Source: a virus
Virus record (IMG/VR): IMGVR_UViG_3300020421_002402
Location: 1-64,000 of that record
DNA length: 64,000 bases
Strand: one strand, 5' to 3'
The translations under genes were made by a program, and so were the position numbers. Shown here in pieces: positions 1 to 64,000 of the stretch. The notes beneath the pieces are model-generated. The model ran no database searches. It worked only from the letters and a program-made list of their open reading frames with translations, and had not been told where the DNA came from. Every line of letters starts with the position of its first letter. Position 1 is the stretch's first letter.

Positions 1-3000
1 TACAAGGTAGAAGAATTTATGGACGACATGATTTCAGACTTTGTCAACGAACGTGAAGATGACGAAGACTACATCAACGAATTTATAGAAAATGAAGGAA
101 TAGAAGAAACAGATTGGGATAGTTACAGAGAAGATGTTTTAAGAACAGAATATGGTGACGATAGATTTGAAGAAGAAGGTGTTGATGAACTGTCGGAAAT
201 ATATGGATACGAAGATGAAAATTGGGCAAGAGAGTATGTTGAAGCAGAACGAGGTCAGGACCTTAGAGATTATCTAAGAGAACTTGCAGAAGAAGACGAC
301 GATATAAAACAAGCGGCATACGAAGAAGCCAGTGAGAACTATGATTATGACGACTGGATCAGTGACCAATGGTACAGTATGAGTTCTTTCTGTGATGACA
401 TGGGTATAGATTACAGTTATGGAAACAACTTAGATGAAGTTGCTAGCCTTGTATCAAAATTTGTTAGAGAGAGTAGTGCTTTTTCAAGTGATGAAGTAGA
501 AAGTGGTGACTATGGTAACACCAGTGGTAGTACAGTAAATTATGCAGTAGAGTCAGACAGCAGTATTGACGGATATGGAACAGGTGCAGAAATTATATCA
601 CCAGTGTTTAGTACTCCAAGAAGAATGTTAGCAGAAATGAAAAAGTTTTTTGAGTTCTTAAAAAGCGAAGGAGCATCAACAAACAACAGTACTGGATTAC
701 ACATCACAATGAGTTACAATCCACAAGATGGTGAAACTGTAAACCATGAAGGTGGAAAAATAAAAGCAAACAGAGTAAAAATGGCTGTGTTGCTAGGAGA
801 CCAATACTTATTAAATGAATTTTTAAGAAGCAGTAACACTTACACCAAAAGTCAATACAAAGAATTACAAGATGCAGTTGGGTCACTAAAACAAGTATCA
901 GGCACTGAAGGCATTAAAAAAGCAGAAGCATTTTTAGACAAGGCTATCAGTGATGACAAATTCCGTGCTATACATTTTAAAGGTCAAAAAGATTCTGAAA
1001 CCAACACAAACTTAATAGAGTTTAGAATAGGCGGTGGAGAAGATTACGAAACAGACTTTGACAAAGTATTCAAAGCAACAGTAAGATATGCTACCACAAT
1101 GGTTGCTGGACACACAGACCAATATGAAGGTGATTATGTAAAAGCATTGTCCAAACTATTGCGTAAAGCAACTGATGTTGCACAAGGCGATGAACAAGAA
1201 GTTGGTGAACTCAAAGGCAGATATGAAGATGTTGCCAGCGATCCTGTACTAGACACATCTAAAGCAATAATTAGTTCTAAAAAATATTTAGAATTTACAA
1301 AACTTATGCTTAGAGGAATGGAAACATTAAAACAGGCTAGACTAAAATCAGAACCAGAAGCAGATGTTAAATGGAAAAAACAATGGATGGAATATCTTGA
1401 AGGTACAGGTAGTAGTTTAGATGAGTATGATAGTTCTTTAAGAAGAGCATTAGACAAAATTAAATACTCTAAAAGAGGTGGCGTTAAAGAAGCAGAAAAA
1501 AGAGATGGGCTTAAAGCATACCTCAGACCATCTTTGAATCCACCTAGCAAAGAAGTTGATGAAATGAGACAAGAGGGTATTAAGCATGTCAGTGAAGCAC
1601 TTGGAATGTTAGCAGTTGATGTTGGTAAAGGAACTGCAAGACAACAACCAAATGCAAAAAGCATTGGTGCTTTAAGAACCTTTTTGAAAAAAGAAAACAT
1701 CTCTGACAAACAATTAGACAACAACGTAAAACTGATATTAGATGATTTGAAAATAGACTCAGGTCTCACAGTTCAAAATAGAATACAACTTGTAAGTGAT
1801 GGTATGAACAAGATGTTGCAGAGAGAAGTAGTTACTAGACCAGACTTTGTAACTGCACCACAAGTTGAATCTGCTATTAAAGGCATGTGGAATGTGATGA
1901 ACAGTAAAGAGTTTAATCCTACTGTTTTAAAAGAACTTACCACACTTGGTATAGATGTTCGTGTAGGCAAAGATTCACAAGCCAATAAAACAGAAATAAT
2001 AGAAGATTTAAAAAGATTGTTTAAAGATGCAAGTGATAAAAGACAATTCAATGATTTTTATAATCATTTAACAAGTGCTGGATACAACAGTAGACCTTTC
2101 TTTTTAACACCAGGAATGATTTACAACAAACAAGGTTTTAATGATTTTGTACAATTTGTAAAACAGTTTGATTCTTACAGTGAACCAGTAAATAGAAATC
2201 ACAATCCAAACTTATATGATGATGACGGTTATGAAGATGTTGCATTAAGCAAATACACCATGTTATTGAGAAGAAGATTTGATTTTCTTGAACAACAATT
2301 TGAAACAGACCAATCAAAAGCAATTGAAAGTATGAAAAAGATGGTTCCTTTAATTACCAATTTTGCTAATACTAACCAATCAGAAGATACAGAATGGTCA
2401 AACATATTAGGAATTGACGCAGATGAAGTAAAAGATTTACCTAACATGTCAGATGAAGAAAAAGAAAACTTTATGGATTTACTTGGTAACAGAGATGCTG
2501 AAGAATATCTTGGTCTTAGAAGATACAGATATGAAAATGTCCAAAATGTACTAGATGATATTGTAAACGGTTCAAGTGACCGTAGAACTCTAATAAATTT
2601 ACAAGATTTTGTTACTGACACAATTAGAGAAATGTTGGGTAGTTATTACAGAAACAAAGAACGTTATCCAATGTATTATAAGTTTGATGAAGTTAAAAAT
2701 GTTATCAAAAGCAGATTTAAAGGTTTAAGTGAGTTTATGAAAGGAATAGACAAAATCTTTGTTGATAACGGATTTGATAGTCAAGACAGTTCAATTAAAC
2801 GTAAGCAACAACTGACCAAAGACAGAGATAACTTTAAGAAAACAATTCGTAACAGTTCGTATGCTACTATAAACATACCTGCACATTCTTTTACATATAT
2901 GAAAAAAAGTGATTATGAAAAAGTAAATGCATTTTATGACAACGCGGATTCAGATGAACAACCTGGTCGATACTTCTTGCAAGATATGATAAATGGGGCA

Positions 3001-5814
3001 TCAAATGTAAACAAAGGTTCTAGACCTGGAATGTTCTTTGTTATACCATCAGCACATTGGGGACCACTTAATGATGCTGTAAATGGTAGTGAAATTATAC
3101 AAATTATGCAAAAAGTTGGCAATATGAGTCAAAACTGGAGATTAGTAAACTACGGTAAGTTGTTTGAAAAATTTGCTTCTCTGTATGGAATAGATTATAA
3201 AACTTTGCAAAACGATGACAAATATGTAACAATAGATGGAGAAGATAGAAGAAAAATATCAAAATTATTTAGAATTGAGTTTACTGGAAAAACAGATGGT
3301 AGAGCAGGCATGGGAGATGTTGAAGAACTTATTTCTAGTGAAGAACTTAAAAATCAATCTTCAGGTGAACCTTTAGACAGAAGTAGTGCCGCCAGTTGGA
3401 ATATACAGAACGACCAAAAACTTTCTGCGGCATATGACTGGCAAAAATACCACGGTAAAGATGCAGACAAAATTAAAAATAAAGTTAATGATTTAGTCAT
3501 AAACAAAGGTATGGGTTTTTACAAAGCAATTCAAACCGTAATGGAACAAACACCAAAAGGCATAAGAGTTATAGAAGACAAAAAAATTATAGACGCCGGT
3601 GAAGTTGAACACATGGACGGTGAAGCATCTAATACTATTCAAGACCAAGCAAATTGGACTAAGTTAGCAGACTTCTTTAAAATAGAAAAAGGTGTAGACA
3701 ATCAAGGACCAAACATATTAGAAAAAAGTGCAAGAACATTTGATGGTGACCACGAATGGAGACCAGAACCAGAACCAGATGTTGTTGGGTTGAAAAGATG
3801 GGTGGCAAGTGTAAAAGCCGCCGCAGAATATATTAAATTAAATTATACAGTAAGTGGTGGTAATTACTTTAGAAAAAATCCAGACGGCAGTCTTGGTGAT
3901 GATGTAGGTTCACTTTACGGTGATGGTGGTAGAGGCGAACCTCGTGGTGCTCAAGCAAGAATGCAAAGAGGAGAAGTTACAAGAGGTGCAGGTATTACAA
4001 GTGACGAAGTAACTGAACAAGATTACGATAGAATGCGTAGCAAATATTTTAATTTTAATGCCATGATGATGAATGGTATGCAAAACTATATAAGACAATC
4101 AGATGTAAACAAACTGGTAGATTTTCTTAAAAACCCAGACAACGATGAAGAATTTAAAGAGGCTGTTTTACAAAGCATGATGAGAGAAAGAGAATCAGGT
4201 GCTAGACCTGGATCATTCCAAGGTCATTTAGCCTTAGGTAGACAATACCTAGCTCAGAATGAAAGTGTGTTTGACAAGTTTGACCAATTACCTTTAGAAG
4301 AGCAGTTGCGTATAGTTACAGAATCAAAAGTATTAGAAAGACCTTTATCAAAAGATGAAAAGAAAGACAAAGAAAAATATGTAAAAGGCATGAAGAAGTC
4401 CAAAGGTGATTTTGAGAAACGTTATGGCAAAGATGCCAAAGCAGTTATGTATGCTACTGCAACTAAAATGGCTAAAGAAGATATAGATGAATCCACAAAT
4501 GACTTTGATAGAATAGATATTATAAACAATATTTTAGCAGACCATTTTCCTGTAAGTGACCTTAAAAAGCAAATGCTGGCTTTCCAGGCTATTCCAATGC
4601 CTGAAATGTTAAATGCATTTAGAGAACTTAGAGCTCAAGGTGGCGATGATGCATGTGCTAGAGGTATTGTAAGACATTTTGTAAATGCTTTACCAGAACA
4701 CATGAAAGAAAAAGTTAATTTACATGAGTGGAGCAAACAGCACCTTTCAAGACTGTTAAATGAATACACAGATTTAAGTGCAGAAAAAGACAATATTATT
4801 AAAACAATCAGTGGATTAGATGCTACAAACGAACAACATGCAGAATTATTAGATAGAATATTTAAGTTGTTAAACAGTGAACATATTGGTAAAACATTAG
4901 ATAAAGCATTTAGTTATCCGTTAATGGACGAACCTTTTTCAGACAAGCAAAAAGAAAAAGTAATAAGTGATGTCACAAAAATTATAGGTGCATTAGATAG
5001 CGATTATGGTACTATGAGTAGATTCATAGAAAGATTAGAAAAAACAGGAACTGTCGTTAATATAAGTGAATTGGATAAACCACTTAACACATTTGCAAAT
5101 GTGTTTGGTGACGATATAAGTACAAAAGCCTTTAGAGCATTAACGTCATATGGTGTTGGTGTAAATCAAAAAGGACCAGGTGAATACGGATTAGCATGTC
5201 TTAGTAATAAAATTAAATTGGCATCTGGCGAAGGTGATTTAGAAATTGAAGGCATAGGAAAAGTAGAACTTAAAGCGGCTACTAGTAGCACTGGTGGAAG
5301 AATAGGTTATGGTGGCGGAAGTCAAAAGGCTAAACAGGCAGTCATTGACAAATATGCAGAACAAATTCCAACAGTAGCAAGTAGTGTATCTGGCTCTGGA
5401 TATCTAGGATTTACAAAATTTATATCAGCACTAAATGAAGATTTACCAGTTACTGATATAAACAATCAAAAACTAAGAAGACAAATTGCAGAAGATTTAT
5501 TTAAAATGGATATGGAAGAGTTTGCAGGTCCTATATGTGATGTAATAGCCAAAGATGCAAATGCAGTAAATATTGAAACGGCATATTTGAGACAAAACTT
5601 TTTATGGTATAAAGACAGAGATGACTTTGATGCATTGTTATTAGTTAGCATACCTAATATGAAAACTGCAATGATTAAAAATGAAAACGATTTAATTGAA
5701 TTTAGACGTAGTGGACACTCAATGTCAACTTCTATTAGTATTGTGCCTACACAGGCTGGTGCTGGTAGAGAACAATGGGCACAATTAAGTCTTAACAAAG
5801 GCATGGTTAAATGA
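1..5814 (+). CDS. Giant modular protein (5'-truncated): amidoligase-like domain, Lys-rich virion-type module, C-terminal PD-(D/E)xK-like domain
   Basis: Frame open from base 1; ESDSSI..GAEIISP..STGLHIT..IEFR motifs of COOH-NH2 ligase (Amidoligase_2); GPGEY..GDLEI..VELKA near C-terminus. Confidence 0.65.
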   Translation, partial: YKVEEFMDDMISDFVNEREDDEDYINEFIENEGIEETDWDSYREDVLRTEYGDDRFEEEGVDELSEIYGYEDENWAREYVEAERGQDLRDYLRELAEEDDDIKQAAYEEASENYDYDDWISDQWYSMSSFCDDMGIDYSYGNNLDEVASLVSKFVRESSAFSSDEVESGDYGNTSGSTVNYAVESDSSIDGYGTGAEIISPVFSTPRRMLAEMKKFFEFLKSEGASTNNSTGLHITMSYNPQDGETVNHEGGKIKANRVKMAVLLGDQYLLNEFLRSSNTYTKSQYKELQDAVGSLKQVSGTEGIKKAEAFLDKAISDDKFRAIHFKGQKDSETNTNLIEFRIGGGEDYETDFDKVFKATVRYATTMVAGHTDQYEGDYVKALSKLLRKATDVAQGDEQEVGELKGRYEDVASDPVLDTSKAIISSKKYLEFTKLMLRGMETLKQARLKSEPEADVKWKKQWMEYLEGTGSSLDEYDSSLRRALDKIKYSKRGGVKEAEKRDGLKAYLRPSLNPPSKEVDEMRQEGIKHVSEALGMLAVDVGKGTARQQPNAKSIGALRTFLKKENISDKQLDNNVKLILDDLKIDSGLTVQNRIQLVSDGMNKMLQREVVTRPDFVTAPQVESAIKGMWNVMNSKEFNPTVLKELTTLGIDVRVGKDSQANKTEIIEDLKRLFKDASDKRQFNDFYNHLTSAGYNSRPFFLTPGMIYNKQGFNDFVQFVKQFDSYSEPVNRNHNPNLYDDDGYEDVALSKYTMLLRRRFDFLEQQFETDQSKAIESMKKMVPLITNFANTNQSEDTEWSNILGIDADEVKDLPNMSDEEKENFMDLLGNRDAEEYLGLRRYRYENVQNVLDDIVNGSSDRRTLINLQDFVTDTIREMLGSYYRNKERYPMYYKFDEVKNVIKSRFKGLSEFMKGIDKIFVDNGFDSQDSSIKRKQQLTKDRDNFKKTIRNSSYATINIPAHSFTYMKKSDYEKVNAFYDNADSDEQPGRYFLQDMINGASNVNKGSRPGMFFVIPSAHWGPLNDAVNGSEIIQIMQKVGNMSQNWRLVNYGKLFEKFASLYGIDYKTLQNDDKYVTIDGEDRRKISKLFRIEFTGKTDGRAGMGDVEELISSEELKNQSSGEPLDRSSAASWNIQNDQKLSAAYDWQKYHGKDADKIKNKVNDLVINKGMGFYKAIQTVMEQTPKGIRVIEDKKIIDAGEVEHMDGEASNTIQDQANWTKLADFFKIEKGVDNQGPNILEKSARTFDGDHEWRPEPEPDVVGLKRWVASVKAAAEYIKLNYTVSGGNYFRKNPDGSLGDDVGSLYGDGGRGEPRGAQARMQRGEVTRGAGITSDEVTEQDYDRMRSKYFNFNAMMMNGMQNYIRQSDVNKLVDFLKNPDNDEEFKEAVLQSMMRERESGARPGSFQGHLALGRQYLAQNESVFDKFDQLPLEEQLRIVTESKVLERPLSKDEKKDKEKYVKGMKKSKGDFEKRYGKDAKAVMYATATKMAKEDIDESTNDFDRIDIINNILADHFPVSDLKKQMLAFQAIPMPEMLNAFRELRAQGGDDACARGIVRHFVNALPEHMKEKVNLHEWSKQHLSRLLNEYTDLSAEKDNIIKTISGLDATNEQHAELLDRIFKLLNSEHIGKTLDKAFSYPLMDEPFSDKQKEKVISDVTKIIGALDSDYGTMSRFIERLEKTGTVVNISELDKPLNTFANVFGDDISTKAFRALTSYGVGVNQKGPGEYGLACLSNKIKLASGEGDLEIEGIGKVELKAATSSTGGRIGYGGGSQKAKQAVIDKYAEQIPTVASSVSGSGYLGFTKFISALNEDLPVTDINNQKLRRQIAEDLFKMDMEEFAGPICDVIAKDANAVNIETAYLRQNFLWYKDRDDFDALLLVSIPNMKTAMIKNENDLIEFRRSGHSMSTSISIVPTQAGAGREQWAQLSLNKGMVK

Positions 5815-7337
5815 GAGCAAATGATTTAAACAAATGCCCTAGAACAAAAGAAACACAATGTCAATGTGAATCTTTGCATACAATCAATGAAGCAGAAGAA
5901 ACTGTAAAGGCACTTGTAAAGTTTGAACATACTGAAGGTGATGTGCAAGGCATTATCAAAATGAAACAAGACCCAGGCAAGCCTACAATTATAAGAGGAC
6001 TTATAAAAGGACTAGAACCAGGAGAGCATGGATTCCACATACATGAGTTTGGCGATTTGAGTGATGGGTGTGCTAGTGCAGGCGGACATTATAATCCAGA
6101 CGGTGTTGACCATGGTGACATAGATGGTGGACATGTTGGAGACTTAGGAAATATCACAGCAAATGAAGAAGGCGAAGCAAGATTTAAAATTGTTGCTAGA
6201 CGTGTAGATTTAAGTGGTGATAGAAGTATAGTTGGCAGAGCAGTTGTTGTACATGCTGACAGAGATGACTTGGGCAAAGGCGGAGATGAGGAAAGTCTTA
6301 AAACAGGTAATGCTGGAGATAGATTAGGTTGTGGTGTAATTAGACTTAGACAAGGCATTGAAGAAGATTATCAACGACATGTAAGCGACAAACATTTTAA
6401 TAGAAATGAATTACCACAAATTAGAAAAAGAGACATTAAAGATTCACCATTTAGTTTTAAACAAGGCACTATTACATTAGACAAAATTAAACCTGTACAA
6501 AGTCAAAGAGTAGATGGATTAAGCAAAAGTGCAGAAAATATGTTTTTTGATGGAGATTATAGACCGTTTATATTGGACAAAAAAGGTTATCTTGTAAATG
6601 GTCATCACAGATTTGATGCCGCAAACATATTAGGCATAGACAAAGTTAAAGCAATTATTGTAGATGCTGACATTGAACAATTAATGAAACATTTTTCACA
6701 CAAAGTAAGTGACCAAGCAGTAATGGACAGTTTACAAAATAAACTTACAACAATGCTTACATCAGAAGATGCTAGTAATTGTAAACACGGAAAGTATTTT
6801 TGTAGCACAGACAAAGTTTGGAAATGCAGAAAGAAACCTAAAAAAACAAGAATGTCAGAAGCATTAGCAGAAGCAGAAGTTATTAACTTTCCAGGAACTT
6901 ATGTAAAAAAAGAATATGTTGATATAAATGGTGTAAAGATGCTAAAAGATGTTTGGGAATATATGAGCCAAGACAGAGAAGAAGAGCATGGGTACGATGA
7001 CAATATGAATACTGTTAAAAAAGGTATTAGTAATTTTACAGGCAACGAAGATCCCAAAATCTTAAAAAAAGCATACCAAATAGAATTGAGAAATTTTATA
7101 GATGAGTTTGAAAACCAAGATATGGACCCACAACCATTTATAGATGAACTAGAACAAATAGACGAAAACTTTGCTGACGGTAAAAAAAAGGGCAAAAGTA
7201 GACCTGGTAGAGTAAAAAAAGCAGGTGCAAGTTGCAAAGGCTCGGTTACAAGTTTAAGAAAAAAAGCAAAAAACAGCAGTGGTGAAAAGTCAAAAATGTA
7301 TCACTGGTGTGCAAATATGAAGTCCGGAAAAAAATAA
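5811..7337 (+). CDS. sodC: Cu/Zn superoxide dismutase fused to ParB/Srx-like domain and Lys/Cys-rich C-terminal module
   Basis: HGFHIH, GGHYNP, HVGDLGN, GRAVVVH, GNAGDRLGCG all intact; ILDKKGYLVNGHHR ParB-like motif. Confidence 0.85.
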   Translation: MRANDLNKCPRTKETQCQCESLHTINEAEETVKALVKFEHTEGDVQGIIKMKQDPGKPTIIRGLIKGLEPGEHGFHIHEFGDLSDGCASAGGHYNPDGVDHGDIDGGHVGDLGNITANEEGEARFKIVARRVDLSGDRSIVGRAVVVHADRDDLGKGGDEESLKTGNAGDRLGCGVIRLRQGIEEDYQRHVSDKHFNRNELPQIRKRDIKDSPFSFKQGTITLDKIKPVQSQRVDGLSKSAENMFFDGDYRPFILDKKGYLVNGHHRFDAANILGIDKVKAIIVDADIEQLMKHFSHKVSDQAVMDSLQNKLTTMLTSEDASNCKHGKYFCSTDKVWKCRKKPKKTRMSEALAEAEVINFPGTYVKKEYVDINGVKMLKDVWEYMSQDREEEHGYDDNMNTVKKGISNFTGNEDPKILKKAYQIELRNFIDEFENQDMDPQPFIDELEQIDENFADGKKKGKSRPGRVKKAGASCKGSVTSLRKKAKNSSGEKSKMYHWCANMKSGKK

Positions 7338-8800
7338 TGCGTCTATACGAAATATTTCAACAATTAAACGAATACAGTCAGAGTGCTACACTAAACAAGT
7401 GGGGAGAACGTATTGTTCAAGCCGCCACTTTCAATGAACAGCACTTGTCCGACAATTGGTTTTACCAAGACAGTTCTATAGAAAACGAACAACAAATGGC
7501 TACAGCAGTACTAAAAGAACTGGAAAGCATAGACCCTACTGAAAACAAACAGTATGTGATGACATTGGTGCGTTGGTATACAGCAGTAGTAAAGGTACAC
7601 GAAAAAAATAAAAAATTATATGCCAAGTTAAGAAAAGCAGAACTAGAAGGTGGAACGGCAGATGATTGGGAACCAGGCTATAATGAAATCTGGCCCGAAG
7701 ATTACACAGATCTGGGCAAGGGAGATGACAATCAGGGTCCTGGTTATGTAACAGCCAGAGCAACAGAAGATTGGAACATCGATGATGCTGAGTTTGATTT
7801 GGATAAGATAGGAACGCAGAGTTCATTCAAATTAGAAGATGCTGAACAAATACGTGACGCATTAGTAAGATTTGAAAGCATTAAGCAACAACTTCCAGCC
7901 AACGAACGCGACATAGGCAGGTACAAGAATTTTTATCGTTTTGAAGACTTTGTAGATAGTGCTTACGATGAAAACTATGTTCCACCTGAAACAGACAACG
8001 AAACACTAAAACGCAAAGATGTAGAAGTTTTATACAACGGACCATTAGGCACAGTCACAGTACCTAAAAGCCATGAAGCCAGTTGTGAATTAGGCAGTGG
8101 CACTAAATGGTGTACCACAGGCAAAAACACTTACTGGTATGACAGTTACAGTAGCAGAGGTGATTTAATCATCTACAACGAAAAGCCAGGCAATGCCAAG
8201 TATCAATTACATGTCACATTGGATGGTTTAGAAGCCAGAGATTCTCGTGACAGACGCATAGACCATGCCAAAGAAGTTGAGTTTACACAAAAACATCCTG
8301 TGATAAGCAGAATCATACGGGCACAACACGACAAAATATTCTCACAAATGGCACAAGTACCATGGAGCAGTGATGCTATACCAAATGACAGTGAACTCAG
8401 ATTTGGAGTAGACAATAGTGAAGAGAACGAGATAGTGAGAAAGTTTGTAGAGTTCAATAACAAACATCAAGGTGGCGTAATGCGTTATGTAGATGAATAC
8501 TATACAAAGAATACATTGCCCTCTTTTCTAAATAGAGCAGGCACAATACCTAGTCAATCCTTTGTAGAGTTGATGCTCACATACGCACAACAACGTGGCA
8601 AGCCATGGCCAGAAATGATGGACTTTATGATAAAGATATTACACAATGCGGCTGAAGGGATGGATGTTTCCAGTAACGTAGAATTAAAAGCCATTAATCG
8701 ACTGGTTGCTCAATTAGAAACACTGGGCACAAATCCTGAACTAGAAAAGTTTAAGAAAAACGCAATAAAGAAATTAAAAGCAGGCAAGAAAAAAGGATAA
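7337..8800 (+). CDS. Hypothetical phage protein (ASCELGSGTKWCT domain), probable head-associated
   Basis: ATG at 7337 overlaps upstream TAA (TAATG); start MRLYEIF preferred over 7307. Confidence 0.6.
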   Translation: MRLYEIFQQLNEYSQSATLNKWGERIVQAATFNEQHLSDNWFYQDSSIENEQQMATAVLKELESIDPTENKQYVMTLVRWYTAVVKVHEKNKKLYAKLRKAELEGGTADDWEPGYNEIWPEDYTDLGKGDDNQGPGYVTARATEDWNIDDAEFDLDKIGTQSSFKLEDAEQIRDALVRFESIKQQLPANERDIGRYKNFYRFEDFVDSAYDENYVPPETDNETLKRKDVEVLYNGPLGTVTVPKSHEASCELGSGTKWCTTGKNTYWYDSYSSRGDLIIYNEKPGNAKYQLHVTLDGLEARDSRDRRIDHAKEVEFTQKHPVISRIIRAQHDKIFSQMAQVPWSSDAIPNDSELRFGVDNSEENEIVRKFVEFNNKHQGGVMRYVDEYYTKNTLPSFLNRAGTIPSQSFVELMLTYAQQRGKPWPEMMDFMIKILHNAAEGMDVSSNVELKAINRLVAQLETLGTNPELEKFKKNAIKKLKAGKKKG

Positions 8801-8803
8801 ATA
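8796..8803 (+). promoter_or_regulatory. T4-like late promoter GATAAATA
   Basis: TATAAATA-like box 5 nt before ATG 8809. Confidence 0.7.
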
Positions 8804-8808
8804 CTAGT

Positions 8809-9006
8809 ATGAAGATTTATGAAATTATTCAAGAAACAGCATCAGTAGGAGGCATGAGTGCAGGTGCAGTTGCCACAGTTGTAAAACCAATTGCAAATGA
8901 TGTGCAACGTGTTGTACAAAAACCTAAAAAGCCTAAGAAAACAAAACATGCACACAAAAAGCCAGGTCCTAAAAAGAAACTAAAAAGTTCTATTATAAGA
9001 CGATGA
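8809..9006 (+). CDS. Small basic hypothetical protein
   Basis: MKIYEIIQE start, late promoter, coupled to next ORF. Confidence 0.65.
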   Translation: MKIYEIIQETASVGGMSAGAVATVVKPIANDVQRVVQKPKKPKKTKHAHKKPGPKKKLKSSIIRR

Positions 9007-9221
9007 AAGTTCTAAAAAATAAACATGGCTCTACCTTTGTCAGCAGTAAAGAGTTTCACTTCTTTGACAAATTGCGACACGAAAAAGGTATATATGAGTA
9101 TGAACTTTCAGAAAATGAAGTACATACAGCAAAGGAATTGAGAAAGAGAGGATTAGTTCTCAGAATAAATGATAATGGTCAACCGAAATACAAAACATAC
9201 CCGCAAAAAGAAATTATCTAA
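9003..9221 (+). CDS. Hypothetical protein
   Basis: ATGA overlap with upstream gene. Confidence 0.6.
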   Translation: MKVLKNKHGSTFVSSKEFHFFDKLRHEKGIYEYELSENEVHTAKELRKRGLVLRINDNGQPKYKTYPQKEII

Positions 9222-9663
9222 AAAGAAACAGCAAGAACTAGCACAAAAGTTAGAGTCTAGTGTTGCTAATATTTCCAAAAAAGGTATATTTTTTAAAAGC
9301 AGAAATAAAAATGGCAGTTACAGTATTGTAGACGGTACAAAAAAAGAAGTACTTATTGAAAATATTTTACTACCAGAATCTGCAAATATAATCATACAAA
9401 CACTTAAATCAGCAAATAAACAAAAAATTACTAGAATTGTTGAAAATTTTGAATCTACATTGAGAAGATATCAACCTAACATAGAAAAGCATCTAAATGA
9501 TATTTTCTTTTACAGACATACAATGAAAACCACTAAAGATAGTATAAAATTCTTTTCTACAGAGGCAAGAATAGACATGTCTGTATCTAAATTACGTTAT
9601 GAAAGAGACTGTTTACAGGATAAACTAGGCATTAACGTATTACATGCTACCCACCTGGACTAA
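9169..9663 (+). CDS. Hypothetical protein
   Basis: ORF in operon; start uncertain. Confidence 0.55.
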   Translation: MIMVNRNTKHTRKKKLSKKKQQELAQKLESSVANISKKGIFFKSRNKNGSYSIVDGTKKEVLIENILLPESANIIIQTLKSANKQKITRIVENFESTLRRYQPNIEKHLNDIFFYRHTMKTTKDSIKFFSTEARIDMSVSKLRYERDCLQDKLGINVLHATHLD

Positions 9664-9689
9664 CAAACTTACATATTTTTTCCTATTAT

Positions 9690-9709
9690 TGATAAATACA
9701 ATTAACAAA
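9690..9709 (+). promoter_or_regulatory. Late promoter in 20-bp element TGATAAATACAATTAACAAA
   Basis: Identical copy at 13670-13689. Confidence 0.7.
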
Positions 9710-9731
9710 TTTATTTTATCGGGAATTAAAA

Positions 9732-11012
9732 ATGAAAATTGCAAACTTTAATCAAACACCTTTGGATAGAATCAAAAAAATGAATAACTATCTTAAGGAA
9801 AATCATGGTGTTAAAGTTACTGGCTTTCATACAAAAAGCAAACTAGAAACAGTTCGTGAAAAAGCAGAAATGCATGTAGTCAGACTTAGAAACACTAACA
9901 AAAAATTTAATATTGATCCTGAATACGCAAAGTATTTAGGTGTCAGAGATGTCATAGACACAATGCTTGAAGAAGGCGTATATGCTGATAGTCCAGCATT
10001 GGAAGGCATGAGACAAGAACTTAATGCAGAAGTACAAGGCTTAATGGACAGTGGATATACTGTTGAAGAAGCATGTTCAGAATGCATGAATAGATACAGA
10101 CAAGACTCCCGATTTGCATATGATGATGAATTTGTTTTACCGATAGTGATTAAAGCCGCAAAAGCATACGAGTCAAGTTGCAATAGAGAATCTATTGAAT
10201 CTGATATTAATGAACCTGTGTTAAGAGAACTTGCAAAAGAAGTTGGCATAGATTTAGAAACTGTTGAAAACTATGATGCTATTGAAGAAAAACTTGGAAC
10301 ATTCGCAGACATAACTGGAAAAAGTAGAGATGCAGTTGTAGGTTTCTTAAATGGTTTAGAATTAGACAGCATTACTCCAGGTATCCAAATGTTTGGTGCA
10401 AAAATTGGTGAGCAAAACAAGTTCACAGGTGCTAGACAAGATGCTATTGAAAAAGGCGACAAAGAGTTTGAAGTAGATGGCAAAACTTTTAAAGTATCAG
10501 GCGATACAAAAGATGAAAAAGAACAAGCAAAAGAAAGTATGTTTGATGACATAGTAGATGACATGATTGCAGAAGAAGTTGAAGTTGAACAAGCAGAAGT
10601 TGTTATGGCAATTAGAGCATTAGCAGACGATGTACAAAATCACATTGAAAGAATTGGTCGTATGGTAAATGAAGACATTCCTGCAATAGCAGACCAAATG
10701 GTTGCTGAGTTTGGAGTTGACCAAGCATCACAAATTAAAGACCAAATGGAACAGGCTCTTCAAATACTATTAGATGCTAACAAAGTTGGTAAAGATGGTG
10801 TTGATGCAGTTGTTGGACAATTAACAGGAATGGGTTCACTAGCAGACGCAGGTGCCCCAATGGATGCTCCAGTTGATGCTGAAGTACCAGTTGATGCTCC
10901 AGTTGATAATGTACCAGCCGCGGCAGGACCTGAAGAAGAACCACTAGGTAGAGCGGAAGTAGAACCAGCAGGTGAAGTTCCAGCAGATCCAGTAGTCGAC
11001 GCAGGAGTTTAA
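9732..11012 (+). CDS. Acidic structural/scaffold-like protein with PVDA-repeat tail
   Basis: Late promoter; acidic helical protein with Pro/Ala/Asp-rich C-terminus. Confidence 0.5.
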   Translation: MKIANFNQTPLDRIKKMNNYLKENHGVKVTGFHTKSKLETVREKAEMHVVRLRNTNKKFNIDPEYAKYLGVRDVIDTMLEEGVYADSPALEGMRQELNAEVQGLMDSGYTVEEACSECMNRYRQDSRFAYDDEFVLPIVIKAAKAYESSCNRESIESDINEPVLRELAKEVGIDLETVENYDAIEEKLGTFADITGKSRDAVVGFLNGLELDSITPGIQMFGAKIGEQNKFTGARQDAIEKGDKEFEVDGKTFKVSGDTKDEKEQAKESMFDDIVDDMIAEEVEVEQAEVVMAIRALADDVQNHIERIGRMVNEDIPAIADQMVAEFGVDQASQIKDQMEQALQILLDANKVGKDGVDAVVGQLTGMGSLADAGAPMDAPVDAEVPVDAPVDNVPAAAGPEEEPLGRAEVEPAGEVPADPVVDAGV

Positions 11013-11014
11013 AC

Positions 11015-11377
11015 ATGAAAATAGCCGAAGTATTTCTACTGGAGGCATATTTTGATGAACTTGAACTAGCAGTCAAAGATAGGTTTGCACAATTTTTAGG
11101 ATCAGACGTAAACGAAATCCCCACAGAAGAATTTAGAAAGTCTTTAGCACTTGATGGTTTTCTGTTGAGTTTTGAAGAACTAAAATCTGCATTAGAAAAA
11201 ATGGATGTAGTAAATGCTATAGACAAAGACTCTATTACACCAAAAGGTAAAATACCAAACGATATGGCAGAACCTGAGGACGCAGGTCCAGAAGGCGAAG
11301 AAGAAACAGGTACTGATGTGACCGCAATGGCACAAGACCAGGCATTAGATGCCGTAAAAGAACCTGGACTAGTATAA
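11015..11377 (+). CDS. Hypothetical acidic protein
   Basis: MKIAEVFLLE start, GGAG SD. Confidence 0.6.
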   Translation: MKIAEVFLLEAYFDELELAVKDRFAQFLGSDVNEIPTEEFRKSLALDGFLLSFEELKSALEKMDVVNAIDKDSITPKGKIPNDMAEPEDAGPEGEEETGTDVTAMAQDQALDAVKEPGLV

Positions 11378-11396
11378 CCCACAAATAAATACTTGC

Positions 11397-12053
11397 ATGG
11401 AAATAGAATCCTTAATGGAGAATATTGTTAATCGTGCCACAGTATATGAAAGACATGTTCCACACAAAGAGTTTTTTACTGATACTTCAGGTACAGTAGA
11501 ATACACACTTAACAGTCTTTGGCACCGAGATGTTGAATTAGACAGTTTTAATAACGGTTTTAATTTAGCAGTTGGTTGCAGTCATACATTTGGACTAGGC
11601 GTAAATAATCCTTGGCCCTCTTATTTTGAAAACACATACAATGCTGGAGTACCTGGTGCTACTGTATATGATATGATAGATATAGCATTTTCAATATATG
11701 AACAAAAAAGATTTAATAGACTATTGTTCTTTGCACCTCATGGTGAAAGAATGATTATTTTTAAAAATGGCAAACAAGATGCACTTATGCCTTATAGTAA
11801 ACATTTTGAAGAATTTAAAAGTATTGACTTAGATACAAAAATGTACTATAATAGTAGGTCAGTTAATCATTTATTAGCATTTTGCAAATCTGAAAACATT
11901 GACCTGCAAATTTTTAATAATAACAGTATAGGATTTTTAAAAGAGCATAAAGATTTAATCGTAGACAAAGGCGCAGACGGCGTTCATTATGGCGAAGAAA
12001 CTCATAAAAATTTTGCAGGAATATTTGATGTTAAAAGAAAAGATACAATATAA
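11397..12053 (+). CDS. SGNH/GDSL-hydrolase-like protein
   Basis: AVGCSHTFG, NAGVPG and DGVH blocks; ATAAATA 5 nt upstream. Confidence 0.55.
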   Translation: MEIESLMENIVNRATVYERHVPHKEFFTDTSGTVEYTLNSLWHRDVELDSFNNGFNLAVGCSHTFGLGVNNPWPSYFENTYNAGVPGATVYDMIDIAFSIYEQKRFNRLLFFAPHGERMIIFKNGKQDALMPYSKHFEEFKSIDLDTKMYYNSRSVNHLLAFCKSENIDLQIFNNNSIGFLKEHKDLIVDKGADGVHYGEETHKNFAGIFDVKRKDTI

Positions 12054-12696
12054 AAAGTTAGAAAGAGTTACGACTGCGGCAGGCAGAAAGTACGTTGGAG
12101 ATGACGGAATACCAGTTCCAAGTGTAACAACTGTATTGGATAAAACTTCTGATAAAACTGCCTTAATTGCATGGCGTAAAAGAGTTGGTGAACAAGAAGC
12201 AAATCGTGTAAGTAAAGAAAGTGCAGGACTTGGCACAAAAGTTCACAATGCAATAGAAAAATATATACTTGGAGAAGAAGTTACTTTTGGTAATAACATG
12301 GTTAGTGTTATGGCTAAAGATATGAGTGAACTCATGATTAACGAAGGCTTTACAAATATAGATGAAGTATGGGGTACAGAAGTTGGACTAATTGCACCAG
12401 GACTTTATGCAGGTACTACTGATTGTGTTGGAATGCATAATGGTGAAGAAGCAATCATAGATTTTAAAACAAGTAAAAAGATTAAAAAAGAAGAGTGGAT
12501 TGAAGATTATTATTTACAATGTTGTGCTTATGCATTAGCACATAATGAAATGTACAATACCAATATTAAAAAAGGTGTTATACTTATGGTGAGTAGAGAT
12601 GTTAAACTAAAAGAGTTTGTTATAGAAGGAGCAAGATTTGAAATGTATTGCGACCTTTGGACACAACGATTAGAAGAGTACTATGCAAGTCTATGA
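12028..12696 (+). CDS. PD-(D/E)xK exonuclease
   Basis: PSVTTVL, GTKVH, AGTTD, IIDFKTS, YYLQCCAY; ATG 12028 follows AGGA. Confidence 0.8.
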   Translation: MLKEKIQYKKLERVTTAAGRKYVGDDGIPVPSVTTVLDKTSDKTALIAWRKRVGEQEANRVSKESAGLGTKVHNAIEKYILGEEVTFGNNMVSVMAKDMSELMINEGFTNIDEVWGTEVGLIAPGLYAGTTDCVGMHNGEEAIIDFKTSKKIKKEEWIEDYYLQCCAYALAHNEMYNTNIKKGVILMVSRDVKLKEFVIEGARFEMYCDLWTQRLEEYYASL

Positions 12697-13672
12697 ATCT
12701 AAGCAATGGAATCTTAAAAATTATCCTGTTGCAAAAATAGGATTAGAACATTTCGAATTGGTCACTGAAAACATTAGTGGCGGTACAATTATTAAAAACA
12801 AATTTTTAACTGTAGATCCATCTACAAAAGCATTAATGGCTCCTGGTCAACTAGTACAAAAAGGTGGACCACTTACAAGTGATGCTTTAGGTGAAGTAAT
12901 TGAAACAGATAGAGATGATTTAGATGTTGGTGACATTATTGTACACAAAGGCGGGTGGAGAGAATATCATGCATTAGGAAAAGATGAGTGGTGTTTAAAA
13001 GTTCCAGATACTTCTATTGATTTAACATATTATTTGAGTGTGTTAGGTTCAACTGCCAGAACTGCATTTGTAGGTGCTACAGAAGTTTTAAAATTAAAAG
13101 AAGGAATGAATGTAGGCATAAGTGGTGTATCAGGTGCAGTAGGATTATCTATTGCTCAAATGGCAAAACTAGAAGGCTGTAATGTATTAGGATATACTAG
13201 TTCTTTGGAAAAAGCAAATTGGATAAAAGACAACATTGGTATAGAAGTGATAGTTTCTAAAGGCTTATCTCATGCACAATTATCAGAAGAAACATTCAAA
13301 GTTTTTCCAGATGGGTTAGATGCCTATCAAGAGCATGTAGATAATACTCATTTGTTTAATGCTATTATGTGTTTAAAGCCAAACAGTACAATAGCACTAT
13401 GTGGACTTATGAGAACGTATAATGGCCCAATTGCACCAGGTCCAAATTTAACAATGTCTATATGGAAAAACATTAATATACAAGGATTTTTCATTGCAAA
13501 TTATCCTAAAGAACTAACACAAGACAAATTTTTTCAATATATGAGTCAAAAATTACCTCATTTTAAATGGAAACAAAGCACAATAGACGGTATAGAAAAC
13601 ATGGATAGTGCTTTTGTGGACATGTTTCAAAATTTTGACAAAGGTAAAATCATAATAAACTTGCAAAAGTGA
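12683..13672 (+). CDS. NADP-dependent oxidoreductase (zinc-free MDR, CurA/YncB-like)
   Basis: FLTVDP, GGWREY, SGVSGAVG, IALCG, GKIII. Confidence 0.75.
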   Translation: MQVYESKQWNLKNYPVAKIGLEHFELVTENISGGTIIKNKFLTVDPSTKALMAPGQLVQKGGPLTSDALGEVIETDRDDLDVGDIIVHKGGWREYHALGKDEWCLKVPDTSIDLTYYLSVLGSTARTAFVGATEVLKLKEGMNVGISGVSGAVGLSIAQMAKLEGCNVLGYTSSLEKANWIKDNIGIEVIVSKGLSHAQLSEETFKVFPDGLDAYQEHVDNTHLFNAIMCLKPNSTIALCGLMRTYNGPIAPGPNLTMSIWKNINIQGFFIANYPKELTQDKFFQYMSQKLPHFKWKQSTIDGIENMDSAFVDMFQNFDKGKIIINLQK

Positions 13673-13689
13673 TAAATACAATTAACAAA
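13670..13689 (+). promoter_or_regulatory. Late promoter in 20-bp element
   Basis: Identical to 9690-9709. Confidence 0.7.
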
Positions 13690-13705
13690 GATATCGGAGT
13701 TAGTT

Positions 13706-16375
13706 GTGGCAACATCAGATGATGCAAATTTAAAAGTAATAATAAGCAGAATACAACAAAGGAGAGGACTTAAACAAGACTTACCTCAGCCTTTGCGACC
13801 TGGCGAAATCGGTTTTGCTACTGACAGTAGACAAGTTTATATTGGAGCCGATACGGCAGACACAATTAGTAAAACTTACAACAAGTCAGTGTTTTTAGAA
13901 AACACACTTGGTTCACAAGCAAGAACTTTATCTTTAGCAAACAATCAAATTATTAAATTTACAGTACCTCATATTAGATTTCCAAAAGGTTCATCTACAT
14001 TTGACGGTGTTAGTAAAAGTCAATCTTGGACTGCTAATACAAATATTACTTTAAACTCAGGAATAGTTGATGGTAATGGTAATACTATAACAAGAGGTGT
14101 ATTTGATGCTAATGTTTCAGGTAACGATTTTGTTAAACATAACCAAACAGGCGTAGCCTTTGATGCAGATGATGTTACAGTTTTAATTGATGGTGTAAAA
14201 CAGAGTGGTGACAGTAGTGGTACTGGAGCGATTGTAAATACATCTTTTGATTTTAATTTTGTATCAGGATTTAATTCTAATAGTGACCACAGCATATTTT
14301 TTAGAACTCCACCTACAAATTCACAAGACGTAGCAATTACATATTATGGTAATTCACATGTTAACCACACAATATCTAACACAGTTATTGCCAGCGGAGC
14401 CGCAGTTACAGGTTTCCATGCTAACATGTCAATACCAAGTTACAGATATCTTAATTCAGAATACATAGTGGTAAATGAACAAATTGGTACAGGATTCATT
14501 GGACTTGAAACAAAACATATTGATGTTGTTGCAGAAGGACAAGGTGTTGCCAATGTTGCAAACATTTCACTAGGAAAAGTAGTAGCAGTAAAAGACAGTC
14601 AAGATCCAAGTTTATTCTCAGTTGATGCATCTTCAGGAAATGTGTATGCTGGTATATCAGCAAACGCAACAGTGGCATCAGGAGAAATTACAGTTGATAT
14701 GGGTGCTGATTCTTTGGTACTTACAAAGTATGATACTGCAAATATTGATTACTCTGCAGGCTATAATAGTTATGTATGGTTTGAAGGTAAATCACAAGGC
14801 GGAAGTTTTTCTGTAGTAAATACTCCTCATTATTTGCATAGGAAATTATTACCTATAAAAGCAAATAGTACAGGAACAAGTTTTACAATTGATGTACCGG
14901 CAAATACTTTCCAAACTGCAAGAGCAGTTACAACAGGAATTCAATCAAGTGGTACTGTTACAGTAACAGGTAATGTTGATGGATTAAGCACAAATGATTT
15001 TGTAAAATTTATTGGCAGTAACAATACACAATTTAATGATACTGATAGCATTTATCAAGTACAATCAGTTGGAACTGGAAACTTTACAGTAACAGAACCA
15101 AGTGTTACAGTTGCTATTGCAGATAATTTAGATTACATAAACTATGGTACTGACAATACAGGTGCTAATGTACAGATATTCAGTGCTAATCATGGAATGC
15201 CTGGAACAACAAATGTTACATTTGATACAGCAGTAGGTGGTATTAGTGCAAGTACAGATACTGATATATTAGGAACACCTGCACAAAACACATTCTTTAT
15301 TCCAGTTAGTTCGGCTGTAACGGCTAACGTAACAGGTAATGCAAGTCCTGTGTTAAGTAACATTGTATTAGCAGATGGACTTACAGTAACAACAGGTTAC
15401 ATGTTAGATTTATCTGGTAAAACTACATTAAGTGGTGCAATAGGTGAAATTAATAGTAAGCAACAATGGATTAGGATGAGTCTTAAACCAGATGTAAATG
15501 ATGAAGCCTACATTTATAGTAATGACCAATCACAATATAGATTATTTGATGATCCACAAGCAGATACAAATACGTGGAATGCTATGGGTATATTACCAGG
15601 TTATTACACAAGAGCAAGTCATACAGTAAAAGCAAAATTAGAAACATGGTTCAAACGTGTACTAGCAGACGAAAAAGTTAATATCATTAGTAATGCTTTT
15701 ATTAATGATGTATATGGTACTGAAACATTTGACACTTACGGTATTTCTTTAGATACAACAAATGCTGAAATAGATTTTACAAGTAGTGATGAAGCAGGTA
15801 ACTTTGCAGAACTAGTAAATAAACTTTACTTTAAATCTTCTAATCCAGATAAAAGAGGACTTGCTACAATAAAAACAAACATTGAACTTTTAACAACAGC
15901 ATCACAAGAAGCAGGACAAAGTGTAAGTACATTTACACAACCTCAACAATTAACAATAGGTTCTAACAGTAATGTATTGCTTACAGCACTAGGCACAGAC
16001 ACCAGTGTTTACGATACAGTATTTGTAGATTATTCTCTAACAGGACAAACTTTAGACCCTAACGATTCAAATATAACATTGTTCTATAATAGAGTTGGTA
16101 CAATGAGTTACATTGGAAATCAAAATGCAGACAGGTTTGATGCTGGTAACGGTAGCATACAATCTAATGGAGCAGTTACAATACAAGACATTTCATCTGA
16201 AATCACAGACACTTCTAACATAAGTGGTAATGTTACTACTGTATCAGGAAATATACAATTTAATGCAAGTATGGCACCAGGTTCTAATACTGTAAACATA
16301 ACTGCAAATAATACTATACAACCTGCTACAAGTAATGTAGTAATGAAATACATTGTTAGAAGATGGAAATCTTAA
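13706..16375 (+). CDS. Virion structural/fiber-like protein with Mtd_N-like N-terminus
   Basis: ISRIQQRRG..LRPGEIGFATDSRQVYIG; Thr/Ser/Asn/Gly-rich body; GTG start with GGAG. Confidence 0.7.
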   Translation: MATSDDANLKVIISRIQQRRGLKQDLPQPLRPGEIGFATDSRQVYIGADTADTISKTYNKSVFLENTLGSQARTLSLANNQIIKFTVPHIRFPKGSSTFDGVSKSQSWTANTNITLNSGIVDGNGNTITRGVFDANVSGNDFVKHNQTGVAFDADDVTVLIDGVKQSGDSSGTGAIVNTSFDFNFVSGFNSNSDHSIFFRTPPTNSQDVAITYYGNSHVNHTISNTVIASGAAVTGFHANMSIPSYRYLNSEYIVVNEQIGTGFIGLETKHIDVVAEGQGVANVANISLGKVVAVKDSQDPSLFSVDASSGNVYAGISANATVASGEITVDMGADSLVLTKYDTANIDYSAGYNSYVWFEGKSQGGSFSVVNTPHYLHRKLLPIKANSTGTSFTIDVPANTFQTARAVTTGIQSSGTVTVTGNVDGLSTNDFVKFIGSNNTQFNDTDSIYQVQSVGTGNFTVTEPSVTVAIADNLDYINYGTDNTGANVQIFSANHGMPGTTNVTFDTAVGGISASTDTDILGTPAQNTFFIPVSSAVTANVTGNASPVLSNIVLADGLTVTTGYMLDLSGKTTLSGAIGEINSKQQWIRMSLKPDVNDEAYIYSNDQSQYRLFDDPQADTNTWNAMGILPGYYTRASHTVKAKLETWFKRVLADEKVNIISNAFINDVYGTETFDTYGISLDTTNAEIDFTSSDEAGNFAELVNKLYFKSSNPDKRGLATIKTNIELLTTASQEAGQSVSTFTQPQQLTIGSNSNVLLTALGTDTSVYDTVFVDYSLTGQTLDPNDSNITLFYNRVGTMSYIGNQNADRFDAGNGSIQSNGAVTIQDISSEITDTSNISGNVTTVSGNIQFNASMAPGSNTVNITANNTIQPATSNVVMKYIVRRWKS

Positions 16376-16385
16376 GAATAAAAAA

Positions 16386-16811
16386 ATGTTCGAACAACAC
16401 ACAACGGCAGAAAGCCGTATTATCCAGTGGCGAAAACTAAGACAGAATTCTAAAACAGAACAGGACGTTTTAGACCAGTTTGCCAAGATAAAAATCCTAC
16501 CTAGATACCTAGATTATTGGACTCCCAAAACCTGGCCCAATCCTTTCGTTATAGTAGAAGAAGGGTACTTTTGTGCAACAGGAATAGCCATTCTTTTGTA
16601 CCAAACTTTAGGGCATTTAAAATTCCTTAATCCAGCCGAAACTCAGTGGAAAGTGATAAGTAATCATGTTACAGGAAACGACGGTGCAGTTTTTATAACA
16701 AATGGGAGAATGTATAACTTAAATCCAGGGCACTCAGTATCTCTTACTGAAGCAAAAGATTTGCATATTACATTGATAGATTATAAAGATTTATTCCTAC
16801 CTTTAATTTAA
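16386..16811 (+). CDS. Hypothetical protein
   Basis: ATG 16386 avoids overlap with upstream gene. Confidence 0.55.
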   Translation: MFEQHTTAESRIIQWRKLRQNSKTEQDVLDQFAKIKILPRYLDYWTPKTWPNPFVIVEEGYFCATGIAILLYQTLGHLKFLNPAETQWKVISNHVTGNDGAVFITNGRMYNLNPGHSVSLTEAKDLHITLIDYKDLFLPLI

Positions 16812-16840
16812 TTGACAACTTCAATTTTCTGTTGTATAAT
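16812..16840 (+). promoter_or_regulatory. sigma70-type promoter for nrdAB
   Basis: TTGACA-N17-TATAAT. Confidence 0.8.
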
Positions 16841-16882
16841 GTCAGTTAAACTTATAACATAGATACAAATACGGATAAACAC

Positions 16883-19189
16883 ATGCAAGTACAGAAAAGA
16901 GATGGGCGACTAGAAGATATTAACATCGATAAATTACACAAAGTCGTCATGTATGCCTGTGAAGACATAACTGGAGTAAGTGCTTCACAAGTTGAAATAA
17001 ATTCACAAATTCAATTCTACGATAAAATCAGTTCAGAAGATATTCAAGAAACAATTATTAAAAGTGCGGCTGACCTTATCAGTGAAGAAACACCAAACTA
17101 TCAATATGTAGCAGGACGTCTAATCAATTATCATTTGCGTAAAATGGTATACGGAACATTCGAACCACCTTGCTTATGTGATATTGTACAAGACAATATA
17201 GATGCAGGATTTTATGATTCTGAATTTACAGACTTGTTTACTAAAGATGAAATTAACGAATTACAAAGTTTTATAGACCATAGCAGAGATGAATATTTAA
17301 CTTATGCGGCTATGGAACAATTCCGTGGAAAGTACCTAGTACAAAATAGAGCAACAGGTGAAATATTTGAAACACCACAAGTTGCATACATGATGATTGC
17401 CGCAACATTGTTTGCAAAATATCCTGCTGACAAAAGAATGAAATACATTAAAGACTACTATGATGCAATTAGTAAGTTTTTAATTAGTTTGCCTACACCT
17501 GTAATGGCAGGTGTGAGAACACCACAAAGACAATTTAGCAGTTGTGTATTAATTGAAACAGATGATAGTTTAGATAGTATCAATGCAACAAGTAGCAGTA
17601 TAGTAAAATATGTGAGCCAAAAAGCAGGTATTGGAATTGGAGCAGGCAGAATAAGAGCAATTGGTTCTAAGATTAGGAGTGGAGACGCAACTCACACAGG
17701 AGTTATTCCCTTCTATAAATTATTCCAGTCTGCTGTAAAAAGTTGTTCACAAGGTGGTGTTAGAGGCGGAGCGGCTACACTATACTATCCAATTTGGCAC
17801 TTAGAAATTGAAGATATGTTAGTGCTTAAAAATAACAAAGGAACAGAAGACAATAGAGTACGTCATATGGACTATGGTGTACAGTTTAACAAATTAATGT
17901 ATGAAAGATTATTAGCAGGTGAAAACATCACATTATTCTCCCCACATGATGTTCCTGAAGTTTATGATGCTTTCTTTTCTGACCAGGATAAGTTTAAAGA
18001 AGTTTACGAAGCGGCAGAAAGAAAAACCAGCATTAGGAAAAAATCAATACCAGCAGTAGAACTTTTCAGTAACTTTGTTCAAGAAAGAAAAGACACTGGT
18101 AGAATTTATTTAATGAATGTTGACCATGCAAACACACATGGTTCTTTTATTGAGGACGTTGCCCCAATTAAACAAAGTAATTTATGTTGTGAAATTGACT
18201 TACCAACTAAACCTTTAACAAATATAGAAGATCCTAATGGTGAAATAAGTCTATGTACTTTGAGTGCAGTCAATTGGGGTGCCATTAAAAGTTTAGAGCA
18301 AATGGAAAAAGTATGCGACTTGGCTGTTAGAGCATTAGATGAATTATTAGATTATCAAGAATATCCTATTGAAGCGGCAAGACGTAGTACAATGAATAGA
18401 CGCCCATTAGGAATTGGTATTATTAATTTTGCATATTGGATGGCAAAAAATGATAGCACATATCAAGAACCAAACTTAGATATGGTAGACACTTGGACTG
18501 AAGCATGGAGTTATTACTTAATTAAAGCAAGTGCCGATTTGGCAGTAGAGAAAGGTGCATGTCCTAAGTCCAATGAAACTAAATACAGTTTGGGTATTAC
18601 TCCTAATCAAACATACAAAAAAGATGTTGACGAATTAGTGAAACATCAAGAACGTGCAGATTGGGAAAGTTTAAGAAAACAATTAAAAGAAACAGGTATT
18701 AGAAATAGTACACTAATGGCATTGATGCCTGCTGAAACATCAGCACAGATTAGTAACAGTACAAATGGTATTGAACCGCCAAGAAGTTATGTTAGTATTA
18801 AGCAAAGCAAACATGGTGTGTTAAAGCAAGTAGTACCTGGCTTCCCAAGATTAAAAAACAAGTATGATTTACTTTGGGACCAAAAGTCACCAGAGGGTTA
18901 TTTAAAGATTATGGCAATCCTACAAAAGTACATTGACCAAGGTATTTCGGTAAATACGTCATACAATCCAGAACACTTTGAAGATGAGAAAGTGCCTATG
19001 AGTATGTTGTTACAACACCTAGTAATGTTTTATAAATATGGTGGTAAACAATTATACTATAATAACACTCACGATGGACAAGGTGAGATTGATATAAACA
19101 AAGAAGAAACTGCTCAGGTGCAGTTTATAGAATCAAGTAATGTTTCTCCATTACTTGAAGATGATGATTGCGAGAGTTGTAAAATTTAA
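16883..19189 (+). CDS. nrdA: Ribonucleotide reductase class Ia alpha subunit
   Basis: ATP cone, QFSSCVLI, SNLCCEI, C-terminal CESCKI. Confidence 0.97.
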   Translation: MQVQKRDGRLEDINIDKLHKVVMYACEDITGVSASQVEINSQIQFYDKISSEDIQETIIKSAADLISEETPNYQYVAGRLINYHLRKMVYGTFEPPCLCDIVQDNIDAGFYDSEFTDLFTKDEINELQSFIDHSRDEYLTYAAMEQFRGKYLVQNRATGEIFETPQVAYMMIAATLFAKYPADKRMKYIKDYYDAISKFLISLPTPVMAGVRTPQRQFSSCVLIETDDSLDSINATSSSIVKYVSQKAGIGIGAGRIRAIGSKIRSGDATHTGVIPFYKLFQSAVKSCSQGGVRGGAATLYYPIWHLEIEDMLVLKNNKGTEDNRVRHMDYGVQFNKLMYERLLAGENITLFSPHDVPEVYDAFFSDQDKFKEVYEAAERKTSIRKKSIPAVELFSNFVQERKDTGRIYLMNVDHANTHGSFIEDVAPIKQSNLCCEIDLPTKPLTNIEDPNGEISLCTLSAVNWGAIKSLEQMEKVCDLAVRALDELLDYQEYPIEAARRSTMNRRPLGIGIINFAYWMAKNDSTYQEPNLDMVDTWTEAWSYYLIKASADLAVEKGACPKSNETKYSLGITPNQTYKKDVDELVKHQERADWESLRKQLKETGIRNSTLMALMPAETSAQISNSTNGIEPPRSYVSIKQSKHGVLKQVVPGFPRLKNKYDLLWDQKSPEGYLKIMAILQKYIDQGISVNTSYNPEHFEDEKVPMSMLLQHLVMFYKYGGKQLYYNNTHDGQGEIDINKEETAQVQFIESSNVSPLLEDDDCESCKI

Positions 19190-20286
19190 TGTCAGTATTT
19201 AATGCAAAAAATAAAAAACATCACACTAAAGCAAAGATGTTTTTGGATCCTAACGGTGGAGTTAATGTCCAACGATTTGATGTGGTTAAATACAAACAGT
19301 TTGAAAAATTAACTGAAAAACAACTGGGTTTCTTTTGGAGACCAGAAGAAGTTGATATCCTTAAAGATGCAAAAGACTTTAAAGAACTTACAGACTTTGA
19401 ACAACATATTTTTACAAGCAATTTAAAAAGACAAATTATATTAGATAGTGTACAAGGTCGTTCACCAAATTTAGCATTGTTGCCAGTAGTAAGTGTTCCT
19501 GAATTAGAAACATGGATTGAAACTTGGGCATTCTCAGAAACAATTCACAGTAGAAGTTACACGCATATTATTAGAAATGTGTACCCAGATCCTAGTAAAG
19601 TATTTGACAATATGTTAAACATTAAAGAAATTACAGATTGTTCAGATGCTATTACAGAAAACTACGACAAACTAATAGAACAAAATCAAGCAAGAGAACG
19701 TGGCTTACAAAGTTATGATGAATATGAACATAAGAAAGCATTGTATAAATGTATAATGAGTGTGAACATATTAGAAGGTGTACGTTTTTATGTTTCGTTT
19801 GCATGTAGTTGGGCATTTGCTGAACTTAAGAAAATGGAAGGTAATGCTAAAATTATCAAACTTATTGCTAGAGATGAAAATGTACACTTAGCAAGTACAC
19901 AACAAATGCTTAAAATACTTCCTCAAGATGATAAAGACTATGTAAAAATTGCAAAAGAGTTAAAAGAAGAATGTACGCAAATGTTTTTAGATGCAGTTGA
20001 ACAAGAAAAACAATGGGCAGACTATTTGTTCAAAGATGGCAGTATTATAGGACTAAATGCTGACTTACTTAAACAGTACATTGAATTTATTGCAGGCAAA
20101 AGAATGAGAGCAGTTCAATTAGAAACTCCTTTTAACACAGGCACAAATCCTTTACCTTGGACCCAAGCATGGATTACAGGTGGTAGTGTACAAGTTGCTC
20201 CTCAAGAAACTGAAATAAGTAGTTATGTTATTGGCGGTACAAAACAAGACGTTGATAACGATACTTTTAAAGGTTTTTCTCTTTAA
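19189..20286 (+). CDS. nrdB: Ribonucleotide reductase class Ia beta subunit
   Basis: FFWRPEEV, ETIHSRSY, DENVH, APQETEISSY. Confidence 0.97.
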   Translation: MSVFNAKNKKHHTKAKMFLDPNGGVNVQRFDVVKYKQFEKLTEKQLGFFWRPEEVDILKDAKDFKELTDFEQHIFTSNLKRQIILDSVQGRSPNLALLPVVSVPELETWIETWAFSETIHSRSYTHIIRNVYPDPSKVFDNMLNIKEITDCSDAITENYDKLIEQNQARERGLQSYDEYEHKKALYKCIMSVNILEGVRFYVSFACSWAFAELKKMEGNAKIIKLIARDENVHLASTQQMLKILPQDDKDYVKIAKELKEECTQMFLDAVEQEKQWADYLFKDGSIIGLNADLLKQYIEFIAGKRMRAVQLETPFNTGTNPLPWTQAWITGGSVQVAPQETEISSYVIGGTKQDVDNDTFKGFSL

Positions 20287-20302
20287 AAAACTCCCAAACT
20301 AG

Positions 20303-20310
20303 CATAAATA
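20303..20310 (+). promoter_or_regulatory. Late promoter CATAAATA in front of the riboswitch leader
   Basis: Box 6 nt upstream of aptamer 1. Confidence 0.6.
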
Positions 20311-20316
20311 ATTATA

Positions 20317-20375
20317 CGTTCATTCACTCTAAATGTAGCAGTGAACGGAAGTAGTCAATAGTGACGAAGGAACGC
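20317..20375 (+). ncRNA. Glutamine riboswitch aptamer 1 (glnA motif)
   Basis: CGUUCA-[UUCAC/GUGAA]-CGGAAGUA-[GUCA/UGAC]-GAAGGAACGC matches glnA three-way junction/E-loop layout. Confidence 0.85.
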
Positions 20376-20380
20376 ATCTT

Positions 20381-20428
20381 CGTTCATCCTTAACAGGACG
20401 GAAGTAGGTGATAATACCGAAGGAACGC
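20381..20428 (+). ncRNA. Glutamine riboswitch aptamer 2 (glnA motif)
   Basis: CGUUCA-[UCCU/AGGA]-CGGAAGUA-[GGU/ACC]-GAAGGAACGC; core identical to aptamer 1, stems differ but pair. Confidence 0.85.
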
Positions 20429-20449
20429 ATCTCATAATAGGAGATGTAA

Positions 20450-20611
20450 ATGACTAAGTATCAAGAAGCAGTACAAATCAAACGTGCTGTAAAAAAACAA
20501 CTTAAGAAAGAGCAAGGCAAAACAACTGGGTATATTTACAGAGGAGTTCGCTACGATAAAAGTAATAGTGACCTTCCTAATTATATAACAGACAATCCTT
20601 ACTATCCTTAA
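20450..20611 (+). CDS. Unannotated 53-aa DUF4278-like peptide downstream of the riboswitch
   Basis: MTKYQEAVQIKRAVKKQLKKEQGKTTGYIYRGVRYDKSNSDLPNYITDNPYYP; AGGAG SD; YRGVxY motif. Confidence 0.75.
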   Translation: MTKYQEAVQIKRAVKKQLKKEQGKTTGYIYRGVRYDKSNSDLPNYITDNPYYP

Positions 20612-20618
20612 AGTAACT

Positions 20619-20648
20619 GAAAAGGGTCGGTAACGGCCCTTTTCTTTT
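20619..20648 (+). terminator. Intrinsic terminator
   Basis: GAAAAGGGTCG-GTAA-CGGCCCTTTTC-TTTT. Confidence 0.8.
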
Positions 20649-20661
20649 GATAAATAAATGT

Positions 20662-20925
20662 ATGCCAGCATTAACAAGAACATCAGCAAACCAAGCCGGA
20701 GCAGTAATAGTTGGACCAGGTTCAGCAACAGTATTTGCCGAAGGACAGAAAGTATCTCTAATAGGCGACATGGTTGCAGGACATGGTAAATCACCACATG
20801 CCGCTCCTAAAATAGTTGGAACAAGTTCTACAGTATTTGCCACAGGTAAAAGTGTTACCAGAGAAGGCGATGCCGCAAGTTGTGGGCATGCCGCCAACGG
20901 TGCTAGTACCGTATTTGCCGGTTAA
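20662..20925 (+). CDS. PAAR-domain spike tip protein (T4 gp5.4-like)
   Basis: GD..H..PH, GSATVF, GDAASCGH repeats; GATAAATA 5 nt before ATG 20662. Confidence 0.85.
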   Translation: MPALTRTSANQAGAVIVGPGSATVFAEGQKVSLIGDMVAGHGKSPHAAPKIVGTSSTVFATGKSVTREGDAASCGHAANGASTVFAG

Positions 20926-20954
20926 ACCACACCTTCTACAGATAAGTATGTATC

Positions 20955-22097
20955 ATGCTTATAATTCAATTTAATGACTATATAGACCCTGCAAATTTCC
21001 CTGTTGAAATTGTACAATCATTTAAACATAATACATTCTTAATAGATTGTGAAATAAGCGAATATGACGTCATTTCCGCAATAACCAGTACTTATTCAGT
21101 GTCAAGTATGCAATCTAATGAAGATTGTGCGTATATTGACGTCTATGAGCGTCATACAACGTCATATACAACAGTTTCTCCCGAAGATACACTTGCGCCA
21201 CTCATAGAAAAACTAGACCTTTTAGCGGTACAAGAGCCCAAGATATTGTGTTTTAGTTGGCAAATGGACCGTAATTACATAGTAGATTACCGTATAGAAC
21301 AACTAATTAAAGCAGGACATATGGTAGTTTGTGCAGGTGGAAACAAGGATTTGCCTGTAATAGATATAAGTCCAGTTGCAGTAGATGGTGTAATTAGAGT
21401 GGGTGGAAACAAGCATAATGGTTACTATCAGAACTGGATAGACATATATGATGTAATTGATCCTACTGAACCAAACAGCAATAAAGCAGTTCATAACATT
21501 TGTACTAAAATGGTACACAAGCAATTAGAACTAGATTATGAACTTGCGTATTACAGTGATAGTAGTGTTCGTAGTGCTCCTTGGCCTCTTAGACTCGCAC
21601 AGACGCCGTCTAACGAAGCAAAATACTATGAATTTAATCCTGTATCCAATTTGAGATATTGTGCAGGAGAGCATTTAATACCAGTTAGACCAGGCGACCA
21701 AGTTAGTGTTTTATATGGAGGCGTACAATTAGAAGATTATGTAGATGCAAGATATGTAGATATGGGTGTTGAAATGCCACGTGGAATAACATTTAATATT
21801 GATAGTGGTTGGTTGTATGGAACTTTTAAATTTAAAACCAACATGTTTCATAGATTCCAAGCAGACATAAATGGACAATTATTTGAATACCATATGATAA
21901 GTTGTGATGCAGATAATAAACTTACTTACGATGATGTAAAACACAAATACTTTAATAGACCATATGATGCACCTCCATTTACAATGAGAGAATATTGGGT
22001 GCCTATGGCAAGACCTGTTAAACTTTTAGAACCAGGCGACCCTTTTATTAGAACTTATAATCTAAATGATTTACATTTATACAGGGAATTCGAATGA
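20955..22097 (+). CDS. Degenerate subtilase (S8)-like protein with putative Ig-like segment
   Basis: VVCAGGN..SPVAVDGVIRVGG resembles S8 oxyanion region; no visible catalytic motifs; PRGITFNIDSGWLYGT. Confidence 0.45.
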   Translation: MLIIQFNDYIDPANFPVEIVQSFKHNTFLIDCEISEYDVISAITSTYSVSSMQSNEDCAYIDVYERHTTSYTTVSPEDTLAPLIEKLDLLAVQEPKILCFSWQMDRNYIVDYRIEQLIKAGHMVVCAGGNKDLPVIDISPVAVDGVIRVGGNKHNGYYQNWIDIYDVIDPTEPNSNKAVHNICTKMVHKQLELDYELAYYSDSSVRSAPWPLRLAQTPSNEAKYYEFNPVSNLRYCAGEHLIPVRPGDQVSVLYGGVQLEDYVDARYVDMGVEMPRGITFNIDSGWLYGTFKFKTNMFHRFQADINGQLFEYHMISCDADNKLTYDDVKHKYFNRPYDAPPFTMREYWVPMARPVKLLEPGDPFIRTYNLNDLHLYREFE

Positions 22098-23050
22098 GAG
22101 GTGTAACATTTAGTGAATTTGGAAATGGACAAAACGTTGATATGTTTGTTCAAGCACCAGACGTAATTCCTCGTACTCCATTTATTGAGGCAATTGAAAC
22201 AGCCAAAAAAATTAGACAAAAATTTACTAAAGATTTATATGTATGGTGCGATTATAGTGTACAACACATATATTCACAAATTGCTATGCAAGGATTTAAA
22301 ATGGCAGGTATAGATTTTGTAGCCGCTATTCCTGTGTTAAGCAATAATTTAAGTAAACGTGAAAACGATTGCAGTATTGCATATTGTGAAGCAAGAGGAA
22401 TAAAGTATGAATTATTTCCTATAGATGTTCCAGCACTTTTTGATGGAGAAGAGTTTGAATATTATGGAGAAAAATTTCCTACTACACAACCACAAATGAC
22501 AATAGCAGGAAAGTTTTTTGATTTACTTCCTGATTGTTGCATTGTTTATCCTGGATTTATGATGCATGTTAGCAATAGCGATTGGACAAGAACTAAAAAT
22601 AACGGCTTTATGCCTTTTGTACCACATCAAACACAAGAACATGCCGCCGAAGTAAGTGGCAAAGAGTACACAAATTTTCAAGAACACTATGTTGATATGT
22701 ATAGTAGTTGGATGTTTACGCAAAGTTATGGAGAAGTTCTAAAGTCTTCCACACAAGAATTTGTTGATAATGCCCCACACAGATACTATCAATATGAAGT
22801 AAGAACTATCAAACAAGCAGGTTTCGACATAAAACCTACAACACAGAAGTTAATAGGCATTGAATTGCTTAAAAGTCACTTCGGACATGATAAATACGAT
22901 AATACACTAAGACAAAGATTAGCACCATTTGGGCCTTTGACCTTAAAGTATGCTAGTCTACAATATACAGTAAAAGTAGACACTAGACTTAAGGAAATGT
23001 TAGAAAAACATCATGAAACGAACTTTGACTTCATTAACAAACTTTTTTAA
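22094..23050 (+). CDS. Hypothetical protein, possibly degenerate PP-loop (adenine nucleotide alpha hydrolase-like) fold
   Basis: Layout like phage SGGxDS proteins (AYCEARGIKYELFPID) but motif eroded. Confidence 0.4.
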   Translation: MRGVTFSEFGNGQNVDMFVQAPDVIPRTPFIEAIETAKKIRQKFTKDLYVWCDYSVQHIYSQIAMQGFKMAGIDFVAAIPVLSNNLSKRENDCSIAYCEARGIKYELFPIDVPALFDGEEFEYYGEKFPTTQPQMTIAGKFFDLLPDCCIVYPGFMMHVSNSDWTRTKNNGFMPFVPHQTQEHAAEVSGKEYTNFQEHYVDMYSSWMFTQSYGEVLKSSTQEFVDNAPHRYYQYEVRTIKQAGFDIKPTTQKLIGIELLKSHFGHDKYDNTLRQRLAPFGPLTLKYASLQYTVKVDTRLKEMLEKHHETNFDFINKLF

Positions 23051-23837
23051 AGATAAAGCAAAAATAAATTTTTGGCTATATACTCTTCCTATACAATTAG
23101 TAGGATGGAGCATTATACCTATTATGGCATACAATGGCGACTGGAACTACTTATGGCTAGGCTTACTTACATACTTCTTATTTGGATGTGTGGGAATGGC
23201 TATCGGATTACATAGGTATTGGGGTCACAAAGCATTTGAAATGCCCAAATGGAAAGAAAGGATTATGACCACGTTTAGTGTTTTTAATGGTTATGGTAGT
23301 ATATTTCCTTGGGTTATGATACATGAAAAAGGACATCATAAAAACAGTGATAGAGAAGATGATCCGCATTCACCATTACAAGGTTTTTGGCATGCCTTTT
23401 TGACATGGCACAGAGAACAAAAATATTTTGATAAACACATAGATAGACGTACTTTGGTTACTTACATAAGAAGAGAGTTTGTAACTGATAAGTATTATAC
23501 GTTTTTAAATGACAATCATATAGCAATTAACTATGGAACATTTGCACTAGCATGGTTATTGTTTGGTTGGCAAGTTGCACTATACGGTATCTGGTTTGGT
23601 ATATGGGCAACACTAATGAATACCAGTTTGGTAACAGCACTTAGTCATTACAGTTGGTTTGGCTATAGAAATTTTGATACACCAGATAATAGTGTAAATA
23701 ATAGAGTAGGTGCTATCCTTACATTTGGTGAAATGTTACACAACAATCATCATAAACATTGGAGAGCATCAAGTAACAGTCAACACTGGAGCGAAGTAGA
23801 TATCAGTGGTTGGGTAATCAACGGACTTAAAAAATAA
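23013..23837 (+). CDS. Membrane fatty acid desaturase (Delta9-like) 1
   Basis: His boxes HRYWGH, HEKGHH, HNNHH; DPHSP; TM segments. Confidence 0.9.
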   Translation: MKRTLTSLTNFFKDKAKINFWLYTLPIQLVGWSIIPIMAYNGDWNYLWLGLLTYFLFGCVGMAIGLHRYWGHKAFEMPKWKERIMTTFSVFNGYGSIFPWVMIHEKGHHKNSDREDDPHSPLQGFWHAFLTWHREQKYFDKHIDRRTLVTYIRREFVTDKYYTFLNDNHIAINYGTFALAWLLFGWQVALYGIWFGIWATLMNTSLVTALSHYSWFGYRNFDTPDNSVNNRVGAILTFGEMLHNNHHKHWRASSNSQHWSEVDISGWVINGLKK

Positions 23838-24610
23838 TGTTATTTTATTTAATATTTTTACCAGTAGCATTTATATCCTTAATATGGAGTATCTTCAACG
23901 GCAGTTTACAATTATATTGTGCTACTGCTTTATTTACAATTCTTTACAGTGGATACGGTATAAGTGTTGGATTTCATAGATTACACAGTCATAACAGTTT
24001 TAAAACTTGGGAACCTATAAGAAAATTACTTTTATATCTAGGTTGTCAAGGAGCACAAGGCTCTCCTATTACTTGGAGTCTTTTACACAACAGAAGTCAT
24101 CATGCACACACAGACAAAGAAGGAGATGTACACACTCCAACTAAAGGATTATTTTATGCATTCTTTGGTTGGATATTCCGCAAAGCAAATCATGAATTTG
24201 CCAGAACAGAGTTGTTTAAAATAAGAAAACAACTTGATCCGTTTGCATTATGGTGTCATAAAAATTATCACTTTTTATTAATATTAAATTTAGCACTTTT
24301 AGGTTTACTAACTTTTTGGATTCCGGGTGTTGAAGGAAGATATATACTTGCTAGTTTAAACGCAAGTTTCCTAAGTGTAATTATAAGTGGTATTGTAAAC
24401 GTATTTGGTCATACACCTATTAAAGGTTTGACATACGAAACAACACCAATGAAAAATAGAAGTACTAATAATCCTTGGTTAGCATTATTTACATGGGGTG
24501 AAAGTTTACATAACAATCATCATTATAAACCAAGAAGATTAAACTTTAATACTAAATGGTATGAAATGGATGTAGGCAGATGGATGATATCAACAATAAA
24601 GAAATCTTAA
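23837..24610 (+). CDS. Membrane fatty acid desaturase (Delta9-like) 2
   Basis: HRLHSH, HNRSHH, GESLHNNHH. Confidence 0.9.
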   Translation: MLFYLIFLPVAFISLIWSIFNGSLQLYCATALFTILYSGYGISVGFHRLHSHNSFKTWEPIRKLLLYLGCQGAQGSPITWSLLHNRSHHAHTDKEGDVHTPTKGLFYAFFGWIFRKANHEFARTELFKIRKQLDPFALWCHKNYHFLLILNLALLGLLTFWIPGVEGRYILASLNASFLSVIISGIVNVFGHTPIKGLTYETTPMKNRSTNNPWLALFTWGESLHNNHHYKPRRLNFNTKWYEMDVGRWMISTIKKS

Positions 24611-25182
24611 GAACATTTTTTGAAGGAAAAATTGGCTGTATAGAATACAGCGATAAATGGTTACCTCAACTAGAAAAGTTTTGCAGTATTGCAAAAGACT
24701 GCGGATACGAAAACAATTCGTCACCAGAAGCAATGAAAGTAGATGAGATACAATATCATTGCATGGTGCATATACCTACAAATGAAATTTATGCAGTAGC
24801 AGGTGTACAGTATATGCCTGAATACAAAGATGGCTATTACAGAATATGGACACGTCTTTGTAGAATTCCTAAAGATGATATTCCTATGACAAGAACAAGA
24901 AGATATGGTAGAGGAGAGATGCCTGAGTTTGACGGATTATTATATTTTAATTGTGAATGGGCAACTAAACAACCTAATTTTAAAGCAACATTTGGAACTA
25001 CATTAGCCAACAAAGCCTATGCAGACAATTATGTAAGAAGCAGTAATACTATTACAGATTATGTAAAGAGAAATTGGTGGCTTAAAAAAGGTATTGCAGA
25101 GCCTGAAGGTATTACAGAATTTTATTCTGTTCCACAAGTAGTGTGGAGAATGTATTTCAACAAGTTTAAAGAGTTAAGTTAA
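24580..25182 (+). CDS. Hypothetical protein, possibly GNAT-like
   Basis: AVAGV..YRIWTRLC pattern; coupled in operon. Confidence 0.4.
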   Translation: MDDINNKEILRTFFEGKIGCIEYSDKWLPQLEKFCSIAKDCGYENNSSPEAMKVDEIQYHCMVHIPTNEIYAVAGVQYMPEYKDGYYRIWTRLCRIPKDDIPMTRTRRYGRGEMPEFDGLLYFNCEWATKQPNFKATFGTTLANKAYADNYVRSSNTITDYVKRNWWLKKGIAEPEGITEFYSVPQVVWRMYFNKFKELS

Positions 25183-26039
25183 TGAAAAATATAAAAAGAG
25201 TTTTATTTCAAGTCAAAAGTTCCAAAAACATTTTTTGGGACGACACACCAATTAGAATTGGATGTCAATTAGTAGTACCAGATAAATTCGCAGGTGACCA
25301 ACCATTGTGTATTATAAGTCATGGTTCAGGTGGATTAGGCAGTGATACGGATTTATTTGTAGACAGTTTAGGCAAACAAGGTATTGCAACTTTATGTGTT
25401 GATAGTTTTACAGGTAGAAGTATGGAAGCCATTGGCTGGAATGACTTCAGTGGATATGTAAGTCCTAGAATGAGAGCATTAGAAACTGTAGAAGCATATA
25501 AATTTTTATGTGAAAATCATAGAAATATGTTTGCAGGTTTAAATTTAAACAAACTTGCATTTGTAGGATTTAGTTGGGGTGCCGATACTGTTGCAAATGT
25601 AATTGCACACTATAATGAAACATTGCCTAAAGAAACATTTTTTGCACTATGTTATGGAAACTTATGGCCCTTTGAAGAAGCATTCCACAAAGCAAAAGAA
25701 TATGATGTTACTTTGTATCATGGTGCTGAAGATAATTGGACTCATCCAGAAAAAAGTAAAATATTTGCAGATGAGACAAACAGCAAGTATGTAGAATTTT
25801 TTGATTGTGTACATGGATTTTGTAAACCTGGATATGATGATGAAGTTGCAGAACAAGTAATAGTAAACTATCATGCACCTTTTCCTGTGCCAACAGAATT
25901 GAAAGAAGTTTATAGTTGGATACAAAAAGGAAAAATTTGGGAAGATACAGAATGGCAACGTGTTGATGCAAAAATGTCTTATGACCAAATGGCTACAGAA
26001 CAGATTCTAAACGACATCATTACTAAATTAACCAAGTAA
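25182..26039 (+). CDS. Dienelactone hydrolase-family alpha/beta hydrolase
   Basis: HGSGG, VDSF..R, GFSWG nucleophile elbow, GAEDNW, HGF. Confidence 0.8.
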   Translation: MKNIKRVLFQVKSSKNIFWDDTPIRIGCQLVVPDKFAGDQPLCIISHGSGGLGSDTDLFVDSLGKQGIATLCVDSFTGRSMEAIGWNDFSGYVSPRMRALETVEAYKFLCENHRNMFAGLNLNKLAFVGFSWGADTVANVIAHYNETLPKETFFALCYGNLWPFEEAFHKAKEYDVTLYHGAEDNWTHPEKSKIFADETNSKYVEFFDCVHGFCKPGYDDEVAEQVIVNYHAPFPVPTELKEVYSWIQKGKIWEDTEWQRVDAKMSYDQMATEQILNDIITKLTK

Positions 26040-26057
26040 ATTACGATAAATATTGGT

Positions 26058-27110
26058 ATGAGCAAACTCATATCGGTTGTAGGGCCACACTTTTACGCAC
26101 CAAATAATCCAGTTAATATACAATGGAGTATGGGTAATACCTGTAATTTCTCGTGTAATTACTGCCCAACTGTATTACATGATGGAACAAATCCATGGAT
26201 GCCTAAAGAAACATATCTTAAAACAATTGAAAAGGTCTGTGACTACTATAAAGAACACACTTATATGCATAACGGCGAAGAAAAAACTCGTGCTATGCAT
26301 TGGGAACTTATAGGCGGAGAAGTTACAACAATACCTGATTTTGAAGAAATATTGCAAAAATTATATGATTATAAAGCAAATGTTACAGTTTATTCAAATG
26401 GTAGTAGAACAGTACGTTGGTGGGAAGAAGCAAGAAATTATTTACAAGGAGTTGTACTTACATATCATCCTTTAACAATGGATAAGCAACACTTTAAAGA
26501 TGTCGTAGACGTACTTAAAGGGCATGTAACGGTAGATATAAGTATTGCAGGTATAAGTGGTCAAGTAGCAGAATTGTATGACTACGGTGAAGAATTAAGA
26601 GAAATGTTTAATGATGATAATGGTAGACAAAGTATATATGATGTAAGTATTGCTGTGAAAACATTATATAAAAAATTATTAGGCGACAACAATAATTACG
26701 ATACACAAGAAACTTGGTATGAATATAGTCCATATGAAATAGAGATAATGCAACGTCCAGGAGTTAAACCAAATCCTAATCCTGCTCCAGACAATACACC
26801 TAGTCATGTTAAGGGAGATCCTAAGTATTGGTCAACTGAATTTAAGTACGATGATGGAACTGTGAAGTATGTACAAAGCCATCAAATTATAAATGAAGGA
26901 CTTAACAAGTTTGGAGGAATGAAATGCCACTTAGGTTCCGAAGGACTCAATATAGACATGCATGGCGAAATAATTAGCAGTTGGTGTGGTGCAAAAAGTT
27001 TTGGAAATATCACACAAATTAAAGAATTAGAATTACCAACAGAACATTATACTTGTTCTTTTGAATACTGTAATAACCTAAATGACATCAGCATAACCAA
27101 ATCGTTATAA
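26058..27110 (+). CDS. Radical SAM enzyme with C-terminal Cys-rich (SPASM/twitch-like) domain
   Basis: CNFSCNYC, GGE, SNG, additional C-terminal Cys. Confidence 0.85.
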   Translation: MSKLISVVGPHFYAPNNPVNIQWSMGNTCNFSCNYCPTVLHDGTNPWMPKETYLKTIEKVCDYYKEHTYMHNGEEKTRAMHWELIGGEVTTIPDFEEILQKLYDYKANVTVYSNGSRTVRWWEEARNYLQGVVLTYHPLTMDKQHFKDVVDVLKGHVTVDISIAGISGQVAELYDYGEELREMFNDDNGRQSIYDVSIAVKTLYKKLLGDNNNYDTQETWYEYSPYEIEIMQRPGVKPNPNPAPDNTPSHVKGDPKYWSTEFKYDDGTVKYVQSHQIINEGLNKFGGMKCHLGSEGLNIDMHGEIISSWCGAKSFGNITQIKELELPTEHYTCSFEYCNNLNDISITKSL

Positions 27111-27145
27111 AAAATATCTTTTTTATAAGTTTTTTTATATTATAT

Positions 27146-27153
27146 TATAAATA
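27146..27153 (+). promoter_or_regulatory. Canonical T4 late promoter TATAAATA
   Basis: Exact consensus in intergenic AT-rich stretch. Confidence 0.65.
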
Positions 27154-27335
27154 CCTTCTATAATAGGCAATAAGTTTTGTTTATATAATCATTCTCCCTT
27201 ATACGATGATACAAGTAAAACGTTCTATAATAATGTGTAGTCTCCTGTTCTCTGTGCAGGTAGGAGATTCCATGGCAGGAGTTATGAGAAGTTTACGTGA
27301 TATAGAACATGCTTATTACATACACAGGAGCAACG

Positions 27336-27422
27336 ATGGAAGATTTGAAAGATAAAGCAGAATTACTTACACTAATATCAATTTTTGTTGTAAGTGTTTT
27401 TGCATTAACACCAGCATTATGA
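27336..27422 (+). CDS. 28-aa single-TM peptide (unannotated)
   Basis: AGGAG SD; MEDLKDKAELLTLISIFVVSVFALTPAL. Confidence 0.55.
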   Translation: MEDLKDKAELLTLISIFVVSVFALTPAL

Positions 27423-27508
27423 AACAGGCAATACTTTTAGGATTAATTTTACTACCATGGGAAGTACCTGTGTTTATACTAATTGCAAGAATGATGGAAT
27501 CAATATAA
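27419..27508 (+). CDS. 29-aa hydrophobic peptide (unannotated)
   Basis: ATGA overlap; MKQAILLGLILLPWEVPVFILIARMMESI. Confidence 0.5.
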   Translation: MKQAILLGLILLPWEVPVFILIARMMESI

Positions 27509-27510
27509 TT

Positions 27511-27762
27511 ATGAAAACAGATAGTTGGAAAAGACCAGTAGAACAAAAAAGAAAAACAATTCCTGAACATTCTAAACAATTAGAATTAGTTTTTAAACCT
27601 GAGGATGCAACAACGGAACATATTAATCATTGGCAAGAAACAGAACTTAATTGGTGGGCAGAGCGTCAATTAGGTTTTGTGGCAATAGCATCTTTAATCC
27701 AATTAACAGCATTAGGATTTATGATGTTATCGTTCTTTTTAATCAACATAGCATTTTCTTAA
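27511..27762 (+). CDS. Small membrane protein with C-terminal TM helix
   Basis: ATG 27511 follows upstream stop; hydrophobic C-terminus. Confidence 0.6.
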   Translation: MKTDSWKRPVEQKRKTIPEHSKQLELVFKPEDATTEHINHWQETELNWWAERQLGFVAIASLIQLTALGFMMLSFFLINIAFS

Positions 27763-27777
27763 GCAATAAATAGTAGT

Positions 27778-28359
27778 ATGGTCCCATATTACTTTGACAT
27801 ACCTGAATTAGAACTACCTTTTGATGTAGATGATAAGCCATATGTTCAGCACCCTGCTGACTATATGTCACCTTCAGGGTTAGGTTTGGGTGGTAATAGT
27901 TTTCAATATAGAGTTGTACCAGAGACTTGGTATAAAGATGTAAAAGAATATTTAGAAAGCAAACTTACAATACCAGTGGGAAGTTTAACACTTTTAAATA
28001 CAATGTGCAATTCATCAAGTCCTTGGCACAGTGAAGGCCCAGGAACATTTGGTAGGAAGTGTGCTTTAAACTTTATGGTTGCTGGAGACTTTGAACGTAG
28101 TTATGTACAATGGGCAACAAGAGGACTGCAAGAAGATATTGAAAACAATGACAAAGAACCTACTTGGTGGGAAGATGAAAACTTAGAAGTTTTAGCAGAA
28201 CATAGAATGACTCCAAGTAAGGCTACAATTTATAATACTATGCATTGGCACAGAGTATTTAATTTTACAGGTTGGAATAGATTAGTTATTAGTGCCGCAA
28301 TTAGGGAAGATATTCAAGAAGTTTTTAACTTGTACGAAAGTGATAAACTTTTTAAATAA
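27778..28359 (+). CDS. Cupin/2OG-Fe(II) oxygenase-like paralog 1
   Basis: WHSEG..CALNF..NT..HRV..R. Confidence 0.6.
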   Translation: MVPYYFDIPELELPFDVDDKPYVQHPADYMSPSGLGLGGNSFQYRVVPETWYKDVKEYLESKLTIPVGSLTLLNTMCNSSSPWHSEGPGTFGRKCALNFMVAGDFERSYVQWATRGLQEDIENNDKEPTWWEDENLEVLAEHRMTPSKATIYNTMHWHRVFNFTGWNRLVISAAIREDIQEVFNLYESDKLFK

Positions 28360-28368
28360 ATATTACAG

Positions 28369-29034
28369 ATGAGTTTACCTTATTATTTTGAAGTACCAGA
28401 AATAGAATTACCTTTTGATGTTATGGATTATGTAGATGCTAATGCAAATCAAGAAGCATCGAGTAAAGGGCAATATCTTTGGATGATGGGGTATGACCAT
28501 AATAGTAAAAATACAAAAGATGGTTCTGCTCTAAGTGAAGAAACAGGAATGTCAGAACAACAAAATGCAGAAATGAGTAAGTTGTTAAGGGAATGGGCAA
28601 AAGATACATTTACTATTAGAACAACAAGTGTAAGTTTTTTAAGAACATTACCAGGACAAAATGGTTGGTGGCATTGTGAAGGACCTGCTTTTCGTGGTAG
28701 AAGGTGTGCATTAAATTTTTTAGTAGAAGGCGATGTGCAAAATACTAAAGCAGAGTGGGGGTATTGTAAACTTTGGGGAGATGTACCTGCAGAGCAAGTA
28801 GAACATAAAGGTTTTATTAAACCAGAATACTTACCTGAGATGGAAGTTTATGATGATGGAACTTATCAAAGTGATGTTTTAAACAGAGGTTTCTTTTACA
28901 ATACTATGTATTTGCATAGAGGAGTAAACGAAAACAGTAAAATGCATAGGACTATATTAAGTATAGCAGTACAAGAAAATTTAGATATACAAGCAGTATA
29001 TAAAGTATATCAAGAAGGAAAACTTTTTAAATGA
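28369..29034 (+). CDS. Cupin/2OG-Fe(II) oxygenase-like paralog 2
   Basis: WHCEG..CALNF..NT..HRG..R. Confidence 0.6.
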   Translation: MSLPYYFEVPEIELPFDVMDYVDANANQEASSKGQYLWMMGYDHNSKNTKDGSALSEETGMSEQQNAEMSKLLREWAKDTFTIRTTSVSFLRTLPGQNGWWHCEGPAFRGRRCALNFLVEGDVQNTKAEWGYCKLWGDVPAEQVEHKGFIKPEYLPEMEVYDDGTYQSDVLNRGFFYNTMYLHRGVNENSKMHRTILSIAVQENLDIQAVYKVYQEGKLFK

Positions 29035-29747
29035 ATCAAAGAATAGAATTACCGTATTATTTCGAAGTACCAGAGATGCCTGAGATACCTTTTGATGTAC
29101 AGCAATATTTTGTAAGTGAACAACAAAGACATGAAGCACAAGATGATGTTAAAACACAAGACAAAGTTGAACAAGGTGAAAGTAGAAGTTTAAGTGCAAA
29201 TTGGTATCAAAGTTTTATAAAAGTAGATGAAAATAGTACACAAGATAAACGTGATTTCAAAGAAGTAAACTTATATGAAGAAGTAAATTTTGATTTAAGT
29301 AAACGCATGAAAGAATGGCTAGGTGATGTTTTAAATTTAAAATTTACAAGTATATTAATGTTAAGGACACCTGCAAATGCTAACAGTAGGTGGCATTGTG
29401 AAGGACCAGTATTCCACACCAGACAATGTGCATTGAACTTTCCAGTTTACGGTAATGCAGATGTAATGGAAGGACAATGGGCAACCTTTCCAAGATTCAA
29501 AGATGTTGATCCTAGAGAAAATGAAAAGTATGGATTTGTTACTAAAGACGATATGAAAGATACAAACATACTTTGTCGTTGGGACAAACCTACAGTTCCA
29601 GCATTCTACAACACAATGATTTTTCACAGAGGTTACAATGAATTGAGCAACGTGGATAGAGTTGTTTTAAGTTGTGCAGTGGAAGATTTTTCAGATATAA
29701 ACGTATGTTATCGGAAGTACCAAGGAGGTACTTTATTCAAAAATTAG
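29031..29747 (+). CDS. Cupin/2OG-Fe(II) oxygenase-like paralog 3
   Basis: WHCEG..CALNF..NT..HRG..R. Confidence 0.6.
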   Translation: MNQRIELPYYFEVPEMPEIPFDVQQYFVSEQQRHEAQDDVKTQDKVEQGESRSLSANWYQSFIKVDENSTQDKRDFKEVNLYEEVNFDLSKRMKEWLGDVLNLKFTSILMLRTPANANSRWHCEGPVFHTRQCALNFPVYGNADVMEGQWATFPRFKDVDPRENEKYGFVTKDDMKDTNILCRWDKPTVPAFYNTMIFHRGYNELSNVDRVVLSCAVEDFSDINVCYRKYQGGTLFKN

Positions 29748-29783
29748 ATAAATAACTGTTGTAAATGTAGGAGAACAATTAAA

Positions 29784-29951
29784 TTGTCTAACAAAACACC
29801 ATATGAAATAAGATTAGAACTTATTCAAGAAGCAAGGTTGATATTACAGGCACAGGCTAACAAGCCAGACCTAATGCCATCAACTGAAGACGTAATCAAA
29901 GAAGCAGAAAAACTGAATCAATTCATTTCCAGAAAGCCCGACCAGAAATAA
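29784..29951 (+). CDS. 55-aa phage hypothetical protein (unannotated, TTG start)
   Basis: Late promoter 29747, AGGAG; MSNKTPYEIRLELIQEAR..PSTEDVIKEAEKLNQFIS. Confidence 0.7.
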   Translation: MSNKTPYEIRLELIQEARLILQAQANKPDLMPSTEDVIKEAEKLNQFISRKPDQK

Positions 29952-30027
29952 ACCAGAACTTATCCTTTCTACTTGACTTTTAGAGTAAATACTGTACAAT
30001 ACACACATAGTTTATACAGGATTACAA

Positions 30028-30969
30028 ATGGCAAAGCGAAAGAAAAGTAAAGCAAAAACATCTAATCAATCAAAATCACAAACAAATCAACCCGTTACCG
30101 ACGACAAAAAAATTAATACAGACGTAACGCCTGACCAAGGCGATGTACTACATAAGTTACTCGATGCTAAAATTGAAATTCCAATTGAAGTATTAAGGAA
30201 CAAACACATCTTTATTGCAACACCTTGTTATGGTGGACAAATTGGTGAACCTTATTTTAGAAGTATGATGAGGTTAGCAATTCTTTGTAATAAATATGAC
30301 ATTCAATTTACTGTAAGTACACTAGCAAACGAAAGTTTAATTACTAGAGGACGTAATACTTTAGTCAGTTTCTTTATGGAACATCCTGATGCAACACATT
30401 TATTCTTTATAGATGCTGACATTGAATTTGATCCAAACGACTTGTTAAGAATGGTTGCATATGATAGACCTATTACAGTAGGTGCTTATCCTAAGAAAGC
30501 AATTAATTGGCAAAGTATTATTGAAGCCGCAAGACGTAATGAAGAAGAAACAACCGAAACAATTGAAGGACATAGTTCTAACTATGTTGTAAACTTCGAA
30601 TTTTGTACAGATGAAAACGGTAACCCACAAAATCAAATACAAATAAGAGATAACTTAATCAAGTTAAAAGATGCAGGCACAGGATTTATGTGCATTCAAA
30701 AAGATGTGATTCAAAAAATGTTTGATGCACACCCAGAATTAAAATATGCAAACGATATTAATGTGGATCAAAAGTTCGAACAACACATGTACGCATTATT
30801 TGACACAATGATTGATCCAGAAAGCAGACGTTATCTATCAGAAGATTATACATTCTGTAGACGTTGGCAACAAATGGGCGGAGAAGTATTCCTAGATCCT
30901 AGGACTGGACTTAACCATGTAGGACATTATACGTTCCGTGGAAATATTAGAAAACTAATTACAGGTTAG
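30028..30969 (+). CDS. GT-A fold glycosyltransferase-like protein
   Basis: IFIATPCYGG, FIDADI (DxD), LSEDYTFC. Confidence 0.75.
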   Translation: MAKRKKSKAKTSNQSKSQTNQPVTDDKKINTDVTPDQGDVLHKLLDAKIEIPIEVLRNKHIFIATPCYGGQIGEPYFRSMMRLAILCNKYDIQFTVSTLANESLITRGRNTLVSFFMEHPDATHLFFIDADIEFDPNDLLRMVAYDRPITVGAYPKKAINWQSIIEAARRNEEETTETIEGHSSNYVVNFEFCTDENGNPQNQIQIRDNLIKLKDAGTGFMCIQKDVIQKMFDAHPELKYANDINVDQKFEQHMYALFDTMIDPESRRYLSEDYTFCRRWQQMGGEVFLDPRTGLNHVGHYTFRGNIRKLITG

Positions 30970-30971
30970 AT

Positions 30972-31871
30972 ATGACAGATAAAAAAACAAATGAAGAAGG
31001 TAGTGTAGTAAGTATTATACTTCCTACTAGAGGTAGAGTAAAAAGTGGTGCTTTAGAAAGAAGTTTAGAAAGTCTTTTAGAAAATGCACACAATCCAGCA
31101 AAGATAGAAATTATGTTGGGAGTAGATGATGATGACCAAGAAAGCATAGATTGGGTAAACAATGGTGCAGAAAAATTTATGCAAAAATGGGGTTGTGCCT
31201 GTAAAGCCAAAGTGTTTAAACCTTTAGGATATGAACAACTTAATGTATATGTAAATCTACTTTGTCATTCTAGTACTGGTGCATGGTTATTCCTATGGAA
31301 TGATGATGCAATCATGCAAACAAAAGATTGGGAATTAGAAGTACAAAAATATGATGGACAGTTTAAATGTCTAGCACCTAAAGACAACCATGACCATCCA
31401 TTTGCTATATTCCCACTTATTCCTGCAGATTGGTTTACACTATGTGATGCTTGGAGTGTAAATGCACAAAACGATACATGGGTAAGTGTTATTGCTAGAA
31501 TGAATGGTGTCTTTGAAAGAATCAATGTTGAAGTATTACATGACCGAGCAGACCTAACTGGTGGTAATGATGACGAAACATTTGAGAATAGAAAATATAT
31601 GGAAGGTAATCCAGAAGATCCACAAGACTTTAATAACCCAAATATGGTACAAGCAAGAATGCATCATGCTAGTAAAATAGATTGGTTTTTGAAAAAAATA
31701 GGTGTACATACATCACCTAGTCCTTTTGAAGACTTTATTAGTGGTAAAGTAAATCCTTTTGATGATATTAATAAACATCAACCCAAAGGTGCTGGTCAAT
31801 TTGACAGTATAAATAAAAACAATAATCCAGGTAAACAAAAATTACCAGATGATACAAAAATAAGTCTTTAA
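30972..31871 (+). CDS. Glycosyltransferase family 2-like
   Basis: VSIILPTRGR, VDDDD, WNDD. Confidence 0.75.
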   Translation: MTDKKTNEEGSVVSIILPTRGRVKSGALERSLESLLENAHNPAKIEIMLGVDDDDQESIDWVNNGAEKFMQKWGCACKAKVFKPLGYEQLNVYVNLLCHSSTGAWLFLWNDDAIMQTKDWELEVQKYDGQFKCLAPKDNHDHPFAIFPLIPADWFTLCDAWSVNAQNDTWVSVIARMNGVFERINVEVLHDRADLTGGNDDETFENRKYMEGNPEDPQDFNNPNMVQARMHHASKIDWFLKKIGVHTSPSPFEDFISGKVNPFDDINKHQPKGAGQFDSINKNNNPGKQKLPDDTKISL

Positions 31872-32122
31872 TGCCAAAAATTACAAGAATAGCACACCAG
31901 GAAAAGCCAGAACAAAAAGATCCTGATGTACAGGTAATTTGTAGAAAGCATAATATAGGCAGACATGATTTAATCAACATAGCAACTATCGTTGCAAGAG
32001 TAGGAGATTTCACTCCTAAAGAAGCACTCATCAAATTAGAAGAAACAGACAACATGAAAGAGTTTGTAGAACAACTAAAAATCAAACATGCTTTTGATGA
32101 TGTAGACGAAAAAAAGTCTTGA
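31871..32122 (+). CDS. Hypothetical protein
   Basis: TAATG coupling. Confidence 0.55.
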   Translation: MPKITRIAHQEKPEQKDPDVQVICRKHNIGRHDLINIATIVARVGDFTPKEALIKLEETDNMKEFVEQLKIKHAFDDVDEKKS

Positions 32123-32146
32123 CATTTAACTTATAATCAGTATAAT
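32119..32146 (+). promoter_or_regulatory. sigma70-type promoter for ncRNA-tRNA transcript
   Basis: TTGACA-N16-TATAAT. Confidence 0.75.
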
Positions 32147-32152
32147 AAACAT

Positions 32153-32278
32153 ATTAGTAAGTATCCGAGTGGTATTTCGTATATTAGGTGGGGTTGTGTG
32201 GTAAAACACACCACGATATTTAGAGTTGATAATAAGACCGTGCCCAGCAAAGTCCTTAAGTGTACTATACTTACTAAT
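32153..32278 (+). ncRNA. Candidate structured ncRNA leading the tRNAs
   Basis: Perfect 12-bp terminal stem ATTAGTAAGTAT/ATACTTACTAAT starting at predicted TSS; internal GTGTG/CACAC hairpin. Confidence 0.5.
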
Positions 32279-32282
32279 CCGA

Positions 32283-32358
32283 GCTCGGATAGCTCAGTTG
32301 GTAGAGCAGGGGTTTTGTAAACCTCAGGTCGGAGGTTCGAATCCTCTTCCGAGCTCCA
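32283..32358 (+). tRNA. tRNA-Thr(UGU)
   Basis: Full cloverleaf, acceptor GCTCGGA/TCCGAGC, TTCGAAT, encoded CCA. Confidence 0.95.
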
Positions 32359-32363
32359 CTCAT

Positions 32364-32438
<75 letters not shown>

Positions 32439-32466
32439 TTTTTACCAAAAAAAGTGGAAAAAAAGG

Positions 32467-32495
32467 TTGACATTGACCTTAAAATTGCATATAAT
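32467..32495 (+). promoter_or_regulatory. Early sigma70-type promoter
   Basis: A-tract, TTGACA-N17-TATAAT followed by ATATGTATATT, shared with the 47396 promoter. Confidence 0.8.
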
Positions 32496-32530
32496 ATATG
32501 TATATTAAATAAAAAAGGTAGGAGTTTTTT

Positions 32531-33049
32531 ATGCAAACATTAGTAATTAAAACACAATACAGAGAAAACTATGGTGCCCATGATTGGGACGGCAAAGGCG
32601 AGTGTCCTCAGTATTGGAAGTTCAAAGGTGGTGACACTTATTTTGTTACTGGTTTAACTTCTAGGCAAATCAATAAGATTGCTAGTGGTGGTATTCCAAC
32701 TCTTTCTGCTCTTATTGAGTATTCAAACGACGCCAGTGAAGAGTATATTTTGGATTGGGAGATTCGTGACCTTGGTAAAAACGGCGACGGTAAAGGTCCA
32801 ATTTGCGAGCCTTGGGAAACTCCTGTAGAGTTTTACTACAAGGACGGTTGGAAATGTCGTACCCATCACACTCCTAGCCCAGAATACTCTCACTGGAATA
32901 GGGCCATCATAGGTAAGGCTCAACAGTGGACTCCATCTGCTGAAGGCAACAGAGTAGAAGGCACTTACAAGTGTCAGTATAAAACCAAAAATGGTTGGTT
33001 TGATTATAACCACCCTCAACTCAAAAAAGAGTGTGAGCAAGCCGCATAA
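32531..33049 (+). CDS. Hypothetical early phage protein
   Basis: AGGAG SD; TQYRENYGAHDW..WKFKGG. Confidence 0.7.
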   Translation: MQTLVIKTQYRENYGAHDWDGKGECPQYWKFKGGDTYFVTGLTSRQINKIASGGIPTLSALIEYSNDASEEYILDWEIRDLGKNGDGKGPICEPWETPVEFYYKDGWKCRTHHTPSPEYSHWNRAIIGKAQQWTPSAEGNRVEGTYKCQYKTKNGWFDYNHPQLKKECEQAA

Positions 33050-33057
33050 ATAATAGT

Positions 33058-33333
33058 ATGGGTGAATTTGACCACAGAGTAGAAAGGCAAAGACTTTTGC
33101 TTGAAGCAGAGGAATGGTCAAGAACCATTTCCTCTTTGCATGTCCATAGGCTAACATCCATGTGGTACGAAACAGAAGAATCTAAAAAGGATTTAGAAAA
33201 AGGTGGTGTTACTGATATCAGGTATAATGACAGCACCGTTGAAAGACAACAAAACGGCAAAACAATTAGAATTTTTGGTAAAAAACTAAAAGGAGATGAC
33301 CTAATTGATGCCTACTGTAGAGCAGGATCATAA
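33058..33333 (+). CDS. Hypothetical protein
   Basis: CATAAATA 5 nt upstream. Confidence 0.6.
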   Translation: MGEFDHRVERQRLLLEAEEWSRTISSLHVHRLTSMWYETEESKKDLEKGGVTDIRYNDSTVERQQNGKTIRIFGKKLKGDDLIDAYCRAGS

Positions 33334-33366
33334 TAAATACTTACATAATAACAGTAGGGACTTATT

Positions 33367-33585
33367 ATGTCATTCAAGAGAACTCAGTTTCATCCAGAAA
33401 CAGATCCGGGCTCAGTTAGATTTCACGATTATCAATTTAGATTAAAAAGCAACGGCACAATAGAATTTGACGATGAGATTACATCAGACCAACTCAAATG
33501 TCAAATGGGAGATTTGTATGTCGTTATTGAAGACGAAGGTGTTGTAAAATTTGTACCAACCCATTTAGTTCCTGATAAATATTAG
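33367..33585 (+). CDS. Hypothetical protein
   Basis: Late promoter 33332, AGGGA SD. Confidence 0.55.
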   Translation: MSFKRTQFHPETDPGSVRFHDYQFRLKSNGTIEFDDEITSDQLKCQMGDLYVVIEDEGVVKFVPTHLVPDKY

Positions 33586-33586
33586 C

Positions 33587-34123
33587 ATGAAAGACTTCTT
33601 CAAGAGTGCAGGAATGCTAATTGGTTGTATTGCATTAGCAAGGTTTATCTTACCAGCAAACTTTACACCATTACTTGCTATGGCAGTATTCATGCCGTTC
33701 CTAACAAATAACAAGCATTTAACAATGTTTTTGCCTGTTGGAATATTATTAGCAACAGACATTTTCCTTGGCTTATACGGCACTACAATGCTTTTTGTGT
33801 ACGGTACAATGCTCTTAATTGGTCTTTTAAGTAGGTATTTACATAAAGATAACTTACAAACAGTATTGGGTACTTCTGTGTTAAGTGTTGTTTTATGGCA
33901 TTTAATTGTAAACTTTGGGGTATATTTAAACGGTTTAGGTACTGTATCTTTACTGCAAACATACGCATTAGCAATACCTTTTGATTTTAGATTATTGACT
34001 AGTACCGTATTTTTTGCTACAATATTCTACAGTATTAAACAACTTACAACACAATCAGATTTAGCAGAAATAATACCTTTATATAACAAACAAAACAAAA
34101 AGAAACATGTCGGAAGATTTTAA
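33587..34123 (+). CDS. DUF6580-like integral membrane protein (ECF S-component-like)
   Basis: NFTPLLAMAVF, TDIFLG, multiple TM helices. Confidence 0.6.
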   Translation: MKDFFKSAGMLIGCIALARFILPANFTPLLAMAVFMPFLTNNKHLTMFLPVGILLATDIFLGLYGTTMLFVYGTMLLIGLLSRYLHKDNLQTVLGTSVLSVVLWHLIVNFGVYLNGLGTVSLLQTYALAIPFDFRLLTSTVFFATIFYSIKQLTTQSDLAEIIPLYNKQNKKKHVGRF

Positions 34124-34658
34124 ATTAGAATTAGTTGAACCAAGAAACCCTGCACTTCACATAGTCGCAAGTGTAAATCCATTTGATGATAAAGAAGCAG
34201 ATTGGGAAAAACGCGAAGAAGAAATGATACAACTTATGAAAGATAGGTTTGGTATTGGACTTGCTTCACCGCAACTAGGTATGGGTTATAGAATGTTTGT
34301 TATGACTTTTGCAACAGGTGAAGACATTGGCGTTTACAATCCTGAAATATTAGAGTTCAGCGAAGAAACAGTAGGTATGGAAGAAGGTTGTTTAACATTT
34401 CCTCTGTTATACTTTATTGTAACTAGACCAGCAAAAGTTAAAGTAAGATTCCAAACAGCAAACCAAGAAGTAGTTGAAGATTGGTTAGAAGGAATGGATG
34501 CAAGGTGTTTCCAACATGAGTTAGACCATTTAAATGGTAAACTATATTTGGAATATGCAAGTGATATGAAACTTAAACGTGCTATGAAAAAACGTGACAA
34601 AAAGTTTAAAATATTACAAAATGACTTAGCCTTGCAACAATTAGAAAATGGCACTTAA
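34107..34658 (+). CDS. def: Peptide deformylase
   Basis: GIGLASPQLG, EGCLT, QHELDHLNG. Confidence 0.93.
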   Translation: MSEDFKLELVEPRNPALHIVASVNPFDDKEADWEKREEEMIQLMKDRFGIGLASPQLGMGYRMFVMTFATGEDIGVYNPEILEFSEETVGMEEGCLTFPLLYFIVTRPAKVKVRFQTANQEVVEDWLEGMDARCFQHELDHLNGKLYLEYASDMKLKRAMKKRDKKFKILQNDLALQQLENGT

Positions 34659-35604
34659 TTATCCTTTCTGGGTAAACGATTTCGACAGAGTCAAAGACCA
34701 CAGAATAAATTTTCCTTTATCAAGTAAAATATTTGAACACCCAGTTGCATTCTGGTATGGTTCTAAAAAAGGAAAACCTGTAAAAAAATTAGAAAAAAGT
34801 CTTAAAAGATTTCTTAAAAGAACTGCACCAAACTTACCATACTTTGTAATATACAATTTGCCCAATAGAGATATGGGTCATTATAGCAAAGGTGGTGCCA
34901 AAGATGCTAGTGAATATTTAATGTTTATACACGAGTTCTGTGAGGGTATAAAAGGGCATAAACCTATAGTTATATACGAACCAGATGCATTACCACATAC
35001 AACGCATATGGAATCTATACAATCAGAATATAGATTAAACTTAATTAAAGAAGGATTAAAAGTACTCACCGAAGAAAGTGATGCACATGTTTATGTAGAC
35101 ATTGGGCATAGTAATTGGTTAAGTCCTAAAGAAGCGGCAAGTCTTTTAGATAATGTAAGCAATGATAAAGTAAGAGGATTTGCAGTAAATGTAAGCAACT
35201 ACAGAAGCACAGATGAATCTATGGAATGGAGTTTAAAAGTATGTGAACATAGACCTAATGATTACTTTGTTATTGATACAAGTAGAAATGGCAATGGACC
35301 ACTTGGCAACGAATGGTGTAATCCACCTGGTAGAGCATTAGGAATACCACCTACATGCAATACAGAAGTAGAACAATGTGATGCTTTTCTATGGGTAAAA
35401 ATACCAGGTGAGAGTGACGGCAAAAGAAATAAAGGTCCAAAAGCAGGAAAATTTTGGGGTACTATGGCAGAAGAATTAGTAAGTAATGCTGTTCAAAGTC
35501 CTTCATTTTGGGTACACCGTTGCGAAAAAAGAGGATATATAGTACATACACCAGTAGATAAAAAATGTATGTACTGCGGATTAAAGAATGATAGAAGTTT
35601 TTAA
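34648..35604 (+). CDS. Glycoside hydrolase family 6 with C-terminal Cys/His tail
   Basis: YNLPNRD, YEPDAL, DIGHSNW, NVSNY, IDTSRNG, WCNPPGR, WVKIPGESDG. Confidence 0.88.
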   Translation: MALNYPFWVNDFDRVKDHRINFPLSSKIFEHPVAFWYGSKKGKPVKKLEKSLKRFLKRTAPNLPYFVIYNLPNRDMGHYSKGGAKDASEYLMFIHEFCEGIKGHKPIVIYEPDALPHTTHMESIQSEYRLNLIKEGLKVLTEESDAHVYVDIGHSNWLSPKEAASLLDNVSNDKVRGFAVNVSNYRSTDESMEWSLKVCEHRPNDYFVIDTSRNGNGPLGNEWCNPPGRALGIPPTCNTEVEQCDAFLWVKIPGESDGKRNKGPKAGKFWGTMAEELVSNAVQSPSFWVHRCEKRGYIVHTPVDKKCMYCGLKNDRSF

Positions 35605-36286
35605 AAAGATAAATGTAGACTTTGATTATATGAAGTTGCGTAATGATGTGAATCATGTATATCATACTATCAAAGAACAAGCAGTAGACACGCAATACGA
35701 GGCTCTAGCATACCGTAATATATGTATTACTGCATCTAATCCTAACAGTGATGATTGGACAGATGGCATAGCAGGTAAAACCTATGTAAACAAAACAGGT
35801 GCACAAGGTAAACAAGGTGTACTAACATCACAAGTAGGCGATGATTCTAATGAAATGTTAGATGAAACAAAATTTATTCATCCTATTAAACAAATACAAG
35901 GACTATATTTAGAAGAATTTATTAAAAGTTTTAAAGATGTTTACAGATGGAGAATAAGTATTTTACCTCCTAGAACAACTTTAAGCATACACAAAGACGG
36001 AAGTTTTTTAATGCAAACACTTAATACAACAGGTGCTATATTAGATTGGAGATTACATTTTCCAATAGTAACAAACAACAGATGTTTTCTTGTAAACTGG
36101 CCCGATAACTTTGGAACACCCAGTGATGAAGGAGAAACTGTGCCTTTAGAGTTAGCACACTTCAAAGCAGGTAGCAGTTACCTACTTAATACAAGTAAAA
36201 TACATTGTGCTACTAATTATAGTGATTCAGAAAGAATACACTTAATTGCCAGTCTTGGCAAAGATACTATTCAGGCTTTTCAATAA
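35588..36286 (+). CDS. AspH-like 2OG-Fe(II) oxygenase
   Basis: IHKD..RLHFPIVTN..HCATN..RIHLI. Confidence 0.7.
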   Translation: MIEVFKKINVDFDYMKLRNDVNHVYHTIKEQAVDTQYEALAYRNICITASNPNSDDWTDGIAGKTYVNKTGAQGKQGVLTSQVGDDSNEMLDETKFIHPIKQIQGLYLEEFIKSFKDVYRWRISILPPRTTLSIHKDGSFLMQTLNTTGAILDWRLHFPIVTNNRCFLVNWPDNFGTPSDEGETVPLELAHFKAGSSYLLNTSKIHCATNYSDSERIHLIASLGKDTIQAFQ

Positions 36287-37019
36287 CTAACGGATTTTGT
36301 AGTGTCCACATAGGAGGAAGTCTTCTTGTGTGAACAGTTGCATCTGGAAATGTTGTTTTTAATTTGTTAGTTAATGCTTTATTATTCCAAAACCATGTAA
36401 AGTGTGTTGCTTCAACAACAGCATCATCACCTTCTGTAGGAACTCTATCAACATCAACTCTTACATCATCATTGTTAATTAAACAGAACACATCACTATT
36501 TTCTGTACTTTCTACTAGTGTTGGTTCTAACATACCATATTCATGTGTACGTCTAACAACAAAATAATTTAGTGCTACTTCACGCATGAATACACCAATA
36601 CAAATTACTCCGCCTGGATTAAGATGGTCATAACAGGATTGTAAATCAGCCATTAAAATTTCAGGATCTACATTAGCAGTTTTCATATATGAAAAAATTA
36701 AATCAAACATTTCACCTTCTTTGAAAGGCATAGGTTCATCAACATTACCACTAGGATGATTCATTTGATTGTGTCTATTCCACATTCTAAAATCAGCATT
36801 CGGAAAATCTTCCTTACCTTGGTCTATTGCTTCTTGGTCACTATCAAATACAGTATAGTTTTCTTCTTTAACTTTGTTGTCTGGATCATTTAAAAGTGTA
36901 CCAGCATTACCATAAAGTTCTAATACTTTTGCATTTTCATATTTTTCTGCACCAATATTTGTTGGAGTTAAAGAAGTTGAGAAATATGCATGTTTAGGTA
37001 TGTATGCTTCAATTGTCAT
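36267..37019 (-). CDS. Class I SAM-dependent methyltransferase-like protein
   Basis: VLELYGNAG, FDLIFS, LNPGG; late promoter at 37049-37056 (-). Confidence 0.55.
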   Translation of the reverse strand: MTIEAYIPKHAYFSTSLTPTNIGAEKYENAKVLELYGNAGTLLNDPDNKVKEENYTVFDSDQEAIDQGKEDFPNADFRMWNRHNQMNHPSGNVDEPMPFKEGEMFDLIFSYMKTANVDPEILMADLQSCYDHLNPGGVICIGVFMREVALNYFVVRRTHEYGMLEPTLVESTENSDVFCLINNDDVRVDVDRVPTEGDDAVVEATHFTWFWNNKALTNKLKTTFPDATVHTRRLPPMWTLQNPLVIEKPE

Positions 37020-37065
37020 AAGTGTTTCCTGTTATGTAATTATAACAGTATTTATTAAGATTGGA

Positions 37066-37836
37066 TTAGACGCCTGAAGGATTTAGGTCGTCTTTGTCAT
37101 CTGGAATTGGTGATTCTTCTTCAGGTGCAAACATTTCACCTTCCAAGTAATGTTTAGCAGAACCAATGTATTCTCCTGCTTTAATTACCTTACCTTGCCA
37201 CCAATGTGGGAAATCTCCGTCAGGTAATTCACCTAACATTTTGTATAATTCTACACTATACTTTCCAATTTTGTATAGTTCTTTTCTCAACATGTCTGCT
37301 TCGTTGTCAACATGTCCTATTGCTATTTTAGTAACTGAGCCTTCTTCTTCCATCATTGGAAGTCCTGCTAGTTTTCTAATTCTGTTTAAATCTTCGTATG
37401 CTTTAGTACCACCGAAACCTGGATCTTCTCCGTCTCCGTCACATACTTTACATGCATCGCCTTTGTTGTCCATGCCTGTTCCATCACATGGTTCACAGTC
37501 GCCTTTACTCATTGGATCTTTTGTGCCTTCAAAAGCATCTGGCATTTCAATACCTTTTGCTTTTAATCTTTCTTTTTCATCATCAAATGCTGGACTAACA
37601 GAAGGAACTTCATCTGGACGTTCTTTTCTCATAGCCTTTTCTTGTCCGTATTCTCTTTCTAAACTAGGCATTTTTGCTTCTAGTTGTCCTAATGTCATTT
37701 GAGGATATTTTTCCATTGCCCAACTAAAGAAGTTTCCAATACCAAATTGCTTACCTTTGGATTGTGCTTTATCTCTTTCACCAGCACGTTTCATGCCAGC
37801 AGTTTTGAAATCAATTACGTTTTTATCTTCTGGCAT
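37066..37836 (-). CDS. Modular head-associated protein with DnaJ-type CxxCxGxG pair
   Basis: CEPCDGTG/CKVCDGDG, RIRKLAGL. Confidence 0.55.
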   Translation of the reverse strand: MPEDKNVIDFKTAGMKRAGERDKAQSKGKQFGIGNFFSWAMEKYPQMTLGQLEAKMPSLEREYGQEKAMRKERPDEVPSVSPAFDDEKERLKAKGIEMPDAFEGTKDPMSKGDCEPCDGTGMDNKGDACKVCDGDGEDPGFGGTKAYEDLNRIRKLAGLPMMEEEGSVTKIAIGHVDNEADMLRKELYKIGKYSVELYKMLGELPDGDFPHWWQGKVIKAGEYIGSAKHYLEGEMFAPEEESPIPDDKDDLNPSGV

Positions 37837-37837
37837 T

Positions 37838-39406
37838 TTATAATCCTGCTAGTTTTTTCATTTCTGCCATGTCTCTGTCAAAATCCATTTCACCATGGTC
37901 TTTATAGTCTGCATTTTGAACAGTATCTTCGATATATTTTTGTACTATGTCATCTCTGTCATCGTCCATATGTAAACCAGTTTCTAAAGAAATATCAGTA
38001 AGTTCACCATCAAGTTCTTCCATGCTCATACCTAATACTTCTGCTAGGTCTTCTTCACCGTTCTCGTATGCAGTAATTAATTTATTGTACATCTCTTCTT
38101 CTTGACTTGGTTCTCCAAATGGAGCACTTTCGTATGCATCTGAAGGAACATACTCTGGATGTTCTTCGTTGTATGTTTTGTTGATTTCGTCGTAATCATA
38201 TGATCCTTTATATTCAGCATCAAATTCTTCTTTGCTCATTTCCATAGCATCGATGATTACATCTTTAAGTTTACCCTCTTCCAGTTCTTCTTCTTCAACT
38301 GTATAATCTGCTTTAATATCTGATAAGTCAATTTGTGGTAATTCTGAAGTTTCTTCTACTAAGCCTTTTGATTTTGCGAAATCTAACATATTTTCCAATC
38401 CTTCGGAGTTTTGGATTGCGTCTAAGAATTTTTCTCTAGGTGATTGTTCTTCGCCACCTCTGTTAGTAGGTAGCATGTCCATCATTTTCTTTAATGCTTT
38501 TGCTTGTGCAGGACTAACATCTACTTCTTTACCGTCGTCAGTTTTAACACTTGTTACTGGTTTGAAGTTTTTAATTTTCATGTCTTCTGCATCTTTGCCT
38601 GCTTCTTCACTGTCAATTACTTTGCCTAATTGATTAATCATGCTGTCTTGGTCATAGCCAGGCTTTGTTGCATATTCATCTTCATCGCCGTCTGTCATAC
38701 CTGTATCAACATCTAAGTCTCCGTATTGTACAGGAGCGGCTTCAGATAAACCTGCTAAGTATTTCATTATATCTATCATTTCGCTCATTTGTTCACCTAT
38801 TAATTTGTTATTGAAAAGTTTAAAAACCTTTTCATTAAAAGTACCCATATAGTTATTAAATACTTCTTTTCTCTTTTCAGCGTCTTCAACACTTGTGAAT
38901 GCTTTTCTAAAAGCACTTGCACTTGCAACTTCATCACCACCTTTTACAGTTGGTGCTATATGAATATATCCTCTTTCACTCATTGGTAAAGCAGGATGTT
39001 GCTCTAATGTATTTATCATCTGATAGTACTTTGGACGAGTTTCTCCACGCACAGTCATGTCTAATCCAGTTTTTTCATCTACATTATTCATAGGAAAACG
39101 TTCTGTATCTTTTTCACCAACAGCAAAAATAACCATAGTATTATCCATATCAAAGTTCTTTTTGTAAGAATCTACTAGGTAAGGTTGAGGTGCAAGTATA
39201 ACTTTATCAGCAGGTATGTCAAACAACTGTGTCATTATTTCTGCTTTTTCTTTAAAATTGAAAGGACTCTTAGTGCCTTCTACTTTGTCTGATGATGCAA
39301 TATATACATCTGCATCAGGAAATTCAGCCTGTAGTTTTTTGTACACTATCTCATGATGAGGTAGCATAGGTTGAAATCTTCCTGGATATATTACGACTTT
39401 TTTCAT
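37838..39406 (-). CDS. Cytidylyltransferase-like domain plus acidic modules
   Basis: YPGRFQPMLPHH, SPFNF, VGEKD, SASAFR. Confidence 0.65.
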   Translation of the reverse strand: MKKVVIYPGRFQPMLPHHEIVYKKLQAEFPDADVYIASSDKVEGTKSPFNFKEKAEIMTQLFDIPADKVILAPQPYLVDSYKKNFDMDNTMVIFAVGEKDTERFPMNNVDEKTGLDMTVRGETRPKYYQMINTLEQHPALPMSERGYIHIAPTVKGGDEVASASAFRKAFTSVEDAEKRKEVFNNYMGTFNEKVFKLFNNKLIGEQMSEMIDIMKYLAGLSEAAPVQYGDLDVDTGMTDGDEDEYATKPGYDQDSMINQLGKVIDSEEAGKDAEDMKIKNFKPVTSVKTDDGKEVDVSPAQAKALKKMMDMLPTNRGGEEQSPREKFLDAIQNSEGLENMLDFAKSKGLVEETSELPQIDLSDIKADYTVEEEELEEGKLKDVIIDAMEMSKEEFDAEYKGSYDYDEINKTYNEEHPEYVPSDAYESAPFGEPSQEEEMYNKLITAYENGEEDLAEVLGMSMEELDGELTDISLETGLHMDDDRDDIVQKYIEDTVQNADYKDHGEMDFDRDMAEMKKLAGL

Positions 39407-39672
39407 AGTTCTACAATTCTAACCTTTAATGGTGTTGAACCTTTTATTAATCTATGATAACATCTTTTGTTTATATGTATAGTGGAACCTGGGCCTATTT
39501 CTTTTGGTAGTTCGTTATCAAATTGAAATTTCCAACCAACACCTTCTAACACTTTTACAAATCTTGTTCTTCTATCTCTATGCCAAACAAGTTCTTCGTT
39601 GTCTACTGATAAATCAAATACTCTTTCAAATGTGTTTTCAGATATGTTTGTTTGAGTGTAAGGTTCTGACAT
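39403..39672 (-). CDS. Small cupin-like phage protein
   Basis: ELVWHRD..WKFQFDNELP..YHRLIKG. Confidence 0.65.
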   Translation of the reverse strand: MSEPYTQTNISENTFERVFDLSVDNEELVWHRDRRTRFVKVLEGVGWKFQFDNELPKEIGPGSTIHINKRCYHRLIKGSTPLKVRIVEL

Positions 39673-39675
39673 AGC

Positions 39676-41619
39676 CTACCACCACTTACCGCCTTTGACC
39701 AGACCGTAACGTGGCAAACGACATGCCCAATAACCTGCCTTCATTTTGTCGTTTTTCTTTTCGCAATTATGTCTTGCGGCAAATGATTTTGCTCTTTTCT
39801 TGTTTCCTGATTTTGTTTTTAATCCTGCGTCACCAAAACTAATTTTTTTAACTCTGCCTGTTTTAGGATTTTTAACATAAACTTTATATTTTTTACCACC
39901 ACCTGAACTTCTTGTTGGCTTGTTGAGTTTTACTTTTTTGCCTTGATATTCTGCTTCGTTGGTAACACTTTCACCGGCATGCATAGCCGCCATGTGTTTT
40001 TTATATTTCTTTGTGCCTTTCTTGTGAGGTGATTTGCCTTCGTCAAAATCTTCCATGTCATTTAAGTTTATATGCTGTAATGCGTCTTCTATAACTTCAT
40101 TTGCACTGACAACATCTAACACTCTACCACTGGCAAAGTCTCCTATTGGTTGTCCGCCTACTTCCATTCTTGGATCAACAACATCTTCAACATGTAGTGC
40201 TTCTAGGTCTGAATACATTTTTGCTTCTAGGTCTTCTTTATTGTCTGCATACAAACCTGGTGATTCACCAAATGTATCTACTAGTTGTTGTACTACGGCA
40301 TCACGTATAATACTTCTTTCTTCACCTTCACTAATTGCGTCATTAAAAAGTTTAAAAGGATTAAATCCACCTTTCTTAGGTTCAGGAGGTCTTTCCATAG
40401 GCTTTGTTCCTCTCTTCACCCCTTTTTGCTTTAATTTTTTTCTTAGTTTATCACTAATATCTGCTGGGTGGTCTGGATTGTCTTTATCTAATGAATAGTA
40501 TCCAGGGCCTTTAAGTCCTTTGACTAAATCTTTTATACCTTCTTCTAATTGTACTTTGTAAACAATCTTAGCAATTTTGGCAATGTCATCTGCTAGTGCT
40601 GGATTTTCACTTTCTAATTCTGAAAATAATTCTTGTGGTGAATATTTTGACCAATCCTTTTTCATTAATGCTCTACCAAGTATTTTTCCTACTGCATTTT
40701 CTTCTGGTGTGTTGTATGATTTAATCATTGGTAAATCATCTAGTTCACGTGCTGATTTCCAATCCATATCCATTACACCTTCACCAAATGCCATTTTAGA
40801 TGCTTTACCTAATATTTCACTTCGTTGTCCTCTACCCATGTGTGGGAAGTCTGCCTGCATTTGTTGATATGCCATTCTAGGATCATCCATTCGTTTCATA
40901 TAACTAGCAACTTGTTTAATAACTTCTTCGTCACCTGGATATTCGTCTCTTGATTTTTTTCTTTGTGCATTACCTTCGTCATGCTTTGTTATCTCTACCC
41001 AACTAGGTTGACCATTACCATAAGTCATTTCACCTTCATCACAACCATAGTTGCCAAAGCCATCGCACTCTGAACTTTCTTCCTCTTCACCGTCATCATT
41101 GGTAAATGTTTCTTCACCGTCCATGTAACCTGAACCACCACATGCTGGACAATCGCCATCTTTGATATAGTCGTCCATGTAATTGCCTTGTAGTGCATCT
41201 TGTAAATCGTTAAATGCTTCTGTTCTTTCTTCAGCATCATAGTAATCATCAGGCTCGCCAATCATTCCTCGTTCTGCTTCGTCTTCATCTTCTATTAAGT
41301 ATGGAATATCTAGCCAAACTTTTTCACCACCTTTAAGTGTTACCTGTTCGCCTATGTCTGTGGCAAGCATTTCTTCACTTTCCCAATCAAGTTCAGGTAA
41401 AGATCCTGCTTCACGTAATTTTTTTGCTAGTTGGAATGTTTCGATGTATGCTTTACTACCATGTCTAAAAGGACTATCACATAGTGCAGTACCTTCATTT
41501 ACATGTGTTGCTAATGCTTGAAGTGATTCATTTATAGACTCTTCTTTGTTTACAGAAACACTTTCTGTGATTTGTGATGAGAGTTTATTTTTATCTGCTG
41601 TAAAATCGAATAGTTTCAT
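39676..41619 (-). CDS. Modular head-associated protein
   Basis: Late promoter 41626-41633 (-); CPACGGSG; basic C-terminal AEYQGKKVKLNKP..YWAC module. Confidence 0.6.
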   Translation of the reverse strand: MKLFDFTADKNKLSSQITESVSVNKEESINESLQALATHVNEGTALCDSPFRHGSKAYIETFQLAKKLREAGSLPELDWESEEMLATDIGEQVTLKGGEKVWLDIPYLIEDEDEAERGMIGEPDDYYDAEERTEAFNDLQDALQGNYMDDYIKDGDCPACGGSGYMDGEETFTNDDGEEEESSECDGFGNYGCDEGEMTYGNGQPSWVEITKHDEGNAQRKKSRDEYPGDEEVIKQVASYMKRMDDPRMAYQQMQADFPHMGRGQRSEILGKASKMAFGEGVMDMDWKSARELDDLPMIKSYNTPEENAVGKILGRALMKKDWSKYSPQELFSELESENPALADDIAKIAKIVYKVQLEEGIKDLVKGLKGPGYYSLDKDNPDHPADISDKLRKKLKQKGVKRGTKPMERPPEPKKGGFNPFKLFNDAISEGEERSIIRDAVVQQLVDTFGESPGLYADNKEDLEAKMYSDLEALHVEDVVDPRMEVGGQPIGDFASGRVLDVVSANEVIEDALQHINLNDMEDFDEGKSPHKKGTKKYKKHMAAMHAGESVTNEAEYQGKKVKLNKPTRSSGGGKKYKVYVKNPKTGRVKKISFGDAGLKTKSGNKKRAKSFAARHNCEKKNDKMKAGYWACRLPRYGLVKGGKWW

Positions 41620-41646
41620 ATAAACTATTTATCACTTTTGGCAAAT

Positions 41647-41874
41647 TTATTCGCTTTCTTGTGTTTCAGACTTAGGTGTCCACTGAATGTTAATGCCTCT
41701 ACGTTCTAACTCTTTTAAGCATTTAATTCTAGTTTTAGGTTTAGCACCTTCTTTATTGATGTATTCGAATAAAAATTCTTTTGATTTTGCTTTGATGTAA
41801 TCGTGTTCCCAATGCCATTTAGTACGGCTACCTTTAGCATATTTTTTAATTGATGGTCCAAATTTAACTGGCAT
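41647..41874 (-). CDS. Hypothetical protein
   Basis: GGAG SD inside upstream gene end. Confidence 0.55.
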   Translation of the reverse strand: MPVKFGPSIKKYAKGSRTKWHWEHDYIKAKSKEFLFEYINKEGAKPKTRIKCLKELERRGINIQWTPKSETQESE

Positions 41875-41876
41875 AA

Positions 41877-42035
41877 CTATCTCCCTTGTCCTCTATACTT
41901 CTTGTGGGAACGACGTTTATGCTTGTTCATTGTTGATGTAGATATTTTAGTTCTTCTACCACGTCCACCTTTTCCTATGGAACTACATTTCCTTGTAGGC
42001 GTTATTGTCGATGTCTTTCTTGCCGCTCTAGCCAT
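41877..42035 (-). CDS. Small very basic protein (KKYRGQG C-terminus)
   Basis: GAGGGG SD before ATG 42035; Arg/Lys-rich. Confidence 0.6.
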   Translation of the reverse strand: MARAARKTSTITPTRKCSSIGKGGRGRRTKISTSTMNKHKRRSHKKYRGQGR

Positions 42036-42112
42036 TACCCCTCGGTGTGACAACACATACATCAGTGTTGTTTTGATGTTTGTATTTAGTTAAAAACAGT
42101 TTTAATAGAACT

Positions 42113-42370
42113 TTATTTGGATTTTTTTAGTTTAGCAACTTGTTTTTCAAGGTCTACAATTCTTTTTGCAAGTAATGGATACTGTGCTAACCATTTCTCT
42201 TCTCTACTAGCAATTTCGATGTCATATCTTTTTGCTACCCACTCCATAGTGTTGTCCATTTTTACTTGGAACCATACACCTACTTTTGTGTTTTTAAACC
42301 ATTGATAGAAACTACTGCCTATAATACTCGATAGAATACTTTTTAATGTTAAAATGAATAACCAATGCAT
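42113..42370 (-). CDS. Small membrane-anchored hypothetical protein
   Basis: Hydrophobic N-terminus, coupled start. Confidence 0.55.
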   Translation of the reverse strand: MHWLFILTLKSILSSIIGSSFYQWFKNTKVGVWFQVKMDNTMEWVAKRYDIEIASREEKWLAQYPLLAKRIVDLEKQVAKLKKSK

Positions 42371-43486
42371 TTACTTTCCTTTGGTGTTGCTAACGTTCTT
42401 AGCCTTACCTTTTCTATTTTTATTAGGATCTTTCCTACGTTTTTTACTAACTGCGGAACCAATGGCTTTTTTACCACCTTTGGCTCTTAGGCTTGCGGCT
42501 TTTGATTTGCTCAAACATTTAGGTTTGCCTTCACCTTTTTTGCTGTCACCACACTTACCAATTCTTTCACCTTTGGTATTGTAACGGTCCCAGCCTCCGC
42601 CTCCAGCACCACCTTTTTTGCCTTTGCCAAACCAAGCACGTAGGTTATCGTTTAATTCTTGTTTTCTGTTAGCAAGGTCTTCTTCAATGCCATTTAATAA
42701 TGCATTAAAGTCTTGTGCAAACTCTAAAGTTTCATTTACTTTCATCTTTTCAAGTTTGTTTCTTAAATCTTTTATATCTGCTTCTAAGTCATACATTCTA
42801 AACTTATTAACTTTATCCATCATACCATCAAGTTCAGGATGAAATTTCATAGTAACTACTTTAGCATCTTTCTTTACAGACTTGCCGTCTACTAATACTT
42901 CTACTTCAAACGGTACATGCTTTTCATACCAGTATGCCATATCGTAACCACCGTCATCTAATAGTGTTACTAAAAGTCCTCTATCATAATCTTCGTCTTC
43001 TGCTTTGAGAACTTTCATTTCGTCTCTTGGCAATGTAAGTGCAATATTTCTGTCACCTGATGTAACTTCTTCTTCCTCATTAAAAATTGATTCATTCTTA
43101 ACACAATTAGGTACACGTTTGCCAAACATTGTTTTCATGCCTTTCTTCTTGTAACCTTTCCAGCATTTTTCAACTATTGCTTCTACAAGGTCTGGGTCTA
43201 ATTCGATTGGAGTAAATTGTTGCATTAAATCAACTATGTCTGAATCGTGGTCTAATATTTTATGGTCCTGACTGATAATAAGTGCTTCGCTATCATCGTA
43301 TCCGTGATTTTCACCACTTAAAATATGCATGCCATTACTTAATTCAATATGGTCATCTTGATTGACCCATCTAGATATTGCACTTTCTACTTCGTCGTGT
43401 GGTATTTTCCATTCTTTTTTAAATGCACCAGGCTCTGCCAGTTGAGTGACATTGTCTTCTGCTTGATATACTTCAAATAAACGCAT
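42371..43486 (-). CDS. Modular head-associated protein
   Basis: MRLFEV start; KCWKGY..VPNCVK and basic C-terminal modules. Confidence 0.6.
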   Translation of the reverse strand: MRLFEVYQAEDNVTQLAEPGAFKKEWKIPHDEVESAISRWVNQDDHIELSNGMHILSGENHGYDDSEALIISQDHKILDHDSDIVDLMQQFTPIELDPDLVEAIVEKCWKGYKKKGMKTMFGKRVPNCVKNESIFNEEEEVTSGDRNIALTLPRDEMKVLKAEDEDYDRGLLVTLLDDGGYDMAYWYEKHVPFEVEVLVDGKSVKKDAKVVTMKFHPELDGMMDKVNKFRMYDLEADIKDLRNKLEKMKVNETLEFAQDFNALLNGIEEDLANRKQELNDNLRAWFGKGKKGGAGGGGWDRYNTKGERIGKCGDSKKGEGKPKCLSKSKAASLRAKGGKKAIGSAVSKKRRKDPNKNRKGKAKNVSNTKGK

Positions 43487-44142
43487 TACTTTTTCTTCTT
43501 TTTAGAGTTGCCCCAATTAGCCGCACCTTTTTTTCTGCATTGTACTAATGCACCACTGGCGTAGGCACTGGGCCAAACTTTATATCTAGATTTTACTTTG
43601 TGATAGCAGGCATCTTTTTTACCTGCCGCTTCGTCAAATTCTTCTTCTGTCATTATTTGACGTACTTCCCAAACATTTTTCATTTCTTCCTCTAAAGGAG
43701 TTAATTGAAATCTTCCATCTGGTTTGTTATGATATCTTGGTCTAGCATCTTTCTTAACAAGTTTTGCTAAATGTTTTAACAATTTGTCATCTTCTTGTGC
43801 TTCGTCTTTTAATTTTTTTAGAATGGAATCTATTATTGCTGATTTTGATGCAACAAATTCTCCTTCATCAAAATTAAAACTTTTTAATTCTTGCTTTTGT
43901 TTTTTTCTATCGTAATCTTTTGGTGACTTGTGAGCACCAGCACCACTCATATTGCGTGAGTTCTTTGCTACTGGATTATTTAGTTTAGGCATTTTAGGTT
44001 TTTTCTTTTGCTCGCCTACTAGTTTGCCTTGAAAAGGATGTGGACTTTCATGTCCCATGTTAGGTTTAATTAACTTAGGTTTTTTGCTAGTTGCTTTAAC
44101 TTGTTTCTTTTTGCCTTCTACTATAAAGTCTGTTAGTTTCAT
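43486..44142 (-). CDS. Modular basic head-associated protein
   Basis: MKLTDFIVE start; DACYHKVKSRYKVWPSAYASGALVQCRK module. Confidence 0.6.
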   Translation of the reverse strand: MKLTDFIVEGKKKQVKATSKKPKLIKPNMGHESPHPFQGKLVGEQKKKPKMPKLNNPVAKNSRNMSGAGAHKSPKDYDRKKQKQELKSFNFDEGEFVASKSAIIDSILKKLKDEAQEDDKLLKHLAKLVKKDARPRYHNKPDGRFQLTPLEEEMKNVWEVRQIMTEEEFDEAAGKKDACYHKVKSRYKVWPSAYASGALVQCRKKGAANWGNSKKKKK

Positions 44143-44510
44143 CGTCTTTTCTCATATTCTAAATCTTCTAAATCCATTTCAAGTTCATCAATTTTGGTTG
44201 TTACATCTCTGTACTTGTCTGCAAATACTTCTTCCATTTCATATACTGCAGACTCTAATTGATTTCTTGCATCACGTACTTTGCTTTCGTAATAGTCCAA
44301 CTCTCTTTCATCGATGCCAAGTTTTTCTGCAAGTCCATTTAAACCAATCATTATTTCACTTGTTGTGTTTTCGTACTTGATTGCTTTAGTGATATCTCTT
44401 GCTTCTTGTTGTGCAAATTCTAACTTATCAGCAATAGGCTCAAGCCTTTTCAACTCTGCTTTTATTTCTTCTTCGTTTTGCTCTTGAACTATTACTTCAT
44501 TAAGTTTCAT
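44139..44510 (-). CDS. Acidic coiled-coil protein
   Basis: MKLNEVIVQE start. Confidence 0.55.
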   Translation of the reverse strand: MKLNEVIVQEQNEEEIKAELKRLEPIADKLEFAQQEARDITKAIKYENTTSEIMIGLNGLAEKLGIDERELDYYESKVRDARNQLESAVYEMEEVFADKYRDVTTKIDELEMDLEDLEYEKRR

Positions 44511-44956
44511 TACACTTCCTCTAATCTCTTCATTAATCTTTCTGCTCTATTAGTAACTTGTTTGTGCCAACGTGAATCTCTGCCTTCAACTGCGGCTTCT
44601 TTCCAGTTACTTTCTAATATAGCGGCATGCATTTTTTTAAATTTGCTTAATCTTGTTCTACCCATATTGAACATCATATTAACCAGGATCTGCTGGACTT
44701 CGTCAGGTAGTTCTCCAAAACGCCCTGCTTCGTATAAAAGTTCACACTCGGCGATGGCAATATCAAGGTCTCGTTCGAAACATGACCTGACACGTTCTTC
44801 GTCAACTGGAGTTCCAATTGGTTTTCCGTGTTCCGGATCACTCTCCTGGACAAGGTGACCGACTCCAAAGGTTGCGTACCCAAGATGGTCGTTATAGAGT
44901 TCATAAACTACTCCTTCATCAATTTTAAGTTGTTCAAATACTGCTTGTCTATTCAT
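44510..44956 (-). CDS. T4-type (GH24) lysozyme
   Basis: DEG..Y.DHLGYATFGVGHL, NMMFNMG, SRW..Q..NRA; late promoter 44988-44995 (-). Confidence 0.9.
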   Translation of the reverse strand: MNRQAVFEQLKIDEGVVYELYNDHLGYATFGVGHLVQESDPEHGKPIGTPVDEERVRSCFERDLDIAIAECELLYEAGRFGELPDEVQQILVNMMFNMGRTRLSKFKKMHAAILESNWKEAAVEGRDSRWHKQVTNRAERLMKRLEEV

Positions 44957-45013
44957 ATTATTTCCAATTCCAAATAATTTATATGTGTATTTATCTGATT
45001 AAGGTATTTTGCC

Positions 45014-45040
45014 AAAAAAAAGCACACCCGAAGGTGTGCT
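45014..45040 (-). terminator. Intrinsic terminator with UUCG loop
   Basis: AGCACACC-TTCG-GGTGTGC-T8 on minus strand. Confidence 0.85.
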
Positions 45041-45062
45041 CTTTTAAATTCATTTCTACTTA

Positions 45063-45650
45063 CTATGAAGCAACTGAGCCGTAATCTCTAGCAATATTAC
45101 TTGTAATACCTGCCGCAACAATTACGATTGCTGTAATAACTGCTGTACCACTACTGGCACTACCTGCCGTGATAGTCGCCTTTACATCTGTTGCTGAGGT
45201 GTAAATGTGTTGATGAGTACTTTGAAATTGGAATGTTTGCGTCATATCAGCATCACCGGTTCCAAAGTGTCTATCAGTATCACTATCATCTCCAACAATT
45301 ACAGTTGTTGTGTCATCAGCACTTACCCAAGGACTACCAACATCAATATTGACACTATAAATCATAGAGTCTGCTGGTGCAGTGAATAGTGTTGTAGTAC
45401 CCGTATTATATTGTACTTCTGTACTAACATATTGTGCAACTGTTTGAGTAGCACTATCAAATTGTCCTTTTGTAAAGAATGCAGTAGCCTGGGTTGCATC
45501 TGCACCCTTAACTTCAACGAGAGTAGAACCGTCATTGTCAGTGAATGTAAATTCGTTATCTGTGGTGTTTGTGAGAAGTTTTAATCCGCGTTTTCCGAAC
45601 TGCACTAAATTAGCGATGCCCTTCAAACCAAAATTGTTTACGTCTGCCAT
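45063..45650 (-). CDS. Probable virion structural protein
   Basis: Late promoter 45698-45705 (-), GGAG SD, Thr/Ser/Ala-rich. Confidence 0.55.
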   Translation of the reverse strand: MADVNNFGLKGIANLVQFGKRGLKLLTNTTDNEFTFTDNDGSTLVEVKGADATQATAFFTKGQFDSATQTVAQYVSTEVQYNTGTTTLFTAPADSMIYSVNIDVGSPWVSADDTTTVIVGDDSDTDRHFGTGDADMTQTFQFQSTHQHIYTSATDVKATITAGSASSGTAVITAIVIVAAGITSNIARDYGSVAS

Positions 45651-45713
45651 GTGGTTACTCCAAATTATAATCGATTATTGTAGTTTCCTACTACACATAT
45701 TTATCGAAAGTTG

Positions 45714-45742
45714 TTGACATTGACTACTTTATATCGTATAAT
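45714..45742 (+). promoter_or_regulatory. sigma70-type promoter (leaderless uvsE)
   Basis: TTGACA-N17-TATAAT, ATG 6 nt downstream. Confidence 0.8.
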
Positions 45743-45748
45743 ATCAGC

Positions 45749-46801
45749 ATGTTTGATCCTAATGTAAAAAGAATTGGCTTTTGTTGTAAGTATATGGACC
45801 CTGACCAGAGTCAGAAACCTAAACTTCTCAAGGAGATACAGCAAAATTACACAGAACGCATGACAACTATTACTTGGCTTGATAGACAAGAAAAGTCTGT
45901 AGCAGAAGAACGTATGCTTGAACTTGTTACTCATAACATGCAGGCGGCATACAATCTTGTAGAATTGGTAAGCAAACTTCCAGCAGAACGTAGAATGGTT
46001 AGGCTAGGCAGTAATCAATTGCCAGGTGCTACACAAGAAGATTGGAAATACATGTGGCAAGACCCTACTAATATTAAAATGCTAGAAGAAGGCTTTGCTA
46101 AAGTGGGGAAACTTGCTAGAGATAAAGATGTTCGTATTAGTTTTCATCCTGGGCAGTTTTGTGTACTTGCTAGTGATAAGCCTGATGTAGTAGAACGTAG
46201 TTTAGACGAGTTCGAGTATCATGCTAACATGGCACGTTGGATGGGGTATGGTAAAGAGTTCATGGACATGAAACTCAATATACACATATCTGGACGTCAA
46301 GGAGCACAAGGTATTATAAATATACTACCTAAATTATCACCTGAGGCTCGTAACACTATTGCAATCGAAAATGATGAGATGTGTCACGGACTCGATGAAT
46401 CATTAAAATTGGAGAAACATTTGGCATTGGTGTTGGACATACATCACCATTGGATTAGAGATGAAGAATATATACAAGCAAATGATGACCGTGTTAAAAG
46501 GGTCATTGATAGTTGGCGCGGTGTTAGGCCTACTTTACATTACAGTTACAGCAGAAATGAATGGCTGGATCAATCAAGCAGAATTGATGAAGGAAACAGG
46601 CATGATTCCTTACATTCCATATCTGACCTTTTAGAGTCTGGTGCTAAGAAACAAAAACTTAGAGCACATTCAGATTTTTACCCTAATGAAAAAGTTAATG
46701 AATGGGCATTGAGTTTCTTTGATAATTTTGACATTCAATGCGAAGCAAAGGCTAAGAATTTAGCCAGTGAAGAATTATACCTGCAATATATAAACACATA
46801 A
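45749..46801 (+). CDS. uvsE: UV damage endonuclease
   Basis: RIGFCC, RISFHPGQF, NIHISG, IENDE, LDIHHH, HYS, HSD, EAKAK. Confidence 0.9.
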   Translation: MFDPNVKRIGFCCKYMDPDQSQKPKLLKEIQQNYTERMTTITWLDRQEKSVAEERMLELVTHNMQAAYNLVELVSKLPAERRMVRLGSNQLPGATQEDWKYMWQDPTNIKMLEEGFAKVGKLARDKDVRISFHPGQFCVLASDKPDVVERSLDEFEYHANMARWMGYGKEFMDMKLNIHISGRQGAQGIINILPKLSPEARNTIAIENDEMCHGLDESLKLEKHLALVLDIHHHWIRDEEYIQANDDRVKRVIDSWRGVRPTLHYSYSRNEWLDQSSRIDEGNRHDSLHSISDLLESGAKKQKLRAHSDFYPNEKVNEWALSFFDNFDIQCEAKAKNLASEELYLQYINT

Positions 46802-47003
46802 ATTGACTCCGGAGTCTTTTTGTGTTGACTGTTTGGGGAACACCGAGTTCCTTTTCTATCTATCACATCTTAATGAGCGGTGAAATACTTAATGTTGTCA
46901 ACTGGTTCATTACCAAACAGTTGCTAATATTTAATCGTTTGCTAGAAAAGTATGTTGAAATAGTGTATTTTGAGTAAATATTGGTGTTAAAAGGAGTTTT
47001 AAT

Positions 47004-47357
47004 TTGACTTATGTAGTAAAGGGTGAATGCGTAGATTGTAAACATACTACCTGTGTGAAAGTGTGTCCTGTTGACTGTTTCCATGAAGGTGAAAATACAG
47101 TTGTTATAGACCCAGACGTCTGTATCGATTGTGCTATCTGTGAACCTGAATGCCCAGTAAATGCTATTGTGTCAGACAGAAAACTTGAAACAGAATCAGA
47201 CCAAGAGTGGCTAAAGTTTAACACAGACATGAGTAAAGAATGGCCCGTAATAACCAAAGTAAAAGACCCCTTACCTACTTACGAAGAAGCGGCTAATTAT
47301 ACCGATGATGAAAATTGGAGTAAAGTGAGTAGAATACCAGCCAAGCAAATCGATTAA
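47004..47357 (+). CDS. fdxA: FdxA-type ferredoxin
   Basis: CVDCKHTTCVKVCPVDCF, CIDCAICEPECP; AGGAG + TTG start. Confidence 0.9.
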   Translation: MTYVVKGECVDCKHTTCVKVCPVDCFHEGENTVVIDPDVCIDCAICEPECPVNAIVSDRKLETESDQEWLKFNTDMSKEWPVITKVKDPLPTYEEAANYTDDENWSKVSRIPAKQID

Positions 47358-47395
47358 ATAAGTTCAAATACGCCAAAAAAACAGGCACAAAATAC

Positions 47396-47424
47396 TTGAC
47401 ATATCACCTTAATGTTAGTATAAT
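47396..47424 (+). promoter_or_regulatory. Early sigma70-type promoter
   Basis: TTGACA-N17-TATAAT-ATATGTATATT. Confidence 0.8.
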
Positions 47425-47455
47425 ATATGTATATTTTAAATAAGGAGAGGGGAGT

Positions 47456-48001
47456 ATGGAAACATTATACGCAGTATTAACATCCATGATGTTAAGTTAT
47501 GCACCCTACAATGCTACAGACGTTCTTATTGATAGAGACGAAGCATTTTGTTTAGCACAAAATGTTTACCACGAAGCCAAAGGTGAAAACCTAGCAGGTA
47601 AATCAGCAGTTGCTCATGTAACTCTAAACAGAGTTGCACATGAAAAATATCCTAACACTATATGTGGTGTTACAAAACAAGCAAAGTATAGAACCAATTG
47701 GAGAGGAAATGAAACACCTATCATAGGTATGTGTCAATTCAGTTGGTACTGTGATGGCAAATCTGACGACATACAAATTGTTTATAGAAAAAGTTATCCA
47801 GGAAAACCTATTGGTCCTAATATGGAAGCCTGGAAACAAAGTGTTCAAGTTTCTTTATTGGCAATGTATGGCACAACAATAGATCCAACAAGTGGTGCAA
47901 CACATTATTATAATCATAATATCAGTCAGCCAACTTGGGGTCAGGTATATCCAGTTGTTGCAGTTCTAAGCAATCATACTTTCTTAGTTAGGAACGATTA
48001 A
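47456..48001 (+). CDS. Cell wall hydrolase (SleB/Hydrolase_2)
   Basis: CLAQNVYHEAKGE, VTLNRV, CQFSW, GATHYY. Confidence 0.88.
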   Translation: METLYAVLTSMMLSYAPYNATDVLIDRDEAFCLAQNVYHEAKGENLAGKSAVAHVTLNRVAHEKYPNTICGVTKQAKYRTNWRGNETPIIGMCQFSWYCDGKSDDIQIVYRKSYPGKPIGPNMEAWKQSVQVSLLAMYGTTIDPTSGATHYYNHNISQPTWGQVYPVVAVLSNHTFLVRND

Positions 48002-48048
48002 AACAGTATATTAAGATAAATACTCTTGTAGGAAACACAGGAGTAATT

Positions 48049-48507
48049 ATGTACGAGTATAGATGTAAAGTCATCAGAGTAATTGATGGCGACACGGTTG
48101 ACGTGGACATAGATTTAGGTTTTGATATTATGCTCAGAGACGAAAGAGTTCGTATCATGGGTATAGACACACCAGAAAGTAGAACCAGAGATAAAGTTGA
48201 AAAGAAATTTGGTTTGGCAAGTAAAGTTAGATTAAAAGAACTTATTGGTGGAAAGTCAGGACCAATTCTCAAAACACAGATTAATAAAAAAGGCGAAGAT
48301 ATGCGAGGTAAGTTTGGACGTATATTAGGTGACTTTGTTACTGATGATGGCAGACTTGTTACTGACATATTAGTTGAAGAAGGACATGCAGTTGCATACT
48401 TCGGAGGCAGTAAAGAAGAAATACAAGACAAGCATATGGCTAATCGTAAAAAATTAATCAGAGAAGGTCTTGTTGATGTAACTTTGGAAGAAGCCGGAAT
48501 TCAATAA
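48049..48507 (+). CDS. Thermonuclease (SNase-like)
   Basis: VIDGDT, RIMGIDTPE, KFGRILG. Confidence 0.88.
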   Translation: MYEYRCKVIRVIDGDTVDVDIDLGFDIMLRDERVRIMGIDTPESRTRDKVEKKFGLASKVRLKELIGGKSGPILKTQINKKGEDMRGKFGRILGDFVTDDGRLVTDILVEEGHAVAYFGGSKEEIQDKHMANRKKLIREGLVDVTLEEAGIQ

Positions 48508-48515
48508 AAAATAGG

Positions 48516-48543
48516 TTGACATTTCATAACTATTCTGTATAAT
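48516..48543 (+). promoter_or_regulatory. sigma70-type promoter
   Basis: TTGACA-N16-TATAAT. Confidence 0.75.
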
Positions 48544-48565
48544 ACAAATATTACAGGATAGAAGT

Positions 48566-48862
48566 ATGCTTATTGAAGTTATTAAAGAAAACGAAGTTGT
48601 TAGTTGCAGACTTACAACAGGCGAAGAATTAGTCGCACGACTAAAAAAAGACAGACGAGATAAAGACAATCTCGTGGAATTATCACAACCCCTCATAGTT
48701 GGTAGAAGTGCAGAAGGCTTTGGACTTATGCCATATATGATGACAGTCAATCCAGAATCCACAGTAACTATTAAGATGGAACATATTTTGAGTATGGCTA
48801 AGACTAATGATGAAATAAGTAAAGGCTACACAAAACAAACAAGCAAAATAGAGACATTATAA
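48566..48862 (+). CDS. Hypothetical protein (possibly Sm-like fold)
   Basis: VVSCRLTTGEELVARL pattern. Confidence 0.5.
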   Translation: MLIEVIKENEVVSCRLTTGEELVARLKKDRRDKDNLVELSQPLIVGRSAEGFGLMPYMMTVNPESTVTIKMEHILSMAKTNDEISKGYTKQTSKIETL

Positions 48863-49332
48863 TGGTAAACAAAAGATTTTATTCAGGAAAAACTTATTCA
48901 CATGCAACTGGACATAGTTGTGCATTTAGACAATGGCGAGCAGACAGCCATTGTAATTTAATACATGGATATGCATTACAGTTTGAACTTAAATTTGGTG
49001 GCGAACTAGATGATAGGAATTGGATTGTAGACTTTGGTGGACTAAAGCCACTGAAAGAATGGTTGAAGTATATGTTCGACCACACATATCTAGTTGCAGA
49101 AGATGATCCAGAATTAGAAACAGTCAAAATGTTACAAGAGAAAAATCTTATTGACATGAGACTTTTACCAGCAGTTGGTTGCGAACGTTTTGCAGAGCAA
49201 GTATTTGACTATGCACAAAACTTAGTTGATGAATTAACTGATGGTAGATGTTGGGTACAAGAAGTTACAGTTAGAGAACATGAACACAATTCTGCGACAG
49301 TAGAACGTAATGACCATCAAAAAGTTGTTTAA
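48862..49332 (+). CDS. queD: 6-carboxytetrahydropterin synthase
   Basis: HCNLIHGY, VDFG..K, FDHTYL, EHEHNSA. Confidence 0.85.
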   Translation: MVNKRFYSGKTYSHATGHSCAFRQWRADSHCNLIHGYALQFELKFGGELDDRNWIVDFGGLKPLKEWLKYMFDHTYLVAEDDPELETVKMLQEKNLIDMRLLPAVGCERFAEQVFDYAQNLVDELTDGRCWVQEVTVREHEHNSATVERNDHQKVV

Positions 49333-49353
49333 AAAATAAATTAAAACATAATA

Positions 49354-49376
49354 GAACCCCCTGTTTTGGGGGTTTT
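49354..49376 (+). terminator. Probable intrinsic terminator
   Basis: GAACCCC..GGGGTTT hairpin after queD. Confidence 0.55.
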
Positions 49377-49445
49377 GTACATTAACAGGATAGTTTATGT
49401 AATCAGTATTGTTTAATTGGTTACGAAAATACGATAAATATTGGT

Positions 49446-50861
49446 ATGCTATTCGGTATATTCACATTAATAACAGCCTTAGCCATTGCCGGAGTTGCGG
49501 CATGGTTTTCCATTGAAGGACTAATGGCAATTTTCAGTGCCTCAGCACTTCCTATTGCAATAATGGCTGGAACACTTGAAGTTGGTAAGTTACTTACTGC
49601 AAGTTGGCTGTATAGATATTGGCATGAAACTTCATTGCTATTAAAAACATACTTGTCCATAGCCGTGGTTGTTTTGATGTTAATCACAAGTATGGGTATC
49701 TTTGGATATCTATCTAAAGCACACTTGGACCAAGCAGGTGAAACAGGTGATGCTTTTGCAACAGTAGAAAGAATAGATGGACAAATACAAAGAGAAGAAA
49801 ACAAAATTGCACTACTCGAAGATAGAATATTAGGAGTAGGTGGTAGTATAGATGTTTCCGAAAGTATTAAACAACAAGAAGAAATAAGAGATGGTGCTTG
49901 GGCAAGAGTTCAAGGTGATATAGATTATGCAAATGGTCAAATAGATAGATTAAGAGACCAACTAGCAGTATTAGACAAAGCAGTAAATGACCTTAGAGAG
50001 AAAGGTGTTGAAGTTGTAACACTAGATGAAGGTGGTGCTTTTAGACAAGCAGAAACTGAAAAGATTGATTATGTAGCACAGGCAAATGAATTATTTGCAC
50101 AACAAAAAGAACAACGAGACGAAATTAGAGCAGATATACAAGTTCAACAAGACAACATTGACAAGTATAGAGCACAGGCACAGAAAACAATTGATGATGC
50201 CAATGCTGAAATTAATAAATTAAGAAATCAAAACAGCAGTCAACAAGATGAAAACATCATAAAGATAGATGAATACAATACACAAATTGATAGTATATTT
50301 GATAATATTGTAATATTAAAAGATGAAAAGTTTGAAGCAGAAAGTATTGTACGAAACTTAGAAAAAGAAGTAGGTCCTATTAAGTATGTTGCACAATTAA
50401 TATATGGCGACGATACAGAAAGTTATTTGGATCAAGCAGTAAGACTGTTTATTTTAATGCTAGTGTTTGTATTCGATCCACTAGCAGTTGTATTAATCAT
50501 AGCCGCTAACCAAACATTATTACGTTATGGCATTAACTTGGAAAAAACAGGACCTGATTTAAGAGACCAATTAAAAGACGATAGTCCTCCAGATTTACCA
50601 AGACAACCTAGTCCACCAAGTGCGGTTGATGATGCGGCAGATGTTATGTCAGGTTATAAACAACCTGCACCTATAATTGTAGAAAAAGAAGTTATCAAAG
50701 AAGTACCAGTAGAAGTCATTAAGGAAGTAGAAAAAGAAGTTGTTGTTGAAAAAGAAGTTGAAGCAGAAATAGATTTGAGTACACCTCCTGCTATTAAAGA
50801 ATTGGAAAAACGACTAGCAAAGAAACTGAAAAAAGATGGCAAAAAAGAAGATAACAGTTAA
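49446..50861 (+). CDS. Membrane-anchored coiled-coil protein
   Basis: N-terminal TMs, GIFGYLSKAH, EVGPIKY, VFDPLAV, VEKEV repeats. Confidence 0.7.
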   Translation: MLFGIFTLITALAIAGVAAWFSIEGLMAIFSASALPIAIMAGTLEVGKLLTASWLYRYWHETSLLLKTYLSIAVVVLMLITSMGIFGYLSKAHLDQAGETGDAFATVERIDGQIQREENKIALLEDRILGVGGSIDVSESIKQQEEIRDGAWARVQGDIDYANGQIDRLRDQLAVLDKAVNDLREKGVEVVTLDEGGAFRQAETEKIDYVAQANELFAQQKEQRDEIRADIQVQQDNIDKYRAQAQKTIDDANAEINKLRNQNSSQQDENIIKIDEYNTQIDSIFDNIVILKDEKFEAESIVRNLEKEVGPIKYVAQLIYGDDTESYLDQAVRLFILMLVFVFDPLAVVLIIAANQTLLRYGINLEKTGPDLRDQLKDDSPPDLPRQPSPPSAVDDAADVMSGYKQPAPIIVEKEVIKEVPVEVIKEVEKEVVVEKEVEAEIDLSTPPAIKELEKRLAKKLKKDGKKEDNS

Positions 50862-51618
50862 AGAAGCATTAAATGTATTAAATACAAAGTATGCTAACAC
50901 ATTAGAAATGTTAGATGATGCTTTGGATCAAATAGAAGATTTAGAAAACGAACTGGCTAAAAAGCCTAAGGAAGTGCAAGTTGAGGTCGAAAAGGTTGTC
51001 ACAGTTGAGAAGGAGATCCTTGTCCCAGAGGAGAAGTTGGTCACTATCGAAAAGGAGGTCCCAGGACCAGAACGAGTTGTCGAAGTGCCAGGACCAGAAC
51101 GAGTCGTCGAAGTCCCCGTCGAAGTAATTAAGGAAGTAGAAGTTATAAAAGAGGTAGAAGTGCCTGTTGAAGTTCCTGTTGAAAAGATAGTGGAAAAGAT
51201 AGTTGAAAAAGAAATTAAAATAGAAGTACCTGTAGAAAAAGTTGTAGAAAAACTTATACAAGGTCCTGAAAGAGTTGTTGTAAGAACTGACAATAGAGAA
51301 ATAGACAGACTTACAGCCTTAGTAGCAGAGTTAGAAAATAGATTAGAACAGAGACCTATCAAAGAAAAAATTGTTGAAGGTCCTAGACGTGCAGTCAGAG
51401 TAGAACTACCAAACACCGGTGACCTCAGGACTGCGGCAACACTTATAGCAAATAGTGAAATGAATATAAATGATTTATCCACAGATGAAATACTCAGTAT
51501 GTTGCAAGAATTAAGTGAAGAAGATGTAAATAAACAGTTGGGAGGTTTTTGGGCAGTCCCATTACCAAACGATACAGATGACGACACAACAGACACAAAC
51601 TATGTTACGAGGAAATAA
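50836..51618 (+). CDS. VEVP/EKIVE-repeat protein
   Basis: Extensive V/E/K/P repeats. Confidence 0.65.
   Translation: MAKKKITVKEALNVLNTKYANTLEMLDDALDQIEDLENELAKKPKEVQVEVEKVVTVEKEILVPEEKLVTIEKEVPGPERVVEVPGPERVVEVPVEVIKEVEVIKEVEVPVEVPVEKIVEKIVEKEIKIEVPVEKVVEKLIQGPERVVVRTDNREIDRLTALVAELENRLEQRPIKEKIVEGPRRAVRVELPNTGDLRTAATLIANSEMNINDLSTDEILSMLQELSEEDVNKQLGGFWAVPLPNDTDDDTTDTNYVTRK
51061..51114 (+). repeat. 27-bp tandem repeat (PGPERVVEV x2)
   Basis: CCAGGACCAGAACGAGTyGTCGAAGTs twice. Confidence 0.85.
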
Positions 51619-52886
51619 TGCCCGGTGATAAAGAACACGAACAAAATCTAAGTTGTAGTTTTTGTGGAAAAAAGCGAACTGAAGTAAAAAAGTTAATCGC
51701 TGGACCTAATTCATACATTTGTAATGAATGTATCAATATTAGTCACAAAATTATTAATGAAGAAGATTCATTAGAAGATTTAACCTTCGAAGATATACCA
51801 ACACCAGAAGAAATCAAAGCACACCTTGATGACTATGTTATTAGTCAAGAATATGCAAAAGAAATTTTGTCAGTCTGTGCATACAATCATTACAAAACAA
51901 TTTACAACGACAGTGATACTCATATAGAAAAAAGTAACATTGTTATATTAGGTAATACAGGAACAGGTAAAACACTTTTAGCAAAAACATTAGCAGAAAA
52001 ATTAAGTGTACCTTTTGCAATAGCAGATGCAACAACATTAACTGAAGCAGGATATGTTGGCGAAGATGTTGAAAGCATGTTAGAGAGATTACTTAATATG
52101 TGTGATTGGAATTTAGAATTAGCACAAAAAGGTATAGTGTTTATAGATGAGATAGATAAAAAGGCTCGTAAGGGCGAGTCTAACACCGGCACAAAGGATA
52201 TAAGTGGGCAAGGTGTACAACAAGCACTTTTAAGACTAATAGAAGGTACAGTAGTTAAAGTATCTTCAAATGGTTCAAAACGTATGGATCAATACGTTGA
52301 ATTTGATACTACTAATGTACTTTTTATATGTAGTGGTGCATTTGTGGGATTAGAAAAACAAGTAAACACAAAAGCAAACAAAAAGAATATTGGATTCAAC
52401 AAACAATTAAAAACACCAGCAAAGAAAAATACATGGCAACACAAAGTAGAGCATGACGATTTAATCACGTATGGTCTTATCCCTGAACTGGTTGGTAGAT
52501 TACCAAACATAGTTCCTTTAGAACCTTTAACACAATCTGATATGAAAACAATTTTGAAATCATCAAAAGCAAGTGTATTACCACAAGTTAAAAAACTTAT
52601 GGAGTTCGATGATATACAACTAGAATTTAATGATGAGTATATAGATGACATTGCCAAAATGGCTAGTAAAACAAAAACTGGTGCTAGGGGATTGAAATCT
52701 ATAGTAGAAAACAGTTTACATAATATAATGTTTAGGGCACCTAAACTAAAAGAAAATGGAGTTAAAACCGTACGTTTCAACAAATACCCTACAAAAGATG
52801 TTGACACTTACCCTGTTTTCATATATACTAACGGTAATGAAAAATCAGATAATGATTATAAAATAAAAATTAGAGGTAAAAGTTGA
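51618..52886 (+). CDS. clpX: ATP-dependent Clp protease ATPase ClpX
   Basis: CSFCGK zinc finger, GNTGTGKT, TEAGYVGEDVE, FIDEIDK, IGF loop. Confidence 0.95.
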   Translation: MPGDKEHEQNLSCSFCGKKRTEVKKLIAGPNSYICNECINISHKIINEEDSLEDLTFEDIPTPEEIKAHLDDYVISQEYAKEILSVCAYNHYKTIYNDSDTHIEKSNIVILGNTGTGKTLLAKTLAEKLSVPFAIADATTLTEAGYVGEDVESMLERLLNMCDWNLELAQKGIVFIDEIDKKARKGESNTGTKDISGQGVQQALLRLIEGTVVKVSSNGSKRMDQYVEFDTTNVLFICSGAFVGLEKQVNTKANKKNIGFNKQLKTPAKKNTWQHKVEHDDLITYGLIPELVGRLPNIVPLEPLTQSDMKTILKSSKASVLPQVKKLMEFDDIQLEFNDEYIDDIAKMASKTKTGARGLKSIVENSLHNIMFRAPKLKENGVKTVRFNKYPTKDVDTYPVFIYTNGNEKSDNDYKIKIRGKS

Positions 52887-53311
52887 ACAACAAATCACAA
52901 GGCAGACAACAAAGTCGAAAAATGACTCAGGGTTGGAATTCTCAAAAGAGAAAAGAGCAACCTAAAAAACCACAACACTATTTAGATAAATTTAGTGGGA
53001 CCGTAGAAGTACGAAACAACGACGTAAATAAGGCATTGAGAGTTTTGAAAAAGAGATTGGAAAAAGCAGAATTTCAGAAAGAATTGGCGAAGCAACAATA
53101 TTACGAAAAGCCTAGTGCAAAAAGAAATCGTAAAAAGAAGCAAGCCAAGAAGAGATGGGACAAGTATGTTAGAGAAGCCGAAGCAAGAGGTGATTTTAAA
53201 CAATACATGCCCACTGGTTCAAAATGGATGAAGTCCAAACGTAAAACAAGGCGAGTAAGAGAATACAACGAAAGGATAGCCGCCATGCAGAGAAGTCGTG
53301 GTAACTTCTAA
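52883..53311 (+). CDS. rpsU: Ribosomal protein bS21-like with extensions
   Basis: VEVRNNDVNKALRVLKK..YYEKPSAKR; start 52883 (TTG) or 52922. Confidence 0.8.
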   Translation: MNNKSQGRQQSRKMTQGWNSQKRKEQPKKPQHYLDKFSGTVEVRNNDVNKALRVLKKRLEKAEFQKELAKQQYYEKPSAKRNRKKKQAKKRWDKYVREAEARGDFKQYMPTGSKWMKSKRKTRRVREYNERIAAMQRSRGNF

Positions 53312-54081
53312 TGAGAGTGGTAGTCGTCAGTGGTGGTTTTGATCCACTGCATTCTGGACATATAGACTACTTAGAAGGAGCAAAACAATTAGGTGATAAA
53401 CTAGTTGTAGCACTTAACAGTGATGAATGGCTCACAAGAAAAAAAGGCAGGCCCTTTATGCCTTTCGAAGAGAGGGCAAGAATTCTAGAAACAATGGACA
53501 TGGTAGATAATGTTTGGGGTTTCGATGATAAAGACGGCTCAGCAGTTGTGGCTCTGGAAAATGCCAAGAAGGCATATGAACACGCAGAAATTATCTTTTG
53601 CAACGGAGGTGATAGAACAAAAGATAACATTCCAGAAATGATTGTTGAAGGCGTTGAATTTGTGTTTGGTGTTGGAGGTTCCAACAAATCAAACAGTAGC
53701 AGTTGGATACTAAAGGAATGGCAATATCCAACTACTAGAAGAGTTTGGGGCGAATTTAGTGATTTGTTCCAAGATGAAGTAGTTAAAGTAAAGGAGTTGA
53801 TAATTGAACCAGGGAAAGGTATAAGTTATCAACGGCACTTTAAAAGAAGTGAAATTTGGTTTGTCAGTAAAGGAGAATGCGAAGTAAAGTATAGTGCTAG
53901 TAATCCAGACAACTTTACAAATATAATTCTTAAACAAGATGATAACTTTCATGTAAAAGCAAATGAATGGCATCAAATTGTTAATAGAACTGATAAGCCA
54001 TGTCACATAATTGAAATACAATATGGCGATGAGACCAGTGAAGATGACATAGAACGTCTTCAATATTACAACGGAGAATAA
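53311..54081 (+). CDS. Cytidylyl/adenylyltransferase fused to mannose-6-phosphate isomerase-type cupin
   Basis: SGGFDPLHSGH, NGGDR; RVWG, SYQRHFKRSEIW, EIQYG. Confidence 0.85.
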   Translation: MRVVVVSGGFDPLHSGHIDYLEGAKQLGDKLVVALNSDEWLTRKKGRPFMPFEERARILETMDMVDNVWGFDDKDGSAVVALENAKKAYEHAEIIFCNGGDRTKDNIPEMIVEGVEFVFGVGGSNKSNSSSWILKEWQYPTTRRVWGEFSDLFQDEVVKVKELIIEPGKGISYQRHFKRSEIWFVSKGECEVKYSASNPDNFTNIILKQDDNFHVKANEWHQIVNRTDKPCHIIEIQYGDETSEDDIERLQYYNGE

Positions 54082-54521
54082 TGGAATTGAAAGAATTAAA
54101 CCAGGGCAGAGCATGTGAGATACTTAATTCTATAGTAGAATATGAAATGGCTGGAGTTGTTAGATACGCACACAGTTCGTTAATGATTACAGGACCTTAT
54201 AGGATTCCTATTGTTACATTTTTACAAGAACAAGCAAACGAAAGTCTAGCACATGCCTTACAAGCCGGAGAACTAATTACGGGCTTAGACGGGCATCCTA
54301 GTCAAGTTATAGCACCAATTGAAGAATCACATGACCATAGTATTGTTCAAATACTTCAAGAAAGTTTAGAACATGAAACTCATGCAGTAAATTTATATAA
54401 AGAATTACTTTCTGAAGTAGAAGGTGCAAGTATATATTTAGAAGAATATGCTAGAGGGCAAATTGGACAAGAAGAACAACACGCATTAGAAATCAAAAAG
54501 ATGTTAAAGGACTTTGCATGA
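54081..54521 (+). CDS. Bacterioferritin/ferritin-like protein
   Basis: E..ESLAH..E..EEQH ferroxidase-type ligands. Confidence 0.8.
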   Translation: MELKELNQGRACEILNSIVEYEMAGVVRYAHSSLMITGPYRIPIVTFLQEQANESLAHALQAGELITGLDGHPSQVIAPIEESHDHSIVQILQESLEHETHAVNLYKELLSEVEGASIYLEEYARGQIGQEEQHALEIKKMLKDFA

Positions 54522-54964
54522 GACTCAGTTATAAAGATTGTGGCAAAATAGGATTTACATGTAGTACATTCGATTTGCTACATGCAGGACACATCACAAT
54601 GCTTGAAGAAGCAAAAAGACATTGTGATTTTTTGATAGTAGGATTGCAAACAGATCCTACAATAGACAGACCAGAAAATAAAAATCCGCCAGTACAAAGT
54701 TTAATAGAAAGACAAATACAGTTGGCGGCTGTAAAATATGTAGATGAAATAGTATGTTATGCAACAGAACAAGATTTAGAGGATTTACTTTTAACACTTC
54801 CTATAAATGTGAGAGTGTTAGGAGTTGAATACAAAGATAAACAATTCACTGGTAAGCAAATTTGCAAAGACAGGAATATTAAATTAGTATTCAATGGCAG
54901 AGACCATAGTTTTAGCAGTACCAGTCTCAGACAGAGAGTTGCAGAGCATGAAAAATCTACTTAG
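54518..54964 (+). CDS. TagD-like cytidylyltransferase
   Basis: STFDLLHAGH, RDHSFSST. Confidence 0.85.
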   Translation: MRLSYKDCGKIGFTCSTFDLLHAGHITMLEEAKRHCDFLIVGLQTDPTIDRPENKNPPVQSLIERQIQLAAVKYVDEIVCYATEQDLEDLLLTLPINVRVLGVEYKDKQFTGKQICKDRNIKLVFNGRDHSFSSTSLRQRVAEHEKST

Positions 54965-55373
54965 ATTATTAGAAAGGTTTGATAGAAAACGAATTATATT
55001 GGACCGAATACACCAAGAACCATATCTAACTAGGTATTATCTATTCCTAAAAGATAGAAAATGGTTTCCTTTTAACTTTTTCCTACATAATTTTCATAAA
55101 GGTGATCCAGATGACCTACATGACCACCCTTGGAGTTATTTCACAATCATACTAAAAGGTGGATATTGGGAACATACACCCAAAGGAAAATTTTGGCGTA
55201 AAGCAGGAAGTATGAGATTTGCTGGTAGTAAGTCATTACACCGTATAGAATTAGAGCCTAATGTTGATGTTTGGACATTATTCTTTGTAGGACCACGTGT
55301 TAGAGAATGGGGTTTTATCAAGAAAAACAAGTGGATACATAATGAGACGTATTTATTGTCAAAAAAAGGTTGA
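54948..55373 (+). CDS. Cupin-like hypothetical protein
   Basis: LHDHPW..GGYWE..HRIEL; start at 54948. Confidence 0.6.
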   Translation: MKNLLRLLERFDRKRIILDRIHQEPYLTRYYLFLKDRKWFPFNFFLHNFHKGDPDDLHDHPWSYFTIILKGGYWEHTPKGKFWRKAGSMRFAGSKSLHRIELEPNVDVWTLFFVGPRVREWGFIKKNKWIHNETYLLSKKG

Positions 55374-55397
55374 CATTGATACTAAAAGAAGTATAAT
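55370..55397 (+). promoter_or_regulatory. sigma70-type promoter
   Basis: TTGACA-N16-TATAAT. Confidence 0.75.
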
Positions 55398-55454
55398 AGT
55401 GTATAAGTTAAGGAATTGTCCTTAACACAATCGACAATGTATATAGGAGGTCAT

Positions 55455-55715
55455 ATGACTACTACATTCGTAAGCAAAGAGCAGAAAGTACTTTCAGCTC
55501 TACAAGAAGGCAGAACATTAAGTTCAGCTCAAATGAAAGCACATTTTGGTGCTGGTAACCCACAAGCAGTGATTCAATCACTTCGTTTCAAAGGTTATTC
55601 AATTTATCTTAACACAGTAACTGATACTAAAGGTAGAAGCAGAAACGTTTATCGTTTAGGTACTCCTTCAAGAGCAGTTATTGCCGCAGGATACAAAGCA
55701 CTTGCCACTTCTTAA
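55455..55715 (+). CDS. Small HTH-like DNA-binding protein
   Basis: AGGAGG SD; IQSLRFKGYSIY..YRLGTPS. Confidence 0.65.
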   Translation: MTTTFVSKEQKVLSALQEGRTLSSAQMKAHFGAGNPQAVIQSLRFKGYSIYLNTVTDTKGRSRNVYRLGTPSRAVIAAGYKALATS

Positions 55716-55745
55716 GTAGCAAATAACCGACCACGGTTAAGTAAA

Positions 55746-55771
55746 AGCACACCTTCGGGTGTGCTTTTTTT
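55746..55771 (+). terminator. Intrinsic terminator with UUCG loop
   Basis: AGCACACC-TTCG-GGTGTGC-T7, identical to 45014-45040 (-). Confidence 0.85.
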
Positions 55772-56100
55772 ATGATTGATTGAAAACACATATGGAAGAA
55801 AGAACACAAACAAATAATCATTAATATTGTGTTCGGCGTTTATTGTTGTTTTGTTGGATTAGACGTTGAAATAATGCATTCAAGTAGACGTAGAAGCAAC
55901 ACAGGCAATCTAATAGAAGAGAGTGTTGTTGATGAGTAACACTTTTTTCTAATGGTATTCCTATTACCTAAACAAAATTCAAACACATTTATTAGATAAG
56001 TATAATTCTCCAATCGAAAAAGACACACTTTTTGATTCCATATAACTAGAATATTGTTAATAATCTGTGGATATCTTGTTGATATTTATTGGATAAAAGG

Positions 56101-56129
56101 TTGACATATATTCCTACTTTGTGTATAAT
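56101..56129 (+). promoter_or_regulatory. sigma70-type promoter
   Basis: TTGACA-N17-TATAAT. Confidence 0.8.
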
Positions 56130-56205
56130 AATAGATTACTGTGACAAAACAGGCAGTTTTTCTGTCTGTGTTTATCAGTAATATAATAATAAGAAGGAGG
56201 ATTAA

Positions 56206-56850
56206 ATGAAAAATTTAATCAGTATTGAGAATGGATATAAGGCTTTAGTAGTTTTACTATTGTCTATTATGGCATTCGGAGCCCAAGCGGCTTCAGTGAG
56301 TGGAAATGTTGGTTACGGAAGTGATTACATTTTCAGAGGTCAATCTCAAACACAAGGCGATAGTGCATTGTCAATGGGTCTACATGTAGACGCAGGAGCA
56401 GGCGTATATGCTGGAGTTTGGGCATCGGAAGTTTCATATGCTGGCAGTAATGCTGACAGAGAAACTGACATGTATGTAGGTTGGGCAGGAGCAATCGGAA
56501 AAGACTTTGGTCTTAACGTGGCTTATATCGACTATGCATACAGTGGTGATGCTTCTTTAGACGGTTCAGAGATTTTTATCGAAGGATCATATAAAGATTT
56601 GACTATATCTCACAACATCGGAAACGATGACTTCAACGACTACACAGAAGTCTCATATAACATAATGAACGCAGTTGATGTGTCTTATGGTTCATGGGAT
56701 AATGTAGGCGACAACTGGTCAGTAAGTAGAAGTTTTGAATTACCTATGGGTATTGAAGGAACAGTTGCTTATGTAGACTTTGCCGCTGAAGACGGCTCAG
56801 GACTTGCAGACGAAGATACTTTTGTATTTTCAGTTAGCAAATCATTCTAA
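56206..56850 (+). CDS. TorF-family putative porin
   Basis: Signal peptide (AQA), SDYIFRGQSQT, C-terminal Phe. Confidence 0.8.
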   Translation: MKNLISIENGYKALVVLLLSIMAFGAQAASVSGNVGYGSDYIFRGQSQTQGDSALSMGLHVDAGAGVYAGVWASEVSYAGSNADRETDMYVGWAGAIGKDFGLNVAYIDYAYSGDASLDGSEIFIEGSYKDLTISHNIGNDDFNDYTEVSYNIMNAVDVSYGSWDNVGDNWSVSRSFELPMGIEGTVAYVDFAAEDGSGLADEDTFVFSVSKSF

Positions 56851-56894
56851 GTAATTAGAAGTCCTTTACGTTATTAATAACTTTGGATAGGGTT

Positions 56895-57146
56895 TTATTT
56901 TATATAGGACCCTATTCTTTTATAAAAGTTCATAACAAATAAATTTAATTTTGGTTTTTCCCACATTCTTTCATGCCAATAGTATAGAACCATTTTAGTT
57001 AATACTTCTATACTCGCAATACTGGCACCAATAGCCGCACTACCTGTTAATAAGAAACTGATTAAAAAAGTATCAGCAGATGCTAATACACGCCATGTAC
57101 AGGCTTTTAATGTCGAGATAATTCTATGTCGCTTTCTCGTATTCAT
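56895..57146 (-). CDS. DUF2061 membrane protein
   Basis: KACTWR..YYWHERMW. Confidence 0.8.
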   Translation of the reverse strand: MNTRKRHRIISTLKACTWRVLASADTFLISFLLTGSAAIGASIASIEVLTKMVLYYWHERMWEKPKLNLFVMNFYKRIGSYIK

Positions 57147-57208
57147 GTTACACTCCCTTCAAGTATTCACAGGGAGGGCGAATACAAGATGTTTTTCGAT
57201 ATATGGAT

Positions 57209-57445
57209 TTATAGTACTCTAGTGTTGTCTTTGGATTCTATAAACTGTTGTAGTATGTCCGCTTTTTCGTTTTTTATAACATCTATTATTGTGTTGGTTA
57301 GATTTATTTCCTTTCTAACCATTTGCATCTTGAACATGAGTTCCTGCATTACTTTTTGATAGTATAACAGTTCTTCTTCTTTCGCTTCTTTATCCTTTAT
57401 TAAATCGGATATTAGAATTATTCTAGCAAATTTGTCCTGTTGCAT
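57209..57445 (-). CDS. Hypothetical coiled-coil protein
   Basis: TATAAGTA late-like box upstream. Confidence 0.55.
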   Translation of the reverse strand: MQQDKFARIILISDLIKDKEAKEEELLYYQKVMQELMFKMQMVRKEINLTNTIIDVIKNEKADILQQFIESKDNTRVL

Positions 57446-57571
57446 ACAATTACTTATACCTACTAAAAGGCCCAGTTATAATAGTGTTTTATAAAAAAAT
57501 AAAAAAAAGATTGCAAAAAAGGTTGATTTTTGCCAAAAAAGTACTATATAATGTATATAGATTATAAATAT

Positions 57572-57860
57572 CTTTGCATTTTAAGAAATAAAGGAAGTGC
57601 AAGGGCGATAGAATCGTAAGAGACTAAAGTCTACTGTACAACTGCTATAACTAAAAATGCCGTGTATAATCAACTAAGGAAAAATACACAAGGTTTAAGG
57701 ATCGTAAGTGAAATAGACCGAATGGCATTAGTACTAAGAAGGCTATACATGATTGGGTCCACCAACAAAGGACCGGAGATGGTAACATCAAAGGAAACCA
57801 AGAAGATGGACAAGTGTCGTGAGGAGATACAGACACATACTAACAGAAACGACCTCACAA
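57572..57860 (+). ncRNA. Candidate large structured RNA
   Basis: About 10 complementary segment pairs forming junctions and a pseudoknot, downstream of TATAAATA 57563. Confidence 0.5.
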
Positions 57861-57865
57861 TGCGA

Positions 57866-57934
57866 CCTTTTAATTCGCCAAATGGGTTTTGAAAGGATGA
57901 GAAAGAATAACTTGCTATATAGGAGATTATTATG
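57866..57934 (+). promoter_or_regulatory. ROSE-like RNA thermometer
   Basis: CUUGCU pairs with AGGAG SD with bulged G; upstream hairpin CCTTTTAA/TTGAAAGG; precedes sHSP. Confidence 0.7.
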
Positions 57935-58372
57935 AATAAGCAAATCCGATTCACTACCGAATCACTTTCCCCACTATATAAAATGTCCGTAGGCTTTGAC
58001 AGACTTGCAGAGCAGTTTTTTAACGATCCTACGTTCACTAATAACGCAACAGGGTATCCACCCTTTAACATCAGCAAAGGCAAAGATGACATTTATGAAA
58101 TTACTTTAGCCGTTGCAGGTTTTAAGAAAGATGACATCGAAATTGAAATTGAAGATGGTACTTTGAAAATATCAGGTACATCTGCAGTATTAGATTCAGA
58201 TGAAATCGAATATCTTCACAAAGGTATTGCTGAAAGAAACTTTACTAGAACATTCAAACTAGCAGAGTTTGTAGAAGTAAAATCAGCAAAACTAGAAGAT
58301 GGTATTTTAAGAGTTTCATTATACAGGAACGTACCTGAAGCAATGAAACCACAAAAGATTAAAATATCATAA
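57932..58372 (+). CDS. Small heat shock protein Hsp20 (IbpA-like)
   Basis: GFD, YPPFNI, LAVAGF, YLHKGIAER.F.R.F.L, DGIL. Confidence 0.93.
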   Translation: MNKQIRFTTESLSPLYKMSVGFDRLAEQFFNDPTFTNNATGYPPFNISKGKDDIYEITLAVAGFKKDDIEIEIEDGTLKISGTSAVLDSDEIEYLHKGIAERNFTRTFKLAEFVEVKSAKLEDGILRVSLYRNVPEAMKPQKIKIS

Positions 58373-58390
58373 TCCTTGCGGTAAATATGT

Positions 58391-58420
58391 GGGTAGCAGT
58401 ATTTTCTGCTACCCTTTATT
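58391..58420 (+). terminator. Hairpin/terminator after hsp20
   Basis: GGGTAGCAG/CTGCTACCC followed by TTTATT. Confidence 0.6.
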
Positions 58421-58423
58421 ATT

Positions 58424-58627
58424 ATGGCAAAGAAAGACAAAAGAAAAACATTATTGTATTTGATTCCAGAAGGTGAGACTAGAGATAGTCACACATATCA
58501 TTATACATTTGTCAAAACAAAAAACTTGACAATTGATAATAAGAAGTTAAAATTAAAGAAGTATAATCCAGTCAAAAGAAAACACGAATGGTTTATAGAG
58601 GCTAAGTTACCACCACATAGTAAATAA
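58424..58627 (+). CDS. rpmG: Ribosomal protein bL33 (no Cys, zinc-free type)
   Basis: YHYT..K..KLKLKKYNPVKRKHEWFIE. Confidence 0.8.
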   Translation: MAKKDKRKTLLYLIPEGETRDSHTYHYTFVKTKNLTIDNKKLKLKKYNPVKRKHEWFIEAKLPPHSK

Positions 58628-58628
58628 T

Positions 58629-58931
58629 ATGACAGAACAAGTTGAACAAAAGACTAGAACTAATGTAGGATTAAAATACCCACCAAGGTATGATGTTATT
58701 ATTTTTAATGACGATTTTACTCCAGTAGAGTTTGTAATAAAACTACTAGTGGAAATATTTAATAAAAATTTAAAGTCTGCAAAAGACTTAACATTAGAAG
58801 TTCATGAGTCGGGCTCAGCAGTTGCTGGAACATATTCACATGAAATTGCAGAACAAAAATGTGGAGAAGCAATCACTGTTTCCAGAGGACAAGGACATCC
58901 TTTGCAACTTAAAGTCAACAAGGTTGAGTAA
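58629..58931 (+). CDS. clpS: Clp protease adaptor ClpS
   Basis: [30 protein letters not shown]. Confidence 0.92.
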
Positions 58932-60388
58932 TGAGCATTGATAATTTTAATGAGAAATATTACAAAGAAGGATTCGTAACAGATTTAGAAAATGAAACCT
59001 TTCCCAAAGGTTTGAATGAAGACATTATAAAAAATATTAGTCTACTTAAAGATGAACCAGAGTGGTTACTTGAATACAGATTAAAAGCATTCAAAAGATG
59101 GGAGCAAATGAGTGAACCAGATTGGAGTGAACTGGATTATGAACCAGTTGACTATCAAGAATTAAGTTATTACTCTGCACCTAAAACAAGAAACAAAGAT
59201 GAAATACCACAAGAGATATTAGACACTTTTGAAAAGTTAGGTGTACCATTACATGAACGTGATGCACTTTTGGGTTTAGACACAGAAAAACCAAAACAAG
59301 AAAATCTCATTCCAACAGTAGCCGTTGATGCTGTCTTTGATAGTGTTAGTGTTGCTACAACATTTCAAAAAGAATTAAAGAAGCATGGCATTGTATTTTG
59401 CAGTATCAGTGAAGCAGTTAAAGACCATGAAGAACTAGTTAAAGAATATTTAGGTAGTGTCATACCTTACACAGACAATTACTTTGCTACACTGAACTCT
59501 GCTGTATTCACAGACGGTACTTTTGTGTACATTCCTAAAGGTGTAAAATGTCCTATGGAACTAAACACATACTTTAGAATAAATGCAAGAAACACAGGAC
59601 AATTTGAACGTACACTTATTATTGCAGACGAAGGCAGTTATGTAAGTTACTTAGAAGGTTGTACTGCACCAGCATATGATGAGAATACATTACATGCCGC
59701 CTGTGTAGAATTAATTACTAAAGACAATGCAGAAATAAAATACTCCACAGTACAAAATTGGTATCCAGGTAATGAAGATGGAGTAGGTGGTGTTTATAAC
59801 TTTGTAACAAAACGTGCTAAGTGTGAAGGTAAAAATAGTAAAGTTAGTTGGACCCAAGTAGAAACAGGTTCAGCAGTAACTTGGAAATATCCAAGTTGCA
59901 TTTTAAAAGGTGAAGGTAGTATTGGAGAGTTCTTTAGTGTTGCAGTAACAAAAGGCAAACAACAAGCAGACACAGGAACAAAAATGATACACTTAGGTAA
60001 GAATACCAAAAGCACCATTATATCCAAAGGTATAAGTTTTGGAGACAGCACAAATACATATAGGGGTTCAGTAAAAGTTAATCCAGGAGCCAAGAATGCG
60101 TCTAACTATACAAAGTGTGATAGTTTAATGTTACAAGACAGCAGAGCATTAACTATTCCTTATGTAACTAGTCAAAATGATAGTGCTATGATAGAGCATG
60201 AAGCAAGTGCTGGAAAAATTAGTGAAGAACAAATGTATTATCTAGCAACAAGAGGATTTAGTGAAGATGATGCAATGAATTTGGTTGTAAATGGATTTTG
60301 TAAAGATGTATTCCAAAAACTACCATTAGAGTTTGCCGCAGAAGCCAATCAGTTGTTAGCAGTACAACTGGAAGGTGCAGTTGGATAA
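58931..60388 (+). CDS. sufB: Fe-S cluster assembly protein SufB
   Basis: [33 protein letters not shown]. Confidence 0.97.
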
Positions 60389-60390
60389 TA

Positions 60391-60419
60391 TTGACAATAC
60401 ACACATAAGGTAGTATAAT
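60391..60419 (+). promoter_or_regulatory. Internal sigma70-type promoter (leaderless sufC)
   Basis: TTGACA-N17-TATAAT, ATG 6 nt downstream. Confidence 0.75.
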
Positions 60420-60425
60420 AACGGC

Positions 60426-61121
60426 ATGTTAAAATTAAAGAATTTTTCTGTAGAACATATACTTGAAGATATCACAACGACATTTGATTTAGGCAAGACT
60501 TATGTTGTAATGGGAAGTAATGGTGTAGGTAAAAGTACACTATTGCATGGCATTATGGGAAGACCTGACCTTAATGTATCTGGTGAAATAACTTTTTTGG
60601 GTAGTGACCTAACAGAGTTAGAGACAGATGAAAAAGCAAGGTTAGGAATGTTTGTTGGATTCCAAGCACCAACAAGTGTACCTGGTTTAAGTAATTTTCA
60701 ATTTATGAAACAAGCATTAAACATATCAGGTAAAGATATTGCAGAGACATTAAGAAATTTTAAAGACATAAGTGGTAAACTTAACTTGCCTGATAATTGG
60801 GACAAAAGAAACCTTAACACAGATGCTAGTGGTGGTGAGAAAAAGAAAAATGAACTTATTCAAATGAGTATGCTTAACACCAAACTGGCAATGCTTGATG
60901 AACCAGACAGTGGATTAGACGTTGATGGTATCAAAGCATTAATAGAACAACTTAACGAATGGCGTAATAATGATAACACTTTAATTGTTGTTACACACTA
61001 TCAAAAATTAGTTGAAGGCTTGAACCCAGACAAAGTATTAGTCTTGAAAAAAGACGGAGTTCTATCAGGCGGTATTGAACTTGCAGATAAAATATTTAGT
61101 CAAGGGTTTGAAAGTGTATAA
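60426..61121 (+). CDS. sufC: Fe-S assembly ABC ATPase SufC
   Basis: GSNGVGKST, SGGEKKKNE, LDEPDSGLDVD. Confidence 0.93.
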   Translation: MLKLKNFSVEHILEDITTTFDLGKTYVVMGSNGVGKSTLLHGIMGRPDLNVSGEITFLGSDLTELETDEKARLGMFVGFQAPTSVPGLSNFQFMKQALNISGKDIAETLRNFKDISGKLNLPDNWDKRNLNTDASGGEKKKNELIQMSMLNTKLAMLDEPDSGLDVDGIKALIEQLNEWRNNDNTLIVVTHYQKLVEGLNPDKVLVLKKDGVLSGGIELADKIFSQGFESV

Positions 61122-62391
61122 AAATTTATTCTATAGAGAAACATTAGAACCAACAAAATCTTATGATAGTTTCTACACTATACAAGACTTGTATGATTTT
61201 GTTACAGGCGAAAATACAAAAACCAAAGACTATCATCATTTAAAACACAAACTAAATAATTTTTACACAGGTTATAACAACAATGTAGATTATATTACAG
61301 GCACCGGTTTACCCAATCCAAAGTCTGAACAGTTTAACTTTGCAAACTTGCATAAATTTTATAACAAAGAAATACTGTGGTCAAGTTCTCCAGCAGAAAA
61401 ACAATACCTAGCAGACTTAGAACCTTTTGAAACAGTAGCATTCAAAAAGAATACATTATTGTTTAATGATGGTATGGTTTTTCCTAGCAACGATTTAGGA
61501 ATAAAGAAACCTTTTCAATTACAAATTTTAGACCAAATAAAAGTAAACAGAAACAAACAAGATGAATATGTAAAGTTAATTAGAAACACAGAAAACTTTT
61601 CTAACTTTACATACGCATTCTCGCCTTTTTTGAATACAATAATTATACCTTCTGGTGCTAATGGATCATTTATGAAAAATCCAATTAGTATTAATTATGT
61701 GAACAAAAATTCTAAAGGCATATTAGAATGCAATACAAATATTATAGATGTACAACACAAAACAAAAGTTCATTTAAAAGAGAATGTAAAATTACAATCT
61801 GGACAAATGAATAACATAATTTATGTTGTGAGAGAAAACAGTGAACTAGTCATAGATAGAGTTACAAATGATTTTGGTGGCTTCGGTATATTTGATAGCA
61901 AATTTATTTGCCACCCCAACAGTAAAATTACTATTAATTTTAAAAATACAGGATCCGACTATTATCAAGAAAACTTTTATTTTGATATGACTACAAATGT
62001 AGACTTAACACTAAATGGCAGGAATAACATTTACAAAGGACATGAATATCATCAATACGTTCATGTAGACAGTAGAAGTTCAGACAACAAAAGTACTATA
62101 GATATAAAAAATGTTGGAAATGAAAAAGTCAATACAAGTTTTATAGGAAGGTTTGATGTTAGTCCTAATAGTGTGGGTTTTGATGGTCACATGAAAAATG
62201 AAAATTTAATGTTGACTCCAAATACAAAAATGCACTCCAGACCCATACTAGATATACATACCAAAGAAATTGAGTGTACTCATGGTTGTACCATAAGTAA
62301 TATAGATAAAAGCAAATTATATTATTTGCAGAGCCGAGGCCTTCCAAAAGACATAGCCGAGGACGTATTAGTAAGTAGTTTTTTATGTTAA
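61114..62391 (+). CDS. sufD: Fe-S assembly protein SufD (divergent)
   Basis: LPNPKSEQF, SRPILDI..ECTHG, YYLQSRG; start uncertain (GTG 61114). Confidence 0.8.
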   Translation: MYKNLFYRETLEPTKSYDSFYTIQDLYDFVTGENTKTKDYHHLKHKLNNFYTGYNNNVDYITGTGLPNPKSEQFNFANLHKFYNKEILWSSSPAEKQYLADLEPFETVAFKKNTLLFNDGMVFPSNDLGIKKPFQLQILDQIKVNRNKQDEYVKLIRNTENFSNFTYAFSPFLNTIIIPSGANGSFMKNPISINYVNKNSKGILECNTNIIDVQHKTKVHLKENVKLQSGQMNNIIYVVRENSELVIDRVTNDFGGFGIFDSKFICHPNSKITINFKNTGSDYYQENFYFDMTTNVDLTLNGRNNIYKGHEYHQYVHVDSRSSDNKSTIDIKNVGNEKVNTSFIGRFDVSPNSVGFDGHMKNENLMLTPNTKMHSRPILDIHTKEIECTHGCTISNIDKSKLYYLQSRGLPKDIAEDVLVSSFLC

Positions 62392-63599
62392 AAGTTTATA
62401 AAAAAGCAAAAGATATCAAACAGATTAGGAATTGTTTTCCTAGTTTAGCATATAGCGAATTGACATACTTGGACAATGCCGCAAGTAGTCAAACTGTTGA
62501 TAGTTCAATCAAAGCGGTAAGTGATTATCACTACAATTACAGAGCAAATGTTCATAGGGGAGACTTTAAGACTAGTACTATTGCAAGTGACAAGTATGAC
62601 GAAGCAAGAGTAGAAGTTGCAAAACTTATTAATGCTGAACCACATGAGATTGCTTTTACAAATGGTACAACTGCAAGTTTAAACATAATTGCAGATTGGA
62701 CTCCATTAGAGCCAGCAGTAATTATGACTGAGGTAGAGCATCACAGTAACATTTTACCTTGGATGCAACAAGGTAGAACAAAAGCAAACGGTCAATTAGT
62801 TATAGTACCAGGCAATGATGAAGGTAATGTAGATGTTAATGCTTGGTATGAAACAATAAAAGATAATCCAGGAAGTGTTTGCAGTTTCTTAACACAAAGT
62901 AATTTTACAGGACAAGAACTTCCTTGGCAACAAATGATAATGATTGCAAAGGAACATGACTGTGAAGTTGTAATAGATGCATGCCAAAGCATAGGACATA
63001 AACCGATAGATGTTAAAAAGAATGATATAGATTGGATGGCATTTAGTGGTCACAAGATGTATGCAAGTACAGGTACAGGAGTATTGTATCACAAAGGTGG
63101 ATTTGATGATGTTCAAACATGGTTAGGTGGAGGAACAATTACACAATGTGATTTTGATACATTCACTATGAAAAGAGGACCTGAAAGAATGGAAGCCGGT
63201 ACACCAAATGTTGCAGGTGTTCACAGTTTAGGTGCGGCGGCAAAATGGATACAAGATATCACATACAATGAAATACATGAATGTGAAACAGAATTTTTTA
63301 ATATGTTAAAAGACAAAGGTCTATTTGACATAGAACAAATGGAACTTATTGGACCTACTAAACCAAATAGTGTTTATAGTTTCAAAGTAAAAGGTACAAG
63401 TCCAAGTGACTTGGCAGGATTTTTAGACATGCAAAATGTTTGTGTGAGGACGGGCCATATGTGTGCCTATCCGGCAAGTTATAGATATACAAATAGTGAT
63501 GGGATTTTACGAGTTAGTTCAGCACCATATAATGATGAACATGATTGCGTAAAATTAGTTGAGGGATTATGGCAGGCGATAGAAAAGATGAAACTGTAG
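62385..63599 (+). CDS. sufS: Cysteine desulfurase SufS
   Basis: YLDNAASSQ, EHHSN, SGHKM, EAGTP, RTGHMCA. Confidence 0.92.
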   Translation: MLKVYKKAKDIKQIRNCFPSLAYSELTYLDNAASSQTVDSSIKAVSDYHYNYRANVHRGDFKTSTIASDKYDEARVEVAKLINAEPHEIAFTNGTTASLNIIADWTPLEPAVIMTEVEHHSNILPWMQQGRTKANGQLVIVPGNDEGNVDVNAWYETIKDNPGSVCSFLTQSNFTGQELPWQQMIMIAKEHDCEVVIDACQSIGHKPIDVKKNDIDWMAFSGHKMYASTGTGVLYHKGGFDDVQTWLGGGTITQCDFDTFTMKRGPERMEAGTPNVAGVHSLGAAAKWIQDITYNEIHECETEFFNMLKDKGLFDIEQMELIGPTKPNSVYSFKVKGTSPSDLAGFLDMQNVCVRTGHMCAYPASYRYTNSDGILRVSSAPYNDEHDCVKLVEGLWQAIEKMKL

Positions 63600-63925
63600 G
63601 ACCACCTGATAATTTACAGGACCAATTAGTAGAACAAATCATAGCAAACTTGCGTAGAGTTTACGATCCTGAATTAAACTTAAATGTTTACGATTTAGGT
63701 TTGATTTATGAAGTTGCAGTGAATAAAGAATATGACGCACAAGTTATCATGACACTTACTACACCTAATTGTCCAGCCGCAGAAATAATTCCAATGGAAA
63801 TAGAGTTTGCCACTAGAGCAGTTGAGTGCATTAATAAAGTGAACATTGTTTTAACCTTTGATCCACCCTGGGACCCCCATGTGATGGTAAGTGATGAAGG
63901 TAAGTACCAATTGGGACTACTATGA
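63569..63925 (+). CDS. DUF59 Fe-S assembly protein (SufT/PaaD-like)
   Basis: VYDPEL..DLGLIY..MTLTTPNCP..FDPPW. Confidence 0.9.
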   Translation: MAGDRKDETVGPPDNLQDQLVEQIIANLRRVYDPELNLNVYDLGLIYEVAVNKEYDAQVIMTLTTPNCPAAEIIPMEIEFATRAVECINKVNIVLTFDPPWDPHVMVSDEGKYQLGLL

Positions 63926-64000
63926 GCATTAAGAAAGAATTTAATATACAAGAAACAACTACACCTAGTCCTGATACTGTAATCAAAACAGATAAGGGTG
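63922..64000 (+). CDS. Next gene, truncated by window end
   Basis: ATGA overlap, open to end (MSIKKEFNIQ...). Confidence 0.5.
   Translation, partial: MSIKKEFNIQETTTPSPDTVIKTDKG

Follow-up and report, generated by a model that had tools for sequence, protein, structure and literature searches.

A tandem glutamine riboswitch in a marine phage precedes a new small peptide gene and probably acts as a translational ON switch

In a large uncultured marine phage two RNA aptamers are found in the interval that separates nrdB (19189-20286) from the gene of a PAAR-domain protein (Pfam E 3e-10), and the question is which gene they serve, and how. The interval lies in the window analyzed in this work, i.e., the whole stretch of 64,000 nt that makes up positions 1 to 64,000 of the IMG/VR record IMGVR_UViG_3300020421_002402; all coordinates refer to it, and all elements of the cassette lie on its plus strand. 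An earlier note, made from the letters alone, had described a self-contained unit of late-type promoter, two aptamers, a hidden ORF with a YRGVRY motif and a terminator, and every element that it listed was found where it had been placed. Our reading, to which we give a probability of roughly 0.7, is that of a phage late cassette in which a tandem glutamine riboswitch works as a translational ON switch, with a possible second lock, on the gene of a new peptide; the direction of switching, the second lock, the promoter class and any function of the peptide are the parts that we infer.

Scanning of the whole window with cmscan and Rfam 15 at the gathering score gave four matches, two of which were tRNAs (32283-32435) and two of which were copies in tandem of the glutamine riboswitch RF01739. 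Both copies cover model positions 1-53 of 53, with 54.8 bits for aptamer 1 (20315-20378) and 62.1 bits for aptamer 2 (20379-20431) against a gathering score of 35 bits. In the cmscan alignments the cores CGUUCA, CGGAAGUA and GAAGGAACGC are common to both aptamers, and the stems differ yet pair. P1 of aptamer 1 is formed by 20317-20321 and 20370-20374 and adjoined by C20375, its P2 is a long hairpin, and its P3 pairs GUCA (20354-20357) with UGAC (20362-20365); P1 of aptamer 2 is formed by 20381-20385 and 20423-20427 and adjoined by C20428. Across 28 relatives the cores of this three-stem junction (P1/P2/P3) are invariant, and two-sided changes preserve the pairing of P2 and P3 in aptamer 2. Judged by covariance model, the element is a genuine tandem glnA-type (type-1) glutamine riboswitch in a phage, as the earlier note had recognized, and it is an ordinary, high-scoring member of the known class. 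The Downstream-peptide motif RF01704, which the note had put forward as a further model to run, gave no match in the window at the gathering score.

The ORF behind the aptamers (20450-20611, stop codon included) starts with ATG and encodes a peptide of 53 aa, MTKYQ...YIYRGVRY...LPNYITDNPYYP. A word-indexed search of 5.8 billion clusters returned 28 homologues of 48-66 aa, and a profile search of 1.84 billion representatives returned 29 clusters at 50% identity, all of which are stand-alone peptides of 38-69 aa save for one repeat artefact (the 1246-aa match P0040, rejected as a relative). Homologues with an N-terminal extension (MVPKERIFVKGDD...) were rejected as real proteins, the extension being gene-caller read-through of aptamer 2. 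The alignment shows invariant residues at both ends (M1, T2, K3, Y4, R12 and A13; P43, Y45, I46, T47, D48, N49, P50 and Y52) and a variable middle, the invariant parts reading MTKY..RA and P.YITDNP.Y. Pairwise dN/dS, computed from 35 distinct coding sequences, has a median of 0.40 and is below 1 in 97% of pairs, and several synonymous codons are found at invariant residues, such as all four CCN codons at the Pro of DNP. On this pattern of substitution the ORF is a real coding gene under purifying selection, and the claim of a hidden ORF gains from the homologues, from the dN/dS value and from the aptamer linkage described below. A 94%-identical peptide is encoded on a 322-kb contig, and neither the region (blastn) nor the peptide (tblastn) had a match in 50,697 phage records. 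No support for a function came from Pfam, PHROGs, PDB sequences or the ESM Atlas. The AlphaFold2 model has a confident helix over residues 3-23 and a weak hairpin over YIYRGVRY, and the most conserved motif falls in a low-confidence tail modelled without regular structure, a pattern that would fit a short linear motif folding on a partner. To judge from these sequences the family is new and essentially restricted to phages, with a basic N-terminal helix and the invariant tail P.YITDNP.Y, and the most likely target of the peptide is a host protein or RNA, bound while the infected cell is N-replete.

The association of the peptide gene with the aptamers was addressed across the IMG/VR contigs, in which a back-translated pattern search identified 39 loci. 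Two viral scans gave 40 distinct loci of the family, of which 38 had room upstream and were scanned with Rfam, namely 34 of the 39 pattern loci, three loci of the first scan which cover re-found records, and L043; L144 (not scanned) and L151 (cut at the contig end) were left out of the count. An RF01739 aptamer lies directly upstream of the peptide gene in 38 out of 38, tandem in 33 and single in five. The 39 distinct cassettes have their elements in a common order: an upstream terminator comes first in many of them, then follow an NTAAATA box, one or two aptamers, a linker, the ORF and, past the stop codon, a hairpin. In all 39 the box precedes aptamer 1 by 13-32 nt and the hairpin, a strong one, comes directly behind the stop codon; a T run accompanies the hairpin in 33, so that the self-contained unit of the earlier note recurs throughout the family.

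In the window 6 nt separate the late-type promoter-like box CATAAATA (20303-20310) from the base at which pairing in aptamer 1 begins, so that the transcript would begin at the aptamer, with a predicted start at about 20316-20317 on its 5' edge. At the other end an intrinsic terminator (20619-20648) is composed of an 11-pair stem (20619-20644) with a GUAA loop and a following U tract, after which the PAAR gene has a box of its own (20649-20656), 5 nt before its ATG. The heptamer ATAAATA occurs in the window no more often than expected (29 copies against 33), but its placement is far from random; for 15 of these copies an ORF start follows on the same strand within 45 nt downstream, where 1.3 would be expected at random positions (maximum of 6 in 1000 trials), and the spacing in these 15 is either 5-6 nt (10 of them) or 26-33 nt. 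A T4-type late promoter was taken to be a TATAAATA-like box a few nt before the transcript start and in use genome-wide, and on its placement CATAAATA behaves as a promoter signal across the window, presumably one of this late class. As to the synteny that the note had wished to see in related contigs, the nearest relative with context (L123, peptide 70% identical) keeps the order nrdA, nrdB, cassette, PAAR, with 80% (nrdA) and 74% (nrdB) aa identity to the genes of the window; around the remaining loci the adjacent genes are unrelated (73 flanking ORFs fall into 32 clusters), and the unit thus behaves as an independent late-gene cassette.

The mode of action is suggested by the short linker between aptamer 2 and the ORF, which is just 21 nt in the window (18-27 nt across the cassettes of the family) and is free of any terminator. 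The SD AGGAG (20439-20443) is partly enclosed in a hairpin (20427-20447) present in the MFE structure, in which GCAUCUC (20427-20433) pairs across the loop AUAAUAG with GAGAUGU (20441-20447); the 3' tail of aptamer 2, from G20427/C20428 onwards, serves as the 5' arm of the hairpin, and its 3' arm covers the GAG of the SD. RNAfold predicts such a hairpin in 23 out of 23 distinct linkers of the peptide family, always with the 5' arm beginning at the G/C directly 3' of the P1 of the last aptamer and the 3' arm over GGAG. The arms show compensatory variants (CAUCUC/GAGAUG, CAUCUUU/GGAGAUG, CAAUCU/AGAUUG, CAUUUUCC/GGAGAAUG, CAUCU/GGAUG, and GCGCU/GGCGU at locus L043), and the median probability for the SD to be unpaired is 0.05 over 32 cassettes. 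This is the arrangement of the Synechocystis gifB model, in which, as argued from a crystal structure, the C next to P1 forms a long-range G-C pair when glutamine is bound, while in the free state this C and the following nucleotides pair with the RBS, a pairing that glutamine melts (Klahn et al. 2018, PMC6212724). The SD-burying hairpin of the earlier note, drawn from the 3' end of aptamer 2, is therefore retained with its compensatory changes and its match to gifB. With aptamer and ORF not separated by a terminator, and with an SD hairpin as in gifB, a translational ON switch is the best-supported mechanism, in a switching direction that we infer. The note had drawn a second hairpin, ACGAAGG (20364-20370) with UCUUCGU (20377-20383), between the aptamers. 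It exists in the sequence of the window and in its MFE structure and relies on one linker variant, GCAUCUUCG; six other linkers occur among the other members of the family, and what is universal is no more than the complementarity that the P1 strands of adjacent aptamers cannot avoid. Not being conserved in relatives, the inter-aptamer hairpin was ruled out as a selected feature.

A candidate for a second lock, acting on the start codon, emerged from folding of the region. The strand UAGUCA (20352-20357), which comprises the end of the core GGAAGUA and the 5' strand of aptamer 1 P3, is complementary to UGACUA (20451-20456), which takes in the last two letters of the AUG, the whole Thr codon ACU and a further A. 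The resulting long-range helix is present in the MFE structure of 20316-20465 (z = -2.4) and in the RNAalifold consensus of 28 relatives; its pair probability, from nearest-neighbour folds which leave the tertiary fold of the aptamer out of account, reaches 0.99 in the window, and the median for 32 distinct tandem cassettes is 0.94. P3 of aptamer 1 reads GUC(A/G)..GAC in 33 out of 33 tandem cassettes, in spite of a diverging loop and P2 and although either aptamer may house the long-P2 module; in aptamer 2 the P3 is GGN..NCC without exception. The codon for Thr 2 is ACU in 36 out of 38 cassettes, where the other conserved Thr is ACA (26), ACU (4) or ACG (3). Among tandem cassettes for other peptides, L107 and L102/L202 combine a GUC P3 in aptamer 1 with a complementary start region, and in L079 P3 of aptamer 1 is AGAU..AUCU and the start region AUGGAUAUGA matches it over eight pairs. 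Within the family both strands of the helix are invariant and covariation is consequently absent; UGAC is already fixed by the invariant Met-Thr, most of UGACUA being set by the protein sequence, and four of the five single-aptamer cassettes (L043, L140, L143, L156) keep ACU without a complementary P3. When P3 strands and start regions were swapped across families the cognate combinations gave -6.2 kcal/mol vs -5.0 kcal/mol for non-cognate ones, and three families had no such pairing. With this weak swap test and these three families, an AUG lock was rejected as a general rule for tandem cassettes. For the family of the window, pairing of the aptamer 1 P3 strand with the start-codon region is a tentative model, which taken on its own we rate at slightly less than even odds.

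Phage glutamine switches of this kind are not confined to one peptide. Pattern searches of IMG/VR matched at least 120 contigs with a strict aptamer pattern and at least 119 with a tandem pattern. Among the matches listed, nearly every aptamer is followed, at a median distance of 26 nt, by a small ATG ORF of 16-65 aa; the families of these ORFs, again among the matches listed, include YRG/DUF4278-like peptides, MTKYQ..YITDNPFYP, the related MTKYQ..EERFLP set, basic M..W..YC peptides, a 64-aa GGTSGY, a 50-aa ..DPRLQKI and a 32-aa QLxLIK family, and others. At least 79 distinct tandem cassettes, spread over several of these families, were counted with a looser pattern among the matches listed, 38 of them for MTKYQ peptides and 41 for other peptides, and a specific association of tandem aptamers with the MTKYQ family was therefore rejected. 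In the case of phage Melnitz the riboswitch has been stated to control the tmRNA (PMC9004378). In its genome (MZ577097) the RF01739 match (46398-46446) lies at the end of the annotated tmRNA feature, and 23 nt downstream of the aptamer there is an unannotated 32-aa ORF, MTLYQQWCYLKAQKEY... (MTLYQQWCY...), with the SD GGGGAGAG, at a place where GenBank annotates an ORF on the minus strand. The 32-aa peptide belongs to one of the families found in the viral contigs, and on these sequences the published link of riboswitch and tmRNA is probably a mis-assignment.

The host of the phage was addressed by way of the records which carry the peptide. The IMG/VR record of the window is a fragment of 110,193 nt, 31% complete according to CheckV, which implies a genome of about 350 kb; four other peptide-bearing records (77-97 kb, 21-27% complete) imply genomes of about 360 kb, and one further record is that of a T4-like phage with Gp23. 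No psbA was found in the record of the window or in the five other peptide-bearing records, all six being fragments, and PHROG annotation of 20 large ORFs gave few matches and no host clue. The best nrdA matches are to phages of Gammaproteobacteria (57-61%). Among 185,579 species genomes the peptide was found once, in a 1.3-Mb MAG labelled uncultured Gammaproteobacteria, where its gene lies at a contig end beside tRNA-Ile, pssA and ilvC/H/I. In the order to which this MAG belongs (genomes of 0.7-1.8 Mb) RF01739 is above the cut-off in 57 out of 121 genomes, often in tandem, and the aptamers lie upstream of glutamine synthetase genes, both GSI-type and GSII-like, and of a porin-amt pair; RF01739 was reported in SAR86 in 2025 (PMC12379486). 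The missing psbA, the nrdA matches, the occurrence in the MAG and the presence of RF01739 in its order make a non-cyanobacterial host plausible, with this streamlined gammaproteobacterial order as a lead.

Taken together, the cassette would work as follows. From the T4-type late promoter box an mRNA would be made that starts at aptamer 1 of the tandem type-1 riboswitch. Without glutamine the 3' tail of aptamer 2, from the C next to P1, would pair with the SD region, and it is proposed that the 53-aa ORF is then not translated; glutamine would recruit this C into the aptamer fold, the hairpin would melt and initiation could take place. In the possible second lock UAGUCA would hold UGACUA unless glutamine stabilizes P3 of aptamer 1, and with two locks both aptamers would have to be occupied, from which a steep response is proposed to follow. 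The 53-aa peptide is most likely made only when glutamine is plentiful.

That the aptamers instead form an OFF switch, or act on transcription or mRNA stability and not on initiation, is in our view quite unlikely. Such a view can draw on the streamlined gammaproteobacterial order, where aptamers of this class, tandem ones among them, stand ahead of glutamine synthetase and amt genes with a different expression platform, and where repression by glutamine would be physiologically sensible. Against it, the phage cassettes have nothing resembling a terminator between aptamer and ORF, and downstream the SD hairpin alone is conserved as a structure, with nucleotides that also belong to the aptamer fold of the bound state. 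Very improbable is the suggestion that the small ORF is not the regulated product at all, the RNA itself acting as a sponge or sRNA or controlling the downstream PAAR gene. The published reading of Melnitz, which ties the riboswitch to the neighbouring tmRNA and not to an ORF (PMC9004378), would lend itself to this, but an ORF 23 nt after the Melnitz aptamer had gone unannotated. In the window the PAAR gene is set apart by the strong terminator and by its own box, the cassette is found in many contexts without a PAAR gene, and purifying selection acts on the ORF.

A translational ON switch is also what the earlier note had in mind, with the difference that the peptide was taken to be a DUF4278/IF17-like protein inactivating the glutamine synthetase (GS) of the host at high glutamine. 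This we hold to be unlikely, although aptamer class and ON logic are those of gifB/IF17 in cyanobacteria (PMC6212724) and true DUF4278 peptides do sit behind phage glutamine aptamers. The DUF4278 core motif Y.YRGV.Y is present in the window peptide and in about half of the family, and by our own estimate the chance of that hexapeptide in 53 aa is about 1e-5. The window peptide is moreover basic, as is the protein IF7. The HMMER check for DUF4278 that the note had envisaged turned out against it; the window peptide has no Pfam match even at E<=10, PF14105 (DUF4278) included, and just one of 29 family members, the best, reaches PF14105 at E=0.08, whereas five YRG-repeat peptides from behind viral glutamine aptamers, taken as positive controls, match it at 3e-9 to 1e-3, three of them above its gathering score. 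YIYRGVRY is thus a single DUF4278-like unit in a different scaffold. Nor does YRGVRY serve as a hallmark of the family, given that about half of the homologues have no YRGxxY and read LFPRGVS, FFPRMVT, QFPHVEK, SFPTIEK, FPHVEK, FPTIEK, FPRGVS or nothing similar at this site, while the termini are invariant. To interact with GS, IF17 crucially depends on its C-terminal part, which is missing from short DUF4278 proteins (PMC6212724), and the YRG motif alone is therefore not predictive of GS inhibition.

What the present analysis adds is the MTKYQ..YITDNP peptide family, which is new, as are several families of small ORFs that follow glutamine aptamers in phages and had not been annotated, that of Melnitz included; the two-lock design may be new as well. 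A wider reading, rather doubtful as a whole, would join these into a widespread phage regulon, for the most part missing from annotation, of at least six to eight micro-protein families (16-65 aa), a tandem two-lock AND gate in which aptamer 2 frees the SD and P3 of aptamer 1 frees the AUG, and a host-directed effector MTKYQ..YITDNPFYP made only in an N-replete, non-cyanobacterial host, perhaps of the streamlined gammaproteobacterial order with tandem switches on glutamine synthetase. Riboswitch control of phage genes is sparsely documented, and in the published case of the non-cyanobacterial phage Melnitz the regulated gene seems to have been overlooked. Should the peptides act on host N metabolism or translation, they would show in what way marine phages sense the glutamine pool of the host late in infection and adjust to it.

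Both phage-borne and tandem glutamine riboswitches are already published (PMC2864571, PMC9004378, PMC9602691). The closest described system is gifB (IF17), in which RF01739 also lies in the 5' UTR of a small-protein gene with a proposed ON mechanism (PMC6212724); the window differs from it in having two aptamers, a phage late-type promoter, a product which is not DUF4278/IF17, a possible extra lock on the AUG and a probably non-cyanobacterial host. Tandem glnA RNAs of marine metagenomes have been noted and tied to more digital control (Weinberg et al. 2010, PMC2864571), and the window is likewise tandem and marine; those RNAs were tied to GS, amt, PII and GOGAT, whereas the phage cassettes drive small peptides. 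Our survey places the original marine "glnA" association in the gammaproteobacterial order and not in cyanobacteria. Glutamine riboswitches have been reported in the phages Melnitz (OM43) and Mosig (SAR11), in pelagimyophage MAGs and in T4-like cyanophages (PMC9004378, PMC9602691, PMC9964418), and they have in common with the window an RF01739 aptamer borne by T4-like marine phages; the published ones include phages of non-cyanobacterial hosts. Melnitz has a single aptamer, read as controlling ssrA (PMC9004378), while that of the window is tandem and stands before a peptide ORF. With the Downstream-peptide motif (type-2, RF01704) and its short DUF4278 ORFs the window has in common a glutamine leader and a short ORF that is easily missed, and differs from it in aptamer architecture and peptide family. 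If true, the two-lock design would be a new route to a steep response from tandem aptamers. In the tandem glycine riboswitch two aptamers for one ligand act on one expression platform and give a steeper response. The window similarly has two aptamers for the same ligand before a single expression platform; unlike the glycine riboswitch, in the model proposed here the two aptamers would sequester different parts of the initiation region, one each, without docking onto each other.

A sister set of peptides (viral loci L186, L216, L256, and L276) shares the tandem aptamers and the MTKYQ..AVKRDL N-terminus of the MTKYQ..YITDNPFYP family and ends in ..EERFLP rather than YITDNPFYP, which suggests that the peptide is modular with exchangeable tails. 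The N-terminus of the window peptide, MTKYQE (20450-20480), resembles the capsid targeting sequence of phage T4, MKTYQEFIAE, and other riboswitch-linked peptides begin with MT(L/M)YQ. Since a conserved cleavage-type (L/I)xE site is absent, this likeness may be due to chance or to a constraint at the RNA level. The N-terminal extension MVPKERIFVKGDD of database proteins P0009, P0022, and P0026 (loci L136-L148) was rejected as protein sequence; it is translated from the 3' half of aptamer 2 together with the SD hairpin and is thus an artefact of gene calling.

Comparison of the window with its syntenic relative L123 showed that the long P2 hairpin (CUCUAAAUGUAG) belongs to aptamer 1 of the tandem in the window (20315-20431) but to aptamer 2 in L123 (3863-3982); the aptamer modules seem to swap positions, while P3 remains position-specific. 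In many cassettes (L136-L148, L071, L082, and L115) a small conserved hairpin (GUAACGCAAGUUAC or similar) comes after the promoter box and ahead of aptamer 1 and would thus lie at the 5' end of the mRNA; the window cassette has no such hairpin at this position. Downstream, the box of the PAAR gene (GATAAATA, region 20649-20662) ends 5 nt upstream of the ATG (20662), a position which fits a leaderless late transcript, and nine further genes of the window show the same leaderless-type layout. The window also carries two neighbouring tRNA genes (32283-32435; 70.5 and 60.7 bits).

Among 185,579 species the peptide was found in one cellular genome only (L162, 2-294), where the peptide gene occupies one extremity of a bacterial contig of 69.7 kb. 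A tRNA-Ile gene lies 84 nt away from the peptide gene, which has pssA and ilvC/H/I after it. The contig ends within the cassette, and the break was perhaps caused by repetition of the aptamers in the genome.

In the OM43 phage Melnitz an unannotated 32-aa ORF, MTLYQQWCYLKAQKEYRRRQKILMYFRIRLKG, preceded by an SD of its own, begins 23 nt past the glutamine riboswitch (L176 1501-1670, about 46398-46568 of MZ577097). The deposited annotation has a minus-strand hypothetical gene at this site instead, and its tmRNA feature is stretched across the aptamer. The published view that the riboswitch controls the tmRNA (PMC9004378) is probably wrong. In a streamlined gammaproteobacterial order with genomes of 0.7-1.8 Mb (L163-L174, L178, and L179; genomes G010-G126), 57 of 121 genomes score above the RF01739 cut-off, frequently with tandem aptamers, and the downstream genes encode glutamine synthetase (GSI-type or GSII-like) or a porin-amt pair. 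Unlike the phage cassettes, these loci have the expression platform GUUAAAC..GUUUAAC, and these genomes may explain the marine 'glnA' association described when the motif was first published.
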